Positions 1 through 64,000 of a DNA stretch of 64,000 nt are shown piece by piece. Source of the DNA: an uncultured Pseudomonadota bacterium. Lineage in GTDB: Bacteria > Pseudomonadota > Alphaproteobacteria > JACZXZ01. A program made the position numbers and the translations under genes. The stretch is from the NCBI GenBank assembly GCA_963749075.1, contig CAVVLJ010000021.1, positions 544,001 to 608,000 of the forward strand, written 5' to 3'. The stretch's first letter is position 1. Each line of letters begins with the position of its first letter. Below the pieces are notes generated by a model. It was not told the origin of the DNA, ran no database searches, and saw only the letters and a list, made by a program, of their open reading frames with translations.

Positions 1-1
1 G

Positions 2-1159
2 ATGGAGGGGGCGAGCTCGAAACTCAACATGGTCATCCTGGACGCCTGCCGCAACAATCCGTTCGGCGGCCGCGGACTCCGCGAAATCGGCGGCGGCCTG
101 GCGCAAATGAAGGCGCCGCGGGGAACGCTGATCTCTTACGCGACCCAGCCGGGCAACGTGGCGAGCGACGGCGGCATCGGGAGCCGTAACAGTCCCTATG
201 CGACAGCCCTTGCCGAAACCTTGAAGACGCCCGGCCTTGGGCTCTTCGAGGTGTTCAACCGGGTGGGCCTGGCCGTCGATCGGCAGACGAAAGGCGTGCA
301 GCAGCCATGGGTATCGAACTCTCCCATCGACGGGCAATTCTATTTCGCCGCCTTGCCGCCGCCGCCCGAAGAGGCCAAACCGGCCGCACCGGTGCCACCC
401 GCCATCGATAAGGATGCCCTGTTCTGGCAGTCGATGAAGGACAGCAAAAACCCCGCGGACTTCGAGGCATACCTAAAGCAGTTTCCCAAGGGTGAATTTC
501 AAGAATTGGCGCAGCATCGGCTGGAGGCATTGAAGGCGCAGCAGCAGGCCGCGCCGTCCGCGGCTTCGCCGGCGTCCGATCCGGAAATCTCGCTCTTGCA
601 GTCGATCAAGGACAGTAACGAGGCGGCGGACTTCGAAGCGTAGCTGAAGCGGTTTCCGAATGGCGTCTTCGCGGCACTCGTCCGGGCACGGATCGAATCG
701 CTTAACCAGGCAAAAGCCGCCGCAAATCGGGCCGCGCCCAGCGCCGCGCCACAGCAACAGACCGCCGTCGCCGGCTCGGTTCCGGCGGCCCCGGCTGCCG
801 CACCTCAGCAGCAGGCCATGGTTCCTCCCAACGCGAACCTGCCGTCGGCGAGTGCCGATTCGACGGGCGGCCGTTTCAACGGAGACTGGAAGGGGCAGGC
901 CGGCACCAACCACAAGGGGTGCCTCAAATTTCTGGACACCGAGATTCGCGTCGCCGGCAGCCATGCCTCCGGTCAAATGTCGTTTATCAGCGCCTACGGC
1001 AAGGTCCCTATTGCCGGAACAATCAGCGGCGACGGTTCCATGGCCGGAACGCTGGGAGGGGCGGTGTTTTCCGGTCGCTTTGAGGGCGACCATTTTAAGG
1101 GCGCTTGGCTCGGCGGGACCTGTGGGGGTGGTTTCGTCCAGCTCGATCGGGTCAAGTGA
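2..1159 (+). CDS. Caspase-family (peptidase C14) domain protein, 5'-truncated by the window edge, with an internal in-frame TAG at 641-643
   Basis: VILDACRNNP catalytic-Cys motif plus YATQPGNVASDG and SPYATAL segments. ORFs 2..643 and 818..1159 are in the same frame. Repeat 1 reads DFEAYLKQFPKGEF and repeat 2 reads DFEA*LKRFPNGVF. Confidence 0.8.
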
Positions 1160-1162
1160 CGC

Positions 1163-1870
1163 ATGAGATGCATGGCCGCCAGCGGTTTGATTCTCGCGGG
1201 GGGCATGGCTCTCAACGCAGCTGCCTTCGCTGCCGATCCGGTGGCGCTCGTGGAGGACGTGTCGGACGCCGCCGCCGGCGTCGCCGCCTTCGATTATCTC
1301 CCGACCGGGAAGGTCGTCGAGCTCGGGCGCGACGGCCGCCTGGTCGTCGATTACCTGCGCTCGTGCGCGCACGAGACCATCGTGGGCGGCATCGTCACCA
1401 TCGGCATCGATCACAGCCTGGCGACGGGAGGCTCGTTCAAGAGCGAGAAGGTCGAGTGCCATGGCACAAGCTTCCGGCTCACGACCGAACAGGCGGCCAG
1501 GGCCGGAGTCCTCGTTCTCCGCGACATGCCGCTCAAGCAGGAAGCCGCCGACGGCGCCCGGCGGATCGATCAGACGATCTACGGCTCCTCGCCGCTCATC
1601 GACATGAGCGGCGCGCTTCGGCCCGAGCGCAGCGGCAAGGTCCGGCTCGTCGTCGAGCGCCTGGACGTGCCCGGCGAGCGCGTGGCCCTCGATATCGCAC
1701 CCGAAGCACTCGTGCGCGGCGCCTTCTACGACTTCGCCGCGGCCGGCCGCGCGCTTCAGCCGGATGGCATCTACCGTCTGGCCGTGGGCAAGATCAGCGT
1801 CGTCCTCAAGGTCGACCGCTTCGCCGCCGCCGGCCACGGCCCCGTGCTCGGCCGGCTCGTGCGGCTTTGA
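1163..1870 (+). CDS. Hypothetical exported protein
   Basis: Signal-peptide-like N-terminus (…AAAFA-ADP), host-like codon usage, starts 3 nt after the upstream stop. Confidence 0.65.
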   Translation: MRCMAASGLILAGGMALNAAAFAADPVALVEDVSDAAAGVAAFDYLPTGKVVELGRDGRLVVDYLRSCAHETIVGGIVTIGIDHSLATGGSFKSEKVECHGTSFRLTTEQAARAGVLVLRDMPLKQEAADGARRIDQTIYGSSPLIDMSGALRPERSGKVRLVVERLDVPGERVALDIAPEALVRGAFYDFAAAGRALQPDGIYRLAVGKISVVLKVDRFAAAGHGPVLGRLVRL

Positions 1871-1974
1871 GCGGTCGCCGCAACGGCGCCGGCCCGTAGC
1901 GGCCCTCGTCGCTGCGATGGGCCCGGCACTGCATGCCTTGTCTCCCATCCCTCGATGGTCCAGAGTCGCCGATC

Positions 1975-2535
1975 ATGTCGGACATGAACAGGCCCGAGGG
2001 AGTGCGGCCGAAGGGCCCGAGCGTGCGGGCGGTGCCGGAGGGCGACAACCGCGAGCGGCTCATGTGCCCCGACTGCGGCTTCGTCCATTACGACAATCCC
2101 AAGGTCGTGGTCGGCTCGGTGGTGCTGTGGCAGGAGCGCATCCTCCTCTGCAAGCGCGCGATCAACCCGCGGCTCGGCTATTGGACGCTGCCGGCGGGCT
2201 ATCTCGAGCTCAACGAGACGACGGGCGAGGGAGCCTTGCGCGAGGCCTTCGAGGAGGCGTGCGCCAGGATCGCGTTGGACGGCCTGCTCGCGGTCTACAA
2301 CATCCCGCGGCTCAGCCAGGTGCAGCTCATCTACCGCGCACGCCTCATCTCGCCCGAGGTGTCCGCCGGACACGAGACCGAGGCCGTCGGCCTCTTCGCC
2401 TGGGAGGAGATCCCGTGGCCGGACCTCGCCTTTCCCTCGGTCGGCTGGGCGCTCCACCATGCGCGGGAGGTGTGGGGGAGCGAGGTCTTCGCCGTGCGCG
2501 GCAATCCCGCGGGCGAGCGCGGCGACTTGCGCTGA
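1975..2535 (+). CDS. NUDIX hydrolase with N-terminal zinc ribbon
   Basis: CPDC…HYDNPK and Nudix box GYLELNETTGEGALREAFEE. Confidence 0.9.
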   Translation: MSDMNRPEGVRPKGPSVRAVPEGDNRERLMCPDCGFVHYDNPKVVVGSVVLWQERILLCKRAINPRLGYWTLPAGYLELNETTGEGALREAFEEACARIALDGLLAVYNIPRLSQVQLIYRARLISPEVSAGHETEAVGLFAWEEIPWPDLAFPSVGWALHHAREVWGSEVFAVRGNPAGERGDLR

Positions 2536-2538
2536 GCG

Positions 2539-3393
2539 TCAGCCGGCCGCCTCGAGGAGGATGATGCCGGCCGCGACGGTGGCGGCGGCGAGGATGCGGC
2601 GGCGTCCGAAAGGCTCGCCGAGGAAGAGGCTGCCGATCACGGCGGCGAAGATGACGCCCGTCTCGCGCAGTGCCGCCACCTGCGCCATGGCACCGAGCGA
2701 GAGCGCCCAGATCGCGATGCCGTAGCTCGCAAACGAGAGCAAGCCGCCGATCATCGGCACCAGCCAGTTGCTGTGGAAATAGGCGAGCAGATCGCGCCGC
2801 CGCCAGGCCCAAGTGGCGGCGATGAAGGGAATGCCGTCGATGGTGAAGAGCCAGGCGATGTAGCCGAGCGGTGCGCCGGAGCGGCGCACGCCGAGGCCGT
2901 CCACGACCGTGTAGGCGGTGATGGTGAGGGCGGTGAAGAGGGCCCAGAGGATCGAGCGGCGCTGCTCGCCGCGCGGCCGGCCGCGCTCAAAGGCGAGACT
3001 CGCCGTGCCGAGGGAGACGAGTGCGACGCCGATGAAGCCGCCTGGCGCCAGAAGCTCGCCCGCGGCGAGGGCCGAGACGAGCGCCACCAGCACGGGCGCC
3101 GAGCCGCGCGCCAAGGGATAGACCTGGCTCAGATCGCCGTAGCGATAGGCTTTGACGAGCCCCGTGTAGTAGCCGATGTGGATGAGCATCGAGCCCACGA
3201 GGAAGGGCCAGCTCGCGGGCGCCGGGGCGGGCAGCCAGAAAAGCGCCGCGGCGAGCGCCGGCAGCATCGGCCAGAAGGCCATGAAGGACATGGCGAGGAG
3301 GCGGTCGCCCGCACCCTTGACGAGGCCGTTCCAGCTCGCGTGCATGAGGGCTGCGGCCAGCACGAGGAGCGCTGCGGGAAGCTCGAGCGGCAT
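2539..3393 (-). CDS. EamA/DMT family transporter
   Basis: About 10 TM segments; HASWN, GDLSQVYPLARG and ALRETGV motifs. Confidence 0.9.
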   Translation of the reverse strand: MPLELPAALLVLAAALMHASWNGLVKGAGDRLLAMSFMAFWPMLPALAAALFWLPAPAPASWPFLVGSMLIHIGYYTGLVKAYRYGDLSQVYPLARGSAPVLVALVSALAAGELLAPGGFIGVALVSLGTASLAFERGRPRGEQRRSILWALFTALTITAYTVVDGLGVRRSGAPLGYIAWLFTIDGIPFIAATWAWRRRDLLAYFHSNWLVPMIGGLLSFASYGIAIWALSLGAMAQVAALRETGVIFAAVIGSLFLGEPFGRRRILAAATVAAGIILLEAAG

Positions 3394-3489
3394 AGGCGAG
3401 GTCTGCTCCGCCGGAAGGACGCGTCACGAAACCGTCACGAGCCTTGTGGCGCCGAGCCTGGCCGGCGTCAAATCAAATGACGCCGGCGA

Positions 3490-3546
3490 TTGACACTGCG
3501 TCCGCGCCATCTTAGGTTAGCGTTGTGCACATGTGCACAACGCTAA
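3490..3546 (+). promoter_or_regulatory. Sigma70 promoter with a perfect 30-bp palindromic operator
   Basis: TTGACA at 3490-3495 and TAGGTT 17 nt later. TTAGCGTTGTGCACATGTGCACAACGCTAA (3517-3546) is its own reverse complement. Confidence 0.7.
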
Positions 3547-3559
3547 TAGGCCCGCGAAT

Positions 3560-3994
3560 ATGGCCTTTTTGTCATTCCGCATTTCCGATGTGAGACGCAG
3601 GCGACTCAAGCGTTTGGCGGCCGAGCGCGGCGAGAGCGTGCAGGCGGTGATGGGTCGGCAGGTCGAGCGGCTCCTGAGAGAGGAGGATCACCAAGTGCCG
3701 ACGCTGGTCGGCGTCTTGCATGCGCTCCGCAGGCACAAGGCGGCGCTGCATGCGCGCGATGTGGCCAAGCTCTGGGTCTTCGGCTCGGTCGCGCGCGACG
3801 CGGCGCGGCCGGATAGCGACATCGACCTCATCGTGGAGTTCGCCCCGGACGCACGGGTGTCGTTGACCGGCTTCGCGCGGCTTGGCGAGGAGCTCTCGGA
3901 TATTGTCGATGCCCGCGTCGATCTCGCGGAGTGGCGCACCCTCAGCCCCCACGCGCGCGAGAGCGCCGAGCGCGATGCCGTGGCCGTGTTTTGA
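3560..3994 (+). CDS. MNT nucleotidyltransferase antitoxin (MntA-like) with N-terminal RHH-like extension
   Basis: FGSVARDAARPDSDID matches GSx10DxD. N-terminus FLSFRISDVRRRRLKRLAAERGES is RHH-like. Confidence 0.85.
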   Translation: MAFLSFRISDVRRRRLKRLAAERGESVQAVMGRQVERLLREEDHQVPTLVGVLHALRRHKAALHARDVAKLWVFGSVARDAARPDSDIDLIVEFAPDARVSLTGFARLGEELSDIVDARVDLAEWRTLSPHARESAERDAVAVF

Positions 3995-4365
3995 TGCCGC
4001 CTCGGCCGGCCGAGGATCGACTGCGCGATATCGTCTCGGCCATCGAGGACATCCAGGCATTCATGCGCGGAATGGCGCCCGAGACCTTCCTCGCCTTGCC
4101 GGCCAATGACCGCAGGACCTATCGCGCGCTCATGAACGCGATCGCCGAGATCGGGGAGGCCATCAAGGACCTGCCTGACGCACTCACCGCGCGCCACCCG
4201 GCGATCGACTGGCGCGGTTTCGCCGCCCTGCGCAATATCGTTGCACATCGGTACTTCATCGTCGATCTGCCGCGCCTCAGGCCGGTACTCATCGACGAGC
4301 TGCCCGCCCTCCTGCGGGTGGTCATGCGCGAGCTGGGCGGCGAACCGCCGCCGCAGAGCCAATAG
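3994..4365 (+). CDS. HEPN/DUF86 RNase toxin (HepT-like)
   Basis: RNIVAHRY matches Rx4HxY; IGEA and IDWR motifs; TGATG overlap with the MNT gene. Confidence 0.88.
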   Translation: MPPRPAEDRLRDIVSAIEDIQAFMRGMAPETFLALPANDRRTYRALMNAIAEIGEAIKDLPDALTARHPAIDWRGFAALRNIVAHRYFIVDLPRLRPVLIDELPALLRVVMRELGGEPPPQSQ

Positions 4366-4414
4366 GGCGCTGACGGAAATAACACGGGGACCCAAGGAAA
4401 GCCGGCGTTACGGG

Positions 4415-5356
4415 TCATTCCAGCCCCAGGAGGCTCCTCGCGAAGTCGCGCGCGTCGAAGGGGCGGAGGTCGTCGGCGCCCTCGCCTATGCCGATGGCAT
4501 AGACCGGCAGCCCGAAGCGCTCGGCGAGCGCCACCAAGACGCCGCCGCGCGCGGTGCCGTCGAGCTTGGTCACGACGAGGCCGCTCACCTCGGTCATGGC
4601 GAGGTAGGTCTCGACCTGGGCGTGGGCGTTCTGGCCGGTGGTGGCGTCGAGCACGAGGAGCACCGCATGGGGGGCTGCGGGATCGAGCTTCTGCAGCACC
4701 CGCCGCATCTTCTGCAGCTCGGCCATGAGGTCGGCGCGGTTGTGGAGGCGGCCGGCAGTATCGATGAGGAGAAGGTCGGCGCCCCTCGCGCGCGCCTCCT
4801 TGAGCGCATCGAAGGCGAGCCCGGCGGCGTCTTCGCCTTGCGCGCGCGCGATCACCGGCACGCCAACGCGCTCCCCCCAGATGCGCAGCTGCTCGATCGC
4901 GGCGGCGCGGAAGGTGTCGCCCGCGCACAGCATCACGTCCAGGCCCGCTTCCTTGTAGAGCCGCGCGAGCTTGCCGATCGTCGTGGTCTTGCCGGTGCCG
5001 TTGACGCCGACCACGAGCACGACGAAAGGCTTTATTTCGCCAGCGATGACGAGCGGCTTGGCTACCGGCTCCAGCGCCAGTGCGATCGCCTCGGCCAGCG
5101 TCTCGCGCACCAGTGCCGGCGTCGCGTCGTCCGCGAAGCGCTCGCCGGCAAGCCGGCTCACCAGCTTCGCCGCCATGGCGGGCCCGAGATCCGCGGCGAT
5201 GAGCAGCTCCTCGATCTCGGCGAGTGCGGCGGCGTCGAGCTTGCGTCTGGTGAGGATGCCGGCAATGCCGTCCGAGAGCCGGCTCGAGGTGCGGCTGAGC
5301 CCCGCCTTGAGGCGGCTTAGCCAGCCGCGCCGCGGCGCGCCGCCCTCCTCGCTCAT
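4415..5356 (-). CDS. ftsY: Signal recognition particle receptor FtsY
   Basis: GVNGTGKTTT, DTFRAAA, DTAGRL and TKLDGTARGG motifs. Confidence 0.97.
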   Translation of the reverse strand: MSEEGGAPRRGWLSRLKAGLSRTSSRLSDGIAGILTRRKLDAAALAEIEELLIAADLGPAMAAKLVSRLAGERFADDATPALVRETLAEAIALALEPVAKPLVIAGEIKPFVVLVVGVNGTGKTTTIGKLARLYKEAGLDVMLCAGDTFRAAAIEQLRIWGERVGVPVIARAQGEDAAGLAFDALKEARARGADLLLIDTAGRLHNRADLMAELQKMRRVLQKLDPAAPHAVLLVLDATTGQNAHAQVETYLAMTEVSGLVVTKLDGTARGGVLVALAERFGLPVYAIGIGEGADDLRPFDARDFARSLLGLE

Positions 5357-5371
5357 GGCCCGGGCCGCCCT

Positions 5372-6610
5372 TTAGAGGACGCGCGCAACGAGTTCCAAGC
5401 CGTCCGCGGCGGTGACGGCCGCGCGCGCGACGCTGCCGGGGGCGGCCTCGCCCGCCAGGCGCACCGCGGCATAATGCTCGCTGCGCCCGCGCCCGGGCTT
5501 CTCGACGAGGACCGCGGCCGTGTGACCGACGCGGCTCGCGAGGAAGCCCGCGAGGGCGGCATCGCCTGCCGCGCGCAGGCGGGCCGCGCGCGACTTGCGC
5601 ACGGGCTTGGGCAGCTGCGGCATGCGCGCCGCGGGCGTGCCCTCGCGCGCCGAATAGGGGAAGACGTGGAGGAAGGCAAGGCCGCAGGCCTCGACGAGGG
5701 AAAGGGTCTCTTCGAACATCGCCTCCGTCTCGGTCGGAAAGCCGGCGATGAGGTCGGCGCCGAGCGCCAGTCCCGGACGCAGGCGGCCGAGCCGCTCGGC
5801 AACCGCGATCGCCTGCGCCCGGCTATGGCGGCGGCGCATGCGCTTGAGCGTGAGATCGGCGCCCGCCTGCAGGCTCAAATGGAGATGCGGCATGAGCCGC
5901 GGCTCCTCGGCGACGAGGCGGAAGAGCTCCTCGTCGATCTCGACCGGATCGAGGGAGGAGAGTCTCAAGCGCGCGAGCTCGGGCACCGCGGCAAGGAGGC
6001 GGCGCACCAACTGGCCGAGCGTCGGCCGACCCGGCAGCTCCTTGCCGTAGTCGGTGATGTCGACGCCGGTCAGCACCAGCTCCTTGACGCCGCGCGCGAC
6101 GAGGCTCCGCACCTCCTCGACGATGCGGCCCAAGGGTACGCTGCGGCTCGGGCCGCGGCCGTAAGGGATGATGCAGAAGGTGCAGCGGTGGTCGCAGCCC
6201 TGCTGAACCTGCACGAAGGCGCGGGCGCGCGCGGCCGCACCCTCGAGGAGATGCGCCGCGGTCTCGCCGGGCGCCTCCCGGCCCCCGGCATCGACGCCTG
6301 CGCCGCCGCCGTAGGAGCGGGCCTCGAGCTTCTCGCGGTTGCCGATGACCTGGTCGACCTCGGCCATGGCGGCGTAGCGCTCGGGTGCGATCTCGGCGGC
6401 GCAGCCGGTCACGATGATGCGGGCATGGGGACGCGCGCGCCGCGCCTTGCGGATCGCCTGGCGCGCCTGGCGCTCGGCCTCGGCGGTGACGGCGCAGGTG
6501 TTGACGATGACCGCATCGGTGAGCCCGGCCTCGCCGGCGCGCGCGCGGATGAGCTGGGATTCGTAGGCGTTGAGGCGGCAGCCGAAGGTGACGATGTCGA
6601 GGCCGGACAT
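5372..6610 (-). CDS. mtaB: tRNA t6A37 methylthiotransferase MtaB
   Basis: TFGCRLNAYES, NTCAVT and radical-SAM CDHRCTFC motifs; ftsY-dapF synteny. Confidence 0.93.
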   Translation of the reverse strand: MSGLDIVTFGCRLNAYESQLIRARAGEAGLTDAVIVNTCAVTAEAERQARQAIRKARRARPHARIIVTGCAAEIAPERYAAMAEVDQVIGNREKLEARSYGGGAGVDAGGREAPGETAAHLLEGAAARARAFVQVQQGCDHRCTFCIIPYGRGPSRSVPLGRIVEEVRSLVARGVKELVLTGVDITDYGKELPGRPTLGQLVRRLLAAVPELARLRLSSLDPVEIDEELFRLVAEEPRLMPHLHLSLQAGADLTLKRMRRRHSRAQAIAVAERLGRLRPGLALGADLIAGFPTETEAMFEETLSLVEACGLAFLHVFPYSAREGTPAARMPQLPKPVRKSRAARLRAAGDAALAGFLASRVGHTAAVLVEKPGRGRSEHYAAVRLAGEAAPGSVARAAVTAADGLELVARVL

Positions 6611-6617
6611 GTTGGCC

Positions 6618-7490
6618 TCAGGCGAGGAGCGAGGGGTCGAGCCGGCCCGAGAAGCTGGTCGCGGCCGGGCCGGTCATGACCACGTGGTTGTCGCGCGCGC
6701 GCCATTCGACGAGGAGCGGGCCGCCGTCGAGCACGACGGTCGCCTGGCGCGGCGCGAGCCCGCGGCGGTGGGCGGCCACGAGGGCGGCACAGGCGCCGGT
6801 GCCGCAGGCCCGCGTGATGCCGACCCCGCGCTCCCACACGCGCATGCGCAAGGCGCCGTCGCCGCGGCGCTGGACGACCTCGACGTTGGTGCGCTCCGGG
6901 AACAGCGGGTGACGCTCGATCTCGGGTCCCAGCCGCTCGAGGGCCACGGCCTCGGCGTCGGCCACGAAGAAGACCGCGTGGGGATTGCCGACGTTGACCG
7001 CGGCGGGATCGCCGAGCGGGCCCATGCCGAGCTCGAGGTGCAGCGTATCCATCGCGCGCGCGAGCGGTATCTGCTGCCACTCCAGGCGCACCTCGCCCAT
7101 GTCCACGGCGATGAGGCCGTCGCTCCGCCGCTCGGCCTCGATGACGCCCGCCGCCGTCTCGATCGCCACGCGCTCGCGCGCGAGCTCGGCCATGAGGAGG
7201 GTGGCGATGCAGCGCGCCGCATTGCCGCAGGCCTCGACCTCGCCGCCGTCGGCGTTGCGGATGCGCATGAAGGCGGCGGCGCGGCGGTCGCGCGGCGCCT
7301 CGAGGGTGATGAGCTGGTCGCAGCCGACCCCCGTCCTGCGGTCGGCGATGGCGCGCGTCCTTCTCTCGTCGAGCACAAGCGGCGCCGCGCGCGCGTCGAG
7401 CACGACGAAATCGTTGCCCAGCCCATGCATCTTGACGAAATCGCGCATCGTCGCGGACTCGGGCGGGCGCGCGCTCAGGATCTCGGACAT
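6618..7490 (-). CDS. dapF: Diaminopimelate epimerase (alternative start at 7448)
   Basis: [23 protein letters not shown] and RACGTGAC motifs. Confidence 0.96.
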
Positions 7491-7563
7491 GGCGCTGGTT
7501 ATATGACCCGCGCCGCGGCCAAGTCCAACGCTTTTGCCGCCGCCGCGCGTGCGCCGCCGCCGC

Positions 7564-8013
7564 TCAGCCGCGCGCGGCGCGGCGCTTGCGCGGCCGGGCC
7601 GGCTTGCCCGATTTGGCAAGCGCCCCCAGCATCTGCCTTACCCCCTTGCGCACCTGGGGGTCGGCAACCCCGCTATAGGCCTTGACCAGCTCCATGGTCT
7701 CGCGGTCGGAGAGCAGCTCGGCGTCGTAGCCCGCCTTCTCCTGCTCGGCGAGACCGCCGAGTGCCGCCGGTCCCCGCCCGCGCCTGCTCAGCCCGTCGAA
7801 GAAATACGCCGGCTGGACGTTGAGCACGTCGCTCAAGAGCCACAGCATGCTGGCGCCGATGCGGTTGGTGCCTCGCTCGTACTTCTGGATTTGCTGGTAG
7901 CTGACGCCCGTGACCCCGCTCAGCTTCTGTTGGCTCATTCCGAGCTCGATCCGGCGCTGGCGCAGACGCTTGCCGACGTGCGCGTCGATCGATTCCACCT
8001 TCGCCAACCTCAT
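7564..8013 (-). CDS. XRE/Cro-C1 HTH transcriptional regulator
   Basis: [12 protein letters not shown]…[18 protein letters not shown]…FFDGL. Confidence 0.9.
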
Positions 8014-8151
8014 CCCCCTATCCTTCTAGGTTTTTTTGAAGGGCTTTCCCCGTTCAGGCCAAGCGCGCGCGATCATCCGCCCTCCAGTTGGTGACCATCA
8101 TTTATCGTCAACTGGCGCGACTTTAGCAAGCCGATTCCGTGCCCCAGGCAT

Positions 8152-8227
8152 GCATCGCCGGCACGCGTCGCCGGCACGCATCGCCCGCACGCATCGCCCG
8201 CACGCATCGCCCCGCGCGCATCGCCCC
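8152..8227. repeat. Tandem repeat, about 6 copies of a 13-nt unit (GCATCGCC[C/G]GCAC)
   Basis: Units start at 8152, 8165, 8178, 8191, 8204 and 8218. Confidence 0.85.
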
Positions 8228-8261
8228 TATGCGCAAGGCGCCTTCGCGGCGCGTCCCGCGG

Positions 8262-8675
8262 CTAATGCCGCCGGTTATTGCCGGCGTGGGCGATCTGGCG
8301 GATGAAATCGATGAAGTGCCGGCGCAGCTCGGGATCGTCGACCTTGTGATAGGCGCGCAGGAGATCGAGCGTCTCGCGGCGGTCGACGAGCGTGGCACTA
8401 TCCGCCTCGTAGCCGTCGAGCTGCCGCTTGGGCAGCCCGTCGAAGAAGAAGGAGATCGGCACGTTGAGCGCCTCGGCCACGACGAAGAGCGTGCTCGCGG
8501 CGATGCGGTTGGTGCCCTTCTCGTATTTCTGGACCTGCTGCGGCGTGAGTGCTATGGCGTCGCCGAGCTGCTTCTGGCTCAGCCCGAGCATGGCGCGGCG
8601 GAGCCGGATGCGGCTGCCGATCTCGAGATCGACCTCTGAGAGAATGGTGGCGGCCACGTCGGTCCTCCCTGTCAC
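8262..8675 (-). CDS. XRE/Cro-C1 HTH transcriptional regulator, paralog of 7564-8013
   Basis: DLEIGSRIRLRR…QQVQKYEKGTNRIAAS…FFDGL. Confidence 0.9.
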   Translation of the reverse strand: MTGRTDVAATILSEVDLEIGSRIRLRRAMLGLSQKQLGDAIALTPQQVQKYEKGTNRIAASTLFVVAEALNVPISFFFDGLPKRQLDGYEADSATLVDRRETLDLLRAYHKVDDPELRRHFIDFIRQIAHAGNNRRH

Positions 8676-8790
8676 GCCCGCCCGCTCGAGCGGAGACGCA
8701 AGACGATGTCATTTTTCACCTCCCAGTAGCAATCGTCAAGGTTGCTTATTGACCTTTACATCTGTATTGGAACGAGCGTCCTGCCGGAGC

Positions 8791-8920
8791 TTGACTTGGC
8801 GCGCGAGGGTCCCTTAGAGTGCCCCCCGTCAAGGAGTAGTCCGAGCGCTTGCGCTCCCTCAGGGGGTCCGCCAGTCCGCGAGTGTCGCGCACTGGCGCGC
8901 GCGGTTTTGTCGAGGCGAGG
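8791..8920 (+). promoter_or_regulatory. ffh promoter and structured 5' leader (possible alphaproteobacterial ffh-leader RNA)
   Basis: TTGACT-N18-TAGAGT at 8791-8820; hairpin CGCCAGT…ACTGGCG at 8869-8897. Confidence 0.35.
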
Positions 8921-10292
8921 ATGTTCGACGGTTTGACCAGCAAGCTCGGCCTGGTGCTCGACCGCCTGCGCGGGCGGGCGGCGCTCAGCGAGGCGGACGT
9001 CGATGCCGCACTGCGCGAGGTGCGGATCGCCCTCCTCGAGGCCGACGTGGCGCTGCCGGTGGTCAAGGATTCTGGTTGCCGCCGTCAAGGCGAAGGCGGT
9101 CGGCGGCGAGGTGCTCAAGAGTGTCACGCCCGGCCAGATGGTGGTCAAGATCGTGCACGACCAGCTGGTCGAGATGCTGGGCGCCGAGACGGCCGAGCTC
9201 GATCTCCGGACCGAGCCGCCGGCGGTCATCCTCATGGTGGGCCTGCAAGGCTCGGGCAAGACCACGACGAGCGCCAAGCTCGCCCTCAGCTTGCGCACGC
9301 GCGAGCGCAAGAAGGTGCTGATGGCCTCCCTCGACACGCGGCGGCCGGCGGCCCAGGAGCAGCTCGCCATCCTCGGGCTCGAGGCCGAGGTCGACACGCT
9401 GCCGCTGGTTCCCGGCGAGCCGCCGCTGGCGATTGCCAGGCGCTCGCTGCAGAAGGCGCGGCTCGAGGGCTACGACGTGGTCATCCTGGATACCGCCGGC
9501 CGGCTCCACATCGACGAGGAGCTGATGGCCGAGGCGGCGGCCGTCAGCCAGGCGACGCGGCCGAGCGAGACCCTCCTCGTGGCCGACGCCATGACCGGGC
9601 AGGACGCGGTCCAGGTGGCGGACGCCTTCGAGAAGCGCCTCGGCGTCACCGGCATCGTGCTGACAAGGGTGGACGGCGATGCCCGCGGCGGTGCGGCGCT
9701 CAGCATGCGCGCGGTCACCGGCCGCCCCATCAAGCTCATCGGCGTGGGCGAGAAGCTCGACGCGCTCGAGACCTTCCACCCCGCGCGCATCGCCGGCCGC
9801 ATCCTCGGCATGGGCGACGTGGTCTCCCTCGTCGAGAAGGCGGCGGCGACCATCGAGGAGGAGGAGGCCGAGCGCCTCGCCCGCAAGATCGAGAAGGGCA
9901 AGTTCGACCTCGACGATATGGCCCAGCAGCTGCGCCAGCTGCGCAAGATGGGCGGCATGGAGGGCCTGCTCGGCATGCTGCCGGGCATAGCCAAGGTGAA
10001 GCGGCAGCTCGCCGAGCAGCGCATCGACGCCGGCATCTTGAAGCGCCAGGAGGCCATCATCGGCTCGATGACCAAGGGCGAGCGGCGCAATCCCCAGCTC
10101 ATCCACGCCTCGCGCAAGCGCCGCATAGCACAGGGCTCCGGCACCTCCGTGCAGGACGTGAACAAGCTCCTGAAGCAATTCATGGAGATGAGCCGCATGA
10201 TGAAGCAGGTCACGAAGCTCGGCGAGAAAGGCCTGATGCGCTCGGGCTTCCTCGCGCCGAAGGGCCTGCCGCCGGGCGTGCCGCGGCATTAG
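8921..10292 (+). CDS. ffh: Signal recognition particle protein Ffh (apparent frameshift near 9070)
   Basis: MFDGLTSKL…ALLEADVALPVVKD in one frame continues as VAAVKAKA…GLQGSGKTTT…DTAGRL…M-domain in another. Confidence 0.95.
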
Positions 10293-10338
10293 CGCGCTGC
10301 GGGCTTTCACGATGTCCAACTAAGGAGCCACCAAGAGC

Positions 10339-10704
10339 ATGTCTTTGAAAATTCGACTGGCGCGGGCAGGCGCCAAGAAGCGCCCCTTCTACCGCATCGT
10401 CATCGCCGACAGCCGCTCGCCGCGCGACGGCCGCTTCGTCGAGCGCATCGGCAGCTACAACCCGATGGTCGCCAAGGACCACCCCGAGCGCATCGTGCTC
10501 GACGCCGAGCGCGCCAAGCACTGGCTCGCCAAGGGCGCCCAGCCGACCGAGCGCGTGGCGCGCTTCTTGGGCCGCCTCGAGCTCGGACCGGTGCCCGCCA
10601 TGCCGGCGCAGACCAAGAAGCACCTGCCCAAGGCCAAGGCGCAGGAGCGCGCCAAGGCGGCGGCAAGTGGCGAGGCGGCGCCCGCCGAGGCGCCGGCCGA
10701 GTGA
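10339..10704 (+). CDS. rpsP: 30S ribosomal protein S16
   Basis: [31 protein letters not shown]. Confidence 0.98.
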
Positions 10705-10770
10705 GCATGCGGGAGGGGCCGGCCGCGCTGCGGCACCCCTCGGGAGTCGAATGCCGGTGAGCCAAGCGAA

Positions 10771-11346
10771 GTGAGCCAAGCGAAGCACATGATCTGTCTC
10801 GGGCGGATCGCCGGTGCCCACGGCGTGCGCGGCGAGGTGCGCCTCGAGAGCTTCACCGCGGACGCCGCCGCCATCGCAGCCTACGGCCCGCTCAGCGACG
10901 AGGCGGGCCGCTTCCGCTTCACGCTCGCCCTCGTGGGCGAGGCGCGCGGCCGGCTCATCGCCCGCATCGAAGGCATAGGCGACCGCGACGCGGCCGAGGC
11001 GCTCGCCGGCACGCGGCTTTATGTCGAGCGCGCAGCACTCCCAGCACCCGCCGCGGACGAATATTACCACAGCGATCTCCTGGGCCTCGCCTGCGTGCTC
11101 GCGGACGGCGCTCCCTTCGGAACCGTCAAGGCGCTCTTCGACTTCGGCGCCGGCCCGGTGCTCGAGGTCGAGCGCCCGGACGGCGCGCGCGTCATGCTTC
11201 CCTTCACGCGCAGCGTCGTCCCGCTCGTCGATGTCGCCGCCGGACGCCTCGTGGTCGAGCCGCCGGCCGAGATCGACGCTGCCGCGGCGGCAGAGACGGC
11301 CGCAGGCGAGAGCGGCCGCGAGGAGCGCCCCGGAGGGCCGCCATGA
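10771..11346 (+). CDS. rimM: Ribosome maturation factor RimM
   Basis: [13 protein letters not shown] and [10 protein letters not shown] motifs; operon position. Confidence 0.96.
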
Positions 11347-12068
11347 GCGCCCAGCACTTGCGTCCCTGGGCCGTCAAGGTGCTGACCATCTTCCCGGAGA
11401 TGTTCCCCGGGCCGCTCGGCCATTCGCTCGCCGGGCGGGCGCTCGCCTCCGGCCTGTGGTCGCTCGAGACGGTGGACATCCGCGCCTTCGCAAGCGATAA
11501 ACACCGCACCGTGGATGACGCGCCCTTCGGCGGCGGACCGGGCATGGTGATGCGCCCGGACGTGCTGGACGCGGCGATCGCGGCTTCGTGCGCCGGCGGC
11601 GGCCCGCTCGTCTATCTCTCGCCGCGCGGCCGTCTCATCGATCAGGCACGCGTGGAAGCACTCGCCATGGGGCCGTCGCTCGCCGTCATCTGCGGCCGTT
11701 TTGAGGGGCTGGACGAGCGGGTGCTCGAGGCCCATGACGTAGCGGAGCTGAGCCTCGGCGACTTCGTGCTGTCGGGCGGCGAGCCGGCGGCGACCTGCCT
11801 CATCGATGCCTGCGTGCGCCTGCGGCCGGGCGTGCTCGGGCGCGAGGCCTCGCTCGAGGAGGAGAGTTTTTCGCGGGGGCTCCTGGAATACCCGCACTAC
11901 ACCAGGCCGCAGTGCTGGCAGGGCCGCGAGGTCCCCGAGGTGCTCTTGAGCGGCCATCACGAGCGCATCAGGTCCTGGCGCAGGGACCAGGCGGAACGTA
12001 TCACGCGCGAGCGGCGGCCGGACCTGTGGGCCCGCTACGTCGCTTCGGGTCAAAGAGATCAAGGGTGA
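11343..12068 (+). CDS. trmD: tRNA (guanine-N1)-methyltransferase
   Basis: [24 protein letters not shown] and [11 protein letters not shown] motifs. Confidence 0.98.
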
Positions 12069-12073
12069 CAGCC

Positions 12074-12607
12074 ATGAACATCATCGAAGAGCTCGAGCGC
12101 GAGCAGATCGCCAAGCGCACCGCCAAGGGCGCTGTGCCGAGCTTTGCACCGGGCGACACGCTGCGCGTCCACGTCAAGGTGGTCGAGGGCGAGCGCGTGC
12201 GCACCCAGGTCTTCGAGGGGGTGTGCATCGGGCGCAAGAACTCGGGCCTCAATTCGGCCTTCACGGTGCGCAAAATCAGCTACGGCGAGGGGGTCGAGCG
12301 CGTCTTCCCGCTCTATAGCCCGCTCGTCGACCGCATCGAGGTGGTGCGCCGCGGCCGCGTGCGCCGCGCCAAGCTCTATTATCTGCGCGGTCGCACCGGC
12401 AAGGCGGCGCGCATCGCCGAGAAGACCTCGGGCGGGGCCGCGGCCTTGGGCGAGGTGGCGAGCGCCGCCGAGCTCGATGCCGAGACGCTGGCCGCCGATC
12501 TCGCCGCCGCACCCGCGGAGGGCGGCGGCACGGGCGAGGCCGCGAGCGCCAAGGCGGCCAAGAACAAGAAGAAGAAAGCCGCCAAGGCCGAGGCCGCGGG
12601 CGCCTGA
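12074..12607 (+). CDS. rplS: 50S ribosomal protein L19 with long Ala/Lys C-terminal tail
   Basis: [17 protein letters not shown] and [10 protein letters not shown] motifs. Confidence 0.97.
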
Positions 12608-12654
12608 GCGGCCCGGCAAGGGCCGCGGCAAGGGACGGAAAGGGACGAGCGACG

Positions 12655-14064
12655 ATGGCTGCACCGCGCACGCTCTTCGACAAGATCTGGCAGAGCCACC
12701 TGGTCGAGCGCCAAGAGGACGGCACCTGCATTCTCTACATCGACTGCCACCTGGTGCATGAGGTGACGAGCCCGCAGGCCTTCGAGGGCCTGCGCCTGGC
12801 CGGGCGCAAGGTGCGCCGGCCCAAGGCCGCCATCGCGGTCGCGGACCACAACGTGCCGACCCTCGACCGCGCGGGCGGCATCAAGGACGCGGAGTCGCGC
12901 CTCCAGGTCGAAACACTCGAGGCCAACTGCAAGGAGTTCGGCATCCCCTACATCCCCGTGGCCGACGTGCGCCAGGGCATCGTGCACATCATCGGCCCCG
13001 AGCAGGGCTTCACGCAGCCGGGCATGACCATCGTGTGCGGCGACAGCCATACCTCGACCCACGGCGCCTTCGGCGCCCTTGCCTTCGGCATCGGCACGAG
13101 CGAGGTCGAGCACGTGCTGGCGACCCAGACCCTGGTGATGAAGCCCGCGAGGAACATGCGCGTGAGCGTCTCGGGCCGGCTCGCCCCCGGCTGCACGTCG
13201 AAGGATCTGGCACTCGCCATCATCGGCAAGATCGGCACGGCCGGCGGCACCGGCCACGTCATCGAATATTGCGGCGAGGCGGTGCGCACTCTCTCCATGG
13301 AGGCGCGCATGACCTTGTGCAACATGACGATCGAGGGCGGCGCCCGCGCCGGCCTCGTCGCCCCCGACGAGGTCACCTTCGAGTACCTCAAGGGCCGGGC
13401 CATGGCGCCCAAGGCGGGCCAGTGGGAGCAGGCGGTGGCCTTCTGGCGCACGCTGCCCTCGGATGCCGGTGCGGCCTACGACAAGGAAGCGGCGCTCGAT
13501 GCCGCGGCAATCGCCCCCCACGTCACGTGGGGCACCTCGCCTCAGCAGGTGCAGCCGATCACCGGCCGCGTGCCCGATCCCAAGGAGGCGCCCGACGAAG
13601 GGACGCGCGAGAACTGGACGCGGGCGCTCGACTATATGGGCCTCGCACCCGGCACCCCGCTCGCCGAGATCAAGGTGGACACGGTCTTCATCGGCTCCTG
13701 CACCAACGGGCGCATCGAGGATCTGCGCGCCGCGGCGGCCGTCGCCAAGGGCCGCCGCGTGGCCGCGGGCGTGCGCGCCCTCGTGGTGCCCGGCTCCGGC
13801 CTCGTCAAGGAGCAGGCCGAGGCGGAGGGCCTCGACGCCGTCTTTCGCGAGGCGGGCTTCGAGTGGCGCGAGCCGGGCTGCTCCATGTGCCTCGCCATGA
13901 ACGCCGACCGCCTGCAGCCGGGCGAGCGCTGCGCCTCGACCTCGAACCGCAACTTCGAGGGCCGCCAGGGCCGCGGCGGGCGCACCCATCTCGTGAGCCC
14001 GGCGATGGCGGCGGCGGCGGCGGTGAACGGCAAGCTGAGCGACGTGCGCGAGTTGCTGGCTTAG
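12655..14064 (+). CDS. leuC: 3-isopropylmalate dehydratase large subunit
   Basis: [28 protein letters not shown] and [12 protein letters not shown] motifs. Confidence 0.98.
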
Positions 14065-14102
14065 CGTCTTGGGCAGAGGGTTTTGGCGGAGGGCCTAGCG
14101 AG

Positions 14103-14709
14103 ATGCAGAAATTCGTCACCTTGACCGGCGTCGCGGCACCGCTCCCCATGGTCAATGTCGATACCGACATGATCATCCCGAAGAACTTCCTCAAGACGAT
14201 CAAGCGGAGCGGCCTCGGCAAGGCGCTCTTCTACGAGAAGCGCTACGACGAGGAGGGGCGCGAGCGCCCGGACTTCGTGCTCAACCAGGCGCCTTGGCGC
14301 GAGGCCAAGATACTCGTCGCCGGCGAGAACTTCGGCTGCGGCTCGAGCCGCGAGCACGCGCCCTGGGCGCTCTCGGACTTCGGCATCCGCGCGGTGATCT
14401 CGACGAGCTTCGCCGACATCTTCCACAACAACTGCTTCAAGAACGGCATGCTGCCCCTAACGCTGCCCGCGGCCGAGGTGGCGCTGCTTGATGGAGGACG
14501 CCAAGCGCGGCGAGACGCTCACCGTCGATCTGCCGGCCCAGCTCGTCCGGCGCGCGGACGGCAGCACGATCCGCTTCGAGATCGACCCCGCCCTCAAGAG
14601 CTCCCTCATTGAGGGCCTCGACGAGATCGGCCTCACGCTGCAGAAGGGCCCCTTCGTCGCGAGCTTCGAGGCGAAGCAGCGCTTGAGCCAGCCGTGGCTC
14701 TGGCGCTGA
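14103..14709 (+). CDS. leuD: 3-isopropylmalate dehydratase small subunit (apparent frameshift near 14487)
   Basis: [10 protein letters not shown] and [15 protein letters not shown]; C-terminus …[10 protein letters not shown] is in another frame. Confidence 0.93.
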
Positions 14710-14789
14710 GCCGCCGCGCGCGCAAACCCACGAGGGCTGCGGCGAGCGCCGCGAGGCCGGAGAAGGACATGACCGCAGGAGACCGCCGC

Positions 14790-15902
14790 ATGACCGCCAA
14801 CAAGTCGCTTCTGATTCTGCCCGGCGACGGCATCGGACCCGAGGTGATACGTCAGGCCCGCCGCGTGATCGACTGGTTCGAGCGTCGGCGCGCGCTGCGC
14901 TTCGAGCTCAAGGAGGGGCTGATCGGCGGCGCCTCCATCGAGGCGCACGGCACGCCGCTCAGCGACGAGACGCTGCAAGAGGCGCTCGCCGCCGATGCGG
15001 TGCTGCTGGGTGCCGTCGGCGGCCCGAAATGGGACAAGCTCGAGTTCGCCAGGCGGCCCGAGCGCGGCCTCCTCAAGTTGAGGAAGGCGATGGAGCTCTA
15101 TGCCAACCTGCGCCCCTCGATCGTCTTCGATTCGCTCGCCGCCGCCTCGACGCTCAAGCCCGAGGTGGTCGCCGGCCTCGACCTCATGATCGTGCGCGAG
15201 CTCACGGGCGGCATCTATTTCGGCGAGCCGCGCGGCATCGAGGAGCTCGGCCACGGCGAGCGCCGCGGCGTCAACACCGAGGTCTACACCTCGAGCGAGA
15301 TCCGGCGCGTCGCCCGCGTCGCCTTCGAGCTCGCCCGCGGGCGCAAGAAGCACGTCACCTCGATCGACAAGGCGAACGTGCTCGAATCAAGCGTGCTGTG
15401 GCGCGAGGAGGTCCAGAAGCTGCGCGACAAGGAGTTCAAGGACGTGGAGCTCGACCACATGTACGTGGACAACGCCGCCATGCAGCTCCTGCGCGATCCC
15501 AAGCGCTTCGACGTGATCGTCACCTCCAACCTCTTCGGCGACATCCTCTCGGACGAGGCCTCGATGCTCGCGGGCTCGCTCGGCATGCTGCCCTCCGCCT
15601 CGCTCGGCGCCTCGGACAAGGACGGCCGGCGCAAGGCACTCTACGAGCCGGTGCACGGCAGCGCACCCGACATCGCCGGGCGCGACATCGCCAACCCGCT
15701 CGGCGCCATCCTCTCCTTCGCCATGCTGCTGCGCCACTCCTTCGACATGACGGAGGAGGCCGGGCTCGTCGAGACCGCGGTCAAGAACGTGCTGACGAGC
15801 GGCCTGCGCACCGCCGACGTGATGCAGCCCGGCAAGGGTCGCGTCTCGACCACGGTGATGGGCGATTCGATCGTCCGCGAGCTCGACAAGCGCGCGGCGT
15901 AA
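14790..15902 (+). CDS. leuB: 3-isopropylmalate dehydrogenase
   Basis: [21 protein letters not shown] and [12 protein letters not shown] motifs. Confidence 0.98.
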
Positions 15903-15904
15903 GC

Positions 15905-16876
15905 TCAAGGCCGCTTGCGCCGGGCCGGGGACGATCTCCGCCGAGCAAGCGCGCCGCGCCCGCGGCTATCCTGCAGCATGACTGTGCGGATGGCGCCGCC
16001 GAGCTGCCGCACCGCCAGCACGTTGAGCGGGAATTCCAGCACGACGTGGATCAGGCTGAGGGCGAGCAGGATGCTGAACCCGAAGGCATAATCGTAGAAG
16101 TAGAGGCCGGTCGAGGCGGCGCTGACGGCGCCGACTAGCGCCAGCCGCCGGGGCTCCATGTCGGTCCAGCGAATGACCTCCGCTTTGATGAACCAATTGA
16201 GATAATGATAGGTGTAGACGAAGGCCAAAAGGCCGGTCAGCCGTGCGTCCAAGGTGAGGTGGGGAATGCCGAACAGCCGGCCGAGCGCCGGCGCCACGTT
16301 GCCGAAATACTCGCGGCCGGCCGCGGCGAATTCGGGCACCACCGTCGATGCCGAGGGCGGCACGACGAGGATGAGCCCGACCGCCATCGCGTAGACGGCG
16401 ATCAGGGCCGCCTGCACAGCACTCCGCGAGCGATAGGCGCCCAATGTCATGAAGACGAGCGTAAACAGCGACACGTGGATCAGGGTCGGAAGGAGAATTC
16501 CAAGGACCGCCAGCGACGGCGCATGCGTGTACATGACGGCCGTCAATCCGGTCGCGGCGATCACGAGGAGGACGCCTTGCGCGCCGCTGGACGCGGCCGA
16601 GACCAGCGCGCACGCCACGAGCGCACTCCACATCGCGAAACCGAACCACGATGCGCTGTCGATCAGCGCAGCGCCGATGGCCACCATGGCCAAGGCCAGC
16701 GCTACGCCGCGATGGGGTAGGAAATAATTGCGGTCATGCAGCCAGGAAATCTCGGTGGTGTAATGCACCGGGCCCAAGATGACGTATGACAGCAAGAGGA
16801 GCTCGAATGGCACGACGTAGGTCAGGCCAAGGGCCGAGAGCATCAGGCCGAGATGCACGGCGTCGGTGCGGCGCAT
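15905..16876 (-). CDS. Hypothetical integral membrane protein
   Basis: About 9-10 TM segments with His-containing motifs GPVHY, LIHV, YHYLNWF and IHVVLEFP. Confidence 0.7.
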   Translation of the reverse strand: MRRTDAVHLGLMLSALGLTYVVPFELLLLSYVILGPVHYTTEISWLHDRNYFLPHRGVALALAMVAIGAALIDSASWFGFAMWSALVACALVSAASSGAQGVLLVIAATGLTAVMYTHAPSLAVLGILLPTLIHVSLFTLVFMTLGAYRSRSAVQAALIAVYAMAVGLILVVPPSASTVVPEFAAAGREYFGNVAPALGRLFGIPHLTLDARLTGLLAFVYTYHYLNWFIKAEVIRWTDMEPRRLALVGAVSAASTGLYFYDYAFGFSILLALSLIHVVLEFPLNVLAVRQLGGAIRTVMLQDSRGRGALARRRSSPARRKRP

Positions 16877-17062
16877 GGCGCATGATACCATCTCGGCCGA
16901 TGCCCTAAGCCGACATCTGCCCGATGACCAGGAAGCGGCGTGAACGATAGCATTCCGCTCGGGCAGCCGGAAGCCGAAAGGCAGCGTCCGCATGAGACTT
17001 CCGAGATTATGGGCGGGAGCAGGAAGCTGAAGGCGGACGGCGCTGCCGGCGAAGGAGCGTCC

Positions 17063-17392
17063 CTATTCGCCGCGCTGGCGCCTGCGCTCCGCCTCGAGCC
17101 TGCCGGCGAGGAAGAGCCCGAGCATGCGGAAGTCGCTCGCGAAGGACCAGAGGGGATAGCGCAGGGTCGCCGGGCGGTTGCGCTCGAAGACGAGGTGGCC
17201 GAGCCAGGCCAGGCCGTAGCCGGCGAGGAGGGCCGCCGGCAGCAGGCGCCAGTCCGCGGTGGCGATGGCGAGGGCCAGGAGGAGCATGCCGAGCATCGTG
17301 CCCGCATAGTGGCAGACCCGCGTCGCCGGCGACATGTGCTCGGCGAGGTAATAGGGCCAGAACTCGGCGTAGGTCGTGGGGCGCTTGCTCAT
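17063..17392 (-). CDS. DUF962/Mpo1-like small membrane protein
   Basis: EFWPYYLAEH…HY.G…GYGLAWLGH..FERNRPAT.RYPLWS. Confidence 0.85.
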   Translation of the reverse strand: MSKRPTTYAEFWPYYLAEHMSPATRVCHYAGTMLGMLLLALAIATADWRLLPAALLAGYGLAWLGHLVFERNRPATLRYPLWSFASDFRMLGLFLAGRLEAERRRQRGE

Positions 17393-17482
17393 GGCTTCCG
17401 GCGCTCGCTCGTCTTGAAAATGCCGGCCGATCGGCGTAAGTCAAGCCCTGCTGCAACCCTAACGTCAGGCTGGTCAGGTGTC

Positions 17483-18508
17483 ATGGGATATAGAGTGGCG
17501 GTGGTGGGTGCTTCCGGCAACGTCGGCCGCGAGATGCTGACGACGCTCGCCGAGCGCCAATTCCCCGTGGACGAGGTGGTGGCGCTCGCCTCCGAGCGCT
17601 CGGTCGGCAACGAGGTCTCCTTCGGCAACGAGGAGACGCTCAAGGTCCGCGATCTCGCCAAGTTCGACTTCAAAGGCATCGACATCGTGCTCTCCTCGCC
17701 GGGCGCCAAGGTCTCGGCCGAGCACAGCCCGCGCGCCGCCGAGGCCGGTGCCGTCGTCATCGACAACACCTCCTATTTCCGCATGGACCCGGACGTGCCC
17801 CTCGTGGTGCCCGAGGTCAACGCCCACGCGATTGGGGGCTACAGCAAGAAGCGCATCATCGCCAATCCCAACTGCTCGACCATCCAGATGGTGGTGGCCT
17901 TGAAGCCGCTCCACGATCTCGCGCGCATCAAGCGCGTGGTGGTCGCGACCTACCAGTCGGTCTCGGGCGCCGGCAAGGACGCCATGGACGAGCTCTTCGA
18001 GCAGACGCGCGGCATCTACGTCGGCGACCAGCCGCAGAAGCGCAAGTTCACCAAGCAGATCGCCTTCAACGTCATTCCCCACATCGACGTCTTCATGGAT
18101 GACGGCTCGACCAAGGAGGAGTGGAAGATGCGGGTCGAGACCAACAAGATACTCGATCCCGACATCGCGGTCTCGGCAACTTGCGTGCGCGTGCCGGTCT
18201 TCATCGGCCACGGCGAGGCGCTCTCCGTCGAGTTCGAGAAGCCGATCGCGGTCGAGGAGGCGCGCGCCGCCCTCAAGGCGGCACCCGGCTTGGCCGTCGT
18301 CGACTACCGCATGGACGAGGGCTATGTGACGCCGGTCGAGTGCGCCGGCGAGGACAGCGTCTTCGTGAGCCGCATCCGCCGCGACCCGACCGTCAAGCAC
18401 GGCCTCAGCCTGTGGGTCGTGGCCGACAACCTGCGCAAGGGAGCGGCGCTCAACGCGGTGCAGATCGCCGAGGAGCTGGTGCGCACCCACATGAGGAAGG
18501 CGGCCTAG
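17483..18508 (+). CDS. asd: Aspartate-semialdehyde dehydrogenase
   Basis: VVGASGNVG, ANPNCSTIQ, YQSVSGAG and DNLRKGAALNAVQ motifs. Confidence 0.98.
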   Translation: MGYRVAVVGASGNVGREMLTTLAERQFPVDEVVALASERSVGNEVSFGNEETLKVRDLAKFDFKGIDIVLSSPGAKVSAEHSPRAAEAGAVVIDNTSYFRMDPDVPLVVPEVNAHAIGGYSKKRIIANPNCSTIQMVVALKPLHDLARIKRVVVATYQSVSGAGKDAMDELFEQTRGIYVGDQPQKRKFTKQIAFNVIPHIDVFMDDGSTKEEWKMRVETNKILDPDIAVSATCVRVPVFIGHGEALSVEFEKPIAVEEARAALKAAPGLAVVDYRMDEGYVTPVECAGEDSVFVSRIRRDPTVKHGLSLWVVADNLRKGAALNAVQIAEELVRTHMRKAA

Positions 18509-18534
18509 CGCGCCTCTTCCGGCGCCTTTAGTCT

Positions 18535-18637
18535 ACCCCCCACCCCAACCCTCCCCCTCAAGGGGGGAGGGGGCTCTCGCGGTGGCAACGCTGATATCTT
18601 CCCCTCCCCCCTTGAGGGGGAGGGCAGGGAGGGGGGT
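18535..18637. repeat. REP/RIME-like palindromic intergenic repeat, copy 1
   Basis: Two inverted CCCTCCCCCT(C/T)(A/G)AGGGGGAGGG hairpins around a variable core; second copy at 50510. Confidence 0.85.
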
Positions 18638-18655
18638 GCTGCGAGGGAGAACGCC

Positions 18656-19825
18656 ATGCCCGTCGTCGAGCGCATCAACGCCTACCACGCGGAGCTCGGG
18701 CGCATCCGGCGCGACATCCACGCCCATCCCGAGCTCGGCTACAAGGAGCTGCGCACCTCCGAGCTCGTCGCCCGCGAGCTTGCCGCCTACGGCGTCGAGG
18801 TGCACCGCGGCCTGGCCGGGACCGGCGTCGTCGGCCGCCTCAAGGCCGGGCGCGCCAACCGCGCGATCGGGCTCAGGGCCAACATGGATGCGCTCCCCAT
18901 CCACGAGAAGAACGACTTCGCCCACCGCTCGGCGAACGACGGCGTGATGCACGCCTGCGGCCACGACGGCCACACGACGATGCTCTTGGGTGCGGCGCGC
19001 TATCTCGCCGAGACGCGCAACTTCGACGGCACCGTGCATTTCATCTTCCAGCCGGCCGAGGAGGGCGGCGGAGGTGCCCGCGTGATGATCGAGGAGGGGC
19101 TCTTCGAGAAGTTCCCCTGCGATGCGGTCTACGGCATGCACAATTGGGCGACCGCACCGGCCGGCACCTTCGGCATCCGCGCGGGTCCCACCATGGCGGC
19201 CTCGGGCAACTTCGATCTCGTGGTAGAGGGCCGCGGCGCCCATGCGGCGCGGCCCGAATCCGGCGTCGATCCGGTGGTGGTGGCCGCCAACATGGTGATG
19301 GCGATCCAGACGGTGGCGAGCCGCAACGTGAGCGCCATCGACGCGGTCGTCGTCAGCGTGACGCAAGTGCACGGCGGCCATGCCTATAACGTCATCCCCG
19401 ACGAGGTGACGCTCAAGGGCAACGTGCGCGCCTACCGGCCCGAGGTGATCGCCAAGATAGGCCCCGCGCTCGCGCGCATCGCCGACGGCGTCGCCGCCAC
19501 CTACGGCGCCAAGGCGAAGCTCGACTTCCGCATGCTCTACCCGCCGCTCGTCAACCACGCCGAGGAGGCGCGCCTCGCGGGCGACGCCGCGGCCGAGGTG
19601 GTGGGCGAGGCGAATGTGAACCGCGACATGCCGCCGCGCACGGCGTCCGAGGACTTCTCCTACATGCTCGAGGCCCGGCCCGGCGCCTTCATCTTCATCG
19701 GCAACGGCAAGGCCGGGGGCGCCTCAGACGTGCACAACCCGCACTACGATTTCAACGACGACATCATCCCGCTCGGCGCGAGCTTCTTCGTGCGCCTCAT
19801 CGAGAAGAACCTGCCGAAGCGGTGA
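18656..19825 (+). CDS. M20 family amidohydrolase (hippurate hydrolase-like)
   Basis: HAHPELGY, MHACGHDGH, FQPAEEG and HNPHYDFND motifs. Confidence 0.93.
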   Translation: MPVVERINAYHAELGRIRRDIHAHPELGYKELRTSELVARELAAYGVEVHRGLAGTGVVGRLKAGRANRAIGLRANMDALPIHEKNDFAHRSANDGVMHACGHDGHTTMLLGAARYLAETRNFDGTVHFIFQPAEEGGGGARVMIEEGLFEKFPCDAVYGMHNWATAPAGTFGIRAGPTMAASGNFDLVVEGRGAHAARPESGVDPVVVAANMVMAIQTVASRNVSAIDAVVVSVTQVHGGHAYNVIPDEVTLKGNVRAYRPEVIAKIGPALARIADGVAATYGAKAKLDFRMLYPPLVNHAEEARLAGDAAAEVVGEANVNRDMPPRTASEDFSYMLEARPGAFIFIGNGKAGGASDVHNPHYDFNDDIIPLGASFFVRLIEKNLPKR

Positions 19826-19837
19826 AGACAGGCCGGC

Positions 19838-19911
19838 AACCACGAAGACACAAAGACACGAAGGTGGATACCGTCTCTTCGCGTGCTTCGTGCCTTTGTG
19901 GCTTCGTGGTT
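19838..19911. repeat. Imperfect inverted repeat between convergent genes (REP-like or terminator)
   Basis: AACCACGAAGACACAAAGACACGAAG … CTTCGTGCCTTTGTGGCTTCGTGGTT. Confidence 0.7.
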
Positions 19912-19924
19912 TCTCTTGCTTTCC

Positions 19925-20644
19925 TTAGCATCCCAGCCGGTCCGCGAGGGCCTCGAAGTCCGCGGCCACGAAGTCCCAGGCTTGCGAGGGCTCGAGGTCC
20001 GGCTTGCCGGCGGGGCCGTGCTCCTTGGGCCGCGGCACGAAGGCGGTGCGCAGACCTTGGGCCGCCGCCGCCTTGAGGTCGCCGTTGTGCGCCGCGACCA
20101 TCGCGCATTCCGCTGGCTTGAGACGCAGGAACTCGACGGATTTGCGGTAGGCCTCGGGGCAGGGCTTGTAGTGCCGTGCGAGCTCGGCGCCGAGCACCAT
20201 GTCCCACGGCAGGCGGCCGTATTTGGCGAGGTTGACCATGAGCGCCACATTGCCGTTCGAGCAGGTGGCGATGATGTATTTGCGCTTGAGCCGCGCAAGA
20301 CCGGGAACGGCGTCCGGCCAGGGGTCGAGGCGGTGCCAGGAGCGGTTGAAACGGTCGAGCGCTGGCTCGGGGATGCCGCCGAGATGGCGCTCGGCGAGCA
20401 GGCGGTCGAGGCTCGCCCGATGGAGATCGTCGAGCGGCTGCCAGGCGATGGCACCCTTGCGCACCTTCTCGAGGGTCGGCTGGTAGAGCCCGCGCCAGGC
20501 GTCGGCGAAGGCGGCCCAATCGATGCCGGCGATGCCGTTCTCGCGCCCGAAGGCCTCGCCCTCGCGGATGATGCTGGTGCGCCAATCCACCACCGTGCCG
20601 AACACGTCGAAGAGGAGCGCCTTAAGGGCGGGCGGGCCAGCCAT
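19925..20644 (-). CDS. Haloacid dehalogenase type II
   Basis: LFDVFGTVVDW, CSNGN, YKP and MVAAHNGDL motifs. Confidence 0.92.
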   Translation of the reverse strand: MAGPPALKALLFDVFGTVVDWRTSIIREGEAFGRENGIAGIDWAAFADAWRGLYQPTLEKVRKGAIAWQPLDDLHRASLDRLLAERHLGGIPEPALDRFNRSWHRLDPWPDAVPGLARLKRKYIIATCSNGNVALMVNLAKYGRLPWDMVLGAELARHYKPCPEAYRKSVEFLRLKPAECAMVAAHNGDLKAAAAQGLRTAFVPRPKEHGPAGKPDLEPSQAWDFVAADFEALADRLGC

Positions 20645-20845
20645 GGGAATCTCCGCGTGTGGATGCGGGTACACGGCACGAAAATCCGACAACTCATTCC
20701 GTGCGCCAATCGTTGCCGCCAATATATGGCCGATAGCGAAATATCGACAACAGTGGAGGTGATCGCCGGACGTCGTCGTTGCGGCGATTTCTGGATCGGC
20801 GCATAGTGGCAAAGGTCGTCGCTTCCCGAGATGGGCCGCCCAGTC

Positions 20846-21070
20846 ATGAAACAGTTCACGGTCCGCGCGCATTTCGATCCCGAGACGAAAGTCTGGTGGG
20901 GATCGAACGAGGAGTTGCCGCTGACCACGGAAGCTCCCACGCTCGATCAGCTCTTCGCCCGCGCAGTCGAGATTGCGCCCGAGATCGCCGTCATGAACGG
21001 CCTGGCGGAGCACGGCGAGCAGGTCACTATTCAGATCACGGCAGATCGGGTGGCGACCGTCGACGGATAA
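20846..21070 (+). CDS. DUF1902/HicB-like antitoxin
   Basis: FTVRAHFDPETKVWW…LTTEAPTLDQL; TAATG-coupled to the HicA gene. Confidence 0.75.
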   Translation: MKQFTVRAHFDPETKVWWGSNEELPLTTEAPTLDQLFARAVEIAPEIAVMNGLAEHGEQVTIQITADRVATVDG

Positions 21071-21265
21071 TGGCCGCCGCCTTAGATCGGGATTTGCTGC
21101 GTCTTCTTAAGCAGGCCGGATGCCGGTTTGTACGAGCGGGCAAGGGAAGCCATCAAATCTGGTATAGCCCCCTCACGAGGCGGAACTTCGCGGTTCCGAC
21201 CGGAATCGTCAGCCGGCACTGCGAATTCGGTGCTGAAGGATGCGGGTTTGCCGAAGGCGTTCTGA
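21070..21265 (+). pseudogene. hicA: HicA family toxin, frameshifted near 21219
   Basis: AGCRFVRAGKGSHQIWYSP; the expected C-terminus ANSVLKDAGLPKAF* lies in another frame. Confidence 0.8.
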
Positions 21266-21343
21266 CGTTTATGGTCGCGACGCAATGGCGCATCGGCAGC
21301 GCCGGCTTCCGAGAAGCCATCCTCAGCTCGTCGAAGGGGAACC

Positions 21344-21961
21344 TCAGGTGAAGATATGGATGAGCACGCCCGAGCCGAAGGCGAGCATGACGAAGCCCGA
21401 GGTGCGGTGAACGCGGCGGAGGAAGACGTGGGACATCACGTTGCGGAAGATGCTCACGCCCGTGCAGAGGACGATCCACCAGAGCGCCGAGCCGAGATAG
21501 ACGCCGGCGGTCACGAGCGCGCCGCCGAGAAGCGTCTCGGTGCCCCTGGCGATGCCGACGGCGACGAAGACCGCGGTCAGCGAGAAGATGGTGAGCGGGT
21601 TGGAGATGGTGAGGAGGAAGGTGGTGGCCGAATCTTGGGCGAGGCTGCCAGCCTCGGCGGCGCTCCCCGGCGGGCGCCACTTGGCGAGGATCATATGGAG
21701 GCCGAGCGCCATGAGAAGGCTGCCGCCGCCGAGCTGGAACCAATACTGCTCGCGCTCGAGGAATTGCGCGGCGAAGCTCACGCCGAAGGCGGCGGCGGCA
21801 CCGAAGAGCGCGTCCGCCGCCGCGGCTCCCATGCCCGAGGCCAGGCCGTAGAGTGCCCCCTTGGTGAGCGAGCGCTGCATGCAGAGAACGCCGACCGGGC
21901 CGAGCGGCGAGCCGATGACGACGCCGACGGCAAAGCCCTTGATGAAGAGGATGAGCTGCAT
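21344..21961 (-). CDS. LysE family translocator
   Basis: GSPLGPVGVLC, GAAAAD and TFLLTISNPLTI motifs. Confidence 0.88.
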   Translation of the reverse strand: MQLILFIKGFAVGVVIGSPLGPVGVLCMQRSLTKGALYGLASGMGAAAADALFGAAAAFGVSFAAQFLEREQYWFQLGGGSLLMALGLHMILAKWRPPGSAAEAGSLAQDSATTFLLTISNPLTIFSLTAVFVAVGIARGTETLLGGALVTAGVYLGSALWWIVLCTGVSIFRNVMSHVFLRRVHRTSGFVMLAFGSGVLIHIFT

Positions 21962-22095
21962 GTGGCCAAGCTTCGAGGTGCGCCGCCGCCCCGCCGGCCG
22001 AAAGGACGCGCATGCCGCTCCCAAGCGCACGAGGGGAATCGTCCGCCTTTGCGGGGCGCCTTGTGCCTCCCCCCAATCCGCCGTGGCAGCCCCCT

Positions 22096-22947
22096 TTAGC
22101 CTATCTTGCCGGCTTTGAACAGGCGCTTGGGCGCCAGCAGGGACTCTTGCGCCGCGACGAGCGCAAGCTCGCGCGCGCCGAGTGCTGCGGTCTTGCTCAG
22201 CACGGCATGGATGGCGGAGACGGCATGGCCGAGTGCCGCCGGCACGCTGCGGCGCTTGAGCAGATGGCCGAGGAAAAGGGCCGCGAAGCAGTCGCCGGCC
22301 CCGCTCGCGGGTGCCTCCAAGAGCGGCGTTTCGGCGAGCCAGGCGGCATGGGCGGAGACCGCAAGGGCGGCGATCCTCTCCCGCCCACGGTGCCGCCGGC
22401 AGAGGCCCTTGGCCACGACGAGGCGCGGGCCCCGGCCAAGGAGGCTGCGTGCGGCCGCGAGCGCCTCGGCGAGGCCGTCGACGCGGCGCTCGGAGAGGAG
22501 GCCGAGCTCGAAGAGATTGGGCATGAGGATATCGGCACGCGTGAGCGCACGCTCGCGAAAGAACTGAGGTATGCCCGGCCGCACATAGAGGCCCTTCGCA
22601 TCGTCGCCCATCACCGGGTCGCAGAGGTAGAGCGCCTTTGGGTTGGCGGCCTTGGCGCGCGCCACGGCGTCGAGGAGCGGGGTGCCCAGGCTCGCGTCGC
22701 CGAGATAGCCCGAGAGCACCGCAGCGCAGCGCTCGAAGGCCCGGCACTCGGCAAGCCCGGCGATGAGCGTCGCGAGCTCTGCGGCGGTTGCGACGCGGCC
22801 GTGCCAGCCGCCGTAGCCCGGATGGTGGGCGAGCGTCGCCGTGTCGATGGCCCACACCTCGTGGCCCAGGCGCTCGAGGGCGAGGCGTGCGGCGCTGTTG
22901 CCGACGTGGCCGTAGGCGACCGCGGATTGGATGGAGAGCACGTTCAT
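22096..22947 (-). CDS. pdxY: Pyridoxal kinase
   Basis: LSIQSAVAYGHVGNSAA, CDPVMGD and GAGD motifs. Confidence 0.93.
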   Translation of the reverse strand: MNVLSIQSAVAYGHVGNSAARLALERLGHEVWAIDTATLAHHPGYGGWHGRVATAAELATLIAGLAECRAFERCAAVLSGYLGDASLGTPLLDAVARAKAANPKALYLCDPVMGDDAKGLYVRPGIPQFFRERALTRADILMPNLFELGLLSERRVDGLAEALAAARSLLGRGPRLVVAKGLCRRHRGRERIAALAVSAHAAWLAETPLLEAPASGAGDCFAALFLGHLLKRRSVPAALGHAVSAIHAVLSKTAALGARELALVAAQESLLAPKRLFKAGKIG

Positions 22948-23105
22948 GGGCGGCCGAGCTTGCCATAGCGCCGCCCGGTCCCGCCAGCGCCCGAATTCTG
23001 GCGGCACCGTCCCGGTTTGACCGGAGTCCGCTTTGTGCCAAGGGAGACACTCGGCGGCGGTTACCGACAGGATGAGTGGCGTTCATCACGCCGCCGCAGC
23101 CAGCC

Positions 23106-23528
23106 TTACTTAATTGGCGGTGGGCTCGTCCAGTGCTCCTGCGCAAGGGCATCTGTCCACGCCGAGCCCAGTGGCTGCAACACCAGCCAAGTCTCCGCGA
23201 GCTTGCCTGCTTCGATCCGGTAGGACTGCATGCCCGCCCGGCTGCGCGGCTCGCCGGTCTTGGCATCATGCCACTTGAACGCAAAGCGAAACCACGCACG
23301 GTCGCCTACGAATGAGTGATCGTACACAACAACACGTATATCCGGCCGCTCATTCCGGGTCTTGGTGATCTCCGCCGCATAGGCCTCCCGTGTTACTGTC
23401 CGATCGCCCCCTTCATCATGTCGGATGTAATTGTCCGCGACGCAGCCCGGTACCAGGCCGTATTGGCCTTCATGCCAAACCCGCTCCCATCGGTCGAATA
23501 GGTCGCGCATCGCAGACTCGTCTGACAT
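23106..23528 (-). CDS. SnoaL-like/ester cyclase (NTF2-fold) protein in a lower-GC cassette
   Basis: WERVWHEG…YIRHD…RPDIRVVV…GMQSYRIEAGKLAETW. Confidence 0.75.
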   Translation of the reverse strand: MSDESAMRDLFDRWERVWHEGQYGLVPGCVADNYIRHDEGGDRTVTREAYAAEITKTRNERPDIRVVVYDHSFVGDRAWFRFAFKWHDAKTGEPRSRAGMQSYRIEAGKLAETWLVLQPLGSAWTDALAQEHWTSPPPIK

Positions 23529-23805
23529 CGAAGAACTCCTTCCTGCCCGTGGCTCACTTGGAGCTGGCGTTTTGTCAGCTGCGCGAGAGGCGCTACAGCG
23601 CGCTCCCAAAAACGCAATTAGAAGCATAAAGCGGGCGCTTCGCTTCATTTTCTTCACCTGATACTGGCGGAACGTACGGCCATGGGCGGCAGCATGACAA
23701 CCACAAGCGGGGTTGTCGGGGGTTAAACGCCCTCGCATGGAGGAGGTATGGTGCGGAATTCGTGATTTTTGCACAAGTGAGGGATGGCGAATGACCGGTT
23801 TGGGT

Positions 23806-24529
23806 GTGCGCCGTGACAAGGCGGCGCTTTCCAGTGGGTGCAAGGCCCACCCGGCAAGCGCTCCAGCCGGAAGCAATCGGAGCAGTCATGGAGGCAACGA
23901 AATGGCTGAAGCCTTCGGATAGCGGGTCACGAATTGGTGACAGCGCGAGTGTGCAGGCCGCAACGCGAGTGAACGCCGAGCAAGCCTCGAAAAGGACGAT
24001 GTGCAGGCCGACCCGACGACCCTTTCGGGGAAGGCTGATACGCCTGGGTGAATGAGCGAAACCTACGGCCAGGCGCTGCACCGGGGTAGTGGCGGCAGCA
24101 TGTACACAAGGAAAGCGTACGCAACACGGGAAGCTCCAAGGCGTGGTCAGGGATGACCAACCGGACGCCCGCGAGGGACAGGCCGGGCGCCGTGGGGTGG
24201 CGGAGAGGTTCGTAGTACCGCTGAAGCCGGGTAACGCCGGTGGAGGGAAGGGGCCTCAGTTCAAGACAGACGCAATACGCGGTGAGGGACCTGGAGATTG
24301 GGCAACCTATCAACTCCGAAGAGTGTTCAGAAACTGCAGATGGTGTTGCACGCGAACTGTGAAGGCGTGAGGTCTTGTCCGAGAGCCGGATGCGGGAGAT
24401 CCGCACGTCCGGTTCGATGAGCGGGGTGTGGAAACGGAGCCAGGGTCGAACCAGTGAGGCACCGCCAGACGAAAGGGGCGGGAACAGATATGTTCGGCCT
24501 ACAGCCACCGCGCCACACCTCGACTCTAC
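23806..24529 (+). mobile_element. Group II intron lacking its RT ORF (IIB, class E/F-like)
   Basis: 5' GTGCG at 23806; domain V GAGAGCCGGATGCGGGAGATCCGCACGTCCGGTTC at 24381-24415; long domain VI ending CTCGACTCTAC; EBS1-like ACCC loop (24019-24022) complementary to exon end GGGT; only an RT stub at 24298-24370. Confidence 0.92.
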
Positions 24530-24633
24530 CAATCCGAGACATTGACGATCCCGCCGCCGTCTTGCCCCGCCACCTGAAATCTTGCTAGGGTCGCTCGTTG
24601 CCGAGACATCTGCTGCCCTGGAGGCATGGCGTC

Positions 24634-25527
24634 ATGAGCCCGACTGCGAGGCCCCGCCGCAGCCTCCTCTACATGCCGGGCTCGAACGCGCGCGCGCTCG
24701 AGAAGGCGCGTACGCTGGCAGCCGACGGGCTCATCCTCGACCTCGAGGACGCGGTGGCGCCCGACGCCAAGGCCGCGGCGCGCGCGCAAGTTGCGGCGGC
24801 GCTCGAGGCCGGCGGCTATGGCGGGCGCGAGCTCGTGGTGCGCGTGAACGGGCTCGAGACACCCTGGGGTGCGGAGGACCTCGCTGCCGCGGCGCGGCTT
24901 CCCGCCCATGCGGTGCTGGTGCCCAAGGTCGAGAGTGCCGAGATGGTGGCGGAGGTCGAAGGGCGGCTCGCCGCCGCAGGTGCCTCCGCCGAGCTCGCTA
25001 TCTGGTGCATGATGGAGACGCCGCTCGGCATCCTCCATGCCGAGGCGATCGCGGCCTCCTCGAAGCGCGTCGGCTGCCTCGTCATGGGCACCTCGGACCT
25101 CGCCAAGGACCTCCATGCCGCGCACACGCGCATACGCCTGCCCATGCTGACGAGCCTCGGGCTCGCGATCCTCGCCGCGCGCGCCCACGGCCTCGCCATT
25201 CTCGACGGCGTGCATCTCGATCTCGCCGACGACGAGGGCTTCGCCGCGAGCTGCCGGCAGGGGAAGGAGCTCGGCTTCGACGGCAAGACGCTCATCCATC
25301 CGAAGACGATCGCGGCGGCCAACGAGATCTTCGGCCCCACGGCCGCGGAGGTCGCCTGCGCCGAGCGCATCATCGCCGCCCATGCCGAGGCCGCCCGCGC
25401 CGGCAAGGGCGTCGTGCTCGTCGACGGCAAGCTCATCGAGAACCTGCACGTCGAGAATGCCGAGCGCCTGGTGGCGCTCGCCGAGGCGATTCTGCGCCTC
25501 GAGACCGCCGCCGGCGCAGCCGGGTAG
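24634..25527 (+). CDS. Malyl-CoA/beta-methylmalyl-CoA lyase-like (CitE family CoA ester lyase)
   Basis: RRSLLYMPGSN, DLEDAV and GFDGKTLIHP motifs; adjacent to mch. Confidence 0.85.
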   Translation: MSPTARPRRSLLYMPGSNARALEKARTLAADGLILDLEDAVAPDAKAAARAQVAAALEAGGYGGRELVVRVNGLETPWGAEDLAAAARLPAHAVLVPKVESAEMVAEVEGRLAAAGASAELAIWCMMETPLGILHAEAIAASSKRVGCLVMGTSDLAKDLHAAHTRIRLPMLTSLGLAILAARAHGLAILDGVHLDLADDEGFAASCRQGKELGFDGKTLIHPKTIAAANEIFGPTAAEVACAERIIAAHAEAARAGKGVVLVDGKLIENLHVENAERLVALAEAILRLETAAGAAG

Positions 25528-25537
25528 GGGCCATGCC

Positions 25538-26614
25538 GTGGCGCGGAGCAAGACCAGCGCCGGCAACTTCTTCGAGGATTTCCGCCTCGGCCAGGAGCTC
25601 GTGCACGCGACCCCGCGCACGGTGACGACGGGCGACGTAGCCCTTTATACGGCGCTCACGGGAACGCGCTTTGCACTTCAGTCCTCGGACGTCTTCGCCC
25701 GCGCCCGCGGTCTCCCGGCGGCACCCATCGACGATCTCCTCGCCTTCCACATCGTCTTCGGCAAGACCGTGCCCAACGTCTCGCTCAACGCCGTCGCCAA
25801 CCTCGGTTATGCGGAATGCCGCTTCCTGGCACCGGTCTTTCCGGGCGACACGCTCTCGGCCAAGAGCCGCGTCATCGGCCTGCGCGAGAACGCCAACGGC
25901 AAGAGCGGCATCGTCTATGTGCGCTCGATCGGCAGCAAGGCGAGCGGCGCCAAGGCGAGCGGCGAGATCGTGCTCGACTATGTGCGCTGGGTGATGGTGA
26001 GGAAGCGGAACGAGTGGGCGCCCGCACCGCAGGCCGTGGTGCCGAGCCTCGGCCAGGCGGTGCCGGCGACCTCGCTCGCCGTGCCGGCGGGGCTCTCGCT
26101 CGCGGGTTACGACTACGCGCTCGCCGGCTCGCCCTCGTCCTGGGAGGATTACGCGGCGGGCGAGCGCATCGACCACGTCGACGGCGTCACCATCGAGGAG
26201 GCCGAGCACATGATGGCGACGCGGCTCTACCAGAACACCGCGCGCGTCCACTTCAACCAGCACGTCCAGGCCGCCGACCGCTTCGGCCGCCGCCTCGTCT
26301 ACGGCGGCCACGTCATGAGCCTGGCGCGCGCCTTGAGCTTCAACGGCCTCGGCAATGCGCTGACGATCGCCGCGATCAACGGCGGCCGGCACGTCGGCCC
26401 CGTCTTCGCCGGCGACACCATCTATGCCTGGAGCGAGGTGCTGGCGCGCTGGGAGATCGCCGGCCGCCGCGACCTCGGCGCCTTGCGCCTGCGCACGGTC
26501 GCCGTCAAGGACCGCAGCTCGGCCAACTTTCCCGACAAGGACGCCCAGGGCAAACCTGATCCCTCGGTGGTGCTCGAGCTCGATTATACGGTGCTGATCC
26601 CGCGGCGCGGCTGA
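25538..26614 (+). CDS. mch: Mesaconyl-CoA (2-methylfumaryl-CoA) hydratase, double MaoC
   Basis: SKTSAGNFFEDF, GKTVPNVSLNAVANLGY and ATRLYQNTARVHF motifs. Confidence 0.88.
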   Translation: MARSKTSAGNFFEDFRLGQELVHATPRTVTTGDVALYTALTGTRFALQSSDVFARARGLPAAPIDDLLAFHIVFGKTVPNVSLNAVANLGYAECRFLAPVFPGDTLSAKSRVIGLRENANGKSGIVYVRSIGSKASGAKASGEIVLDYVRWVMVRKRNEWAPAPQAVVPSLGQAVPATSLAVPAGLSLAGYDYALAGSPSSWEDYAAGERIDHVDGVTIEEAEHMMATRLYQNTARVHFNQHVQAADRFGRRLVYGGHVMSLARALSFNGLGNALTIAAINGGRHVGPVFAGDTIYAWSEVLARWEIAGRRDLGALRLRTVAVKDRSSANFPDKDAQGKPDPSVVLELDYTVLIPRRG

Positions 26615-26722
26615 CGCCCGTCGTTGTCAAGCGTCAGGGCGAGCGTTATCCTCCACTCGCGTCGGCGCCGCGCAAATGGGGCCGACAAGAAGCCGCCAGG
26701 AAGCGCAATTTGGGAGGAGAGG

Positions 26723-28012
26723 ATGACACTCTCGCGCCGCACCCTCGGCAAGTCGGCGCTGGCCCTCGTGGGCGGCGCTTTCCTCGGGATGCCGCAGCGC
26801 GCGGCACTCGCCGCCGAGGATGTCCAACTGCGCATGAGCTGGTGGGGCGGCCAGGACCGCGCGCGGCGGACGAACGCCGCCCTCAGGCTCTTCGAAAGCT
26901 CCCACCCGGGCGTGCACATCCTCGGCGAGAGCGTCGGCTGGGGCGACTATTGGCCGAAGCTCGCGACCCTCGTCGCAGGCGGCAACGGGCCCGACATCAT
27001 CCAGCAGGACTACCGCTTTCTTGCCGAATATGCCCGCCGCGGAGCACTCTTGCCGCTCGACGGCTTCATGCCGAAGCCCCTCGATCTCGCCGACTTCGCG
27101 CCCGGCGCCGAGGACGCCGGCCGCGTCGACGGCAAGCTCTATGGCGTGAGCCTCGGCCTCAACTCGACGGCCACGATCTATGACGCCGAGTTGCTCGGCT
27201 CGCTCAAGCTCCCCGAGCCCGACTATCGCTGGAGCTGGGACGAGTTCGCCCGGCTCGCCGTCGAGATCGGCCAAGCGAGCAAGGGGAGCGTCGCCGGCAC
27301 GGGCAACCACGGCGGCTTCGAGCCGGCCTTCGAGGTCTACGTGCGCCAGCGCGGCAAGGCGCTCTATACCGCCGACGGCAAACTCGCCTTTGCCCCCGAG
27401 GACGCGGCCGAGTGGTTCGCCTTCTGGGACAAGCTGCGCCGCGCGGGCGGGACGGTGACGCCCAACGTCCAGGCGCTCGACAAGGGCAGCGTCGACACGA
27501 GCCCGCTCACCCTCAAGAAGGCGGCGATCGTGATGAGCCATTCCAACCTGCTGCTCGCCTACCAGAGCGTCAACAAGCACCGCCTCGGCATCACCATGAA
27601 CCCGTGGGGGGCGCCGGGCACGCGGCCGGGGCAATATCTCAAGCAGGCCATGATGGCGAGCGCCTATGCCAAGACCAAGTCGCCCGAGCTCGCGGCGGCG
27701 GTCATCGATTTTCTCATCCGCGACCCCGCGGCGATCGCCGTGCTGGAGATCGAGCGCGGCGTGCCGGCCGCGGCGGCGGCCCGCGAGGCCGTGGCCGGCA
27801 AGCTCGACGACGTCGATCGCCGTCAGCTGGACTACATCACCCTCGCGCGCGATCATATGTCGCCGCTGCCCCCGACGCCGCCCAAGGGCGCCGGCGAGAT
27901 CGAGGACGCGCTCACCCGCACCAACGACGCCGTCTCCTTCGAACGCCTTGCGGTGAAGGACGCCGCCCGGCAATTCTGCGACGAGGCCAGGCAGATCCTG
28001 ACGCGAAGCTGA
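26723..28012 (+). CDS. Sugar ABC transporter substrate-binding protein (Tat signal)
   Basis: SRRTL Tat motif; LRMSWWGG…YWPKLAT…PDIIQQD. Confidence 0.9.
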   Translation: MTLSRRTLGKSALALVGGAFLGMPQRAALAAEDVQLRMSWWGGQDRARRTNAALRLFESSHPGVHILGESVGWGDYWPKLATLVAGGNGPDIIQQDYRFLAEYARRGALLPLDGFMPKPLDLADFAPGAEDAGRVDGKLYGVSLGLNSTATIYDAELLGSLKLPEPDYRWSWDEFARLAVEIGQASKGSVAGTGNHGGFEPAFEVYVRQRGKALYTADGKLAFAPEDAAEWFAFWDKLRRAGGTVTPNVQALDKGSVDTSPLTLKKAAIVMSHSNLLLAYQSVNKHRLGITMNPWGAPGTRPGQYLKQAMMASAYAKTKSPELAAAVIDFLIRDPAAIAVLEIERGVPAAAAAREAVAGKLDDVDRRQLDYITLARDHMSPLPPTPPKGAGEIEDALTRTNDAVSFERLAVKDAARQFCDEARQILTRS

Positions 28013-28014
28013 GC

Positions 28015-28962
28015 ATGCCGGCGTCGCTTCTCACCCGGCGAAAGGCGGCGCCCGACGGCGCGCGGCGTGCGCGGGCGCTCGGCGGCGGCACCGCTTCGGC
28101 CTATCTCTTTCTGGCGCCCTGGCTGCTCGGCTTCACGGCACTGACGCTCGGGCCGATGCTGGCCTCGCTCTACCTCTCCTTCACCGATTTCAACCTGCTC
28201 GAGCCGCCGCGCTGGGCCGGCCTCGACAACTACGTGCGGATGGCGACGGCGGATCCGCGCTATTGGACCGCCGTGCGCGTGACGCTGTTCTACGTGGCGC
28301 TCTCGGTGCCGGCCAAGCTGGCGGCAGCGCTGGCGCTGGCGCTGGCGCTCGACAAGGGCATCCGCGGCTTGAGCCTCTACCGCGCCGTCTTCTACCTGCC
28401 CTCCCTCTTCGGCGCGAGCGTCGCCATCGCCGTGATGTGGCGGCAGCTCTTCGGCGTGGACGGCCTCTTCAACCACGTGCTCGGCTGGTTCGGCGCCGCG
28501 GGGCCGAGCTGGGTCTCCGATCCCGATACCGCCATCTACACGCTGGTGGCGCTGAGCGTGTGGCAGTTCGGCTCGCCGATGATCATCTTCCTCGCCGGGC
28601 TCCGCCAGATCCCGACGGAGGTCTACGATGCGGCCGCGATCGACGGCGCCGGAGCCGTGCGGAAGTTCCTCCACGTCACCCTGCCGCTCCTCGGCCCGAT
28701 CATCTTCTTCAACCTCGTGCTGCAGTCGATCGAGGCGTTCAAGGCCTTCACCCAGGCCTTCATCGTGAGCGGCGGCACCGGCGGTCCGATCGACTCGACG
28801 CTCTTCTACACGCTCTATCTCTACGACGAGGCCTTCAACCATTTCCGCATGGGCTACGCCTCCGCCATGGCATGGGTGCTGCTCGCCGCCATCGCGGTCT
28901 TCACGGCTTGCGCCTTCGCGAGCCAGCGGCTCTGGGTGTTCTATGAAAACGACGCAAGCTAG
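28015..28962 (+). CDS. Sugar ABC transporter permease
   Basis: YLFLAPWLLGF and EAA loop VYDAAAIDGA. Confidence 0.93.
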   Translation: MPASLLTRRKAAPDGARRARALGGGTASAYLFLAPWLLGFTALTLGPMLASLYLSFTDFNLLEPPRWAGLDNYVRMATADPRYWTAVRVTLFYVALSVPAKLAAALALALALDKGIRGLSLYRAVFYLPSLFGASVAIAVMWRQLFGVDGLFNHVLGWFGAAGPSWVSDPDTAIYTLVALSVWQFGSPMIIFLAGLRQIPTEVYDAAAIDGAGAVRKFLHVTLPLLGPIIFFNLVLQSIEAFKAFTQAFIVSGGTGGPIDSTLFYTLYLYDEAFNHFRMGYASAMAWVLLAAIAVFTACAFASQRLWVFYENDAS

Positions 28963-29788
28963 GCGCTGGCGCGCTGCCGGGCTCAAGCACCTGCCCTTGG
29001 CGCTCGCGGCGCTCGTCATGCTCTATCCGCTCTTGTGGATGGTCTCCGGCTCGCTCAAGACGCCGGACAGCGTGCTGACCGACATGGGTCTCGTGCCGCA
29101 GCACTGGGATTTCGACAATTACCGGCGAGGCTGGCATGGGCTTGCCGTGCCCTTCTCGGCGTTCTTCGCCAATTCGCTGCTCATCGCAGCACTCGCGGTG
29201 GCCGGCAACCTCTTCGCCTGCTCGCTCAGCGCCTTCGCCTTCGCCCGCCTGCGCTTCCCCTTCAGGCGAGCGCTCTTCGCCCTCATGCTCGGCACCCTCA
29301 TGCTGCCCTATCACGTGACGCTCATCCCCCAATATGTGCTGTTCCTCCATCTCGGCTGGGTCAATACGGTGCTGCCGCTCGTCGTCCCGAAGTTCCTCGC
29401 CGGCGACGCCTTCTTCATCTTCCTCATGGTGCAGTTCTTCCGCGGTCTGCCGCGCGAGCTCGACGAGGCGGCAATGCTCGACGGCTGCGGCCCCTTCCGC
29501 ATCTATTGGCGGATCGTGCTGCCGCTCTCGCTCCCGGTGCTCGCCACCACCGCCATCTTCTCGTTCATCTGGAGCTGGGACGATTTCTTTGCACCGCTCA
29601 TCTACCTGAGCGATCAGCAGCGCTACACCGTGCCCTTGGCGCTGCGCAGCTTCGTCGATTCGGCCGGGGTCTCGGACTGGGGGCCGCTCTTCGCCATGTC
29701 GACGCTGTCGGTGGCGCCCGTGTTCCTCCTCTTCCTCTTCTTCCAGCGCTTCCTCATCCAGGGCATCGCCATGACCGGGCTCAAGTAG
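28943..29788 (+). CDS. Sugar ABC transporter permease
   Basis: LPRELDEAAMLDG motif. Confidence 0.93.
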   Translation: MKTTQARRWRAAGLKHLPLALAALVMLYPLLWMVSGSLKTPDSVLTDMGLVPQHWDFDNYRRGWHGLAVPFSAFFANSLLIAALAVAGNLFACSLSAFAFARLRFPFRRALFALMLGTLMLPYHVTLIPQYVLFLHLGWVNTVLPLVVPKFLAGDAFFIFLMVQFFRGLPRELDEAAMLDGCGPFRIYWRIVLPLSLPVLATTAIFSFIWSWDDFFAPLIYLSDQQRYTVPLALRSFVDSAGVSDWGPLFAMSTLSVAPVFLLFLFFQRFLIQGIAMTGLK

Positions 29789-29813
29789 CGGGCCCGCCAC
29801 GAGAGAACGCGAG

Positions 29814-30854
29814 GTGAAGACCATGCCAACGGACGGTACGGTGCGCTTCGGCGTCATCGGCCTCGATCACCCGCACATCTACCAGCAGTGCGAGGCGCTC
29901 GTGCGCGGCGGCGCCGAGTTCGCCCTCTTTCAGTCCGACGAGCCGGCGCTCGCCCCGCCCTTCGCGGCCCGCTTCCCCATGGCGCGCCAGGTGAGCGATG
30001 CCCGCGCGATCCTCGAGGCGCCGGACATCGCCCTCGTGGCGAGTGCCGCGGTGCCGGGCAAGCGCGCCGGGATCGGCATCGCCGCGATGCGGCACGGCAA
30101 GGACTTCCTCTCCGACAAGCCCGCCTTCACCACCCTCGAGGCGCTCGCCGAGGCGCGCCGGGTCCAGGCCGAGACCGGGCGCATCTTCGCCGTGCTCTTC
30201 GGCGAGCGCTTCGAGAGTGCCGCCACCGTGCGGGCGCTCGAGCTGGCCCGCGCCGGCGCCATCGGCCGCGTCGTGCAGACCATCGGCCTCGGCCCCCACC
30301 GGCTCAACGCGCCGGCCCGGCCGCCGTGGTTCTTCCGCCGCGCGCTCAACGGCGGCATCCTCAACGACATCGCCTCGCACCAGATCGACCAGTTCCTCGT
30401 CTTCACCGGCTCGACGAACGCCACCATCGCCCTCGCCCGCACCGCCAACCGCGCGCATCCGCAATTCCCCGAGTTCGACGATTTCGGCGAGCTCCTCATC
30501 GACGGCCGGGCGGGGACGAGCGGCTACGTGCGGGTCGACTGGTTCACGCCGGACGGTCTCTCGACCTGGGGCGACGGACGGCTGACCGTGCTCGGGACCG
30601 AGGGCTTCATCGAGGTGAGGAAATACTGCGACCTCGCCGGCCGACCCGGCGCCGATCATCTTTTCCTCGTCGACGGGCGGGAGACCCGCTACATCGACTG
30701 CGCGCGCGTGGCGCTGCCCTTCGGGCCGGCCTTGGTGCGCGACGTGCGCGAGCGCAGCGAGACCGCGGTGCCCCAGGCCCATACCTTCCTCGTCTCCGAG
30801 CTCGCCGTGAAGGCAGAGCTCGCGGCCGCGCGGCTCGAGCCGCTCGGAGCATAG
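29814..30854 (+). CDS. Gfo/Idh/MocA oxidoreductase
   Basis: GVIGLDHPHIY, SDKP and GGILNDIASHQIDQF motifs. Confidence 0.9.
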   Translation: MKTMPTDGTVRFGVIGLDHPHIYQQCEALVRGGAEFALFQSDEPALAPPFAARFPMARQVSDARAILEAPDIALVASAAVPGKRAGIGIAAMRHGKDFLSDKPAFTTLEALAEARRVQAETGRIFAVLFGERFESAATVRALELARAGAIGRVVQTIGLGPHRLNAPARPPWFFRRALNGGILNDIASHQIDQFLVFTGSTNATIALARTANRAHPQFPEFDDFGELLIDGRAGTSGYVRVDWFTPDGLSTWGDGRLTVLGTEGFIEVRKYCDLAGRPGADHLFLVDGRETRYIDCARVALPFGPALVRDVRERSETAVPQAHTFLVSELAVKAELAAARLEPLGA

Positions 30855-30860
30855 CCGGCC

Positions 30861-31943
30861 ATGCTTCCGCTCGGCGTCGCCGTCATCGGCATGGGCATCG
30901 GGGGCCGCCACGTCGAAGCCTTCAAGGCGCTGCCGCGGCAATTCACGATTGCCGCCCTCTGCGACCTCGATGCGGCGCGCGCGCGCCAGGTGGCCGAAGC
31001 GAACGGCGTCGCCCGCGTCACGACCGACGTGGAGACGCTCTTCGACGATCCGGCGATCGCGGTGATCGACATCTGCACGCCGCCCGCCAGCCATCGCGGG
31101 CTCATCGAGCGCGCGCTCGCCGCGGGTAAGCTGGTGATCTGCGAGAAGCCGCTCGTCGGCTCGCTCGCCGAGATCGACGAGCTCATGCGCTTCGAGGCGG
31201 CGCACGGCGCGCGCATCCTGCCGGTCTTCCAGTACCGCTACGGCCAGGAGCTGCAGAAGCTCAAGCATCTCGTCGAGCTCGGCATCGCGCGGCGCCACTA
31301 CCTCACGACGGTGGAGCTCGCCTGGAGGCGGGGGCCCGACTATTACGCGACGCCCTGGCGCGGCAAGTGGCGGAGCGAGCTCGGCGGCGTGCTCGTGACG
31401 CAGGCGATCCACTTCCTCAACGTCCTCGCCTACATCCTCGGCCCGGTGCGGCGCGTCTTCGCCTCGACCGCGACCCGCGTCAACGCGATCGAGGTAGAGG
31501 ATTGCGCCGCCGCCGTGCTCGAGTTCGCGGATGGCTCGCTTGCCACGCTCGCCGCGACCTTGGGCTCGGCGCACGAGACGACGCGCCTGCGCTTCTGCTT
31601 CGACGGGCTCTCGGCGGAAAGCGGCGCCGATCCCTATAACCCGGGGACCGCACCGTGGCGCTTCGTGGCGGCGCCGGAGCTGGCGCCCCGCATGGGTGCG
31701 TGCCTTGCGGATTTCACACCCGCAGCCGACGGCTTCGCCGGCCTCTTCGCGCGCTTTGCCACGGCGCTCGAGACGGGTGCGCCGTGGCCGCTCGGCTTGA
31801 GCGATGCGCGCCGCGCCATCGAGCTCATCACGGCGCTCTATCTCTCCGCCGAGAGCGGCCGTGCGGTGCCCCTGCCCTTGCCGCCCGGCTCTGCGAAATA
31901 CGCCGGCTGGACGCCTTCCTATGCGCGCAGCACCGGCGGTTAG
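30861..31943 (+). CDS. Gfo/Idh/MocA oxidoreductase
   Basis: VIGMGIG, CEKPL and GGVLVTQAIH motifs. Confidence 0.9.
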   Translation: MLPLGVAVIGMGIGGRHVEAFKALPRQFTIAALCDLDAARARQVAEANGVARVTTDVETLFDDPAIAVIDICTPPASHRGLIERALAAGKLVICEKPLVGSLAEIDELMRFEAAHGARILPVFQYRYGQELQKLKHLVELGIARRHYLTTVELAWRRGPDYYATPWRGKWRSELGGVLVTQAIHFLNVLAYILGPVRRVFASTATRVNAIEVEDCAAAVLEFADGSLATLAATLGSAHETTRLRFCFDGLSAESGADPYNPGTAPWRFVAAPELAPRMGACLADFTPAADGFAGLFARFATALETGAPWPLGLSDARRAIELITALYLSAESGRAVPLPLPPGSAKYAGWTPSYARSTGG

Positions 31944-31947
31944 CGCA

Positions 31948-31987
31948 TAAACGAAAGGCCGCGGGGTGCTGAGGCACCTCCGCGGCC
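31948..31987 (-). terminator. Rho-independent terminator for a minus-strand transcript (may act bidirectionally)
   Basis: Minus strand reads GGCCGCGGAGGUGC-loop-GCACCCCGCGGCC followed by UUUCGUUU. Confidence 0.7.
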
Positions 31988-32563
31988 CATCGGCGGGCGA
32001 AGCCGCCTGAAATGGGTGAGGCGTCAGGAGCGTAAGCGAGAACCCACGCAAGTGTCCGGGCGGGACACCCCTGACGCCTCTGGAGCCGAAGCCCCATGGC
32101 GCAGGAGAGCGGCCAGGCTTCCGGCTGTCCCGCTCCGCAGACGCGACCCCGTGAGGGGACGCCCCCTTTGGAGCGGGGAGCCGTATCCCCCTCGCGGAGG
32201 ATCGCCGGCAAAGAGGCTCACCCGTCGGCCGCGTCCGCTCCTCCCGTCGCGTCCCTCCTCCCTTGCGGGAGAATTTTCGCGCCTGGGACCGCGATTCCCC
32301 GTAAGGTCTCGCGGCCCCCCGTGACGGCCCCGGCAGCCCGAAGGCTTACCGACGCCGATCTGGGAAAAGAGCGGCCAACCGGGAGTTCGACCTCCCGCCC
32401 GGCGGCGCGGTGTCCCGAAGAACTCCCCGCCACCGAGGCCGGGCGGTGCCGCCCCGAAGGGCCGCATCGCCCCGAAGCCCTCGTCCTCTAGCCCGCCGGC
32501 CGAAACCCCAAGGGGCAACGGTCAGTTCCGCTTGGGACGATCCGCTTCGACACTCTCTCGTGC
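31950..32563 (-). ncRNA. Candidate large structured ncRNA, copy A
   Basis: No credible ORF. Many UUCG/GNRA-capped hairpins on the minus strand, a 3' three-way junction shared with copy B, promoter TTGATC-N16-TACGAT (32598-32571) and a downstream terminator. Confidence 0.7.
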
Positions 32564-32570
32564 CGCATAA

Positions 32571-32690
32571 ATCGTACTTCACCAAGATGGAAGATCAATA
32601 AGAAAAGCGCGGCGACTTGAAAATATCTGTGCGCAGATTTGTCAATTCCGCACAATGGCTCCACAAGTTCTCCACAGTCTTATCCACAAA
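32571..32690 (-). promoter_or_regulatory. AT-rich promoter region with tandem DnaA boxes
   Basis: TTCTCCACA at 32668-32676 and TTATCCACA at 32680-32688; TTGACA on the minus strand at 32640-32645. Confidence 0.65.
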
Positions 32691-32774
32691 CAGTATTCGC
32701 TTGCGGCGGACGCGGCATTGCCATGGCCGGTTCGAGCCATTGCACGAGCTGCCGCGGAGCGCCGCCTGGCGGCC

Positions 32775-34238
32775 TCATGGCTCGGGCAATCCGGCCTTGC
32801 GCAGCCCCTCGATCATATGCTCCCGGGCGGCCGCATCGGAGTATTGCTCGAGACGCCATCGCGTCGCCCTGACGCTGCCGTTCGGCAGCATGAGCATCTC
32901 GGCGAGCGCGCCTTTCGCCTCCTCGCCGCGGCCGAGTTGCGCATAGCTCGCCGCCAAGAGATGCGAGCTATGGCCATCGGGGCGGATGCGGTGCGCTTCC
33001 AGCGCGACCTCGAGCGCGCCCTCGTAGCGCCCGAGGCTATAGAGGGCCGCTGCCTTGTGGCAGAGCATGAAGAAGGCCTGCGGGTCCCGCGGGCTGAGGC
33101 GCTGCCAAACCTCGACCGCGTCGATCGCTGCCGCGTGCTGGCCGGCATGGGTCAGCGCGGCACCGAGGGCGACGTAGCCCAGAGCGAAATTCGCGTTCAA
33201 CTCGATCGCCCGGCGCGCCGAAGCGATCGCGCTGACGGCGTCGCCGGCCTCGTCGCGAATGCGCGACAGCATGTAATGGGCAGCTGCGTTCTCGTCATCG
33301 AGCGCAATCGCCCGCTCTGCGGCCGCTTCCGCTTCCTCCCTGATCGAGGCGAAGTCCCGCGAGCCGTAGAGGCATTGCATGTTGAGCGCGCGGACCACCC
33401 CGATATGAGCTTCGGCGAGATTGGCATCGAGTGCGATCGCCGTCTGGAACAGCCGGTAGGCGGCGAGCGCCTCCGCCTCGGCCGCCTTTCCCTTGTAGGT
33501 GAAGCTCGAATTGCGCGCGATGACGAAAAACGAGCGCCACTTGGAGAGCGCCGTGATGATGTCCTCGGTGATGCCGTCGACGAAGTATTCCTGCTCCGGG
33601 TCGCCGCTCATGTTGTTGAACGGCAGCACGGCGATCGAGGGCCGGTCGGGCAGCGGCGGCGATGGCGCAAGCTGCGGCGGCGCCGCGGGAGCCCTCCGCC
33701 CGCCGAGCAGGATGCGGTGGGCGTGAACCGGCCTTGCGATGTTCTTGACCTGTTGCTGGCCCATGTCCTCGAAGACGAAGCCGAGTTTGTCGCGCACCTG
33801 GTCGCGCACGACGCGGCTCACGCAGATGCCGCCGGGCTCCGCCAGGGCTTCGAGCCGCGCCGCGACATTGACGCCGTCGCCGAAGATGTCGCCCTTGTCG
33901 ATGATGACGTCGCCGAGGTTGATGCCGATGCGGAACTCGATGCGCCGCCCGGCCGGCACCGGGGCATTGCGCTCGGCCATTGCCGTCTGCACCTCGACGG
34001 CGCAGCGCACCGCATCGACGACGCTGGCAAACTCGACGAGCAGCCCGTCGCCGGTGGTCTTGACGATGCGGCCGCGGTTCTCCGCGATCCTGGGGTCGGC
34101 CAATTCGTGGCGCACCGCCTGCAACGCCGCAAGCGTGCCCTCCTCGTCCTCGCCCATCAGCCGCGAATAGCCAGCGACATCGGCGGCGAGGACCGCTGCC
34201 AGCCGCCGCTCGACGCGCTCCCGCTCCCCGCTGCTCAT
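32775..34238 (-). CDS. Class III adenylate/guanylate cyclase-TolB_N-TPR protein (internally shortened)
   Basis: AADVAGYSRLM, KTTGDG, GDGVNVAARLE and PSIAVLPF motifs; TPR repeats. Confidence 0.9.
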   Translation of the reverse strand: MSSGERERVERRLAAVLAADVAGYSRLMGEDEEGTLAALQAVRHELADPRIAENRGRIVKTTGDGLLVEFASVVDAVRCAVEVQTAMAERNAPVPAGRRIEFRIGINLGDVIIDKGDIFGDGVNVAARLEALAEPGGICVSRVVRDQVRDKLGFVFEDMGQQQVKNIARPVHAHRILLGGRRAPAAPPQLAPSPPLPDRPSIAVLPFNNMSGDPEQEYFVDGITEDIITALSKWRSFFVIARNSSFTYKGKAAEAEALAAYRLFQTAIALDANLAEAHIGVVRALNMQCLYGSRDFASIREEAEAAAERAIALDDENAAAHYMLSRIRDEAGDAVSAIASARRAIELNANFALGYVALGAALTHAGQHAAAIDAVEVWQRLSPRDPQAFFMLCHKAAALYSLGRYEGALEVALEAHRIRPDGHSSHLLAASYAQLGRGEEAKGALAEMLMLPNGSVRATRWRLEQYSDAAAREHMIEGLRKAGLPEP

Positions 34239-34414
34239 CGCCCTGCATCCAAAAGCTCGGCGAAGCCTGTCCGGACACTCGCAAGTGGAGCCCGACCGCC
34301 CGGCGCCAGCATAGCCGGGGGCGCTCGCGTTATGGAAGCGATCCGATCGAGGCCGCGCGGGCGATCGGCTCATCCGACCTGCGGCGAGGCCGCCATGCGC
34401 TTGGTGCCGCGCGC

Positions 34415-34999
34415 TCAGCCGCGCCGGCGCAGCACCGCCACGAGATAGCGGCACCGTCCGCGTCCCGGGTTGACGAAGCGGCAGTCCGCGGGCGGGCCGA
34501 GGCGCAGGCAGTCGCCCGGGCCGAGATCATAGGCGGTCTCTCCCTGGACGAAGCGCAGGCGCCCCGCGAGCGCCACGATCTGCTGGTCCTCGATGAAGGC
34601 GAAGGCGGTGCTGGGGTAGGCGATCTCGGCACCCGCCGGCAACTCGCCCCAGACGAGCTCGAGCGGCGCCTCGGAGCTGCCGGGCGGCGTCAACGCGCGG
34701 CGGCGGAAGCCGGTCGCGGGGTCGCGCCAGACCTCTTGCCGGGCGGCGCGCAGAAGCCGCCCGCCCGCACCCTCGGCGCGGGCGAGGAGCTGCGAGAGGC
34801 TGAGCCCGAAGGCGCCCGAGAGACGGCCCAAGAGGGCCGCCGTCGGGCTGCTCGCGCCGCGCTCGACCTTGCTGATCATGGCGCGCGAGACGCCCGAGCG
34901 CCGCGCCAGCTCGTCCAGGCTCCAGCCCCGCGACGCGCGCTCGCTCTTCAGCCGGGCGGCCAGCCGGGCGTCGATCGAGTCCTCTATCATAGGAGACAT
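34415..34999 (-). CDS. XRE-cupin transcriptional regulator
   Basis: SLDELARRSGVSRAMISKVERG; C-terminal cupin LGPGDCL. Confidence 0.9.
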   Translation of the reverse strand: MSPMIEDSIDARLAARLKSERASRGWSLDELARRSGVSRAMISKVERGASSPTAALLGRLSGAFGLSLSQLLARAEGAGGRLLRAARQEVWRDPATGFRRRALTPPGSSEAPLELVWGELPAGAEIAYPSTAFAFIEDQQIVALAGRLRFVQGETAYDLGPGDCLRLGPPADCRFVNPGRGRCRYLVAVLRRRG

Positions 35000-35061
35000 T
35001 GTTATATTATAGTAGAAAATGCCAGGGACGGCCAAGGCCTTTCTCGGAGAGGTGCCGGGCG

Positions 35062-35568
35062 ATGACGGACGACATCCGCGATGCCACGCGCGACGACCTG
35101 CCGCGCATCCTCGCCATCACCAACGAGGCGATCGCCAACACGACGGCGCTTTGGACGCTCACGCCGACGGCGCTCGCGGCGCGCGCCGAGTGGTACGAGG
35201 AGCGCCGCCGCCTGGGCTTTCCCGTCCTCGTGGCGAGCATCGGGGGCGAGGTGCTCGGCTTCGCCTCGTTCGGCAGCTTCCGGCCGTGGGAGGCCTATGA
35301 GCGGACGGTCGAGCATTCGCTCTACATCGATGCCGCGGCGCGCGGGCGCGGGCTCGGCTCCGCACTCCTCGCAGCCCTCGTGCGGCGCGCCGAGGCGGGC
35401 GGCATGCACGCCATGGTCGGCGGCATCGAGGCGGGCAACGCCGCCTCGCTCCGCCTTCATGCCCGGCTCGGCTTCCGCGAGGCCGGCCGTCTCCGCGAGG
35501 TCGGGCGCAAGTTCGGCCGCTGGCTCGATCTCGTGTTCATGGAGCTCCTGCTCGGCGGCGGGCGCTGA
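35062..35568 (+). CDS. GNAT N-acetyltransferase (MnaT/PAT-like)
   Basis: TVEHSLYI…RGRGLG…NAASLRLH…VGRKFGRWLD. Confidence 0.9.
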   Translation: MTDDIRDATRDDLPRILAITNEAIANTTALWTLTPTALAARAEWYEERRRLGFPVLVASIGGEVLGFASFGSFRPWEAYERTVEHSLYIDAAARGRGLGSALLAALVRRAEAGGMHAMVGGIEAGNAASLRLHARLGFREAGRLREVGRKFGRWLDLVFMELLLGGGR

Positions 35569-35596
35569 AGGGCGCCGCCTCGGGGAGAGCGCAAGC

Positions 35597-36040
35597 GTGC
35601 TCGGCACCCTGGCAACGCTTCTCCTCCTCGCCGCCGCCGGCTGCGGGCTCGTCGCGCAGAACCTGCTGATGAGCCGCATCGCCGGCGGCGGGGCGATCTT
35701 GCCTGCGCTCTTGGCGAACTCCGCCGTGGGCTTGGCCCTCATCGTGGCGGCGGGATCGGGGTGGTACGGCAGCGCCTTCATAGCCGACACGGCGGCGCGC
35801 TTTCGCAGCTGGTGGATTCTTCCGGGCGTGCTCGGAACCCTCTTCGTCTTCGCCAGCGTCGCCGGCTACCGCCAGCTCGGCGCCGCGGCCACCTCGGCTG
35901 TGCTCATCGCCGTGCAACTCGCGGCGGCGCTGATGGCCGATGCGCTCGGCCTTGGCCCTGCCTTGCGGCCGGTCGGCCTCACGCAATGGCTCGGCGCCGC
36001 GCTTCTCGTGCTCGGCGCGACGCTTGTGCTGCGCAAATGA
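35597..36040 (+). CDS. DMT family transporter (YdcZ-like)
   Basis: GLVAQN, WWILPGVLG and LGAA…QL…D motifs. Confidence 0.8.
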   Translation: MLGTLATLLLLAAAGCGLVAQNLLMSRIAGGGAILPALLANSAVGLALIVAAGSGWYGSAFIADTAARFRSWWILPGVLGTLFVFASVAGYRQLGAAATSAVLIAVQLAAALMADALGLGPALRPVGLTQWLGAALLVLGATLVLRK

Positions 36041-36084
36041 AGGCGGCGTCAGGAGTGTCCCGAGGCCCCGAATACTTAGCAGAA

Positions 36085-36640
36085 ATGAAGGCGGCGTCGG
36101 GAGCGTAAGTTGGACTTACGCGCGTGTCCGGGCGGGACACTCCCGACGCCGCCGGGGCCTGGGCGGACCCCCGATGCCGGAGCGGCATGCGACCGCACCG
36201 CCACCGGCGCGCGCGTGCCTCAGGGAGAAACGCGCGCCACGCCGGTGCTTGAGGGCCAAGTCCGCCCTGGGCGGGACGGAGCCCTGGCCCGCGGCACGTC
36301 GCGGTTCGCGAAACCATGCCGGGGAACGGCCGCCGCTCGCGCGCCGACCCTTCCCAAGCTCAGGGAAGCCGGCTCTCCCGGGCGAGGAGAGGGCCCCCCT
36401 TGGCCGGCCTTGCGGGGCGCCTTGCGGCGTCCCTCCGTCCGGCCCCTGGCCCGCGTCCCGACGATCCGGCCTCCCCTGTCGCGACGGGCCGATCTGCGCG
36501 GACCGGCCTGCGACCGAGGACACCCCGCCCTCTTGCGAAGGCGGCGCCGCGCGTGCTTTGGGATCGCGGCCCGCGCCGGCCGGCGCCCGAAGGCGGCACG
36601 TCCGATGCGACCCGCATGTCCCATTGCGATGCACTCCAGC
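36085..36640 (-). ncRNA. Candidate large structured ncRNA, copy B
   Basis: Shares GCGTAAG…ACGC..GTGTCCGGGCGGGACAC and a covarying closing helix with copy A. GCAA/UUCG hairpins and 5'-3' long-range pairing on the minus strand. Confidence 0.68.
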
Positions 36641-36644
36641 ACCG

Positions 36645-36772
36645 AGAAAGAATAGTGACGGCCGTTCCTGCGAGCAGCAATGGAAAAATCAAGTAATTGT
36701 CAAATTTCTTGTGAATAAACAATGGCCTTCCTCACAATCTCCCAACAGATTGTCCACAGAGTTGTACACAGA
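36645..36772 (-). promoter_or_regulatory. AT-rich promoter region with tandem DnaA-like boxes
   Basis: TTGTCCACA at 36750-36758 and TTGTACACA at 36762-36770; TTGACA on the minus strand at 36698-36703. Confidence 0.6.
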
Positions 36773-37004
36773 TTCTCTGCACGCCGCGCTCCCTTCAGGT
36801 GCGCAACCGCCGAAGCCCTGCGGTTCCCCGGGAAAAATCCCCCCATCGCCGCCGCGGCCGCGCGTTTTTGCTGCGTTGCCGCAGATTGACTTAGGCGCCC
36901 GCGAGGCATAGAAAACCTACCGATACCCTGCCGGAACCCGGGCAGCTCACCGCCCGCGGCCGCTCCAGCGCTCGGCACGCCGAACCCGCCGAAGAAGGCG
37001 CCTC

Positions 37005-37403
37005 ATGACTCCCCGCAACAGGCCGCTCTCGCCCCATCTCACGATCTATCGCCCGCAGCTCACCTCGGTGCTCTCGATCATGCACCGGATGACCGGAGTG
37101 GCGCTCTCCTTCGGCACGTTCCTCCTCGTGTGGTGGATCGTGGGTCTGGCGCGCGGCCCCGCTTCCTTCGCGACCGTCCAGCATTTCCTCGCCTCGATCA
37201 TCGGCAGGCTCATGCTCTTCGGCTGGAGTTGGGCGCTCTTCTACCATCTCACGAACGGCCTCCGCCATCTCGCCTGGGACGCCGGCTGGGGTTTCGAGCT
37301 CAAGGACGTCTATCGCAGCGGCTGGTTCGTATTCGCGACCTCGGTGGCGCTCACGCTCATCGCCTGGATCGCCGGCTACGCCGTGATGGGGGCGCAGCCA
37401 TGA
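37005..37403 (+). CDS. sdhC: Succinate dehydrogenase cytochrome b556 subunit
   Basis: [18 protein letters not shown] and HLTNGLRHL motifs. Confidence 0.97.
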
Positions 37404-37789
37404 GCGGCATCCGCACGCCGCTCGGCCGCGCGCGCGGCCTCGGCTCGGCGAAAGAGGGCCCGCAGAATTGGTGGATGGAGCGCTTAACCGCGCTTGCCCT
37501 CGTGCCGCTCGGGCTGTGGTTCGCCTATTCGATGGTGTCGCTCGCGGGCGCCGACCACGGCACGGTCGCCATGTGGCTTGCGCGCCCGCGCAACGCCGTG
37601 CTCATGATCGTCCTCGTCATCGCCACCTTCCGTCACGCCCAGCTCGGCCTCAGCGTGGTGATCGAGGACTATGTTCAAGGCAGGGCGTTGCAGCTGGCAA
37701 CGCTCATCGCCGTCAGGTACCTCGCCGTGCTGCTCGCGGCGGGCAGCGTCTTCGGCATCGTCAGGGTCGCGTTCGGAGTGGTCGGCTGA
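37400..37789 (+). CDS. sdhD: Succinate dehydrogenase membrane anchor
   Basis: [12 protein letters not shown] and HAQLGL.VVIEDYV motifs. Confidence 0.96.
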
Positions 37790-39579
37790 TGGCACAGGCC
37801 TACGAGATCATCGACCATAGCTACGACGTGGTGGTGGTGGGTGCGGGCGGCGCGGGCTTGCGGGCCGCACTCGGCATCGCCGAGAAGGGGCTCAAGTGCG
37901 CCTGCGTGACCAAGGTCTTCCCCACGCGCAGCCATACGGTGGCGGCGCAGGGCGGCATCAGCGCCGCCCTCGGCAACATGGGGGAGGACGACTGGCGCTG
38001 GCACATGTACGACACGGTCAAGGGCTCCGACTGGCTCGGCGACCAGGACGCCATCGAATACATGTGCCGCGAGGCGGTCCCGGCGGTAATCGAGCTCGAG
38101 CATTACGGCGTGCCCTTCTCGCGCACGCCCGAGGGCAAGATCTACCAGCGCCCCTTCGGCGGCATGACGACGGACTTCGGCGAGGGCACGGCGCAGCGCA
38201 CCTGCGCCGCCGCCGACCGCACCGGCCATGCCATCCTCCACACCCTCTACGGCCAGGCGCTCAAGCGCCATGCCGAGTTCTTCATCGAGTATTTCGCCCT
38301 CGACCTCATCATGGACGAGGACGGCGGTTGCCGCGGCGTGATGGCCTGGAACCTCGACGACGGCACCATCCACCGCTTCAGCGCGGCGCTCACCATCGTG
38401 GCGACCGGCGGCTACGGCCGCGCCTATTTCTCCTGCACCTCGGCGCATACCTGCACGGGCGACGGCAATGCCATGGTGCTGCGCGCCGGCCTGCCGCTTG
38501 AGGACATGGAGTTCGTGCAGTTCCATCCGACCGGCATCTACAGCGCCGGCTGCCTCATCACCGAGGGTGCGCGCGGCGAGGGCGGCTACCTCACCAACTC
38601 CGAGGGCGAGCGCTTCATGGAGCGCTACGCGCCCCACGCCAAGGACCTCGCCTCGCGCGACGTGGTGAGCCGCGCCTCGACCATCGAGATGCGCGAAGGG
38701 CGCGGCTGCGGGCCCAAGAAGGACTACGTGCTCCTCCACCTCGAGCACCTCGATCCCAAGGTGCTGCACGAGCGTCTCCCCGGCATCTCGGAGACGGCGA
38801 TGATCTTCGCCGGCGTCGACGTGACCAAGGAGCCCATCCCGGTGCTGCCCACTTGCCACTACAACATGGGCGGCATTCCGACCAACTACCACGGCGAGGC
38901 GCTGACGCGCTTGAATGGCGACGCCAATCACGTGGTGCCCGGGTTGATGGCGATCGGCGAGGCTGCCTGCGTCTCGGTGCACGGCGCCAACCGGCTCGGC
39001 TCGAACTCGCTGCTCGATCTCGTGGTGTTCGGCCGGGCTGCCGGCCTGCGTGCCGCCGAGCTGGTCAAGCCGGGCGAGCGGTTGAAGCCGCTTGCCAAGG
39101 GTGCCGGCGAGGCAGCGCTCGCGCGTCTCGACCGCCTGCGCCATGCCGACGGCGGCACACCGACGGCGCGCCTGCGCCTCGAGATGCAGCGCGCCATGCA
39201 GAGCGACTGCGCCGTCTTCCGCACGGGCGAGGTGCTGGCGGTCGGGCTCGCCAAGCTGCAGCAGTGCTGGGTGAAGCGCGCCGATCTCAAGGTGAGCGAC
39301 CGCTCGCTCATCTGGAACAGCGACCTCATGGAGACCCTCGAGCTCGACAATCTCCTGGCCCAGGCGCTCTGCACCATGGGCTCGGCCGGCCAGCGCACCG
39401 AGAGCCGCGGCGGGCACGCGCGCGAGGACCACAAGGAGCGCGACGACGTGAATTGGCTGAAGCATACGCTCGTGTGGTGCGATGACGGCGGCAAGCTCAG
39501 CTTCTCCGACCGCCCGGTGCACCTGCAGCCGCTCACCAACGAGGTGCAGTCCTTCCCGCCCAAGGCGCGGTCGTACTGA
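37789..39579 (+). CDS. sdhA: Succinate dehydrogenase flavoprotein subunit
   Basis: [15 protein letters not shown] and [11 protein letters not shown] motifs. Confidence 0.98.
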
Positions 39580-39615
39580 GCGGCTGGCTCTCTCCCTCGC
39601 GCAAAGGATTCCGCG

Positions 39616-40392
39616 ATGCTTGTATTCAACCTTCCCGCCAATTCCAAGGTGCGCCCCGGCAAGACGCACCCGCCGCCGCCCGCGGCGAAGCGGCCCAAGG
39701 TCTTCAAGATCTACCGCTGGGACCCCGAGGACGGCGAGCGGCCGCGGCTCGACCGCTACACCGTCGATCTCGCGGACTGCGCGCCCATGGTGTTGGACGC
39801 CCTCATCAAGATCAAGAACGAGGTCGATGCCACGCTCACCTTCCGCCGCTCCTGCCGCGAGGGGGTGTGCGGCAGCTGCGCCATGAACATCGACGGCACC
39901 AACACGCTCGCCTGCACCAAGCCGATCGAGGAGGCGAAGGGCGAGGTCGCGGTCTACCCGCTTCCCCACATGCCGGTCGTCAAGGACCTCGTGCCCGACC
40001 TCACCCAGTTCTACGCCCAGCACGCCGCGATCGAGCCGTGGCTCAAGAGCGAAACACCGCCGCCCGACCGCGAGCGGCCGCAGGCGCCGGAGGACCGCGC
40101 CAAGCTCGACGGGCTCTACGAGTGCATCCTCTGCGCCTGCTGCTCGACCTCCTGCCCGAGCTATTGGTGGAACGGCAAGCGCTATCTCGGCCCCGCCACC
40201 TTGCTGCAGGCCTATCGCTGGATCAGCGACAGCCGCGACGAGGCGGCGGGCGAGCGCCTCGATGCGCTCGAGGACCCCTTCCGCCTCTACCGCTGCCACA
40301 CCATCATGAACTGCACCAAGACCTGCCCCAAGCATTTCAATCCGGCCAAGGCGATCGGCGAGCTCAAGAAGCTCATCTTCGAGCGCCGCTGA
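39616..40392 (+). CDS. sdhB: Succinate dehydrogenase iron-sulfur subunit
   Basis: [21 protein letters not shown] and [12 protein letters not shown] motifs. Confidence 0.98.
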
Positions 40393-40410
40393 GGCGGCAG
40401 GGACCGGGCC

Positions 40411-41034
40411 GTGTACATCCCCAAGGGCTTCGAGGTCGAGGACCTCGCCACCCTTCATGGCTTCATGGAGCGCAACAGCTTCGCCACCCTGGTTGGTGTC
40501 CAGGGCGGAGCACCCTTCGCCACCCATCTCCCCTTGCTCGTCGAGCGCGAGAAGGGCGAGCGGGGAACCATCGTCGGCCACGTCGCGCGCGCCAACCCGC
40601 ACGGCAAACTGTTCGACGGCTCGAGCCCGGCGCTCGCCATCTTCACGGGTCCCCACGCCTACGTCTCGCCGAGCTGGTACGCCACCGCCGACAAGGTGCC
40701 GACCTGGCTCTACACCGCCGTGCACGCCTATGGCAGGCCGCGCGCGACGGAGGATCCTCGCGCGGTGCGCGCCCTCCTCGAGCGCATGGTCGAGCTCTAC
40801 GAGGGGGGCTTCGCCGAGCCCTGGCGGCTCGCGGGCCAGCGCGAGGTCTATCTCGAGGGCATGCAGCGCGGCATCGCCGCCTTCGAGATGCCGATCGAGC
40901 GCATCGAGGGCAAGTTCAAGCTCAACCAGATCAAGAACGAGGCCGACCGCCGCGGCACGATGGCCGGGCTCACGGCAACCGGCGACGCCATGGCGCGCGA
41001 GGTGGCCGAGCTCATGCAGGCGCTGGAGCCCTGA
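40411..41034 (+). CDS. FMN-binding negative transcriptional regulator (PaiB family)
   Basis: MYIP, GHVARANP, HAYVSPSWY, VPTW and KFKLNQ motifs. Confidence 0.9.
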   Translation: MYIPKGFEVEDLATLHGFMERNSFATLVGVQGGAPFATHLPLLVEREKGERGTIVGHVARANPHGKLFDGSSPALAIFTGPHAYVSPSWYATADKVPTWLYTAVHAYGRPRATEDPRAVRALLERMVELYEGGFAEPWRLAGQREVYLEGMQRGIAAFEMPIERIEGKFKLNQIKNEADRRGTMAGLTATGDAMAREVAELMQALEP

Positions 41035-41052
41035 GGCGGGGCCGCGGCTTCC

Positions 41053-41260
41053 CTATCCGAGCTTGATCGTGCCCTCGACCGTGTGCGTGAGGCCGAGACT
41101 TCTCGACGGTGAGCACGACCCTGGCGGCCAGCGCCTCGCTGCCGGCGAGCTTGCCCGCGGCGAGCGCCTGGCGCACCGCCTCCTCGATCTCGCGCTGGGA
41201 GGTGACGCCGACCGTCTTGAGGAACTTGCGCAGGTCCATGTTGAAGATGTTCTCGTCCAT
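41053..41260 (-). CDS. Small conserved hypothetical protein (DUF6494-like), apparent frameshift near 41097
   Basis: MDENIFNMDLRKFLKTVGVTSQREIE; C-terminus LGLTHTVEGTIKLG* is in another frame. Confidence 0.7.
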
Positions 41261-41364
41261 GACGCCCTCGCTTCTCCGGCGGCCGGCGCAGCGAATGGGT
41301 CTCCCGGTCCGCACCGCCCCATGCTAGCGTCGCGGCCTGACCATGGGAACGGGGAGGGCGCCCC

Positions 41365-42732
41365 TTGAATCTCGGCATGTTGCTCGGCAAGCGCGCGGAG
41401 GAGGGCCATCCGGTGCGCGTCGGCCTCATCGGCGCCGGCAAGTTCGGCACCATGTTCTTGGCGCAAGTGCGGCGCACGCCCGGCCTGCAGCTTCTCGGCA
41501 TCGCCGATCTCTCGCTTGCGCGCGCGCGGGCGGCGCTCGAGCGCACCGGCTGGCCCGCGGAGCGGATCGCGGCACCCGGCTTCGCCGCAGCGCTCGCGAG
41601 CGGTGCGGTCGCTTTGACCGACGACGCCGAGGCGCTGATCGCCGCCGACGGCCTCGACGTGGTGATCGAGGCGACCGGCGTGCCCGCGGCGGGCCTGCGC
41701 CACGCGCTCGCGGCCATCCACCGCGGCCGCCACGTGGTCATGGTGACGGTCGAGGCGGACGTGCTCGCAGGTCCCCTCCTCGCGCGCAAGGCCAAGGCGG
41801 CGGGCGTCGTCTATTCCATGGCCTATGGCGACCAGCCGGCGCTCATTGCCGAGCAGGTCGATTGGGCGCGCGCGACAGGATTCGACATCGTGGCCGCGGG
41901 GAAGGGCACCAAGTACCTCCCCGCATACCACCAATCGACGCCGGAGACCGTGTGGTCGCACTACGGCCTCTCGCCCGAGGCCGCGGCGGCCGGCGGCATG
42001 AACGCCCAGATGTTCAATTCCTTCCTCGACGGCACCAAATCGGCGATCGAGATGGCGGCGGTGGCGAATGCGACCGGTCTCACCCCACAGCCGGACGGGC
42101 TCGGCTTCCCGCCCGCAGGCGTCGACGAGCTGCCGCGCGTCTGCCGGCCGCGGAGTGCGGGCGGCGCGCTCGCCCACAAGGGCACGGTCGAGGTGGTCTC
42201 GAGCCTGGAGCGCGACGGCTCGCCCGTCTTCCGCGACCTGCGCTGGGGCGTCTACGTTACCTTCGAGGCGGGAAGCGATTACGTGCAGCGCTGCTTCGCC
42301 GAATACGGGCTCTTGACCGACGAGAGCGGGCGCTACGCCGCACTCTACCGTCCCTACCACCTGATCGGGCTCGAGCTCGGCGTCAGCGTCGCCTCGGCCG
42401 CCCTGCGCGGCGAGGCGACGGGTGCCGCGCGGTTCTTCATGGGCGATGCGGTGGCGACCGCCAAGCGTGATCTCGCAGGCAACGAGATGCTCGACGGCGA
42501 GGGCGGCACCATGGTCTACGGCAAGCTGATGCCGGCCGCGACGTTGCTCGAGCTCGGCTGCCTGCCCATCGGCCTCGCCCACAAGGTCAGGCTCAGGAAC
42601 CCGGTCAAGGCCGGCGCCGTCTTGCGTGCGGCGGACGTGGCACTCGACGACCACGACATCGCCGTGCGCCTGCGCCGCGAGATGGAAGCCGCCTTCGGCT
42701 GCAGCGACCGCCCTCGCGCGGCGGCGCAGTAG
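41365..42732 (+). CDS. Homoserine dehydrogenase-like oxidoreductase with C-terminal SAF domain
   Basis: GLIGAGKFG, AYGDQP, GKGTKY, DGTKSAIEM and LDGEGG motifs. Confidence 0.88.
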   Translation: MNLGMLLGKRAEEGHPVRVGLIGAGKFGTMFLAQVRRTPGLQLLGIADLSLARARAALERTGWPAERIAAPGFAAALASGAVALTDDAEALIAADGLDVVIEATGVPAAGLRHALAAIHRGRHVVMVTVEADVLAGPLLARKAKAAGVVYSMAYGDQPALIAEQVDWARATGFDIVAAGKGTKYLPAYHQSTPETVWSHYGLSPEAAAAGGMNAQMFNSFLDGTKSAIEMAAVANATGLTPQPDGLGFPPAGVDELPRVCRPRSAGGALAHKGTVEVVSSLERDGSPVFRDLRWGVYVTFEAGSDYVQRCFAEYGLLTDESGRYAALYRPYHLIGLELGVSVASAALRGEATGAARFFMGDAVATAKRDLAGNEMLDGEGGTMVYGKLMPAATLLELGCLPIGLAHKVRLRNPVKAGAVLRAADVALDDHDIAVRLRREMEAAFGCSDRPRAAAQ

Positions 42733-42739
42733 GGCTGCC

Positions 42740-43486
42740 ATGGCCGCTGCACTTCTCATCACTGGCGGCAGCCGCGGCATCGGAGCGGCCACCGCCCGCC
42801 TCGCCGCCGGCCGCGGCTACGACGTGTGCATCAGCTACCGCAGCGACCGTGCCGCTGCGGATGCGGTGGTAGCAGCCATCGCCAAGGCCGGCCGGCGCGC
42901 GCTAGCCGTCCAGGGCAATGTCGCCGAGGAGGCGGACGTCGTGCGTCTCTTCGACGAGGCGGAGAAGGCGCTGGGACCGCTCAGCGGCGTCGTCAACAAC
43001 GCCGGCATCGTCGGTCCCGCGAGCCGCGTCGCCGACGTGCCGCTCGCGACCGTCAAGGAGGTCTTCGACATCAACGTGCTCGGCGCCTTCCTCGTGGCGC
43101 GCGAGGCGGTGCGGCGGATGTCGACCACGCGCGGCGGCAAGGGCGGCTCACTCGTCAACCTCTCCTCCATGGCCGCCTTCTTGGGGATGCCCAACGAGTT
43201 CGTGCATTACGCGGTCTCCAAGGGCGCCATCGAGACGCTCACCATCGGCTTGAGCCGCGAGGTGGCGCGCGAGGGCATCCGGGTGAACGCGGTGGCGCCC
43301 GGCCTCATCGCGACCGAGATCCACGCCTCGACCGGGTTGCCCGACCGTCTCGAGCGCCTCGCGCCTCTCGTGCCGATCGGCCGCAGCGGCACGGCCGAGG
43401 AGGTCGCCGAGGCCATCCTCTGGCTGCTCTCGGACGCCGCCTCCTACGTGACCGGCACCTCGCTGCGCGTATCAGGGGGGCGGTAG
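42740..43486 (+). CDS. SDR family oxidoreductase
   Basis: TGGSRGIG, NNAG and YAVSKG motifs. Confidence 0.93.
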   Translation: MAAALLITGGSRGIGAATARLAAGRGYDVCISYRSDRAAADAVVAAIAKAGRRALAVQGNVAEEADVVRLFDEAEKALGPLSGVVNNAGIVGPASRVADVPLATVKEVFDINVLGAFLVAREAVRRMSTTRGGKGGSLVNLSSMAAFLGMPNEFVHYAVSKGAIETLTIGLSREVAREGIRVNAVAPGLIATEIHASTGLPDRLERLAPLVPIGRSGTAEEVAEAILWLLSDAASYVTGTSLRVSGGR

Positions 43487-43583
43487 GGGATGATCGCGCG
43501 GCGCTGTTGACAATCCCGCCTCTCCGAGCCCAATTGTGCGGCCCTGAGAGAGCGGGCCAGTCAGTTCGGCGCCATCCCACCCG

Positions 43584-44726
43584 ATGCCAAATCCCCCACC
43601 GACGACCCTCGGACCCGGTTCGCAGGGGCCGCTCGCCGCCTACCGCGCGATGCGCCAGGCGGGCAAGCTCAACCCGGATCCGGCCCAGCTCCTTGCCGCG
43701 GAGAAGCTGCAGGGCCTCGCCAAGGCGCTTGCCGGCTATCGCCCCCTCGATAACGGCAGCGGCTGGAAGGCGCGGCTCGGGCTCGCCGACCGGCGCGGGA
43801 CGCTGCCCCAGGGGCTCTATCTCTTCGGCGAGGCGGGGCGGGGCAAGTCCATGCTCATGGATCTCTTCTTTGCGCACGCGGCAGTACCCCGGAAGCGCCG
43901 CGTCCACTTCCATGCCTTCATGCTCGAGGTGCACGCGCGCATCCACCGCCTGCGCCAGGCGGGGAAGGGCGCCTCCATCGCACCCGTGGCGGCAGCGCTT
44001 GCCGAGGAGGCCTGGCTTCTCTGCTTCGACGAGTTCCACGTCACCGACATCGCCGACGCCATGATCCTCGGGCGCCTTTTCGAGGCGCTCTTCTCGGCGG
44101 GCGTCGTGATCGTCGCCACCTCCAACTATGCACCCGACGAGCTCTACCGCAACGGCCTCAAGCGCGAGCTCTTCCTCCCCTTCATCGCCATCATCAAGGA
44201 GAAGCTCGACGTGCTCCAGCTCGAGGGCGGCGTCGACTGGCGCCGCCGGCGCCTCATCGGCACGCGCACCTACCACGTCCCGCTCGGCGCCGCGGCGAGT
44301 GCCGCCTTGCGCGAGGCCTTCGCAGCGCTGACCGACGGTGCTGCGCCGGCGCCCGACAGCCTCATCGTTCAGGGCCGCACCTTGCGCCTGGCGCGCGCGG
44401 CCCAGGGCGTGCTCCTCGCGAGCTTCGCCGAGCTCTGCGAGGCCACCCTCGGCCCCGCCGATTATCTCGCCCTCGCCCAGCATTTCCGCGCGGTGGTGCT
44501 CGACGGCATTCCCCGCCTCGGCCCCGCGCGGCGCAACGAGGCGCGCCGCTTCGTCACCCTCATCGACGAGCTCTACGAGCATCGCGTGCATCTCGTAGCC
44601 GCTGCCGAGGCCGAGCCCGACCGGCTCTGCCCCGCGGGCGAGGCGGCCGAGCTCTTCCGCCGCGCCGCCTCGCGGCTTATCGAGATGCGCACGGCGGAGT
44701 ATATGGAGCTCGCCCATCTCACGTGA
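43584..44726 (+). CDS. zapE: Cell division ATPase ZapE (AFG1 family)
   Basis: GEAGRGKS, CFDEF, ATSN and RRFVTLIDELYE motifs; upstream of mdh. Confidence 0.93.
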   Translation: MPNPPPTTLGPGSQGPLAAYRAMRQAGKLNPDPAQLLAAEKLQGLAKALAGYRPLDNGSGWKARLGLADRRGTLPQGLYLFGEAGRGKSMLMDLFFAHAAVPRKRRVHFHAFMLEVHARIHRLRQAGKGASIAPVAAALAEEAWLLCFDEFHVTDIADAMILGRLFEALFSAGVVIVATSNYAPDELYRNGLKRELFLPFIAIIKEKLDVLQLEGGVDWRRRRLIGTRTYHVPLGAAASAALREAFAALTDGAAPAPDSLIVQGRTLRLARAAQGVLLASFAELCEATLGPADYLALAQHFRAVVLDGIPRLGPARRNEARRFVTLIDELYEHRVHLVAAAEAEPDRLCPAGEAAELFRRAASRLIEMRTAEYMELAHLT

Positions 44727-44735
44727 GGCGGTGCC

Positions 44736-45744
44736 ATGAAGGCCTATCAGCTGGGCGAGCCTTTCGGCCTCGAGGCCTTGCGCCTCTTAGACCTGCCCGA
44801 GCCTGAGCCGGGACCCGGCGAGGTCAAGCTGCGCGTGCGCGCCGTCTCGCTCAACTACCGCGACCTCCTCATCGCCAAGGGCGACTACAGCCGCCGCCTG
44901 CCGCTGCCGCTCGTGCCGGGCTCGGACGGTGCGGGCGAGGTGGCGAGCGTGGGCGAGGGGGTGCGGCACTTCGCCCCTGGCGACCGCGTCGTCGCCGCCT
45001 TCTTCCAGCGCTGGCTCGAGGGGCCGATCGGGCCTGCGGCGCGCGCCTCCGCACTCGGCGCCGGCAGGGCCGGCATGCTCGCCGAATATGTGGTGCTGCG
45101 CGAAGAGGGGCTGCTCGAGGTGCCGGCGCACCTCTCATTCGAGGAGGCGGCGTGCCTGCCCTGCGCCGGCGTCACCGCCTGGCATGCCCTCGAGGCCGCA
45201 AGGCCGCTCGCCGAGGGCGAGAGCGTGCTCACGCAAGGCTCGGGCGGCGTCTCCCTCTTCGCCCTCCAGTTCGCCAAGCTGCGCGGCGCCCGCGTCATCG
45301 CCACCTCGAGCCGCGACGAGCGCTGCCAGCGCCTCAAGTCCCTCGGCGCCGACGAGACGATCAATTACCGCGACCAGCCCGAGTGGGACCGCCGGGTGCT
45401 CGAGCTCACGGGCGGCCAAGGCGTCGACCGCGTCGTCGAGGTGGGCGGTGCGGGCACGCTCGCAGCACTCGCTCCGCGCCGTGCGCGTGGGCGGCCTCAT
45501 CGCCGTCATCGGCGTGCTCGCGGGCAAGGGCTCCTTCGACCCCATGCCGCTCATCATGAAGAGCGTGCGCCTCCACGGCATCAGCGTCGGGCCCAAGGAG
45601 ATGTTCGAGGCGATGAACCGCACCATCGCGGCGAGCGGCTTGCGCCCGATCATCGACCGCGTCTTCCCCATGGCCGGGCTCCCCGCGGCCTTGCGCCACA
45701 TGGAGGCGGGGGCGCATTTCGGGAAGATTTGCGTGGCCGTGTGA
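44736..45744 (+). CDS. Zinc-type alcohol dehydrogenase-like (MDR), apparent frameshift near 45465
   Basis: SLNYRD, PGSDGAG and QGSGGVS motifs; C-terminus …HFGKICVAV is in another frame. Confidence 0.85.
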
Positions 45745-45771
45745 GGGAATTATCCCCTGGACGCACGTAGT

Positions 45772-46181
45772 TTACGATGCCCGTCGTATCCGCGCCTTGA
45801 ACCAATCCGTGATCTCATCAAGCGCCATGGCGCCTGTTGCGGCCGCCAGAATCATTTCTTCGAACGCGTCGTCAATCGATTCGTTCGAGTCGAGTGCAGA
45901 AAGCCGGTAGCCGCTATTCACGATGAGGGTATGGGCGAGAATGATGGTCGTCCGTTTGTTGCCGTCCGCAAATCCATGGTTGTTCACCATGGATTGCACG
46001 AGTGCGGAAGCCTTTCGCTCTATAAGACGATAATAGCCGCTGTATGGCCTCTGGATCGCCGATTCGACTAGGTCTCGATGCGGGATTCCAGGCAAGCCGC
46101 CAGTTCTAAGCGCTCGCTCATGAGCACTTCATGAGCACTTAGAGCATCGGCGAGCGTGATTCGATAGTGCCGCTTACCGAT
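45772..46181 (-). pseudogene. Doc/Fic family toxin disrupted by an 11-bp tandem duplication
   Basis: HGFADGNKRT motif. CATGAGCACTT is duplicated at 46119-46140; removing one copy gives KRHYRITLADALSAHERALRTGGLPGI…. Confidence 0.8.
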
Positions 46182-46413
46182 TGGCGAGCCGTTTCAGCGC
46201 ACGATCATAGAGCCTAACCGCTTCGTCCATGGCCCTTACCGATTTGCTGCTCGTAACATAGGTGTGGCGCTCCCCACCTGAGTCCACATGCCAGACCTCG
46301 CGATGGGAAGTGCTGTGGGCTTTGCTGGCCTCGGACAGAGTTCTGCCGGCCAGCGCTTTCTCAGCCCTCCCGGAGCGTGGTTCACCAGATTTGCCGTTCT
46401 TCCGCTGTGCCAT
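46174..46413 (-). CDS. Small putative antitoxin upstream of the Doc gene
   Basis: C-terminus AMDEAVRLYDRALKRLANR resembles Doc-neutralising tails; overlaps the toxin start. Confidence 0.6.
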   Translation of the reverse strand: MAQRKNGKSGEPRSGRAEKALAGRTLSEASKAHSTSHREVWHVDSGGERHTYVTSSKSVRAMDEAVRLYDRALKRLANR

Positions 46414-46758
46414 GGCGGCCCTTTTCACTCTCTGATAGTATGGAGATATATCATTCGTATTAATACGATAGTATAGTAGGACACACGGGAGCAATCTTTT
46501 TATTGTAAACCACATTGCATGACGAATGCGCAATAAAATGCGCGCTCACAAACCGTTATTTCCATAGACGCGCCGCCGCACTTGCGGTGTCTCCCATTAC
46601 CGATAATCATTGCGGTGTGGGGGATAGGACGGCCATCCGACACACGCCGCACTCGGTCGTGCTTCTCCTCCATCCTTTCATCGGAGCCCGATCGGAGCGG
46701 GGATGGCGGGCGATATTCTGCGCGGCGAATGGGTGCGTCTCAACCGGAGGGTTTGAGC

Positions 46759-47191
46759 GTGGCGAGCGAGGCGCCCAACGTCAAGGCCGTCCGTGCCGAG
46801 AAGGATCGCCATCTGGTCATCACCTGGAAGGGCGGGGCGGAAGCTGTCGTCGATGTGTCGAAGCATCTCGCGGAGTATGCGATCTTCACGCCGCTCCGCG
46901 CCGACGACGCGTTCTTTCACAAGGCCGCGGTCGGCGAGCGGGGCTGGTGCGTCCGCTGGTCCGGACGACATGGAGATTTCCTCCGACACGCTCTGGCGTC
47001 TGGCGCTCGAGCAGGGAAGTGCCACGCTGCGGTCATGGCGCAAGGCGCACCGCATGACGCAGGCCGAGGCCGCCGCGGCCTTGGGCGTGAGTCCTCGGAT
47101 GTGGCGCTATTATGAGGCCGGGTCGCACCTTCTGCCCAAGACCGTGCGGCTTGCTTGTGCCGGTCTCGATGCAGAGGCAAGGGCAGCGTGA
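46759..47191 (+). CDS. DUF2442 + XRE-HTH antitoxin-like protein (apparent frameshift near 46958)
   Basis: VKAVRAEKDRHLVITW…FTPL…W continues in another frame as DDMEISSDTLW…MTQAEAAAALGVSPRMWRYYEAG. Confidence 0.7.
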
Positions 47192-47234
47192 GAGCCTCCG
47201 CGCTCTTGGCCGCCCCGCGACCGCCGCAAAGTGA

Positions 47235-49601
<2,367 letters not shown>

Positions 49602-49602
49602 C

Positions 49603-50478
<876 letters not shown>

Positions 50479-50509
50479 AGGTGCGGCGAGCGGGGTCGCG
50501 CTAGGACGC

Positions 50510-50609
50510 ACCCCCCACCCCAACCCTCCCCCTCAAGGGGGGAGGGGGTAAGCGACCGGGGGCGATAGAATTTCCCCTCCCCCTTGAGGGGGAGGGTCGG
50601 GAGGGGGGT
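50510..50609. repeat. REP/RIME-like palindromic intergenic repeat, copy 2
   Basis: Same arms as 18535-18637 with a different core. Confidence 0.85.
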
Positions 50610-50656
50610 AGGTTGGCAAGCGCGGCGCAGCATTGGCAGGCAACTCCGGATCGATT

Positions 50657-53518
50657 ATGAGCAACCGTCTCGAGACCGAGCGACAATCCTTTCTCTTCGG
50701 CTCCAATGCCGACTTCATCGCCGAGCTCTACGGCCGCTTCCTCGCGGACCCGGGAAGCGTCGACGCGGGCTGGGCGGCCTTCTTCCGCGGCTTGCACGAC
50801 GATCCCGCGAGCGTGCTCGGCGAGGTGCGCGGGGCGAGCTGGGCGCCGCGCGGAAGCATGATCGCCGACGGCTCGGAGACGCCGCCGGCCCCAGCCAAGG
50901 GCAACGGCGCCACAGCACAACTCAGCGCCGAGGAGGTGCGCCAGGCCCAGCGCGACGTGCTGAGCGCCATCATGATGATCCGCGCCTATCGCGTGCGCGG
51001 CCACCTCATCGCCAACCTCGACCCGCTCGGCCTCGAGAAGCGCAAGTACCATCCCGAGCTCGACTACAAGACCTACGGCTTCACCGACGCCGATCTCGAC
51101 CGCCCGATCTTCATCAACAACGTGCTCGGCCTCGAGAGCGCCTCCTTGCGCGACATCGTCAAGCGCGCGCGAGAGACCTATTGCGGCAACGTCGGCGTCG
51201 AGTACATGCACATCCAGGACGCCGACCAGAAGCAGTGGATCCAGGAGCGCATCGAGGGCCACAACCGCACCGAGTTCACCAGCAAGGGCAAGCAGGCGAT
51301 CCTCGAGCGCCTGACCGCCGCCGAGGTCTTCGAGCGCTTCCTCGACAAGAAGTTCACCGGCACCAAGCGCTTCGGCCTCGATGGCGCCGAGACGCTCATC
51401 CCGGCGCTCGAGCAGATCATCAAGGTGGGCGGCCGGCTCGGCATCGAGGAGATCGTCATCGGCATGCCGCACCGCGGCCGCCTCAACGTGCTCGCCAACG
51501 TGATGAGCAAGCCCTTCACCGCGATCTTCGCCGAGTTCGAGGGCCATGCCGCACCCGACGAGGTGCTCGGCTCGGGCGACGTGAAGTACCACCTCGGTAC
51601 CTCGTCGGACCGCGAGTTCGACGGCAAGAACGTCCACCTCTCGCTCACCGCCAATCCCTCGCATCTCGAGGCGGTCGATCCGGTGGTGCTCGGCAAGGCG
51701 CGCGCCAAGCAGCGCCTGCGCGGCGACGCCGAGCGCTCGCAGGTCATGGGCCTCCTGATGCACGGCGACGCCGCCTTTGCCGGGCAAGGCATCGTGGCGG
51801 AGACCTTCGAGCTCTCCGAGCTCTACGACTACCGCATCGGCGGCACCATCCATTTCGTGGTCAACAACCAGATCGGCTTCACCACCAATCCCGCCAACGC
51901 GCGCACCGGCGCCTATTGCTCGGACATGGGCAAGGTGGTGCAGGCGCCGATCTTCCACGTCAACGGCGACGACCCGGAGGCGGTGGTCCACGTCTCGCGC
52001 ATCTCAACCGAGTTCCGCCAGCGCTTCAAGCGCGACGTGGTGATCGACATGTTCTGCTACCGCCGCCACGGCCACAACGAGATCGACGAGCCCGCCTTCA
52101 CCCAGCCGCGCATGTACCGCAAGATCGCCCAGCACCCGACGACGCGTCAGCTCTACGCGGAGAAGCTCGCCGCGGAGGGCGAGGTCTCGGCCGAGGCGGC
52201 CGAGGCGCTGGTGGCCGGCTTCAACGCCCGGCTCGAGCGCGACTTCGAGGCGGCCAAGAGCTATCGCGTCAACAAGGCCGACTGGCTCGAGGGCGCCTGG
52301 AGCGGCTTCGACGTGGCGCGCGGCGAGGCGCGGCGCGGCGAGACCGCGGTCGAGCTCGACGCGCTGCGCCGGATCGGCCTCAAGCTCTGCGCCTGGCCCG
52401 AGGGCTTCCGCATCAACCGCAAGCTCGCGCGCTTGCTCGAGCAGAAGCGCAAGTTGATCGAGACGGGCGAGGGCATCGACTGGGCGACCGCCGAGGCGCT
52501 CGCCTTCGGCTCGCTTGTCGTCGAGGGCACGCCCGTGCGGCTCTCCGGACAGGATTCGGGCCGCGGCACCTTCTCCCAGCGCCACGCGGTCTGGGTCGAC
52601 CAGGAGAGCGAGGAGAAATACGTGCCGCTCGCCAATCTCGCGGCGGACCAGGCCGACTTCCGCGTCATCGACAGCCCGCTCGCCGAGGCCTCGGTGCTCG
52701 GCTTCGAGTACGGCTATTCGCTCGCCGACCCGCGCTCGCTCGTGCTGTGGGAGGCGCAGTTCGGCGACTTCGCCAACGGCGCCCAGGTGATCATCGACCA
52801 GTTCTTGAGCTCGGGCGAGAGCAAGTGGCTGCGCATGTCGGGCCTCGTGCTTCTTCTGCCCCACGGCTACGAGGGCCAGGGGCCCGAGCACAGCTCGGCG
52901 CGGCTCGAGCGCTATCTGCAGCTCTGCGGCGAGGACAATATGCAGGTCGTCAATTGCTCGACGCCTTCGCAATATTTCCACGCGCTCAGGCGCCAGATGC
53001 GGCGCAACTTCCGCAAGCCGCTCGTGGTGATGACGCCCAAGTCGCTGCTGCGCCACCGCCATTGCGTCTCCCGGCTCGCCGACATGGGGCCGGGCACCAG
53101 CTTCCACCGCGTCTACTACGACTGGGCGCCGCGCCTGCCCGACGGCGGGATCGCGCGCATCGTGCTGTGCTCCGGCAAGGTCTATTACGACATCCTCGAG
53201 GAGCTCGAGAAGCGCGGGCTCAAGGAGGTCTATCTCCTCCGCCTCGAGCAGCTCTATCCCTTCCCGGTGCGCGCACTCTCCGCCGAGCTGGCGCGCTTCA
53301 AGCAGGCCGAGTTCGTCTGGTGCCAGGAGGAGCCGCGCAACATGGGCGCCTGGTCCTTCGTCGGGCCGCGCCTGGAGGAGGTCCTCGCCGCCGTCGGCGC
53401 CGCGCGCCCGCGCCCCATCTACGCCGGCCGCGCCGAGTCCGCCTCGCCGGCGACCGGCCTCCATGCGCGCCACGTCCAGGAACAGAAGCGGCTGATCGAC
53501 GAGGCGCTCTCGCTCTGA
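50657..53518 (+). CDS. sucA: 2-oxoglutarate dehydrogenase E1
   Basis: GMPHRGRLN, HGDAAFAGQG, WEAQFGDF and HGYEGQGPEHSS motifs. Confidence 0.98.
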   Translation: MSNRLETERQSFLFGSNADFIAELYGRFLADPGSVDAGWAAFFRGLHDDPASVLGEVRGASWAPRGSMIADGSETPPAPAKGNGATAQLSAEEVRQAQRDVLSAIMMIRAYRVRGHLIANLDPLGLEKRKYHPELDYKTYGFTDADLDRPIFINNVLGLESASLRDIVKRARETYCGNVGVEYMHIQDADQKQWIQERIEGHNRTEFTSKGKQAILERLTAAEVFERFLDKKFTGTKRFGLDGAETLIPALEQIIKVGGRLGIEEIVIGMPHRGRLNVLANVMSKPFTAIFAEFEGHAAPDEVLGSGDVKYHLGTSSDREFDGKNVHLSLTANPSHLEAVDPVVLGKARAKQRLRGDAERSQVMGLLMHGDAAFAGQGIVAETFELSELYDYRIGGTIHFVVNNQIGFTTNPANARTGAYCSDMGKVVQAPIFHVNGDDPEAVVHVSRISTEFRQRFKRDVVIDMFCYRRHGHNEIDEPAFTQPRMYRKIAQHPTTRQLYAEKLAAEGEVSAEAAEALVAGFNARLERDFEAAKSYRVNKADWLEGAWSGFDVARGEARRGETAVELDALRRIGLKLCAWPEGFRINRKLARLLEQKRKLIETGEGIDWATAEALAFGSLVVEGTPVRLSGQDSGRGTFSQRHAVWVDQESEEKYVPLANLAADQADFRVIDSPLAEASVLGFEYGYSLADPRSLVLWEAQFGDFANGAQVIIDQFLSSGESKWLRMSGLVLLLPHGYEGQGPEHSSARLERYLQLCGEDNMQVVNCSTPSQYFHALRRQMRRNFRKPLVVMTPKSLLRHRHCVSRLADMGPGTSFHRVYYDWAPRLPDGGIARIVLCSGKVYYDILEELEKRGLKEVYLLRLEQLYPFPVRALSAELARFKQAEFVWCQEEPRNMGAWSFVGPRLEEVLAAVGAARPRPIYAGRAESASPATGLHARHVQEQKRLIDEALSL

Positions 53519-53552
53519 GCGGGTGCTGCACGGCTGAGAGGGAATGGATGCC

Positions 53553-54863
53553 ATGGCGACCAACATCGTGGTGCCGACGCTCGGCGAGTCGGTGAGCGAG
53601 GCGACGGTCTCGAAATGGCTCAAGCGCGCGGGCGAGGCGGTCGCGATGGACGACCCGCTCGTCGAGCTCGAGACCGACAAGGTGACCCTCGAGGTGCCCT
53701 CGCCCGTGGCCGGAACCCTCGGCGAGATACTGGCACCGGAGGGCAGCACCGTCCTGGTCGGCGCCACGCTCGCGATCGTCGAGGACGGCGCCGGCGCCCC
53801 GGCGAAGGCAGCTCCCGCCAAACCCGCTCCGGCGGCACCGCCGCCCGCCGCTCCGGCCCCGCCCGCCGCCGCTCCGGCTCCGGCCGCCGCGGCTCCGGCA
53901 ACGGCTGCCGACGTGCTGGCGCCCGCGGTGCGCAAGCTCGTCGAGGAGAACGCCCTCGATCCCGCCGCGATTCCCGCCTCGGGCAAGGACGGCCGCCTCA
54001 CCAAGGGCGACGTGCTCGCCTATCTCGAGAGCCGGGCGAAGCCCGCCTCAGCACCGCCGCCTCCGCCCGCGGCACCTGCAGCGCCGGCATCTGCAGCACC
54101 CGCACCCGCACCCGCAGCGCCGGCGCCCGCGGCAGCGGCAGCACCTCCCGCCGCGGCGGAAGGCGCCCGCGAGGAGCGCGTGCACATGTCGCGCTTGAGG
54201 CGCACCATCGCGGCCCGCCTGAAAGAGGCGCAGAACAGCGCCGCCATGCTCACCACCTTCAACGAGGCGGACATGTCGGCGGTGATGGCGCTCAGGGCCC
54301 GCTACCGCGACAGCTTCGAGAAGCGGCACGGCGTGCGGCTCGGCTTCATGTCCTTCTTCGTCAAGGCCTGCGTGGTCGGCCTCAAGGAGCTGCCCTCCGT
54401 CAATGCGCAGATCGACGGCGAGGACATCGTCTACAAGAACCACTATGACTTCGGCGTCGCAATCGGCAGCGGCCAGGGCCTGGTGGTGCCGGTGGTGCGC
54501 GACGTGGACAGGAAGTCGTTCGCCGTGCTCGAGAAGGAGATCGGCGCCTTGAGCGCCCGCGCGCACGACGGCAAGCTCACCATCGAGGAGCTGACCGGCG
54601 GCACCTTCACCATCACCAACGGCGGCATCTACGGCTCGCTCATGTCGACGCCCATCATCAACCCGCCCCAGAGCGCCATCCTCGGCATGCACAAGATCGC
54701 CGAGCGCCCGGTCGCGATCCAAGGCAAGATCGAGATCAGGCCGATGATGTATCTCGCCGTCTCCTACGACCACCGCATCATCGACGGCCGCGAGGCGGTG
54801 AGCTTCCTCGTGCGCGTCAAGGAGTGCATCGAGGATCCGGAGCGCTTGCTGCTCGACATGTGA
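53553..54863 (+). CDS. sucB: Dihydrolipoamide succinyltransferase E2
   Basis: Lipoyl site ETDKV; catalytic YDHRIIDG. Confidence 0.98.
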
Positions 54864-54870
54864 GGGTGCG

Positions 54871-56277
54871 ATGGCCGACCAGTACGACCTCGTCGTCATC
54901 GGCGGCGGCCCGGGCGGCTATGTCGCCGCCATCCGCGCCGCCCAGCTCGGCATGCGGGTAGCCTGCGTCGAGAAGCGCGGCACCCTCGGCGGCACCTGCC
55001 TCAACGTCGGATGCATTCCCTCGAAGGCGCTCCTGCAATCCTCCGAGAAGCTCGAGGAGGCGCGCCACGCCTTGGGCGTCCACGGCGTCAAGCTGAGCGG
55101 CGTCGAGCTCGACCTCGCCCAGATGATGGCGCAGAAGGAGAAGGTGGTCGGCGAGAACACGCGCGGCGTCGAGTTCCTCTTCCGCAAGCACAAGATCGCT
55201 TACGTGAAGGGCAGCGGCCGCATCGCGCGCGCGGGCCTCGTCGAGGCAGCACTCTCGGACGGCGGCAAGGCGGCGCTCGAGACGAAGAGCATCGTCATCG
55301 CCACGGGCTCGGACTCGACCCCCTTGCGCGGCGTCGAGGTGGACGAGAAGACCATCGTGAGCTCGACCGGCGCCCTCGCGCTCGCAGCGGTGCCGCAGCA
55401 TCTCGTGGTGGTGGGCGGCGGCTATATCGGGCTCGAGATGGGCTCGGTGTGGCGCCGCCTCGGCGCGCAAGTCACCGTCGTCGAGTTCCTCGAGCGCATC
55501 GTCCCCGGCATGGACTACGAGATCGGGCGGCAATTCCAGCGCCTCCTCGAGCGCCAGGGCTTCAAGTTCCGCCTGGCGACCAAGGTCGCCGCGGCGAAGG
55601 CGGGGAAAGACGGCGTGACACTGACCCTCGAGCCGGCGGCGGGAGGGGCGGCGGAGACGCTCGTCTGCGACCGCGTGCTGGTGGCGGTCGGCCGGCGCCC
55701 CTATACCGAGGGGCTCGGCCTCGAGGCCTGCGGCATCGCCCTCGACAACCGCGGCATGGTCCCGGTCGACGAGCATTTCGCGACGCGGCTGCCGGGCATC
55801 TACGCCATCGGCGACGTGATCCGCGGCCCCATGCTCGCCCACAAGGCGGAGGACGAGGGCATCGCCGTGGCCGAGACCATCGCCGGCCAGAAGGGCCACG
55901 TGAACTACGACGCGATCCCCGGCATCGTCTACACGTCGCCCGAGGTGGCGACCGTGGGCCAGAGCGAGGAGCAGCTCAAGGCCGCCGGCATCGCCTATAA
56001 GACCGGCAAGTTCCCCTTCACCGCAAACGCCCGCGCGCGCGCCATGGCGGCGACCGACGGCTTCGTCAAGATCCTGGCCGACGCCAAGAGCGACCGCGTG
56101 CTCGGCTGCCACATCCTCGGCCCCGACGCCGGCACGGTCATCCACGAGGTCGTCATGGCCATGGAGTTCGGCGCCTCGTCCGAGGACATCGCGCGCACCT
56201 GCCACGGCCACCCGACGCTGAATGAGGCGGTCAAGGAGGCGGCGCTCGCGGTGGCGGGACGGGCCATCCATATCTGA
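54871..56277 (+). CDS. lpdA: Dihydrolipoamide dehydrogenase
   Basis: GGTCLNVGCIPSK and HPTLNE motifs. Confidence 0.98.
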   Translation: MADQYDLVVIGGGPGGYVAAIRAAQLGMRVACVEKRGTLGGTCLNVGCIPSKALLQSSEKLEEARHALGVHGVKLSGVELDLAQMMAQKEKVVGENTRGVEFLFRKHKIAYVKGSGRIARAGLVEAALSDGGKAALETKSIVIATGSDSTPLRGVEVDEKTIVSSTGALALAAVPQHLVVVGGGYIGLEMGSVWRRLGAQVTVVEFLERIVPGMDYEIGRQFQRLLERQGFKFRLATKVAAAKAGKDGVTLTLEPAAGGAAETLVCDRVLVAVGRRPYTEGLGLEACGIALDNRGMVPVDEHFATRLPGIYAIGDVIRGPMLAHKAEDEGIAVAETIAGQKGHVNYDAIPGIVYTSPEVATVGQSEEQLKAAGIAYKTGKFPFTANARARAMAATDGFVKILADAKSDRVLGCHILGPDAGTVIHEVVMAMEFGASSEDIARTCHGHPTLNEAVKEAALAVAGRAIHI

Positions 56278-56298
56278 GAGACGGCTCGCCACAAGGGC

Positions 56299-56991
56299 TC
56301 AGGCGTCCTTGACCTCCTCGATCGCCGGATGCCCCCGCCCTTGCCAACGGAAGCGGTAGGTTCCCGCTTTGCGTACGTTCATGACGAGCGCCGGCCGGAA
56401 AGAGGCGAGGCAAACGCCGCCGCGGCGGCGCACGCTCCCATAGACGATGCCGAGCGAGCCCGCCTCGAGGAGCCGCTCGGCCAGGTTCTGCGAGGCCACG
56501 TAGCTGTCCCGTGCCAGGCAATCGGCGAAGCGCCCGTCGCCGCGGATGTCGTGGAACTCGGCGCTGAAGTCTGCGAGGTAATCGTCGTAGGTCGCGGTCT
56601 CGTTCTGCCAACCGACTTCGGCGAGCTCGACCGACTTGTGGAACGCCACTTCGGCTTGCGCGGTCGCGCGCTCGAAAGCCGCATACCAGGCACCGCGCTC
56701 CGGCCCGTTGAAGCGGTTCCCGAGCGGATGGGCATGGCAGAAGGCGGCGTTGACGATGCGGTGGTACGGCACGCCGAACACGAGCTCGTCAATGCCGATG
56801 CCGGGCAAGAGGCCGTTCTCTGCAAGCAGGCGCTCGTCGGTGGCGTTGTCCAGTGCGAAAATGTCCTGGAGATGCGCGTCGTCGTCGGAAATGCGTGCGA
56901 GCACGCTCGCACCATCATCGCGGTATTTGGCGGGAACGAAGCGGTGCGTGTCGTTGCGGCGAACGAGCAAGGCGCGCGGCAGCGCCGTCAC
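56299..56991 (-). CDS. RES domain toxin (NAD+ phosphorylase family)
   Basis: NRFNGPERGAWYAA…AEVAFH…GIVYGSVR, with the R, E and S residues present. Confidence 0.88.
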   Translation of the reverse strand: MTALPRALLVRRNDTHRFVPAKYRDDGASVLARISDDDAHLQDIFALDNATDERLLAENGLLPGIGIDELVFGVPYHRIVNAAFCHAHPLGNRFNGPERGAWYAAFERATAQAEVAFHKSVELAEVGWQNETATYDDYLADFSAEFHDIRGDGRFADCLARDSYVASQNLAERLLEAGSLGIVYGSVRRRGGVCLASFRPALVMNVRKAGTYRFRWQGRGHPAIEEVKDA

Positions 56992-57425
56992 ACCCCGCCC
57001 CGCCGCGCATCCAACAGGCGCCGCACCGTCGCGAGAGCGGGAGTGCCGCCCTTCTTCATATAGGCGAGCGGGGTTTCGCCTCCGAATATCCTATTCGTGT
57101 TCGGAAGCTGCATCCAGGCATCGGCGAGCGCGTCGGAATAGAGAATGTTGAGCGCCTTGAAGATGCCGACGAGGTAGGAGATGCGCAGCAACCTGTCCTC
57201 GTCGAGGACGCGCACGGGGTTCCTTTTCATCTCGTAGAACGGCCCATTCGACATGCCGCCGAGCAGCGCCCGCGCATCCTCGTCGCGCACCCGCCAGCGT
57301 CTCATGATATTGAGGAAGGCCTTGATGGCAGCCGGACTCAAGCGCTCCCGCTCGGCCTTGGCGCCAAGGTCCACGAGCGGCGAAGGCGCGTAGCGGGTAG
57401 CCGGATAGCTGGGGTGGAAGGTCAT
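56988..57425 (-). CDS. Xre/MbcA/ParS antitoxin
   Basis: RISYLVGIFKAL…W…PN…FGGETPL…VRRLLDARRGG; GTGA overlap with the RES gene. Confidence 0.88.
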   Translation of the reverse strand: MTFHPSYPATRYAPSPLVDLGAKAERERLSPAAIKAFLNIMRRWRVRDEDARALLGGMSNGPFYEMKRNPVRVLDEDRLLRISYLVGIFKALNILYSDALADAWMQLPNTNRIFGGETPLAYMKKGGTPALATVRRLLDARRGGV

Positions 57426-57431
57426 TGCGTC

Positions 57432-57467
57432 CTCCGTATCAGGATATATTAATTTCCTGATACGGAG
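57432..57467. promoter_or_regulatory. Inverted-repeat operator upstream of xre-res
   Basis: CTCCGTATCAGGA-N10(AT only)-TCCTGATACGGAG. Confidence 0.7.
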
Positions 57468-57581
57468 TTATCAAGCCTCTTGGCTTGCCCCGGGGGCACG
57501 TTTCGCGGGTTCGCCTGAAGGCAGCAGATGATACGGTCTTACGCTATGTCGATCGATCGGAGCTTCGTAATGCGATCCAAA

Positions 57582-57788
57582 ATGACGGCCAAGTTGTCGG
57601 CCAAGTTCCAGATTTCCATTCCGAAGGCGGTGCGGGCTGCCCAGCACTGGCAGGCGGGGCAGGAATTCGCCTTCATTCCAAAGGGCGAAGGTGTGCTGCT
57701 CGTCCCGGTGCCGAAGCCGGAGGCTCTCGCCGGCTTGGCGCGCGGTGCCAAGCCGGTGGGCTATCGCGGCCGGGCGGACCGCATTTGA
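57582..57788 (+). CDS. AbrB/MazE/VapB-type antitoxin
   Basis: AKLSAKFQISIPKAVR…GQEFAFIPKGEGVLLVP. Confidence 0.85.
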   Translation: MTAKLSAKFQISIPKAVRAAQHWQAGQEFAFIPKGEGVLLVPVPKPEALAGLARGAKPVGYRGRADRI

Positions 57789-57830
57789 TACGGCTCGTCG
57801 ATACCTCAGCCTGGATCGAGCGGCTGAAAG
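57785..57830 (+). pseudogene. VapC (PIN) toxin N-terminal remnant
   Basis: TTG-IRLVDTSAWIE coupled to the antitoxin stop; homology ends after about 14 codons. Confidence 0.7.
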
Positions 57831-57878
57831 CGGCAACGGTCATCCCGCAGCCGAAATCGCTCGCAAGATCGAGCGCCC

Positions 57879-58835
57879 CTATCCCCTCGCCCGCGGGTGC
57901 GACCGCTCGTAGACCGCGATGAGCTCCGTCGCATCGACCTCGGTGTAGCGCTGCGTCGTCGAGAGGGAGGCGTGGCCCAGGAGCTCCTGGATGGCGCGCA
58001 AATCTCCGCCGGCGGCGAGGAGGTGGGTGGCGAAGCTGTGGCGCAGCGCGTGGGGGGTCGCGGAATCGGGGAGGCCGATCCACGCGCGCAGCTTGCGCAT
58101 GCGGGCCTGGACGACCGCGGGGTCGAGAGCGCCGCCGCGGGCGCCGAGGAAGAGGGCGCCGCTCGGGCCGGGATCGTAGGGGCAGGCCGCGAGGTAGCGC
58201 AGAATCGCCTCGCGCACGACGGGGAGAACCGGCACGATGCGCTCCTTCCGCCCCTTGCCGAGGACGCGCAACGCGTCGCCCTGCGGCGCCTCGTGGCGCT
58301 TCAGGGCGAGCGCCTCGCCGATGCGCAGGCCGCAGCCGTAGAGGAGCGTCAGAAGGGCTGCGTCGCGCGCGGCGATCCACGGCACCTCCGAGAGCACGGC
58401 CGCCTTGTCGATGACCTCCGCCGCGTCGGCGACCGAGAGCGCCTTGGGCAGCGCGTGGGGCAGCTTGGGCGTGCGCACGGCGCGCACGGCGGCAGCGTCG
58501 GCGAGCCCGCGGCGCTCGCAGAAGCGGAAGAAGCTGCGCACCACCGAGAGTGCCCTCGCGCTCGAGCTCTTGGCGAGCCCGTCCGTCGTGCGCCGCGCGA
58601 GCCAGGCGCGGAAATCGGCCGTCCGCAGGTGCTGGAGCGCCGCAAGGCCGGGAAGCTCGCCCAAATGCTCGGCGAGGAAGGCGGTGAAGGCGGCCAAGTC
58701 GCGGCCATAGGCGTCGACCGTATGGAGCGAGGCGCGCCGCTCGTTGGCGAGCCAGCTCTGCCACTGCATGATGGCGGCGCGGAGGTCCGTGGCCGCGGTG
58801 AAAGCGCTTGCCGCTAGAGGGGCAGGTCGAGCCAT
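57879..58835 (-). CDS. xerC: Tyrosine recombinase XerC
   Basis: LYGCGLRIGE, GKGRKER, PHALRHSFATHLL and LGHASLSTTQRY motifs; DUF484 synteny. Confidence 0.93.
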   Translation of the reverse strand: MARPAPLAASAFTAATDLRAAIMQWQSWLANERRASLHTVDAYGRDLAAFTAFLAEHLGELPGLAALQHLRTADFRAWLARRTTDGLAKSSSARALSVVRSFFRFCERRGLADAAAVRAVRTPKLPHALPKALSVADAAEVIDKAAVLSEVPWIAARDAALLTLLYGCGLRIGEALALKRHEAPQGDALRVLGKGRKERIVPVLPVVREAILRYLAACPYDPGPSGALFLGARGGALDPAVVQARMRKLRAWIGLPDSATPHALRHSFATHLLAAGGDLRAIQELLGHASLSTTQRYTEVDATELIAVYERSHPRARG

Positions 58836-59533
58836 GCGCGGATGCTGTGCTCGACCGCACGGGCGAGGAAGCCCAGGAGCTCGGTGCCCTGGCCGGGATG
58901 GAAGCGGCCCTCCTTGCGCGCGCCGAGGGCCAGGAGCCCGGTCGGCGTCGCCTCGCTGATCTTGAGGCGCAGCAAGGCGTCCGAGCGCACGAGGCTCGCT
59001 CCGCCGCCGAAGATGGCGCGCTCGCCGCGCACGCGTCCGCGCAGCAGCATCTCCCGCGCCGGGCCGATCAGGCGGTCGACGGCACCCTTGTCGAGCAGCC
59101 GCACGCCGGTGGTCTCGCAGCGCGGCGGCGGATTTGCCGAGGATTCGATGCAGAGCGCCGCCACGTCGAGGCCGAGGAAGACCGGCAGGTCGATGGTGAT
59201 GACCTGGATGAGGTGCTCGAAGCTCGCCGCCCCCATGAGCGCCAGCGCCGTGCGGTGGACGCGCGCCTGGCTCTTGAGGTTGAGGCGGGCGAGCGCCACC
59301 ATCTGCTGGCACTCCTCCTCGAGCTCGCGCGCGCGCCGCTTGAGGCGCTCGACCATGAAGCGCTGCAGGTCGACCACGCGGTCGCCGCTCTCGCGCTCGC
59401 GGTCGAGGAGCGGGGCCAGGAGTTCGGCATGCTCGGCGAGGAAGCCGCGGTGCGCGCGCAGGTAGGCGAGCACCTGGGCGTCGTCGATGCCGGTCTCGAG
59501 CTCGGCCTTGGCTTGTTCGTTAGGCTTTTGCAA
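58814..59533 (-). CDS. DUF484 (YigA-like) protein
   Basis: [14 protein letters not shown] and [14 protein letters not shown] motifs. Confidence 0.88.
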
Positions 59534-60212
59534 CGGCGCGCGGTCCCTGTTCGTGCCCGAGGATCGACTGCCCGGTCTTGGCCCAGTCGGCGAGGAATTG
59601 GGCGAGGCCCTTGTCGGTGAGCGGATGGTGGAAGAGCTGGCGCAGCACCTGCGGCGGCAGCGTCGCCACATGGGCGCCGAGCCGCGCCGCCTCCACCACG
59701 TGGAGAGGGCCGCGCACCGAGGCCACCAGCACCTCGGTCTTGAAGGCGGGATATTGCCGGTAGATCGCCACGATGTCGCGGATGAGCTCCATGCCCGGCT
59801 GGGCCACGTCGTCGAGGCGTCCCACGAAGGGCGAGACGAAGGAGGCCCCCGCCTTGGCCGCGAGGATCGCCTGGGCGGCCGAGAAGCAGAGCGTGACGTT
59901 CACCATGGTGCCCTCGTCGGCGAGGGCCTTGCAGGTCTTGAGCCCGTCCATCGTGAGGGGCACCTTGACCGCGACGTTCTTGGCGAGGCGCGCGAGCCGG
60001 CGGCCCTCGGCCAGCATGGTGGCGTGGTCGAGCGCCGTCACCTCGGCGCTCACCGGGCCGGGCACCACCGCGCAGATCTCCTGGATCACGTCGAAGAACT
60101 TTCTCCCCGACTTGGCGACGAGGGAGGGATTGGTGGTGACGCCGTCGAGGAGCCCCGTCGCGGCAAGCTCGCGGATCTCGCCCAAGTCCGCCGTGTCGAC
60201 GAAGAATTTCAT
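59520..60212 (-). CDS. fsa: Transaldolase / fructose-6-phosphate aldolase family
   Basis: [18 protein letters not shown] and SPFVGRLDD motifs. Confidence 0.93.
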
Positions 60213-60277
60213 GGTAGCCGTGCTCCTCTGCCGTCCTCTGGTGCCGCCCTCGGGTCGCGGGTGCTAGTCTACATCCA

Positions 60278-62491
60278 ATGGCGCTCGAAAACACCATTGC
60301 GACGAAGCCGGCCCCCTTCGCTGAAAGGCTTGCGGTGCTGCTTCCCCTCCCGCTCAAGGGGGCCTACGATTACGGCGTGCCGCCGGCGCTGGTGATAGCA
60401 CCGGGCGATTTCGTGCGCGTGCCGCTCGGAAGCCGCGAGGCGATCGGCGTGGTATGGGGCGAAGCCGCGGGCGAGGTGTCGGCGCACAAGCTCAAAGCCA
60501 TCGCGGCCCGCCTCGAGGTCCCGCCGTTGCCTGAGGTGGAGCGCCGCTTCATCGACTGGGTCGCACGCTACACGCTGACGCCGCCGGGTGCGGTCTTGCG
60601 CATGGCGATGACGGCACCCGAGGCGCTGGAGCCGCCGCGGCCGACGCTCGCGTACGGGCGAACGGCGTTGGAGCCGGAGACGCTCGGCCGGCGGCTCACG
60701 CCCGGGCGCGCGCGCGTGCTGGCGCTCCTCGAGGGCGGCCCCCCGCGCGCCCTCCGCGAGCTCGCGCGCGAGGCGGGCGTCGGCCCCGCCGTGATCAAGG
60801 GCCTCATCAAGGCAGGTGCTCTCGAGGCGCTTGAGCTCAAGCCGCCCGCTCCCTTCGCCGAGCCCGATCTGGCACGGCCGGGCGTGCCGCTCTCGTCCGA
60901 CCAGGCGGCGGCGGCGGCGGCCTTGCGCGCGCGCGTAGCCCGCGGCGGCTTCAGCGTGACGCTCCTCGATGGCGTCACCGGCTCGGGCAAGACCGAGGTC
61001 TATCTCGAGGCCGTCGCGGCAGCGCTCGCCGCCGGCCGCCAGGCCCTTGTGCTGGTGCCCGAGATCGCACTCACGCAACAGTGGCTCGCGCGCTTCGCGC
61101 GGCGCTTCGGCGTGGCACCGGCCGCCTGGCACTCGGAGCTCTCCTCGGCCGAGCGGCGCACGGCCTGGCGCGCCGTGGCGGAGGGCCGCGCCAAGGCGCT
61201 GGTGGGTGCCCGCTCGGCGCTCTTCCTCCCCTTCCCGGATCTCGGCCTCATCGTCGTCGACGAGGAGCACGACGCCTCCTTCAAGCAGGAGGAGGGCGTC
61301 ATCTATCACGCCCGCGACATGGCGGTGGTGCGTGGGCGCCTCGCCGCTCACGCGGTGGTGCTCGCCTCGGCGACGCCCTCCCTCGAGACGCTCGAGAACG
61401 TGCGCCAGGGCCGCTACGAGGTGGCGCACCTCAAGGACCGCCACGGCGGCGCTGCACTTCCCGAGATCGCGGTCGTCGACATGCGCCACGAGAGCCCCGG
61501 GCGCCAGTCCTGGCTCTCGGCAAGCCTGCGCCAGGCCCTCGCCGAGACGCTTCGGCAGGGCGAGCAGGCCATGCTCTTCCTCAATCGCCGCGGCTATGCG
61601 CCCCTCACGCTCTGCCGGCACTGCGGGCACCGCATGCGCTGCCCGCACTGCTCGGCCTGGCTCGTCGAGCATCGCCTGCTCGGGCGCCTGCAATGCCACC
61701 ATTGCGGCCTGGCCACGGGCGTGCCGGGCACGTGCCCCGCCTGCGCAGCCGCCCAGAGCTTCGTCGCCTGCGGCCCGGGCATCGAGCGCCTGGCCGAGGA
61801 GGTGTCGGCACTCCATCCCGAGGCGCGCGTCGCCATCGTGGCGAGCGACACGCTCGGCGGGCCGGCGGAGATCGCCGAGCTCATCCGCCGCGTCGAGAGC
61901 CGCGAGATCGACGTGCTCATCGGCACCCAGATCGTGGCCAAGGGCCACCATTTCCCCATGCTCACGCTCGTCGGCGTCGTCGACGCCGACCTCGGGCTCG
62001 ACGGCGGCGAGCTGCGCGCGGCCGAGCGCACCTACCAGCTCCTCTCGCAAGTGGCGGGCCGCGCCGGGCGCGAGCTGCGGCCGGGCCGCGTTCTCTTGCA
62101 GACCTACCGCCCGGATCATCCGGTGATGGCCGCACTCGCGGCGGGCGACCGCGAGGGCTTCCTCGCCGCCGAGGCGGCCGAGCGGAAGAAGGCGGGCTGG
62201 CCGCCCTTCGGCCGGCTCGCGGCGCTCATCCTGGCGAGCCGCGACGAGGCGGCGGTCGACGCCACCGCGCGCGTTTTCGGACGCACGGCACCGCGCGGCG
62301 CGGGCATCGAGGTGCTGGGCCCGGCGCCGGCGCCGCTCGCCCTTCTGCGCGGCCGCTTCCGCCGCCGCCTCCTCCTCAAGGCCGCGCGCTCGGTCAACGT
62401 CCAGGCCGCTCTCGCCGGCTGGCTCGCCAAGGTCAAGGTGCCCTCGGCCGTGCGCGTGCAGGTGGACGTGGATCCCCAGAGCTTCCTTTAG
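60278..62491 (+). CDS. priA: Primosomal protein N'
   Basis: [16 protein letters not shown], Cys-rich zinc region and QVAGRAGR. Confidence 0.97.
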
Positions 62492-62546
62492 CGCGTGTTT
62501 TGCCGAATAATGCCGCCCGGGCAGCGTGGCGACGGGGGAGGTCCAG

Positions 62547-63716
62547 GTGAACGCAACGATCGGCAATGGTTCCCTCGACGAGGAGATCGTCGCCATCCGG
62601 CACGACATCCACCGCCATCCCGAGCTCGCCTACGAGGAGACGCGGACGAGCGATCTCGTGGCCGAGCGCCTCGCCGCCTGGGGCTACGAGGTGCACCGCG
62701 GCCTCGGCAAGACCGGCGTGGTCGGCACCTTGCGGCTCGGCTCCGGCGCGCGCTGCCTGGGCCTGCGCGCCGACATGGATGCGCTCCCCATCCACGAGAC
62801 GACCAACCTCCCTTACGCCAGCGTCAACCCCGGCAAGATGCACGCCTGCGGCCATGACGGCCATACGGCGATGCTGCTGGGTGCGGCCAAGCGGCTCGCC
62901 GAGAGGTGCTGCTTCGACGGCACCCTCCATCTCATCTTTCAGCCGGCCGAGGAGGGCCAGGCGGGCGCCAAGAAGATGATCGAGGACGGCCTCTTCCGCC
63001 TCTTCCCCTGCGATGCGGTCTACGGCATGCACAACATGCCGGGCTATCCCGAGGGCAAGCTCGTCTTCCGGCCCGGCCCCTTCATGGCCTCGGCCGACCG
63101 CTTCGAGATCACCATCGAAGGCACGGGCGGCCACGGCGCCATGCCGCACAAGGCGATCGATCCCGTGGTGGTGGCCGCCAGCACGGTCATGGCGCTGCAG
63201 ACGGTCGTCGCGCGCAACGTCGATCCGCAGGAGTCGGCGGTGATCACGGTCGGTGCGATCAAGGCCGGCGAGGCGGCGAACGTCATCCCCGGCGAGGCCG
63301 AGATGCGCCTCACCGTGCGGGCGCTCGACCCCAAGGTGCGCGTGCTCCTGCGCGAGCGCATCGCGGCACTCGTGAAGGCGCAGGCCGAGAGCTTCGGGGC
63401 CGTGGCGCGCGTCCGCTTCCGCGAGGGCTATCCGGTCCTGGTCAACCACGAGAAGGAGACCGCCTTCGCCGCGGCGGTGGCGACCGAGCTCGTCGGCGCC
63501 GAGAACGTGGTGCGCGACCCCGTGCCGCTCATGGGCAGCGAGGACTTCGCCTTCATGCTCGAGGAGCGCCCGGGCGCCTATCTCCTTATCGGCAACGGCG
63601 CGGGCGAGGGGAGCTGCATGGTGCACAACGCCGGCTACGACTTCAACGACCGCTGCATCGCCATCGGCAGCCGCTACTGGGTGCACCTCGCCGAGCGCTA
63701 TCTCGCGAAGGGGTAA
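62547..63716 (+). CDS. M20 family amidohydrolase, paralog of 18656-19825
   Basis: HRHPEL, LRADMDALP, MHACGHDGH and GSEDF motifs. Confidence 0.93.
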   Translation: MNATIGNGSLDEEIVAIRHDIHRHPELAYEETRTSDLVAERLAAWGYEVHRGLGKTGVVGTLRLGSGARCLGLRADMDALPIHETTNLPYASVNPGKMHACGHDGHTAMLLGAAKRLAERCCFDGTLHLIFQPAEEGQAGAKKMIEDGLFRLFPCDAVYGMHNMPGYPEGKLVFRPGPFMASADRFEITIEGTGGHGAMPHKAIDPVVVAASTVMALQTVVARNVDPQESAVITVGAIKAGEAANVIPGEAEMRLTVRALDPKVRVLLRERIAALVKAQAESFGAVARVRFREGYPVLVNHEKETAFAAAVATELVGAENVVRDPVPLMGSEDFAFMLEERPGAYLLIGNGAGEGSCMVHNAGYDFNDRCIAIGSRYWVHLAERYLAKG

Positions 63717-64000
63717 GGCGGCGCGGCATCGCAGCCGCGCGCCTCCCTTTCGATGCCGTTCTCCTCGCGGTTTACTGCCAATTTCCGCCCTTGCTGCCGA
63801 TCTGAGTCAGAGCAAATCGGGCCGGCCGGAGCTGGTTGCACCGCACCCTTGACTGTGTTACGAACGAGCCGCTTTTCGGGCGGGTACTCCCGTCCGCGAA
63901 GGGGGCTGCGCGTCTCGCGCGCGCCGCAAAGGCTGCCGGGCTCCGGCCGCGCGCCGGACGGGGAAGCGGGACTCTTCAGGGGCATCGAGAGGATCTTCGC

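Follow-up and report, generated by a model that had tools for sequence, protein, structure and literature searches.

Two copies of a large structured RNA gene preceded by DnaA-box-like arrays in an uncultured alphaproteobacterium

Two long intergenic regions in the genome of an uncultured alphaproteobacterium raise the question of what is encoded in them and what the DnaA-box-like motifs in front of both of them might control. The window analyzed here is a 64,000-nucleotide stretch of this genome, and an earlier note on it had proposed a duplicated family of large non-coding RNAs, possibly under DnaA or cell-cycle control. Both intervals are present in the sequence as first described, and copies A and B are confirmed as paralogous minus-strand genes of a ~560-nt structured non-coding RNA (Table 1), which upholds the duplication. 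No further copies were found in the 5.49-Mb genome, which thus has two in total.

Table 1. Features of the two RNA genes and their surroundings (window coordinates)
Feature	Position	Strand	Basis or remarks
GC-rich hairpin, then UUUCGUUU (minus strand)	31958..31988	-	Read from sequence and folded; unflagged by generic scan
Copy A RNA gene	32010..32566	-	Covariation in 10 orthologues, RNA-library contigs, no coding signal; predicted start ~32565, extends through the three-way-junction terminator
Copy A 3' three-way junction	32018..32080	-	Covariation
Copy A core promoter	32571..32598	-	-35 TTGATC 32593-32598, 16-nt spacer, -10 TACGAT 32571-32576
Copy A DnaA-box block	32628..32688	-	Motif reading
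Copy A opposed box CTGCGCACA	32628-32636	-	Degenerate
Copy A box 4	32646-32654	-	Followed by TTGACA
Copy A box 3	32657-32665	-	
Copy A box 2, TGTGGAGAA	32668-32676	-	
Copy A box 1, TGTGGATAA	32680-32688	-	Perfect consensus
3.5-kb insertion between copies	32775..36040	.	Pfam search and comparison with relatives
Partial extra 3' domain	36034..36061	-	Repeat families D2 and D4; overlaps DMT_YdcZ stop codon
Copy B RNA gene	36082..36646	-	Covariation in 7 orthologues, RNA-library contig
Copy B 3' three-way junction	36090..36153	-	Alignment with copy A and covariation
Copy B core promoter candidate	36651..36680	-	-35 TTGCTG 36675-36680, 18-nt spacer, -10 ACTATT 36651-36656
Copy B DnaA-box block	36710..36770	-	Motif reading and profile
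Copy B opposed box TTATTCACA	36710-36718		Minus-strand sense
Copy B phased 9-mers	36728-36736, 36739-36747		
Copy B phased 9-mers TTGTCCACA, TTGTACACA	36750-36758, 36762-36770		Plus-strand reading
sdhC, divergent neighbour	37005..37403	+	Pfam Sdh_cyt, E 1.6e-36

The structured nature claimed for both regions is borne out by strong covariation in the alignments of copy A (10 orthologues) and copy B (7 orthologues). The copy A consensus has 181 pairs, and 93.8% of the cells are paired, compared with 42-52% in slid controls. Compensatory two-sided changes occur at 67 of these pairs against 16-26 in slid controls; shuffling yielded 27.7±3.7 two-sided pairs, and 0 of 500 shuffles reached 67. In copy B, 48 of the 170 consensus pairs carry changes on both sides. 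The closing helix of its consensus joins 5' GGUGCUG with CAGCAC immediately before the 3' hairpins; the pairing between the 5' and 3' parts that had first been read in this copy is absent from the consensus fold.

The 3' domain is indeed common to both copies, which are 77-83% identical there and fold into a three-way junction. In copy A, its outer stem is GAGGCGUCAGG / CCUGACGCCUC, and GUGUCC-CGCCC-GGACAC, which is invariant in the family, forms part of the two inner hairpins. A covariance model finds homologues, and the pairs of this domain covary, as the earlier note had asked to be checked: two-sided changes were seen at 6 of 30 pairs in 16 sequences and at 23 of 30 in 72 sequences, the latter with 95.1% of cells paired versus 35-55% in slid controls. 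With the ends excluded, the RNA body has almost no conserved primary sequence except the tetraloops, and family members have between about 1 and about 12 hairpin modules.

Reading the UUCG- and GNRA-type loops on the minus strand is favoured by the tetraloop counts. In 55 family members, the sense strand forms 145 UNCG and 140 GNRA tetraloop hairpins (285 in total), while the antisense strand forms 11 and 40, respectively (51). Folding of copy A gives -379.8 kcal/mol (z -6.8) for the minus strand and -327.2 kcal/mol (z -4.7) for the plus strand. GC skew, which is positive in 56 of 57 members, also supports this strand.

Long open frames on both strands, such as minus-strand frames of 164 aa and 172 aa, could suggest that the regions are diverged coding genes or decayed remnants of repeats or mobile elements. 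This is extremely unlikely. In the copy A orthologues, codon periodicity is absent, the variable columns being distributed by position modulo 3 as 115/134/133 (p = 0.41), and of 157 gap runs, 149 have a length that is not a multiple of 3 and break the frame. The mechanical ORFs of both regions gave no match in Pfam, so that the non-coding claim held on each of these points and the orthologue alignment has no coding signal. Strong covariation, synteny kept across orders and the presence of just two copies in the genome also oppose decayed genes or repeats.

Both RNA bodies were found in RNA libraries. Contigs from four soil metatranscriptome runs, all of a single study, span 32052-32551 and 36150-36629. 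Among them, contigs of 154 nt and 131 nt have 0 differences, and one of 480 nt has 7 over 36150-36629 of copy B; such contigs attest presence and carry no strand, ends or expression level. The novelty proposed relative to Rfam was confirmed, as no family of Rfam 15 matches the window or 18 diverse members. The RNAs form a structured family that occurs in several orders of Alphaproteobacteria and lies outside the Rfam 15 models.

All 11 genomes of the order gave a match to the covariance model, as did 14 of the 151 genomes sampled at class level from alphaproteobacterial families; in public contigs, the model confirmed 58 of 80 loci found by pattern. Every member follows a common plan. The 5' part contains a consensus DnaA box and 2-3 weaker boxes in the same orientation, spaced 11-12 bp from start to start. 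They are followed by one opposed box, a T-rich stretch, a sigma-70-like promoter and a 5' hairpin, and then by a body of highly stable UUCG/GNRA hairpins, which varies in hairpin number and length (about 150-1000 nt), and the three-way-junction terminator. Copies A and B are a tandem pair that was split by the 3.5-kb insertion in this genome alone; the A-B distance is about 150 nt in genomes G003, G005, G004 and G001. The insertion carries four genes, which encode an adenylate/guanylate cyclase with TPR repeats, an HTH_3 regulator, a GNAT acetyltransferase and a DMT_YdcZ exporter. The partial extra 3' domain is a remnant of tandem duplication, and similar partial copies lie between B and A in relatives. 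No conserved protein gene accompanying the RNA was seen across the loci.

The conserved neighbour is sdhC, from which the RNA usually diverges (8 of 8 fetched family loci and 39 of 57 public loci), with the box array located between the two promoters. The element could therefore act on sdhCDAB, either at the divergent promoter through a shared regulator or supercoiling coupling or by pairing of the RNA with sdh mRNA. Such a role appears quite improbable. The copies of G060 and G156 that lie on contigs apart from the sdhC-adjacent copy retain the array and the whole design, with no sdhC start in ~1.2 kb upstream, and the same is true of a copy in G101. In addition, promoter coupling has no need of a covarying structure of 150-1000 nt.

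The promoter motif TTGATC-N16-TACGAT proposed for copy A is present, although it matches just 8 of 12 consensus positions and the generic scan is silent on it. In orthologues it keeps its place with respect to both the 5' hairpin and the box array, and a T-rich stretch lies upstream at 32599-32627. In aligned orthologues of copy B, the candidate promoter reads TTGCCG ... CACTATAC. The generic promoter/terminator scan flagged neither the promoter nor the terminator of either RNA, including the intrinsic terminator that the first reading had assigned to copy A. The hairpin at 31958-31988 is likely a back-up or bidirectional terminator that copy A shares with the convergent GFO/IDH/MocA gene, and transcription of copy A may extend to it.

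The AT-rich block before each copy contains TTGACA and ACAATGGC, and the DnaA-like 9-mers 12 nt apart are found as first reported (TTCTCCACA at 32668 and TTATCCACA at 32680 in copy A; TTGTCCACA at 36750 and TTGTACACA at 36762 in copy B). Tandem Repeats Finder gave a 12-nt period at 36745-36774 in the copy B array. The perfect box is absent from copy B, and the opposed box of copy A is degenerate. The 5.49-Mb genome has nine perfect DnaA boxes, one of them in the copy A block; two boxes with at most one mismatch lie within 300 bp in three places, two of which are these blocks. A genome search with the whole-array profile retrieved just these two sites (E 1e-11 and 2e-9, the next best being 2.5). 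A TGTGGATAA box with at most one mismatch is located upstream in 46 of 57 loci. Of 50 non-redundant promoters, 26 have a second box at +11/+12, 35 have TGTG at +22/+23 and 34 have it at +34/+36; in 41, a TTATCCACA-like box in the opposed orientation is located either at +39 to +41 or at +51/+52. The opposed box played no part in locus selection; its consensus is TTATnCACA, and in the common plan it reads TTATNCACA(G/A)GAAAT. The array is phased, conserved across orders and also present at copies unlinked to sdhC, which makes the motif case for DnaA control stronger than at first reading.

The phased 9-mers of a genuine RNA family might bind another protein, for example, a response regulator of the OmpR/PhoB type, which recognizes 11-bp direct repeats. 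Sites of winged-helix response regulators are classically arranged as direct repeats that have a TGTG(G) core and recur at 11-12 bp, and boxes 3 and 4 retain little beyond TGTG. Furthermore, the regions upstream of dnaA and hemE in this genome show no comparable boxes that could serve as an internal positive control for DnaA recognition here. Nevertheless, this assignment is unlikely. Two independent elements fit the full 9-bp DnaA consensus beyond TGTG: box 1 is TGTGGATAA in most lineages, and the opposed box gives its consensus without having been used for selection. One of only nine perfect boxes of the genome is also located here.

Overall, the best explanation, given slightly better than an even chance, is an RNA family with a promoter read by DnaA-ATP and an RNA acting in trans. 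DnaA would bind the consensus box, and its ATP form would then extend cooperatively along the weak boxes in the manner of oriC arrays. Through activation or repression, the promoter would read the DnaA-ATP level and couple RNA synthesis to replication-initiation status. Motifs suggest that DnaA possibly controls the promoter; binding of the array by DnaA-ATP together with such a readout is considered probable. More tentatively, the RNA could act in trans as a long-lived scaffold or decoy for some protein partner. This is proposed because the ends are protected, the hairpins are hyper-stable and the number of modules expands and contracts between lineages. Since the body is nearly devoid of conserved sequence, it offers no handle on the partner, and a role of transcription itself is also compatible. 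A DnaA-box array before a large RNA gene would hint at a link between replication control and an abundant RNA.

The arrays could also function at the DNA level, as a DnaA-control locus outside the origin similar to E. coli datA or DARS. Such loci titrate DnaA or switch its nucleotide state; here, transcription of the neighbouring, very active stable-RNA gene would modulate the occupancy of the arrays, in the way of tRNA-Gly read-through at datA. The arrays are the sole multi-box DnaA clusters of such design in the genome, and in three genomes, two of which belong to one family, 0.28-0.44 Mb separate the locus from hemE/parB, with order and orientation unchanged. The control regions of E. coli are described as holding a conserved distance from oriC (PMC5010248), and datA, which adjoins a tRNA operon, as regulated by its read-through transcription (PMC10950094). 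However, the RNA structure is strongly selected, which a mere transcriptional modulator does not need; copies elsewhere in the genome retain the design, and no IHF site was identified at the locus. A primarily DNA-level function is given a small chance.

It is very unlikely that the locus is a chromosomal or second replication origin with an origin-associated or primer-like transcript. Phased DnaA boxes adjoining an AT-rich block are origin-like, and on contig C21 the cumulative GC skew reaches its minimum in the 580-kb bin; however, the skew of this genome does not exceed 0.03 per 50 kb, which is too weak for interpretation. The alphaproteobacterial origin markers hemE, gidB and parB are 400 kb away here, and in two other genomes the distances are 279 kb and 439 kb; given this separation, the locus does not represent the canonical origin. 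A tandem pair and unlinked copies also misfit a single origin.

The RNA with its proposed DnaA-read promoter can be compared with several known systems. To our knowledge, a DnaA-box array promoter is a known feature of none of the "ornate" bacterial ncRNAs OLE, GOLLD, ROOL and raiA. The present RNA is similar to them in its hundreds of nucleotides, dense covarying structure and lack of coding capacity. Unlike them, it is hosted by Alphaproteobacteria, has a body with almost no conserved sequence and a widely varying number of modules, and no associated protein gene was seen here; none of their Rfam models matches the window or the 18 members. For OLE, exceptionally high expression has been reported (PMC3413148). 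The sponges CsrB/RsmZ also consist of modular repeated short hairpins in species-variable number with a terminator at the end; their hairpins have a GGA loop, while those of the present RNA are cUUCGg or GNRA. CsrA, the one candidate partner tested, was rejected, since none was found in this genome and just 4 of 14 carrier genomes have it.

Caulobacter CcnA, a short base-pairing RNA, is encoded at the origin and activated by CtrA. It shares no sequence or structure with the present family, as judged from the lack of an Rfam match of any kind. The likeness is that of an alphaproteobacterial ncRNA, in the case of CcnA one tied to cell-cycle regulators, with modulation of CtrA and GcrA reported (PMC8959179). 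E. coli datA and DARS1/2 are likewise DnaA-box clusters off the origin at a roughly conserved distance from it (PMC5010248), and datA is described as adjoining a stable-RNA operon that is transcribed at a high level and regulates datA by this transcription (PMC10950094). Unlike in datA/DARS, the present boxes lie upstream of a dedicated structured-RNA promoter and travel with the RNA, and neither an IHF nor a Fis site was identified at the locus. The layout of a consensus site followed by same-oriented weaker 9-mers with 2-3 bp gaps resembles the low-affinity arrays of E. coli oriC, where a high-affinity site is reported to feed clusters of four weak sites 2 bp apart (PMC6070618). Unlike these, the present array is located away from the hemE/parB origin region, occurs in two tandem as well as unlinked copies and leads not to an unwinding element but to a promoter and an RNA gene.

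Both intervals that the earlier note had flagged are GC-rich intergenic gaps, and on the plus strand an AT-rich block follows each of them. They hold two paralogous minus-strand genes (copy A and copy B) of an undescribed and widespread family of structured RNAs, whose conserved promoter carries an array of DnaA-like 9-mers. The paralogy claimed in that note is borne out by the clearly homologous 3' ends and the similar AT-rich blocks, the bodies of the two RNAs having diverged. BLAST of each copy against 41 genomes (the window's own genome, its relatives and class-level samples) recovered homologues from each of the family's 10 other genomes and a full-length one from G027, a member of another family. 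Reading the copies as repeats or mobile elements was rejected, since the whole genome contains these two copies only and TRF found no repeats in the RNA bodies.

In the four congeneric genomes with a comparable locus, B and A follow each other head to tail with ~150 nt between them, and the pair sits immediately upstream of sdhC, in divergent orientation. The window differs by an inserted 3.5-kb block of four genes between the two copies; the sole sigma-70 consensus match of the region precedes the HTH gene of this block. The window also holds an extra 3'-domain fragment, and comparable fragments occur in relatives; these partial copies are what tandem duplication left behind. A single RNA copy is carried by two genera of the family. 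On the other side of the RNA, the convergent gene in several lineages (L044, L043 and L048) encodes mesaconyl-CoA hydratase (Pfam MC_hydratase), so that the ancestral context looks like mch / RNA / sdhCDAB. A GFO/IDH/MocA oxidoreductase takes this place in the window. A group II intron is found elsewhere in the window.

Positions of the features discussed (window coordinates unless C21, the contig of the window, or another contig or locus is named)
Feature	Position	Strand	Remark
Group II intron	23832-24529	+	Rfam group-II-D1D4-4 (99.5 bits), Intron_gpII (44.4 bits)
Copy A RNA gene	32010-32566	-	
Copy A three-way junction (3' domain)	32018-32080		
Copy A part covered by soil contigs	32052-32551		
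Copy A DnaA-box block (array and opposed box)	32628-32688		
Copy A perfect DnaA box	32680-32688		
Inserted four-gene block	32775-36040		cyclase with TPR repeats, HTH_3 regulator, GNAT acetyltransferase, DMT_YdcZ exporter (Pfam)
Sigma-70 consensus match	35006-35035	-	
Extra 3'-domain fragment	36034-36061		
Copy B RNA gene	36082-36646	-	
Copy B three-way junction (3' domain)	36090-36153		
Copy B part covered by soil contigs	36150-36629		
Copy B DnaA-box block (array and opposed box)	36710-36770		
sdhC	37005-37403	+	
dnaA	C21, 20 kb		
Split Bac_DnaA match	C21:20390-20873	-	two pieces, different frames
Third DnaA-box pair of the genome	C21:105300-105690		L049, ~2300-2690
hemE	C21, 150.6 kb		
gidB/parB	C21, 174.7-176.5 kb		
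RNA locus	C21, 576-581 kb		
Mesaconyl-CoA hydratase gene	L044, 4880-5944	+	
Unlinked paralogue in G156	G156:C24		L170, ~1105-1631
Short member in G101	G101:C20		L168, ~1300-1630

That both genes are non-coding and structured, as had been proposed, was upheld by covariation among homologues and by the missing coding signal. The consensus fold of copy A, derived from 10 orthologues that are 67-82% identical, contains 181 pairs, of which 67 persist although both partners have changed; 16-26 such pairs were counted in controls with the partners slid and 27.7±3.7 in shuffles, none of 500 shuffles reaching 67. In this fold 93.8% of the cells pair, against 42-52% when the partners are slid by 1-3 columns. 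For copy B, seven orthologues gave 170 pairs with 48 changed on both sides. For the three-way junction that forms the 3' domain, 72 sequences gave 95.1% pairing, with both partners changed in 23 of 30 pairs, in an alignment that was fitted to the model and so leans towards structure; the GGCGUC/GACGCC core of its outer stem is nearly invariant. A protein-coding gene was rejected, because substitutions lack 3-base periodicity (the three positions mod 3 have 115/134/133 variable columns, p = 0.41), 149 of 157 gap runs have a length not divisible by three, and the mechanical ORFs of the RNA regions have no Pfam match. The sense strand is marked by its tetraloop hairpins: 145 UNCG and 140 GNRA loops were counted in 55 members, compared with 11 and 40 on the antisense strand, UUCG (117), GCAA (56) and GCGA (37) being the dominant loops. 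Positive GC skew is shown by 56 of 57 members, and copy A folds more stably on the minus strand than on the plus strand, by 52 kcal/mol.

The earlier suggestion that the family is undescribed held in Rfam 15, where neither RNA region has a match at gathering score. The two group II intron models were the only ones found in the whole window; scanning of 31800-36900 with E up to 10 yielded eight matches, all far below gathering score (the best 24.2 bits against 42.5), and 18 diverse members of the RNA family gave no family match and one tRNA only. RNase P RNA, tmRNA, SRP RNA, 6S RNA, group I/II introns, OLE, GOLLD, ROOL, raiA and HEARO were rejected for lack of a gathering-score match. A CsrA-sponge role is excluded for the window genome, in which Pfam CsrA has no match; among the carriers 4 of 14 genomes encode the protein, and in the whole sample 29 of 151 do. 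Unlike the CsrB/Rsm-type sponge RNAs, which are characterized by repeated GGA loop motifs, the present RNAs are dominated by UUCG, GCAA and GCGA loops. Full-text searching of the literature revealed no description of this RNA, and supplementary files, which lie outside such a search, could list it. The text of PMC11109978 contains no occurrence of sdhC, succinate dehydrogenase, DnaA, Alphaproteobacteria or Rhodospirill.

A covariance model built on the last 130 nt of the RNA matched 11 of 11 genomes of the order. In a class-wide sample of one genome per family, 12 of 151 genomes were matched by this first model and 14 by a broader second one. Among 185,579 species genomes, a pattern scan picked out 82 stretches that make up 80 listed loci, and the model confirmed 58 of these loci. 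The titles of the confirmed contigs name Inquilinaceae, Dongiaceae, Stellaceae, Rhodovibrionaceae, Minwuiaceae, Hypericibacter, Rhodospirillaceae, Rhodospirillales or plain 'Alphaproteobacteria'. The pattern loci that the model did not confirm (Streptomyces, other Actinomycetota, Chloroflexi and so on) were set aside as chance pattern matches.

The order of the parts is identical in every locus inspected: a phased box array, an opposed box, a T-rich stretch, a -35/-10 pair, a 5' hairpin, a body of stable hairpins, one further hairpin and the three-way junction with a U-rich tail. The 5' hairpin reads GGCAC-GAGAGA-GUGUC in the window and, for example, CCGGUAC-GAGAGA-GUACCGG elsewhere. Body length varies from ~150 to ~1000 nt, and outside the ends only the tetraloop hairpins are widely common among body words, together with a mild excess of GGACGG-type words. 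One paralogue, in G156, lies on a contig other than that of the sdhC-adjacent copy and contains 12 cUUCGg hairpins, mostly 31-33 nt apart; no sequence tandem repeat was detected there by TRF, and the periodicity is thus structural only. The unlinked paralogue of G060 is a minimal form of ~150 nt with one UUCG hairpin. A short member of ~200 nt in G101 adjoins a truncated serine-recombinase frame (read by eye), a hint that mobile DNA may carry some copies along.

Both RNAs are represented in RNA libraries by identical or nearly identical sequences. Words of copy A were found in 17 metatranscriptome runs: four soil runs, all from the same study, contain 25-47% of the words sampled, and the thirteen further runs at most 9%. 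Contigs of the four soil runs, mapped over 29500-39500, cover most of both RNA genes with few or no differences, and the summed word depth over the RNA bodies in these runs of one study is ~1e5, contig depth being unable to rank genes. Contig cover is scant or absent over the flanking genes and the AT-rich promoter blocks, the few contigs there having word depths of at most 12; an uncovered part in contig mapping proves nothing, and this contrast is not counted as evidence of expression level. As the contigs carry neither strand, ends nor level, they are taken only as presence in RNA libraries.

The promoter and intrinsic terminator that the earlier note had assigned to copy A were not among the signals flagged by a generic scan, which picked out neither RNA promoter and no terminator in the window copies. 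Most members have a U-rich tail, and in G027 the 3' end reads ...CCUGACGCCC followed by seven U. Upstream, the array of copy A includes a perfect DnaA box identical to the consensus TTATCCACA, as is expected of a DnaA-regulated promoter. A TGTGGATAA box with at most one mismatch precedes the 3' domain in 46 of 57 public loci (a table that omits the confirmed locus L152); most of the remaining 11 have too little upstream sequence to show it. When 50 non-redundant promoters were aligned on the TGTGGATAA box, a second box stood at +11/+12 in 26 of them, and TGTG at +22/+23 in 35 and at +34/+36 in 34. The opposed TTATCCACA-like box, which had not been used for selecting the promoters, lies at +39 to +41 in 20 and at +51/+52 in 21, two position classes that differ by one box unit. 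Its consensus is TTATnCACA(G/A)GAAAT, and it ends ~30 nt upstream of the -35 element. The window copies follow this layout with a caveat each: copy A combines a perfect box 1 with a degenerate opposed one, and in copy B the opposed box (TTATTCACA) is good and no box is perfect.

The unlinked copies of G060 and G156 keep their DnaA boxes, which indicates that the array belongs to the RNA promoter; in the G156 paralogue all three upstream boxes are in the opposed (TTATCCACA) orientation. In some lineages (L077/L163, L141 and L111) a further DnaA-type box (TTATCCACA or TTTATCACA) stands right after the terminator; boxes on both sides of the RNA gene were seen at 8 of 57 loci, the window not being among them. 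The whole genome has nine perfect boxes only. Two boxes with at most one mismatch fall within 300 bp at just three places, two of which are these promoters, and searching the genome with the array profile gave nothing beyond the two. The regions upstream of dnaA and hemE contain no good DnaA boxes. The third place (L049) has two perfect boxes, opposed and 34 bp apart, beside a ~330-nt GC-rich stretch whose minus-strand end is a hairpin followed by a T run; it has no Rfam match, and its flanks, read by eye, resemble small phage-like genes and the 3' portion of a gene of the isochorismatase type. This stretch could represent either a further DnaA-linked RNA or the edge of an integrated element. 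The split Bac_DnaA match on the same contig could reflect a dnaA frameshift or a draft-assembly error.

The alphaproteobacterial origin is usually near hemE. A canonical oriC at the RNA locus was rejected, the hemE/gidB/parB markers being ~400 kb off. The distance between the RNA and parB is 439 kb in the closed 5.37-Mb chromosome of another lineage and 279 kb in the genome G007, and the order hemE(+), parB(+), RNA(-) recurs in all three genomes compared. If the origin is near hemE, this order means that the RNA gene is transcribed against the replication fork. GC skew does not exceed 0.03 per 50 kb on any large contig and is too weak to place the origin; on C21 the cumulative minimum lies in the 580-kb bin, with an amplitude that stays within the noise.

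Judging from the sequence of the array, DnaA probably binds it and sets transcription of the RNA gene. The main rival explanation seats the function in the DNA: the locus would control DnaA in the manner of datA/DARS, next to a busy stable-RNA gene. The array is indeed a DnaA-box cluster outside oriC, as in the datA/DARS type, which needs an IHF (or Fis) site to function and acts on DnaA-ATP/ADP; no clear IHF consensus was seen by eye in the array blocks. In E. coli datA, according to PMC10950094, tRNA read-through regulates IHF binding. Against a purely DNA-borne function stands the strong selection on RNA structure, which argues that the RNA itself matters. The RNA might be a stable scaffold or decoy that works in trans, a role that we regard as conceivable and somewhat doubtful.

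It is unlikely that all parts jointly make up an undescribed replication-metabolism hub. There, an oriC-like, DnaA-ATP-sensing array, kept close to the origin at 0.28-0.44 Mb from hemE/parB as a conserved position, would drive a highly transcribed, hairpin-packed RNA gene aimed against the replication fork. The RNA, or its synthesis, would feed back on DnaA availability or fork passage, and succinate dehydrogenase expression would also be tied in via the common intergenic region. Such a hub would play the role of E. coli datA/DARS with a dedicated large RNA as the effector.

It is rare for a new class of large structured bacterial RNA to come to light, and each one so far has pointed to unexpected biology. 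The present class is well backed by covariation, spans several poorly studied soil and freshwater alphaproteobacterial orders and occurs in soil metatranscriptomes; its UUCG hairpins, numbering from ~1 to ~12, provide a natural series for structure-function work. To our knowledge, and from a search of the literature, a DnaA-box-array promoter of an RNA gene has no precedent. If DnaA control is true, the replication initiator would have an RNA-based process as a direct output, and an easily testable system would be at hand for alphaproteobacterial replication-status signalling beyond the Caulobacter model. The RNA promoter copies the anchor-plus-weak-sites design by which oriC senses DnaA-ATP. 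In the weak-site clusters of E. coli oriC, as described in PMC6070618, a strong site passes DnaA to cooperatively filling neighbours, and the layout is the same here, with one consensus site followed by weaker same-oriented sites 2-3 bp apart.

Follow-up and report, generated by a model that had tools for sequence, protein, structure and literature searches.

Large, highly structured RNAs without an assigned function are seldom met in bacteria, and time and again they have opened the way to new biochemistry. OLE, ROOL, GOLLD and raiA are large orphan structured noncoding RNAs of bacteria, IMES RNAs are abundant in metatranscriptomes, and CsrB/RsmZ and 6S RNA are protein-sequestering RNAs made of repeated hairpins. 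Intrinsic terminators are normally simple hairpins, in which branching is unusual, and alphaproteobacterial replication origins are usually found at the strand-bias switch, beside hemE or other origin markers. In E. coli, the site datA is located immediately behind a stable-RNA operon, and read-through from that operon controls it (PMC10950094).

The locus described here lies in a window of 64,000 nucleotides (the whole stretch of DNA that was analysed, to which all positions refer unless a contig is named), taken from an alphaproteobacterial genome assembly. Two gaps between its genes, each of ~600 nt, G+C-rich, devoid of any credible gene and closed by a three-way junction, hold two related RNAs, which together with their neighbors are as follows.

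32009 to 32564, minus strand: RNA A, ~556 nt, with the 5' end placed from the promoter alignment and the 3' end taken as the U-rich tail
36081 to 36643, minus strand: RNA B, ~563 nt, a paralogue of A with like architecture
29814 to 30854 and 30861 to 31943, plus strand: two GFO/IDH/MocA oxidoreductases (Pfam)
32775 to 34454, minus strand: adenylate cyclase with TPR repeats (Pfam)
34415 to 35035, minus strand: HTH-cupin regulator (Pfam)
35081 to 36040, plus strand: DMT transporter (Pfam)
37005 to 37403, plus strand: sdhC, first gene of sdhCDAB, divergent from RNA B (Pfam; sdhC/D, then sdhA)

A and B are members of a hitherto undescribed RNA family, noncoding, abundant and highly structured, of a general kind that is already known. 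With OLE, ROOL, GOLLD, raiA and the IMES RNAs they share a length of hundreds of nucleotides, many covarying helices, stable tetraloops, their own (here putative) promoter and terminator, and a very high environmental abundance. They differ from these RNAs in having no sequence or structure match to them among the Rfam models tested, in being limited to some alphaproteobacterial families, in a body that ranges from 151 to 954 nt between ends that alone are conserved, and in their DnaA-box-like promoter arrays and a locus fixed beside sdhCDAB. The abundant, modular hairpin arrays of variable number also resemble CsrB/RsmZ and 6S RNA, from which they are set apart by the lack of a GGA-type loop motif and of an Rfam match, and by their commonest loops, UUCG and GCAA. 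Three traits of the family are unusual: the array of DnaA-box-like sites at the promoter, a body that varies while the ends are conserved, and a branched putative terminator with a sequence-conserved stem.

A scan of the whole window with 4227 families of Rfam 15 returned two group II intron matches elsewhere and left RNAs A and B unmatched; with E values up to 10 admitted, the best match in the region 31500-37200 scored 24.2 bits against a gathering score of 42.5 (E = 0.34). Across seventeen related loci the same models gave one sub-threshold match, to CcsR1 (32.6 vs 65.3 bits), in locus L011 and on the opposite strand, which we rejected and which is explained by UCCUCC/GGAGGA stems. Literature searches, which took in the main text of discovery papers (PMC11109978, PMC8632094, PMC5737381), gave no published description of the family.

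The gaps holding A and B align end to end, promoter regions included, with a mean column identity of 73%. RNAalifold consensus folding of 10 of the 11 A-type orthologues (a 295-nt truncated copy from one genome was left out) gave 181 pairs, 67 of them compensatory, and folding of the 7 B-type orthologues gave 166 pairs, 44 of them compensatory, with a layout as in A. In the A-type consensus, the 5' end pairs with columns 466-479 and so closes a large multi-branch body, which is followed by a UUCG hairpin, the junction and the tail. Bodies cannot be aligned across families and vary in length from 151 to 954 nt; short members (~150-215 nt) have little beyond a 5' hairpin and the junction, and one member is a row of twelve UUCG hairpins. 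Among 208 predicted hairpin loops of 16 members, 44 are UUCG and 18 GCAA. RNA B carries three CCGCCC(A/G)GG loop motifs.

Evidence of expression came from four small soil metatranscriptome runs of one study, in which 23-42% of the words sampled from copy A are found. These runs were picked because they contain copy A, with runs of small word share and parts of the window without RNA-contig cover not counted. When metatranscriptome contigs were placed on 31500-37300 at a likeness of at least 90%, RNA A was covered over 32020-32551 with a summed word depth of thousands to more than 10^5, and RNA B over 36150-36629 (including a 480-nt contig) with a depth of about 10^2-10^4. The genes between and beside the RNAs (cyclase, HTH, DMT, oxidoreductase) had sparse contigs or none, at a depth of 0-5; this silence of the flanking genes argues against DNA carry-over and places the RNAs 3-5 orders of magnitude above their neighbors in soil RNA libraries. 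The evidence consists of contigs rather than reads, in which neither strand nor exact RNA ends can be read; the contigs reach 32020, none goes beyond it at high depth, and this limit likewise cannot be taken as an RNA end.

In the consensus folds the last structured element of each RNA is the three-way junction, built from a closing stem (P1) and two arms (P2 and P3) and preceded by a small hairpin.

32082 to 32095, minus strand: hairpin GGGGC-UUCG-GCUCC directly before junction A (from consensus folds; present in other families too)
32018 to 32080, minus strand: junction A, the 3' three-way junction of RNA A (sequence, fold, covariation)
32080 to 32070 with 32028 to 32018, minus strand: P1 of copy A, GAGGCGUCAGG with CCUGACGCCUC
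32068 to 32052, minus strand: P2 of copy A, GUGUCC-CGCCC-GGACAC, with the loop CGCCC at 32062 to 32058
32049 to 32043 with 32036 to 32030, minus strand: P3 of copy A, GCGUGGG with CUUACGC
after P1 of copy A, minus strand: tail ACCCAUUUC
about 36172 to 36155, minus strand: counterpart hairpin of B, GGGGUC-CGCCCA-GGCCCC
36090 to 36153, minus strand: junction B, the 3' three-way junction of RNA B (sequence, fold, 91.2 bits with model R1)
within 36153 to 36090, minus strand: P1 of copy B, GCGGCGUCGGG with CCCGACGCCGC
within the same copy, minus strand: P2 of copy B, the same 17 nt as in copy A
within the same copy, minus strand: P3 of copy B, GCGUAAG with CUUACGC
after P1 of copy B, minus strand: tail CUUCAUUUC
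36034 to 36061, minus strand: partial second copy of the 3' half of junction B (repeat family D3), overlapping the stop of the DMT gene

The helices of both copies read as an earlier, sequence-only reading of this DNA had given them. From copy A to copy B, P1 undergoes two compensatory changes (A-U to C-G and A-U to G-C), and P3 exchanges G-U for A-U. Minimum-free-energy folding of the minus strand recovered the three-way junction for both copies, at -41.8 kcal/mol for A (z = -5.6) and -48.5 kcal/mol for B (z = -8.4), each relative to 200 shuffles. The choice of the minus strand as the RNA strand, also part of that reading, is borne out by the G-U pairs, by the orientation of the promoters, and by model scores of full copies, which amount to 74-97 bits forward vs 22-30 bits reverse. 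A tRNA-like or tmRNA 3' structure was rejected: ARAGORN reported 0 genes in 31500-37300, and the tails do not carry a conserved CCA.

The reading had named a high-copy REP-type repeat, with no long structured region upstream, as the finding that would count against it, and had proposed a motif search. Allowing up to 2 mismatches, the P2 17-mer occurs twice in the assembly of 5,488,800 bases (the reversed control pattern 0 times), and each occurrence ends a structured RNA of ~560 nt. The junction is a genuine minus-strand RNA structure and not a REP-type repeat. That it might still be a REP-like or mobile-element-associated repeat, or a leader regulating a downstream gene in cis, has in its favor two copies 4 kb apart and a partial third; we give this next to no weight in view of the mere two copies in 5.49 Mb, the synteny between the core genes mch and sdhC across families, the 0 matches in viral contigs, and the absence of a same-strand gene downstream.

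Covariation, the other analysis that had been called for, supports all three helices, P1, P2 and P3. The first junction alignment held 21 of the 22 copies found, from 12 genomes (one copy, cut short in its genome, was dropped); in it, 97.0% of cells were paired, 7 of 24 pairs showed changes on both sides, none of 500 shuffles reached the covariation score, and slid controls were 36-54% paired. With 35 copies, 15 of 24 pairs were compensatory, and in 56 distinct metagenomic copies, among the matches listed, covariation extends to every one of the six P2 and seven P3 pairs, with 96.5% of cells paired; both of these larger alignments were fitted to the model, which favors pairing, and P1 was unable to vary in the 56-copy set, being fixed by the search pattern.

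The reading had further taken P2 and its CGCCC loop to be invariant. This is true within the clade, where the P2 hairpin is unchanged across the order (21 copies), but not beyond it, where the six P2 pairs covary and the loop changes: among the 56 distinct metagenomic copies, from the matches listed, it is CGCCC in 11, UUCG in 6 and of other sequence in the rest. Free variation of the P2 loop and of the P3 arm is seen outside the clade, and one family member is without a branch. The P1 sequence, GGCGUCAGG/CCUGACGCC, is kept in 14 of 151 sampled class genomes, in 13 further families, and P1 rather than P2 is the most conserved part class-wide. As to the view of the junction as the functional core, it stands in part: the junction is the only part besides the promoter and a short 5' motif that is kept across bodies of ~150-950 nt, so that the label of a core element is reasonable.

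A DNA search with copy A found it in all 10 other genomes of the family, and a 38-nt piece of it in one further family. Model R1, from the 21-copy alignment, matched 11/11 genomes of the order (the order being this single family) and, in a sample drawn across the class, 11 of 151 genomes. For model R2 we took 35 forward-strand matches (E up to 1e-4) and left out 13 of 48 matches, all of them weaker and on the strand opposite to a full copy. R2 found the junction in 14 of the 151 genomes sampled across the class, and 13 families besides that of the window had matches. In a phylum-wide sample of 151 genomes the window's own genome was the only match (0/150 others). Two named MAGs have the junction, one labelled Alphaproteobacteria and one Rhodospirillaceae. 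A looser P1 pattern was unspecific on genome contigs (R1 confirmed 2 of the 80 matches listed); a stricter one gave 0 matches on viral contigs and at least 120 stretches on metagenome contigs, and R2 confirmed 61 matches in 58 of 80 metagenomic loci, among the matches listed. The RNA family spans at least 14 alphaproteobacterial families and is common in soil, sediment and water metagenomes.

Within the genus, B stands directly upstream of A in relatives, and in the window's genome ~3.3 kb (DMT, HTH-cupin, cyclase) lie between them. Relatives carry 1-4 extra, partly degenerate junction units in tandem after B and ahead of A's box array, and the partial copy at 36034-36061 is a remnant of such a tandem extra junction. 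Over 26 loci, tblastn with the window's SdhC and the MaoC-type mesaconyl-CoA hydratase (mch) of another locus, L122, as queries placed sdhC divergent and upstream of the RNA in 17 and mch convergent and downstream in 13, within flanks of ~1.5 kb, at which length a miss does not show absence. Because of these counts, the usual order is mch, RNA, box array, sdhCDAB.

Alignments of promoter regions across families suggest, by eye, a common layout. Going downstream, three or four direct DnaA-box-like 9-mers in 9+2 spacing are followed by one inverted box, TTATNCACA(A/G)GAAA, then by a T-rich stretch with TTATTGCA or TTGATC (-35-like), a spacer of 16-19 nt, a -10-like element resembling gATAnt, and, about 7 nt on, the conserved RNA start GG(C/U)ACG(C)GAnAG(C/U)GUCGG. 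On this alignment the RNAs would start near 32564 (A) and near 36643 (B).

32646 to 32688, minus strand: four direct DnaA-box-like 9-mers upstream of A, 11-12 nt from start to start, namely TGTGGATAA (32688-32680), TGTGGAGAA (32676-32668), TGTGGAGCC (32665-32657) and TGTGCGGAA (32654-32646)
32636 to 32628, minus strand: inverted box of A, CTGCGCACA
32598 to 32593 and 32576 to 32571, minus strand: putative A promoter, -35-like TTGATC and -10-like TACGAT (alignment by eye)
36770 to 36728, minus strand: boxes of B, namely TGTGTACAA (36770-36762), TGTGGACAA (36758-36750), TGTTGGGAG (36747-36739) and TGTGAGGAA (36736-36728)
36718 to 36710, minus strand: inverted box of B, TTATTCACA
36680 to 36675 and 36655 to 36650, minus strand: putative B promoter, -35-like TTGCTG and -10-like CTATTC

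The first box of A, TGTGGATAA, matches the DnaA-box consensus, TTATCCACA, perfectly, and with three degenerate boxes and the inverted one it forms a DnaA-box cluster upstream of A, with a like cluster upstream of B. The boxes of A are conserved in its orthologues and in other families, and both RNA promoters are among the six densest relaxed-box clusters of the genome. Among the matches listed, 42 of the 47 metagenomic members that have at least 1 kb of upstream sequence carry TGTGGATAA with at most one mismatch, in the orientation of the RNA, 255-1079 nt before the junction. A simple sigma-70 scan did not call the A promoter, and the dnaA promoter and the region upstream of hemE, searched in order to calibrate the local DnaA box, showed no clear boxes. 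We also considered the boxes as a general element of stable-RNA promoters and discarded the idea on two rRNA operon promoters that are without them. The boxes may be promoter-associated, or may form a DnaA-control site of the datA type, with DnaA as the presumed ligand in either case. As in datA/DARS, a DnaA-box cluster outside oriC adjoins a strongly transcribed stable-RNA gene, where terminator and read-through matter (PMC10950094). The present boxes differ from datA/DARS in lying for the most part upstream, where an activator of the RNA promoter would sit and DnaA would presumably bind, and in having no IHF site identified here and an adjacent RNA that is no tRNA. A phased DnaA-box-like array at the promoter of an RNA gene is unusual, and it would link the replication initiator to an abundant RNA in a manner open to direct test.

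We favor, at a probability of roughly 60%, the reading that the junction is a branched intrinsic terminator which also serves as a handle or cap at the 3' end of the RNA. According to this reading, A and B would each have a promoter of their own for minus-strand transcription, downstream of the DnaA-box-like array and in the stretch that separates the RNA from the divergent sdhCDAB; the 5' end of each RNA would pair just before the junction and enclose a variable multi-hairpin body rich in UUCG/GNRA tetraloops, and the small hairpin and then the three-way junction would complete the molecule. The 11-bp G+C-rich P1, which closes off the two short arms and runs straight into a U-rich tract, would act as a branched intrinsic terminator, after which the junction, remaining attached to the transcript, would form a very stable cap that shields its 3' end from 3' exonucleases, a protection that would help explain the high steady-state level.

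Several observations agree with the terminator part. Tails rich in U adjoin the 11-bp P1 in the window's copies and in the 16 loci of other families shown; in the 56 distinct metagenomic copies, among the matches listed, U makes up on average a fraction of 0.53 of the first 11 nt behind P1, and one locus (L048) has UUUUUUU straight after P1. A same-strand gene downstream is absent, the neighbor being convergent. The tandem junction units occur where strongly transcribed B runs toward the regulatory array of A, as would be expected of fail-safe terminators or insulators. With intrinsic terminators the junction shares the G+C-rich closing helix and the immediate U-rich tract at the end of a transcription unit, and its tandems resemble fail-safe terminators; it differs from them in being a branched three-way junction of ~63 nt with two covarying arms instead of a simple unbranched hairpin, in the conservation of its closing-stem sequence across families, and in that its termination is putative. 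Against a terminator speak this atypical branching, a simple terminator scan that did not call the junction, and the tails of the window's two copies, which are only moderately U-rich, with 4 U in the first 9-10 nt. Beyond junction A lies a further candidate.

31948 to 31987, minus strand: canonical hairpin with UUUCGUUUAUG behind it, 25-60 nt beyond junction A, which might stop read-through as a back-up terminator

Its U-tract is present on the minus strand only, and the simple terminator scan did not call it either. A canonical terminator hairpin at 31987-31948 likewise speaks against the junction as the terminator, since it implies read-through of the junction, or that the actual end of the RNA is there.

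Termination alone leaves the conservation of the P1 sequence, as opposed to mere pairing, unexplained, which speaks against a pure terminator role, and the keeping of the P1 sequence across families and of the P2 hairpin within the clade suggests that the junction may also serve for recognition, as a handle for a protein or for a tertiary contact. Pressed further, the same facts lead to the view that the junction is chiefly a platform for protein binding or RNP assembly and the true functional core, with termination incidental or located elsewhere. To the conserved P1, in which pairing would suffice for a terminator, and the invariance of P2 throughout the order, this view adds the members of ~150-215 nt that are little more than a 5' hairpin and the junction, the multiplication of junction units in tandem after B, and the three CCGCCC(A/G)GG loop motifs of B. 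We consider it credible but unlikely, given that no candidate protein gene is linked (the neighbors being mch and sdhCDAB), that the P2 loop and P3 arm are free to vary beyond the clade, where one member lacks a branch, and that the U-rich tail is retained even where the arms change. A long-range pseudoknot between the CGCCC loop and an upstream GGGCGGG, which the sequence-only reading had put forward, fares much worse. The plus-strand CCCGCCC is present in the window at 32394 and 36524, giving complementary sequences in both copies of this genome, but the partner is not conserved in orthologues: the aligned site reads GGGCG in 2 of 10 A-type orthologues, against an invariant loop in 10/10, and varies in B orthologues (GGGCGGGG, AAGCGGGG, AGCGCGG). 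Moreover, the proposed partner is itself part of a predicted helix (170-178 with 360-368) that shows compensatory changes, any one RNA body contains GGGCG 1-6 times in any case, and of the aligned upstream 5-mers the best is complementary to the loop in 6 of 10 A orthologues, with none reaching 7. We regard this pairing as very improbable.

A different line of thought holds that the selected feature is DNA, either an origin or a DnaA-control site like datA/DARS, with GGCGTCAGG...CCTGACGCC as a DNA inverted repeat and transcription as its modulator. Consistent with a DNA site are the perfect and near-perfect TTATCCACA-type boxes upstream in 9+2 arrays, the rank of both promoters among the densest box clusters of the genome, and, by eye, TTTATCACAA-type box-like sequences directly after the tail in 8 of 16 other-family loci, where the U-rich tail leads on to a sequence resembling TTTATCA(C/G)A and to a conserved GCAACAACAA..TTTTG. 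A weak cumulative GC-skew minimum of contig C21 at 580-600 kb, near the locus, points the same way, in a genome whose GC skew is too weak to decide the origin, as does the position of E. coli datA downstream of a stable-RNA operon, with control by read-through (PMC10950094). Set against these are the G-U pairs and strand-asymmetric covariation, which fit RNA, the extreme abundance of the transcripts, and the presence of the locus in two copies. On C21 the change of gene orientation falls at about 100-150 kb, in the neighborhood of hemE, gidA and parB, and not at 580 kb; 5 other genomes have dnaA and hemE either on contigs other than that of the RNA or at a distance of more than 290 kb from it. 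A replication origin here was rejected, the positions on C21 being 150.6 kb for hemE, 172.8 kb for gidA, 176 kb for parB and 20.5 kb for dnaA vs 576-581 kb for the locus, and the DNA reading as a whole seems to us improbable.

Under the favored reading of a branched terminator and 3' cap, a terminator with a sequence-conserved stem would be a compact handle for pull-downs, structure work and a covariance model able to find further members. A wider conjecture, which we put forward with considerable doubt, would make the family a new class of abundant modular hairpin-array RNAs (150-950 nt) whose transcription is set by a DnaA oligomer on the phased boxes beside sdhCDAB, with the junction as a handle for a dedicated partner and an insulator of read-through into neighboring DnaA boxes. 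If this were true, the locus would tie the state of the replication initiator to an RNA-based signal of growth or dormancy, and it would possibly feed back on DnaA as datA/DARS do.

Separately, a second candidate RNA flanked by DnaA boxes, considered as a possible member of the same regulon, lies at C21:105269-105699, near transposase genes, and is found only in the window's genome and in 1 of 10 relatives from the family.

Cyclase-TPR, HTH-cupin and DMT genes (32775-36040) separate RNA B from RNA A in the window, and in four genus relatives these two paralogous structured RNAs are immediate neighbours. The stretch of ~3.3 kb that lies between them in the window is an insertion or rearrangement. 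The stop of the DMT gene overlaps what is left, at 36034-36061, of an extra junction copy, the further tandem junction unit that relatives carry after RNA B. In genome G008 (locus L011), RNA B is followed at 2200-2770 (minus strand) by four to five tandem units of ~118 nt, every one of them a degenerate version of the junction that carries UCCCUUUUCGG as its tail. Within RNA B itself, the motif CCGCCC(A/G)GG occurs in three hairpin loops, the P2 loop of the terminal three-way junction among them.

Hairpins of RNA B with a CCGCCC(A/G)GG loop (window)
36155-36172, minus strand
~36268-36278, minus strand
36123-36139, minus strand

Within the first 50-60 nt downstream of the junction, 8 of the 16 other-family loci (L047, L050-L053, L055, L079 and L122) share, by a by-eye reading, a conserved stretch of the form TTTATCA(C/G)A...GATTCC...GCAACAACAA..TTTTG, which could be either a tail segment of the RNA or a DNA site.

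Outside the window, on the same contig of the source genome (G000:C21), a second candidate RNA has two perfect DnaA boxes upstream of it, in inverted orientation and 34 bp apart.

105269-105699, minus strand: G+C-rich, hairpin-rich candidate RNA of ~370 nt (loci L069 and L197)

It is closed by a clean terminator, GCGCCCCUUCGGGGGCGC followed by UUUUU, has no Rfam match, and was found only in the source genome and one genus relative; transposase genes lie in the same region. At G000:C21:104101-104190, ~90 nt are nearly all A/T (15% G+C), immediately preceded by a transposase-like frame; the run could have arisen in assembly, or it could mark where an insertion sequence ends.

The DnaA AAA+ domain (PF00308) of the source genome, also outside the window, is split in two pieces in G000:C21:20390-20873 (minus strand); in five other genomes the match is unbroken (profile positions 1-161). 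A frameshifted dnaA gene, or an error made in sequencing it, could account for the split.

20535-20873, minus strand: profile positions 1-113, open frame of 438 aa
20390-20542, minus strand: profile positions 111-161, open frame of 291 aa

Group II intron RNA domains span 23832-24529 (plus strand) of the window.

23832-23968, plus strand: RF02003, 99.5 bits
24381-24529, plus strand: RF00029, 44.4 bits
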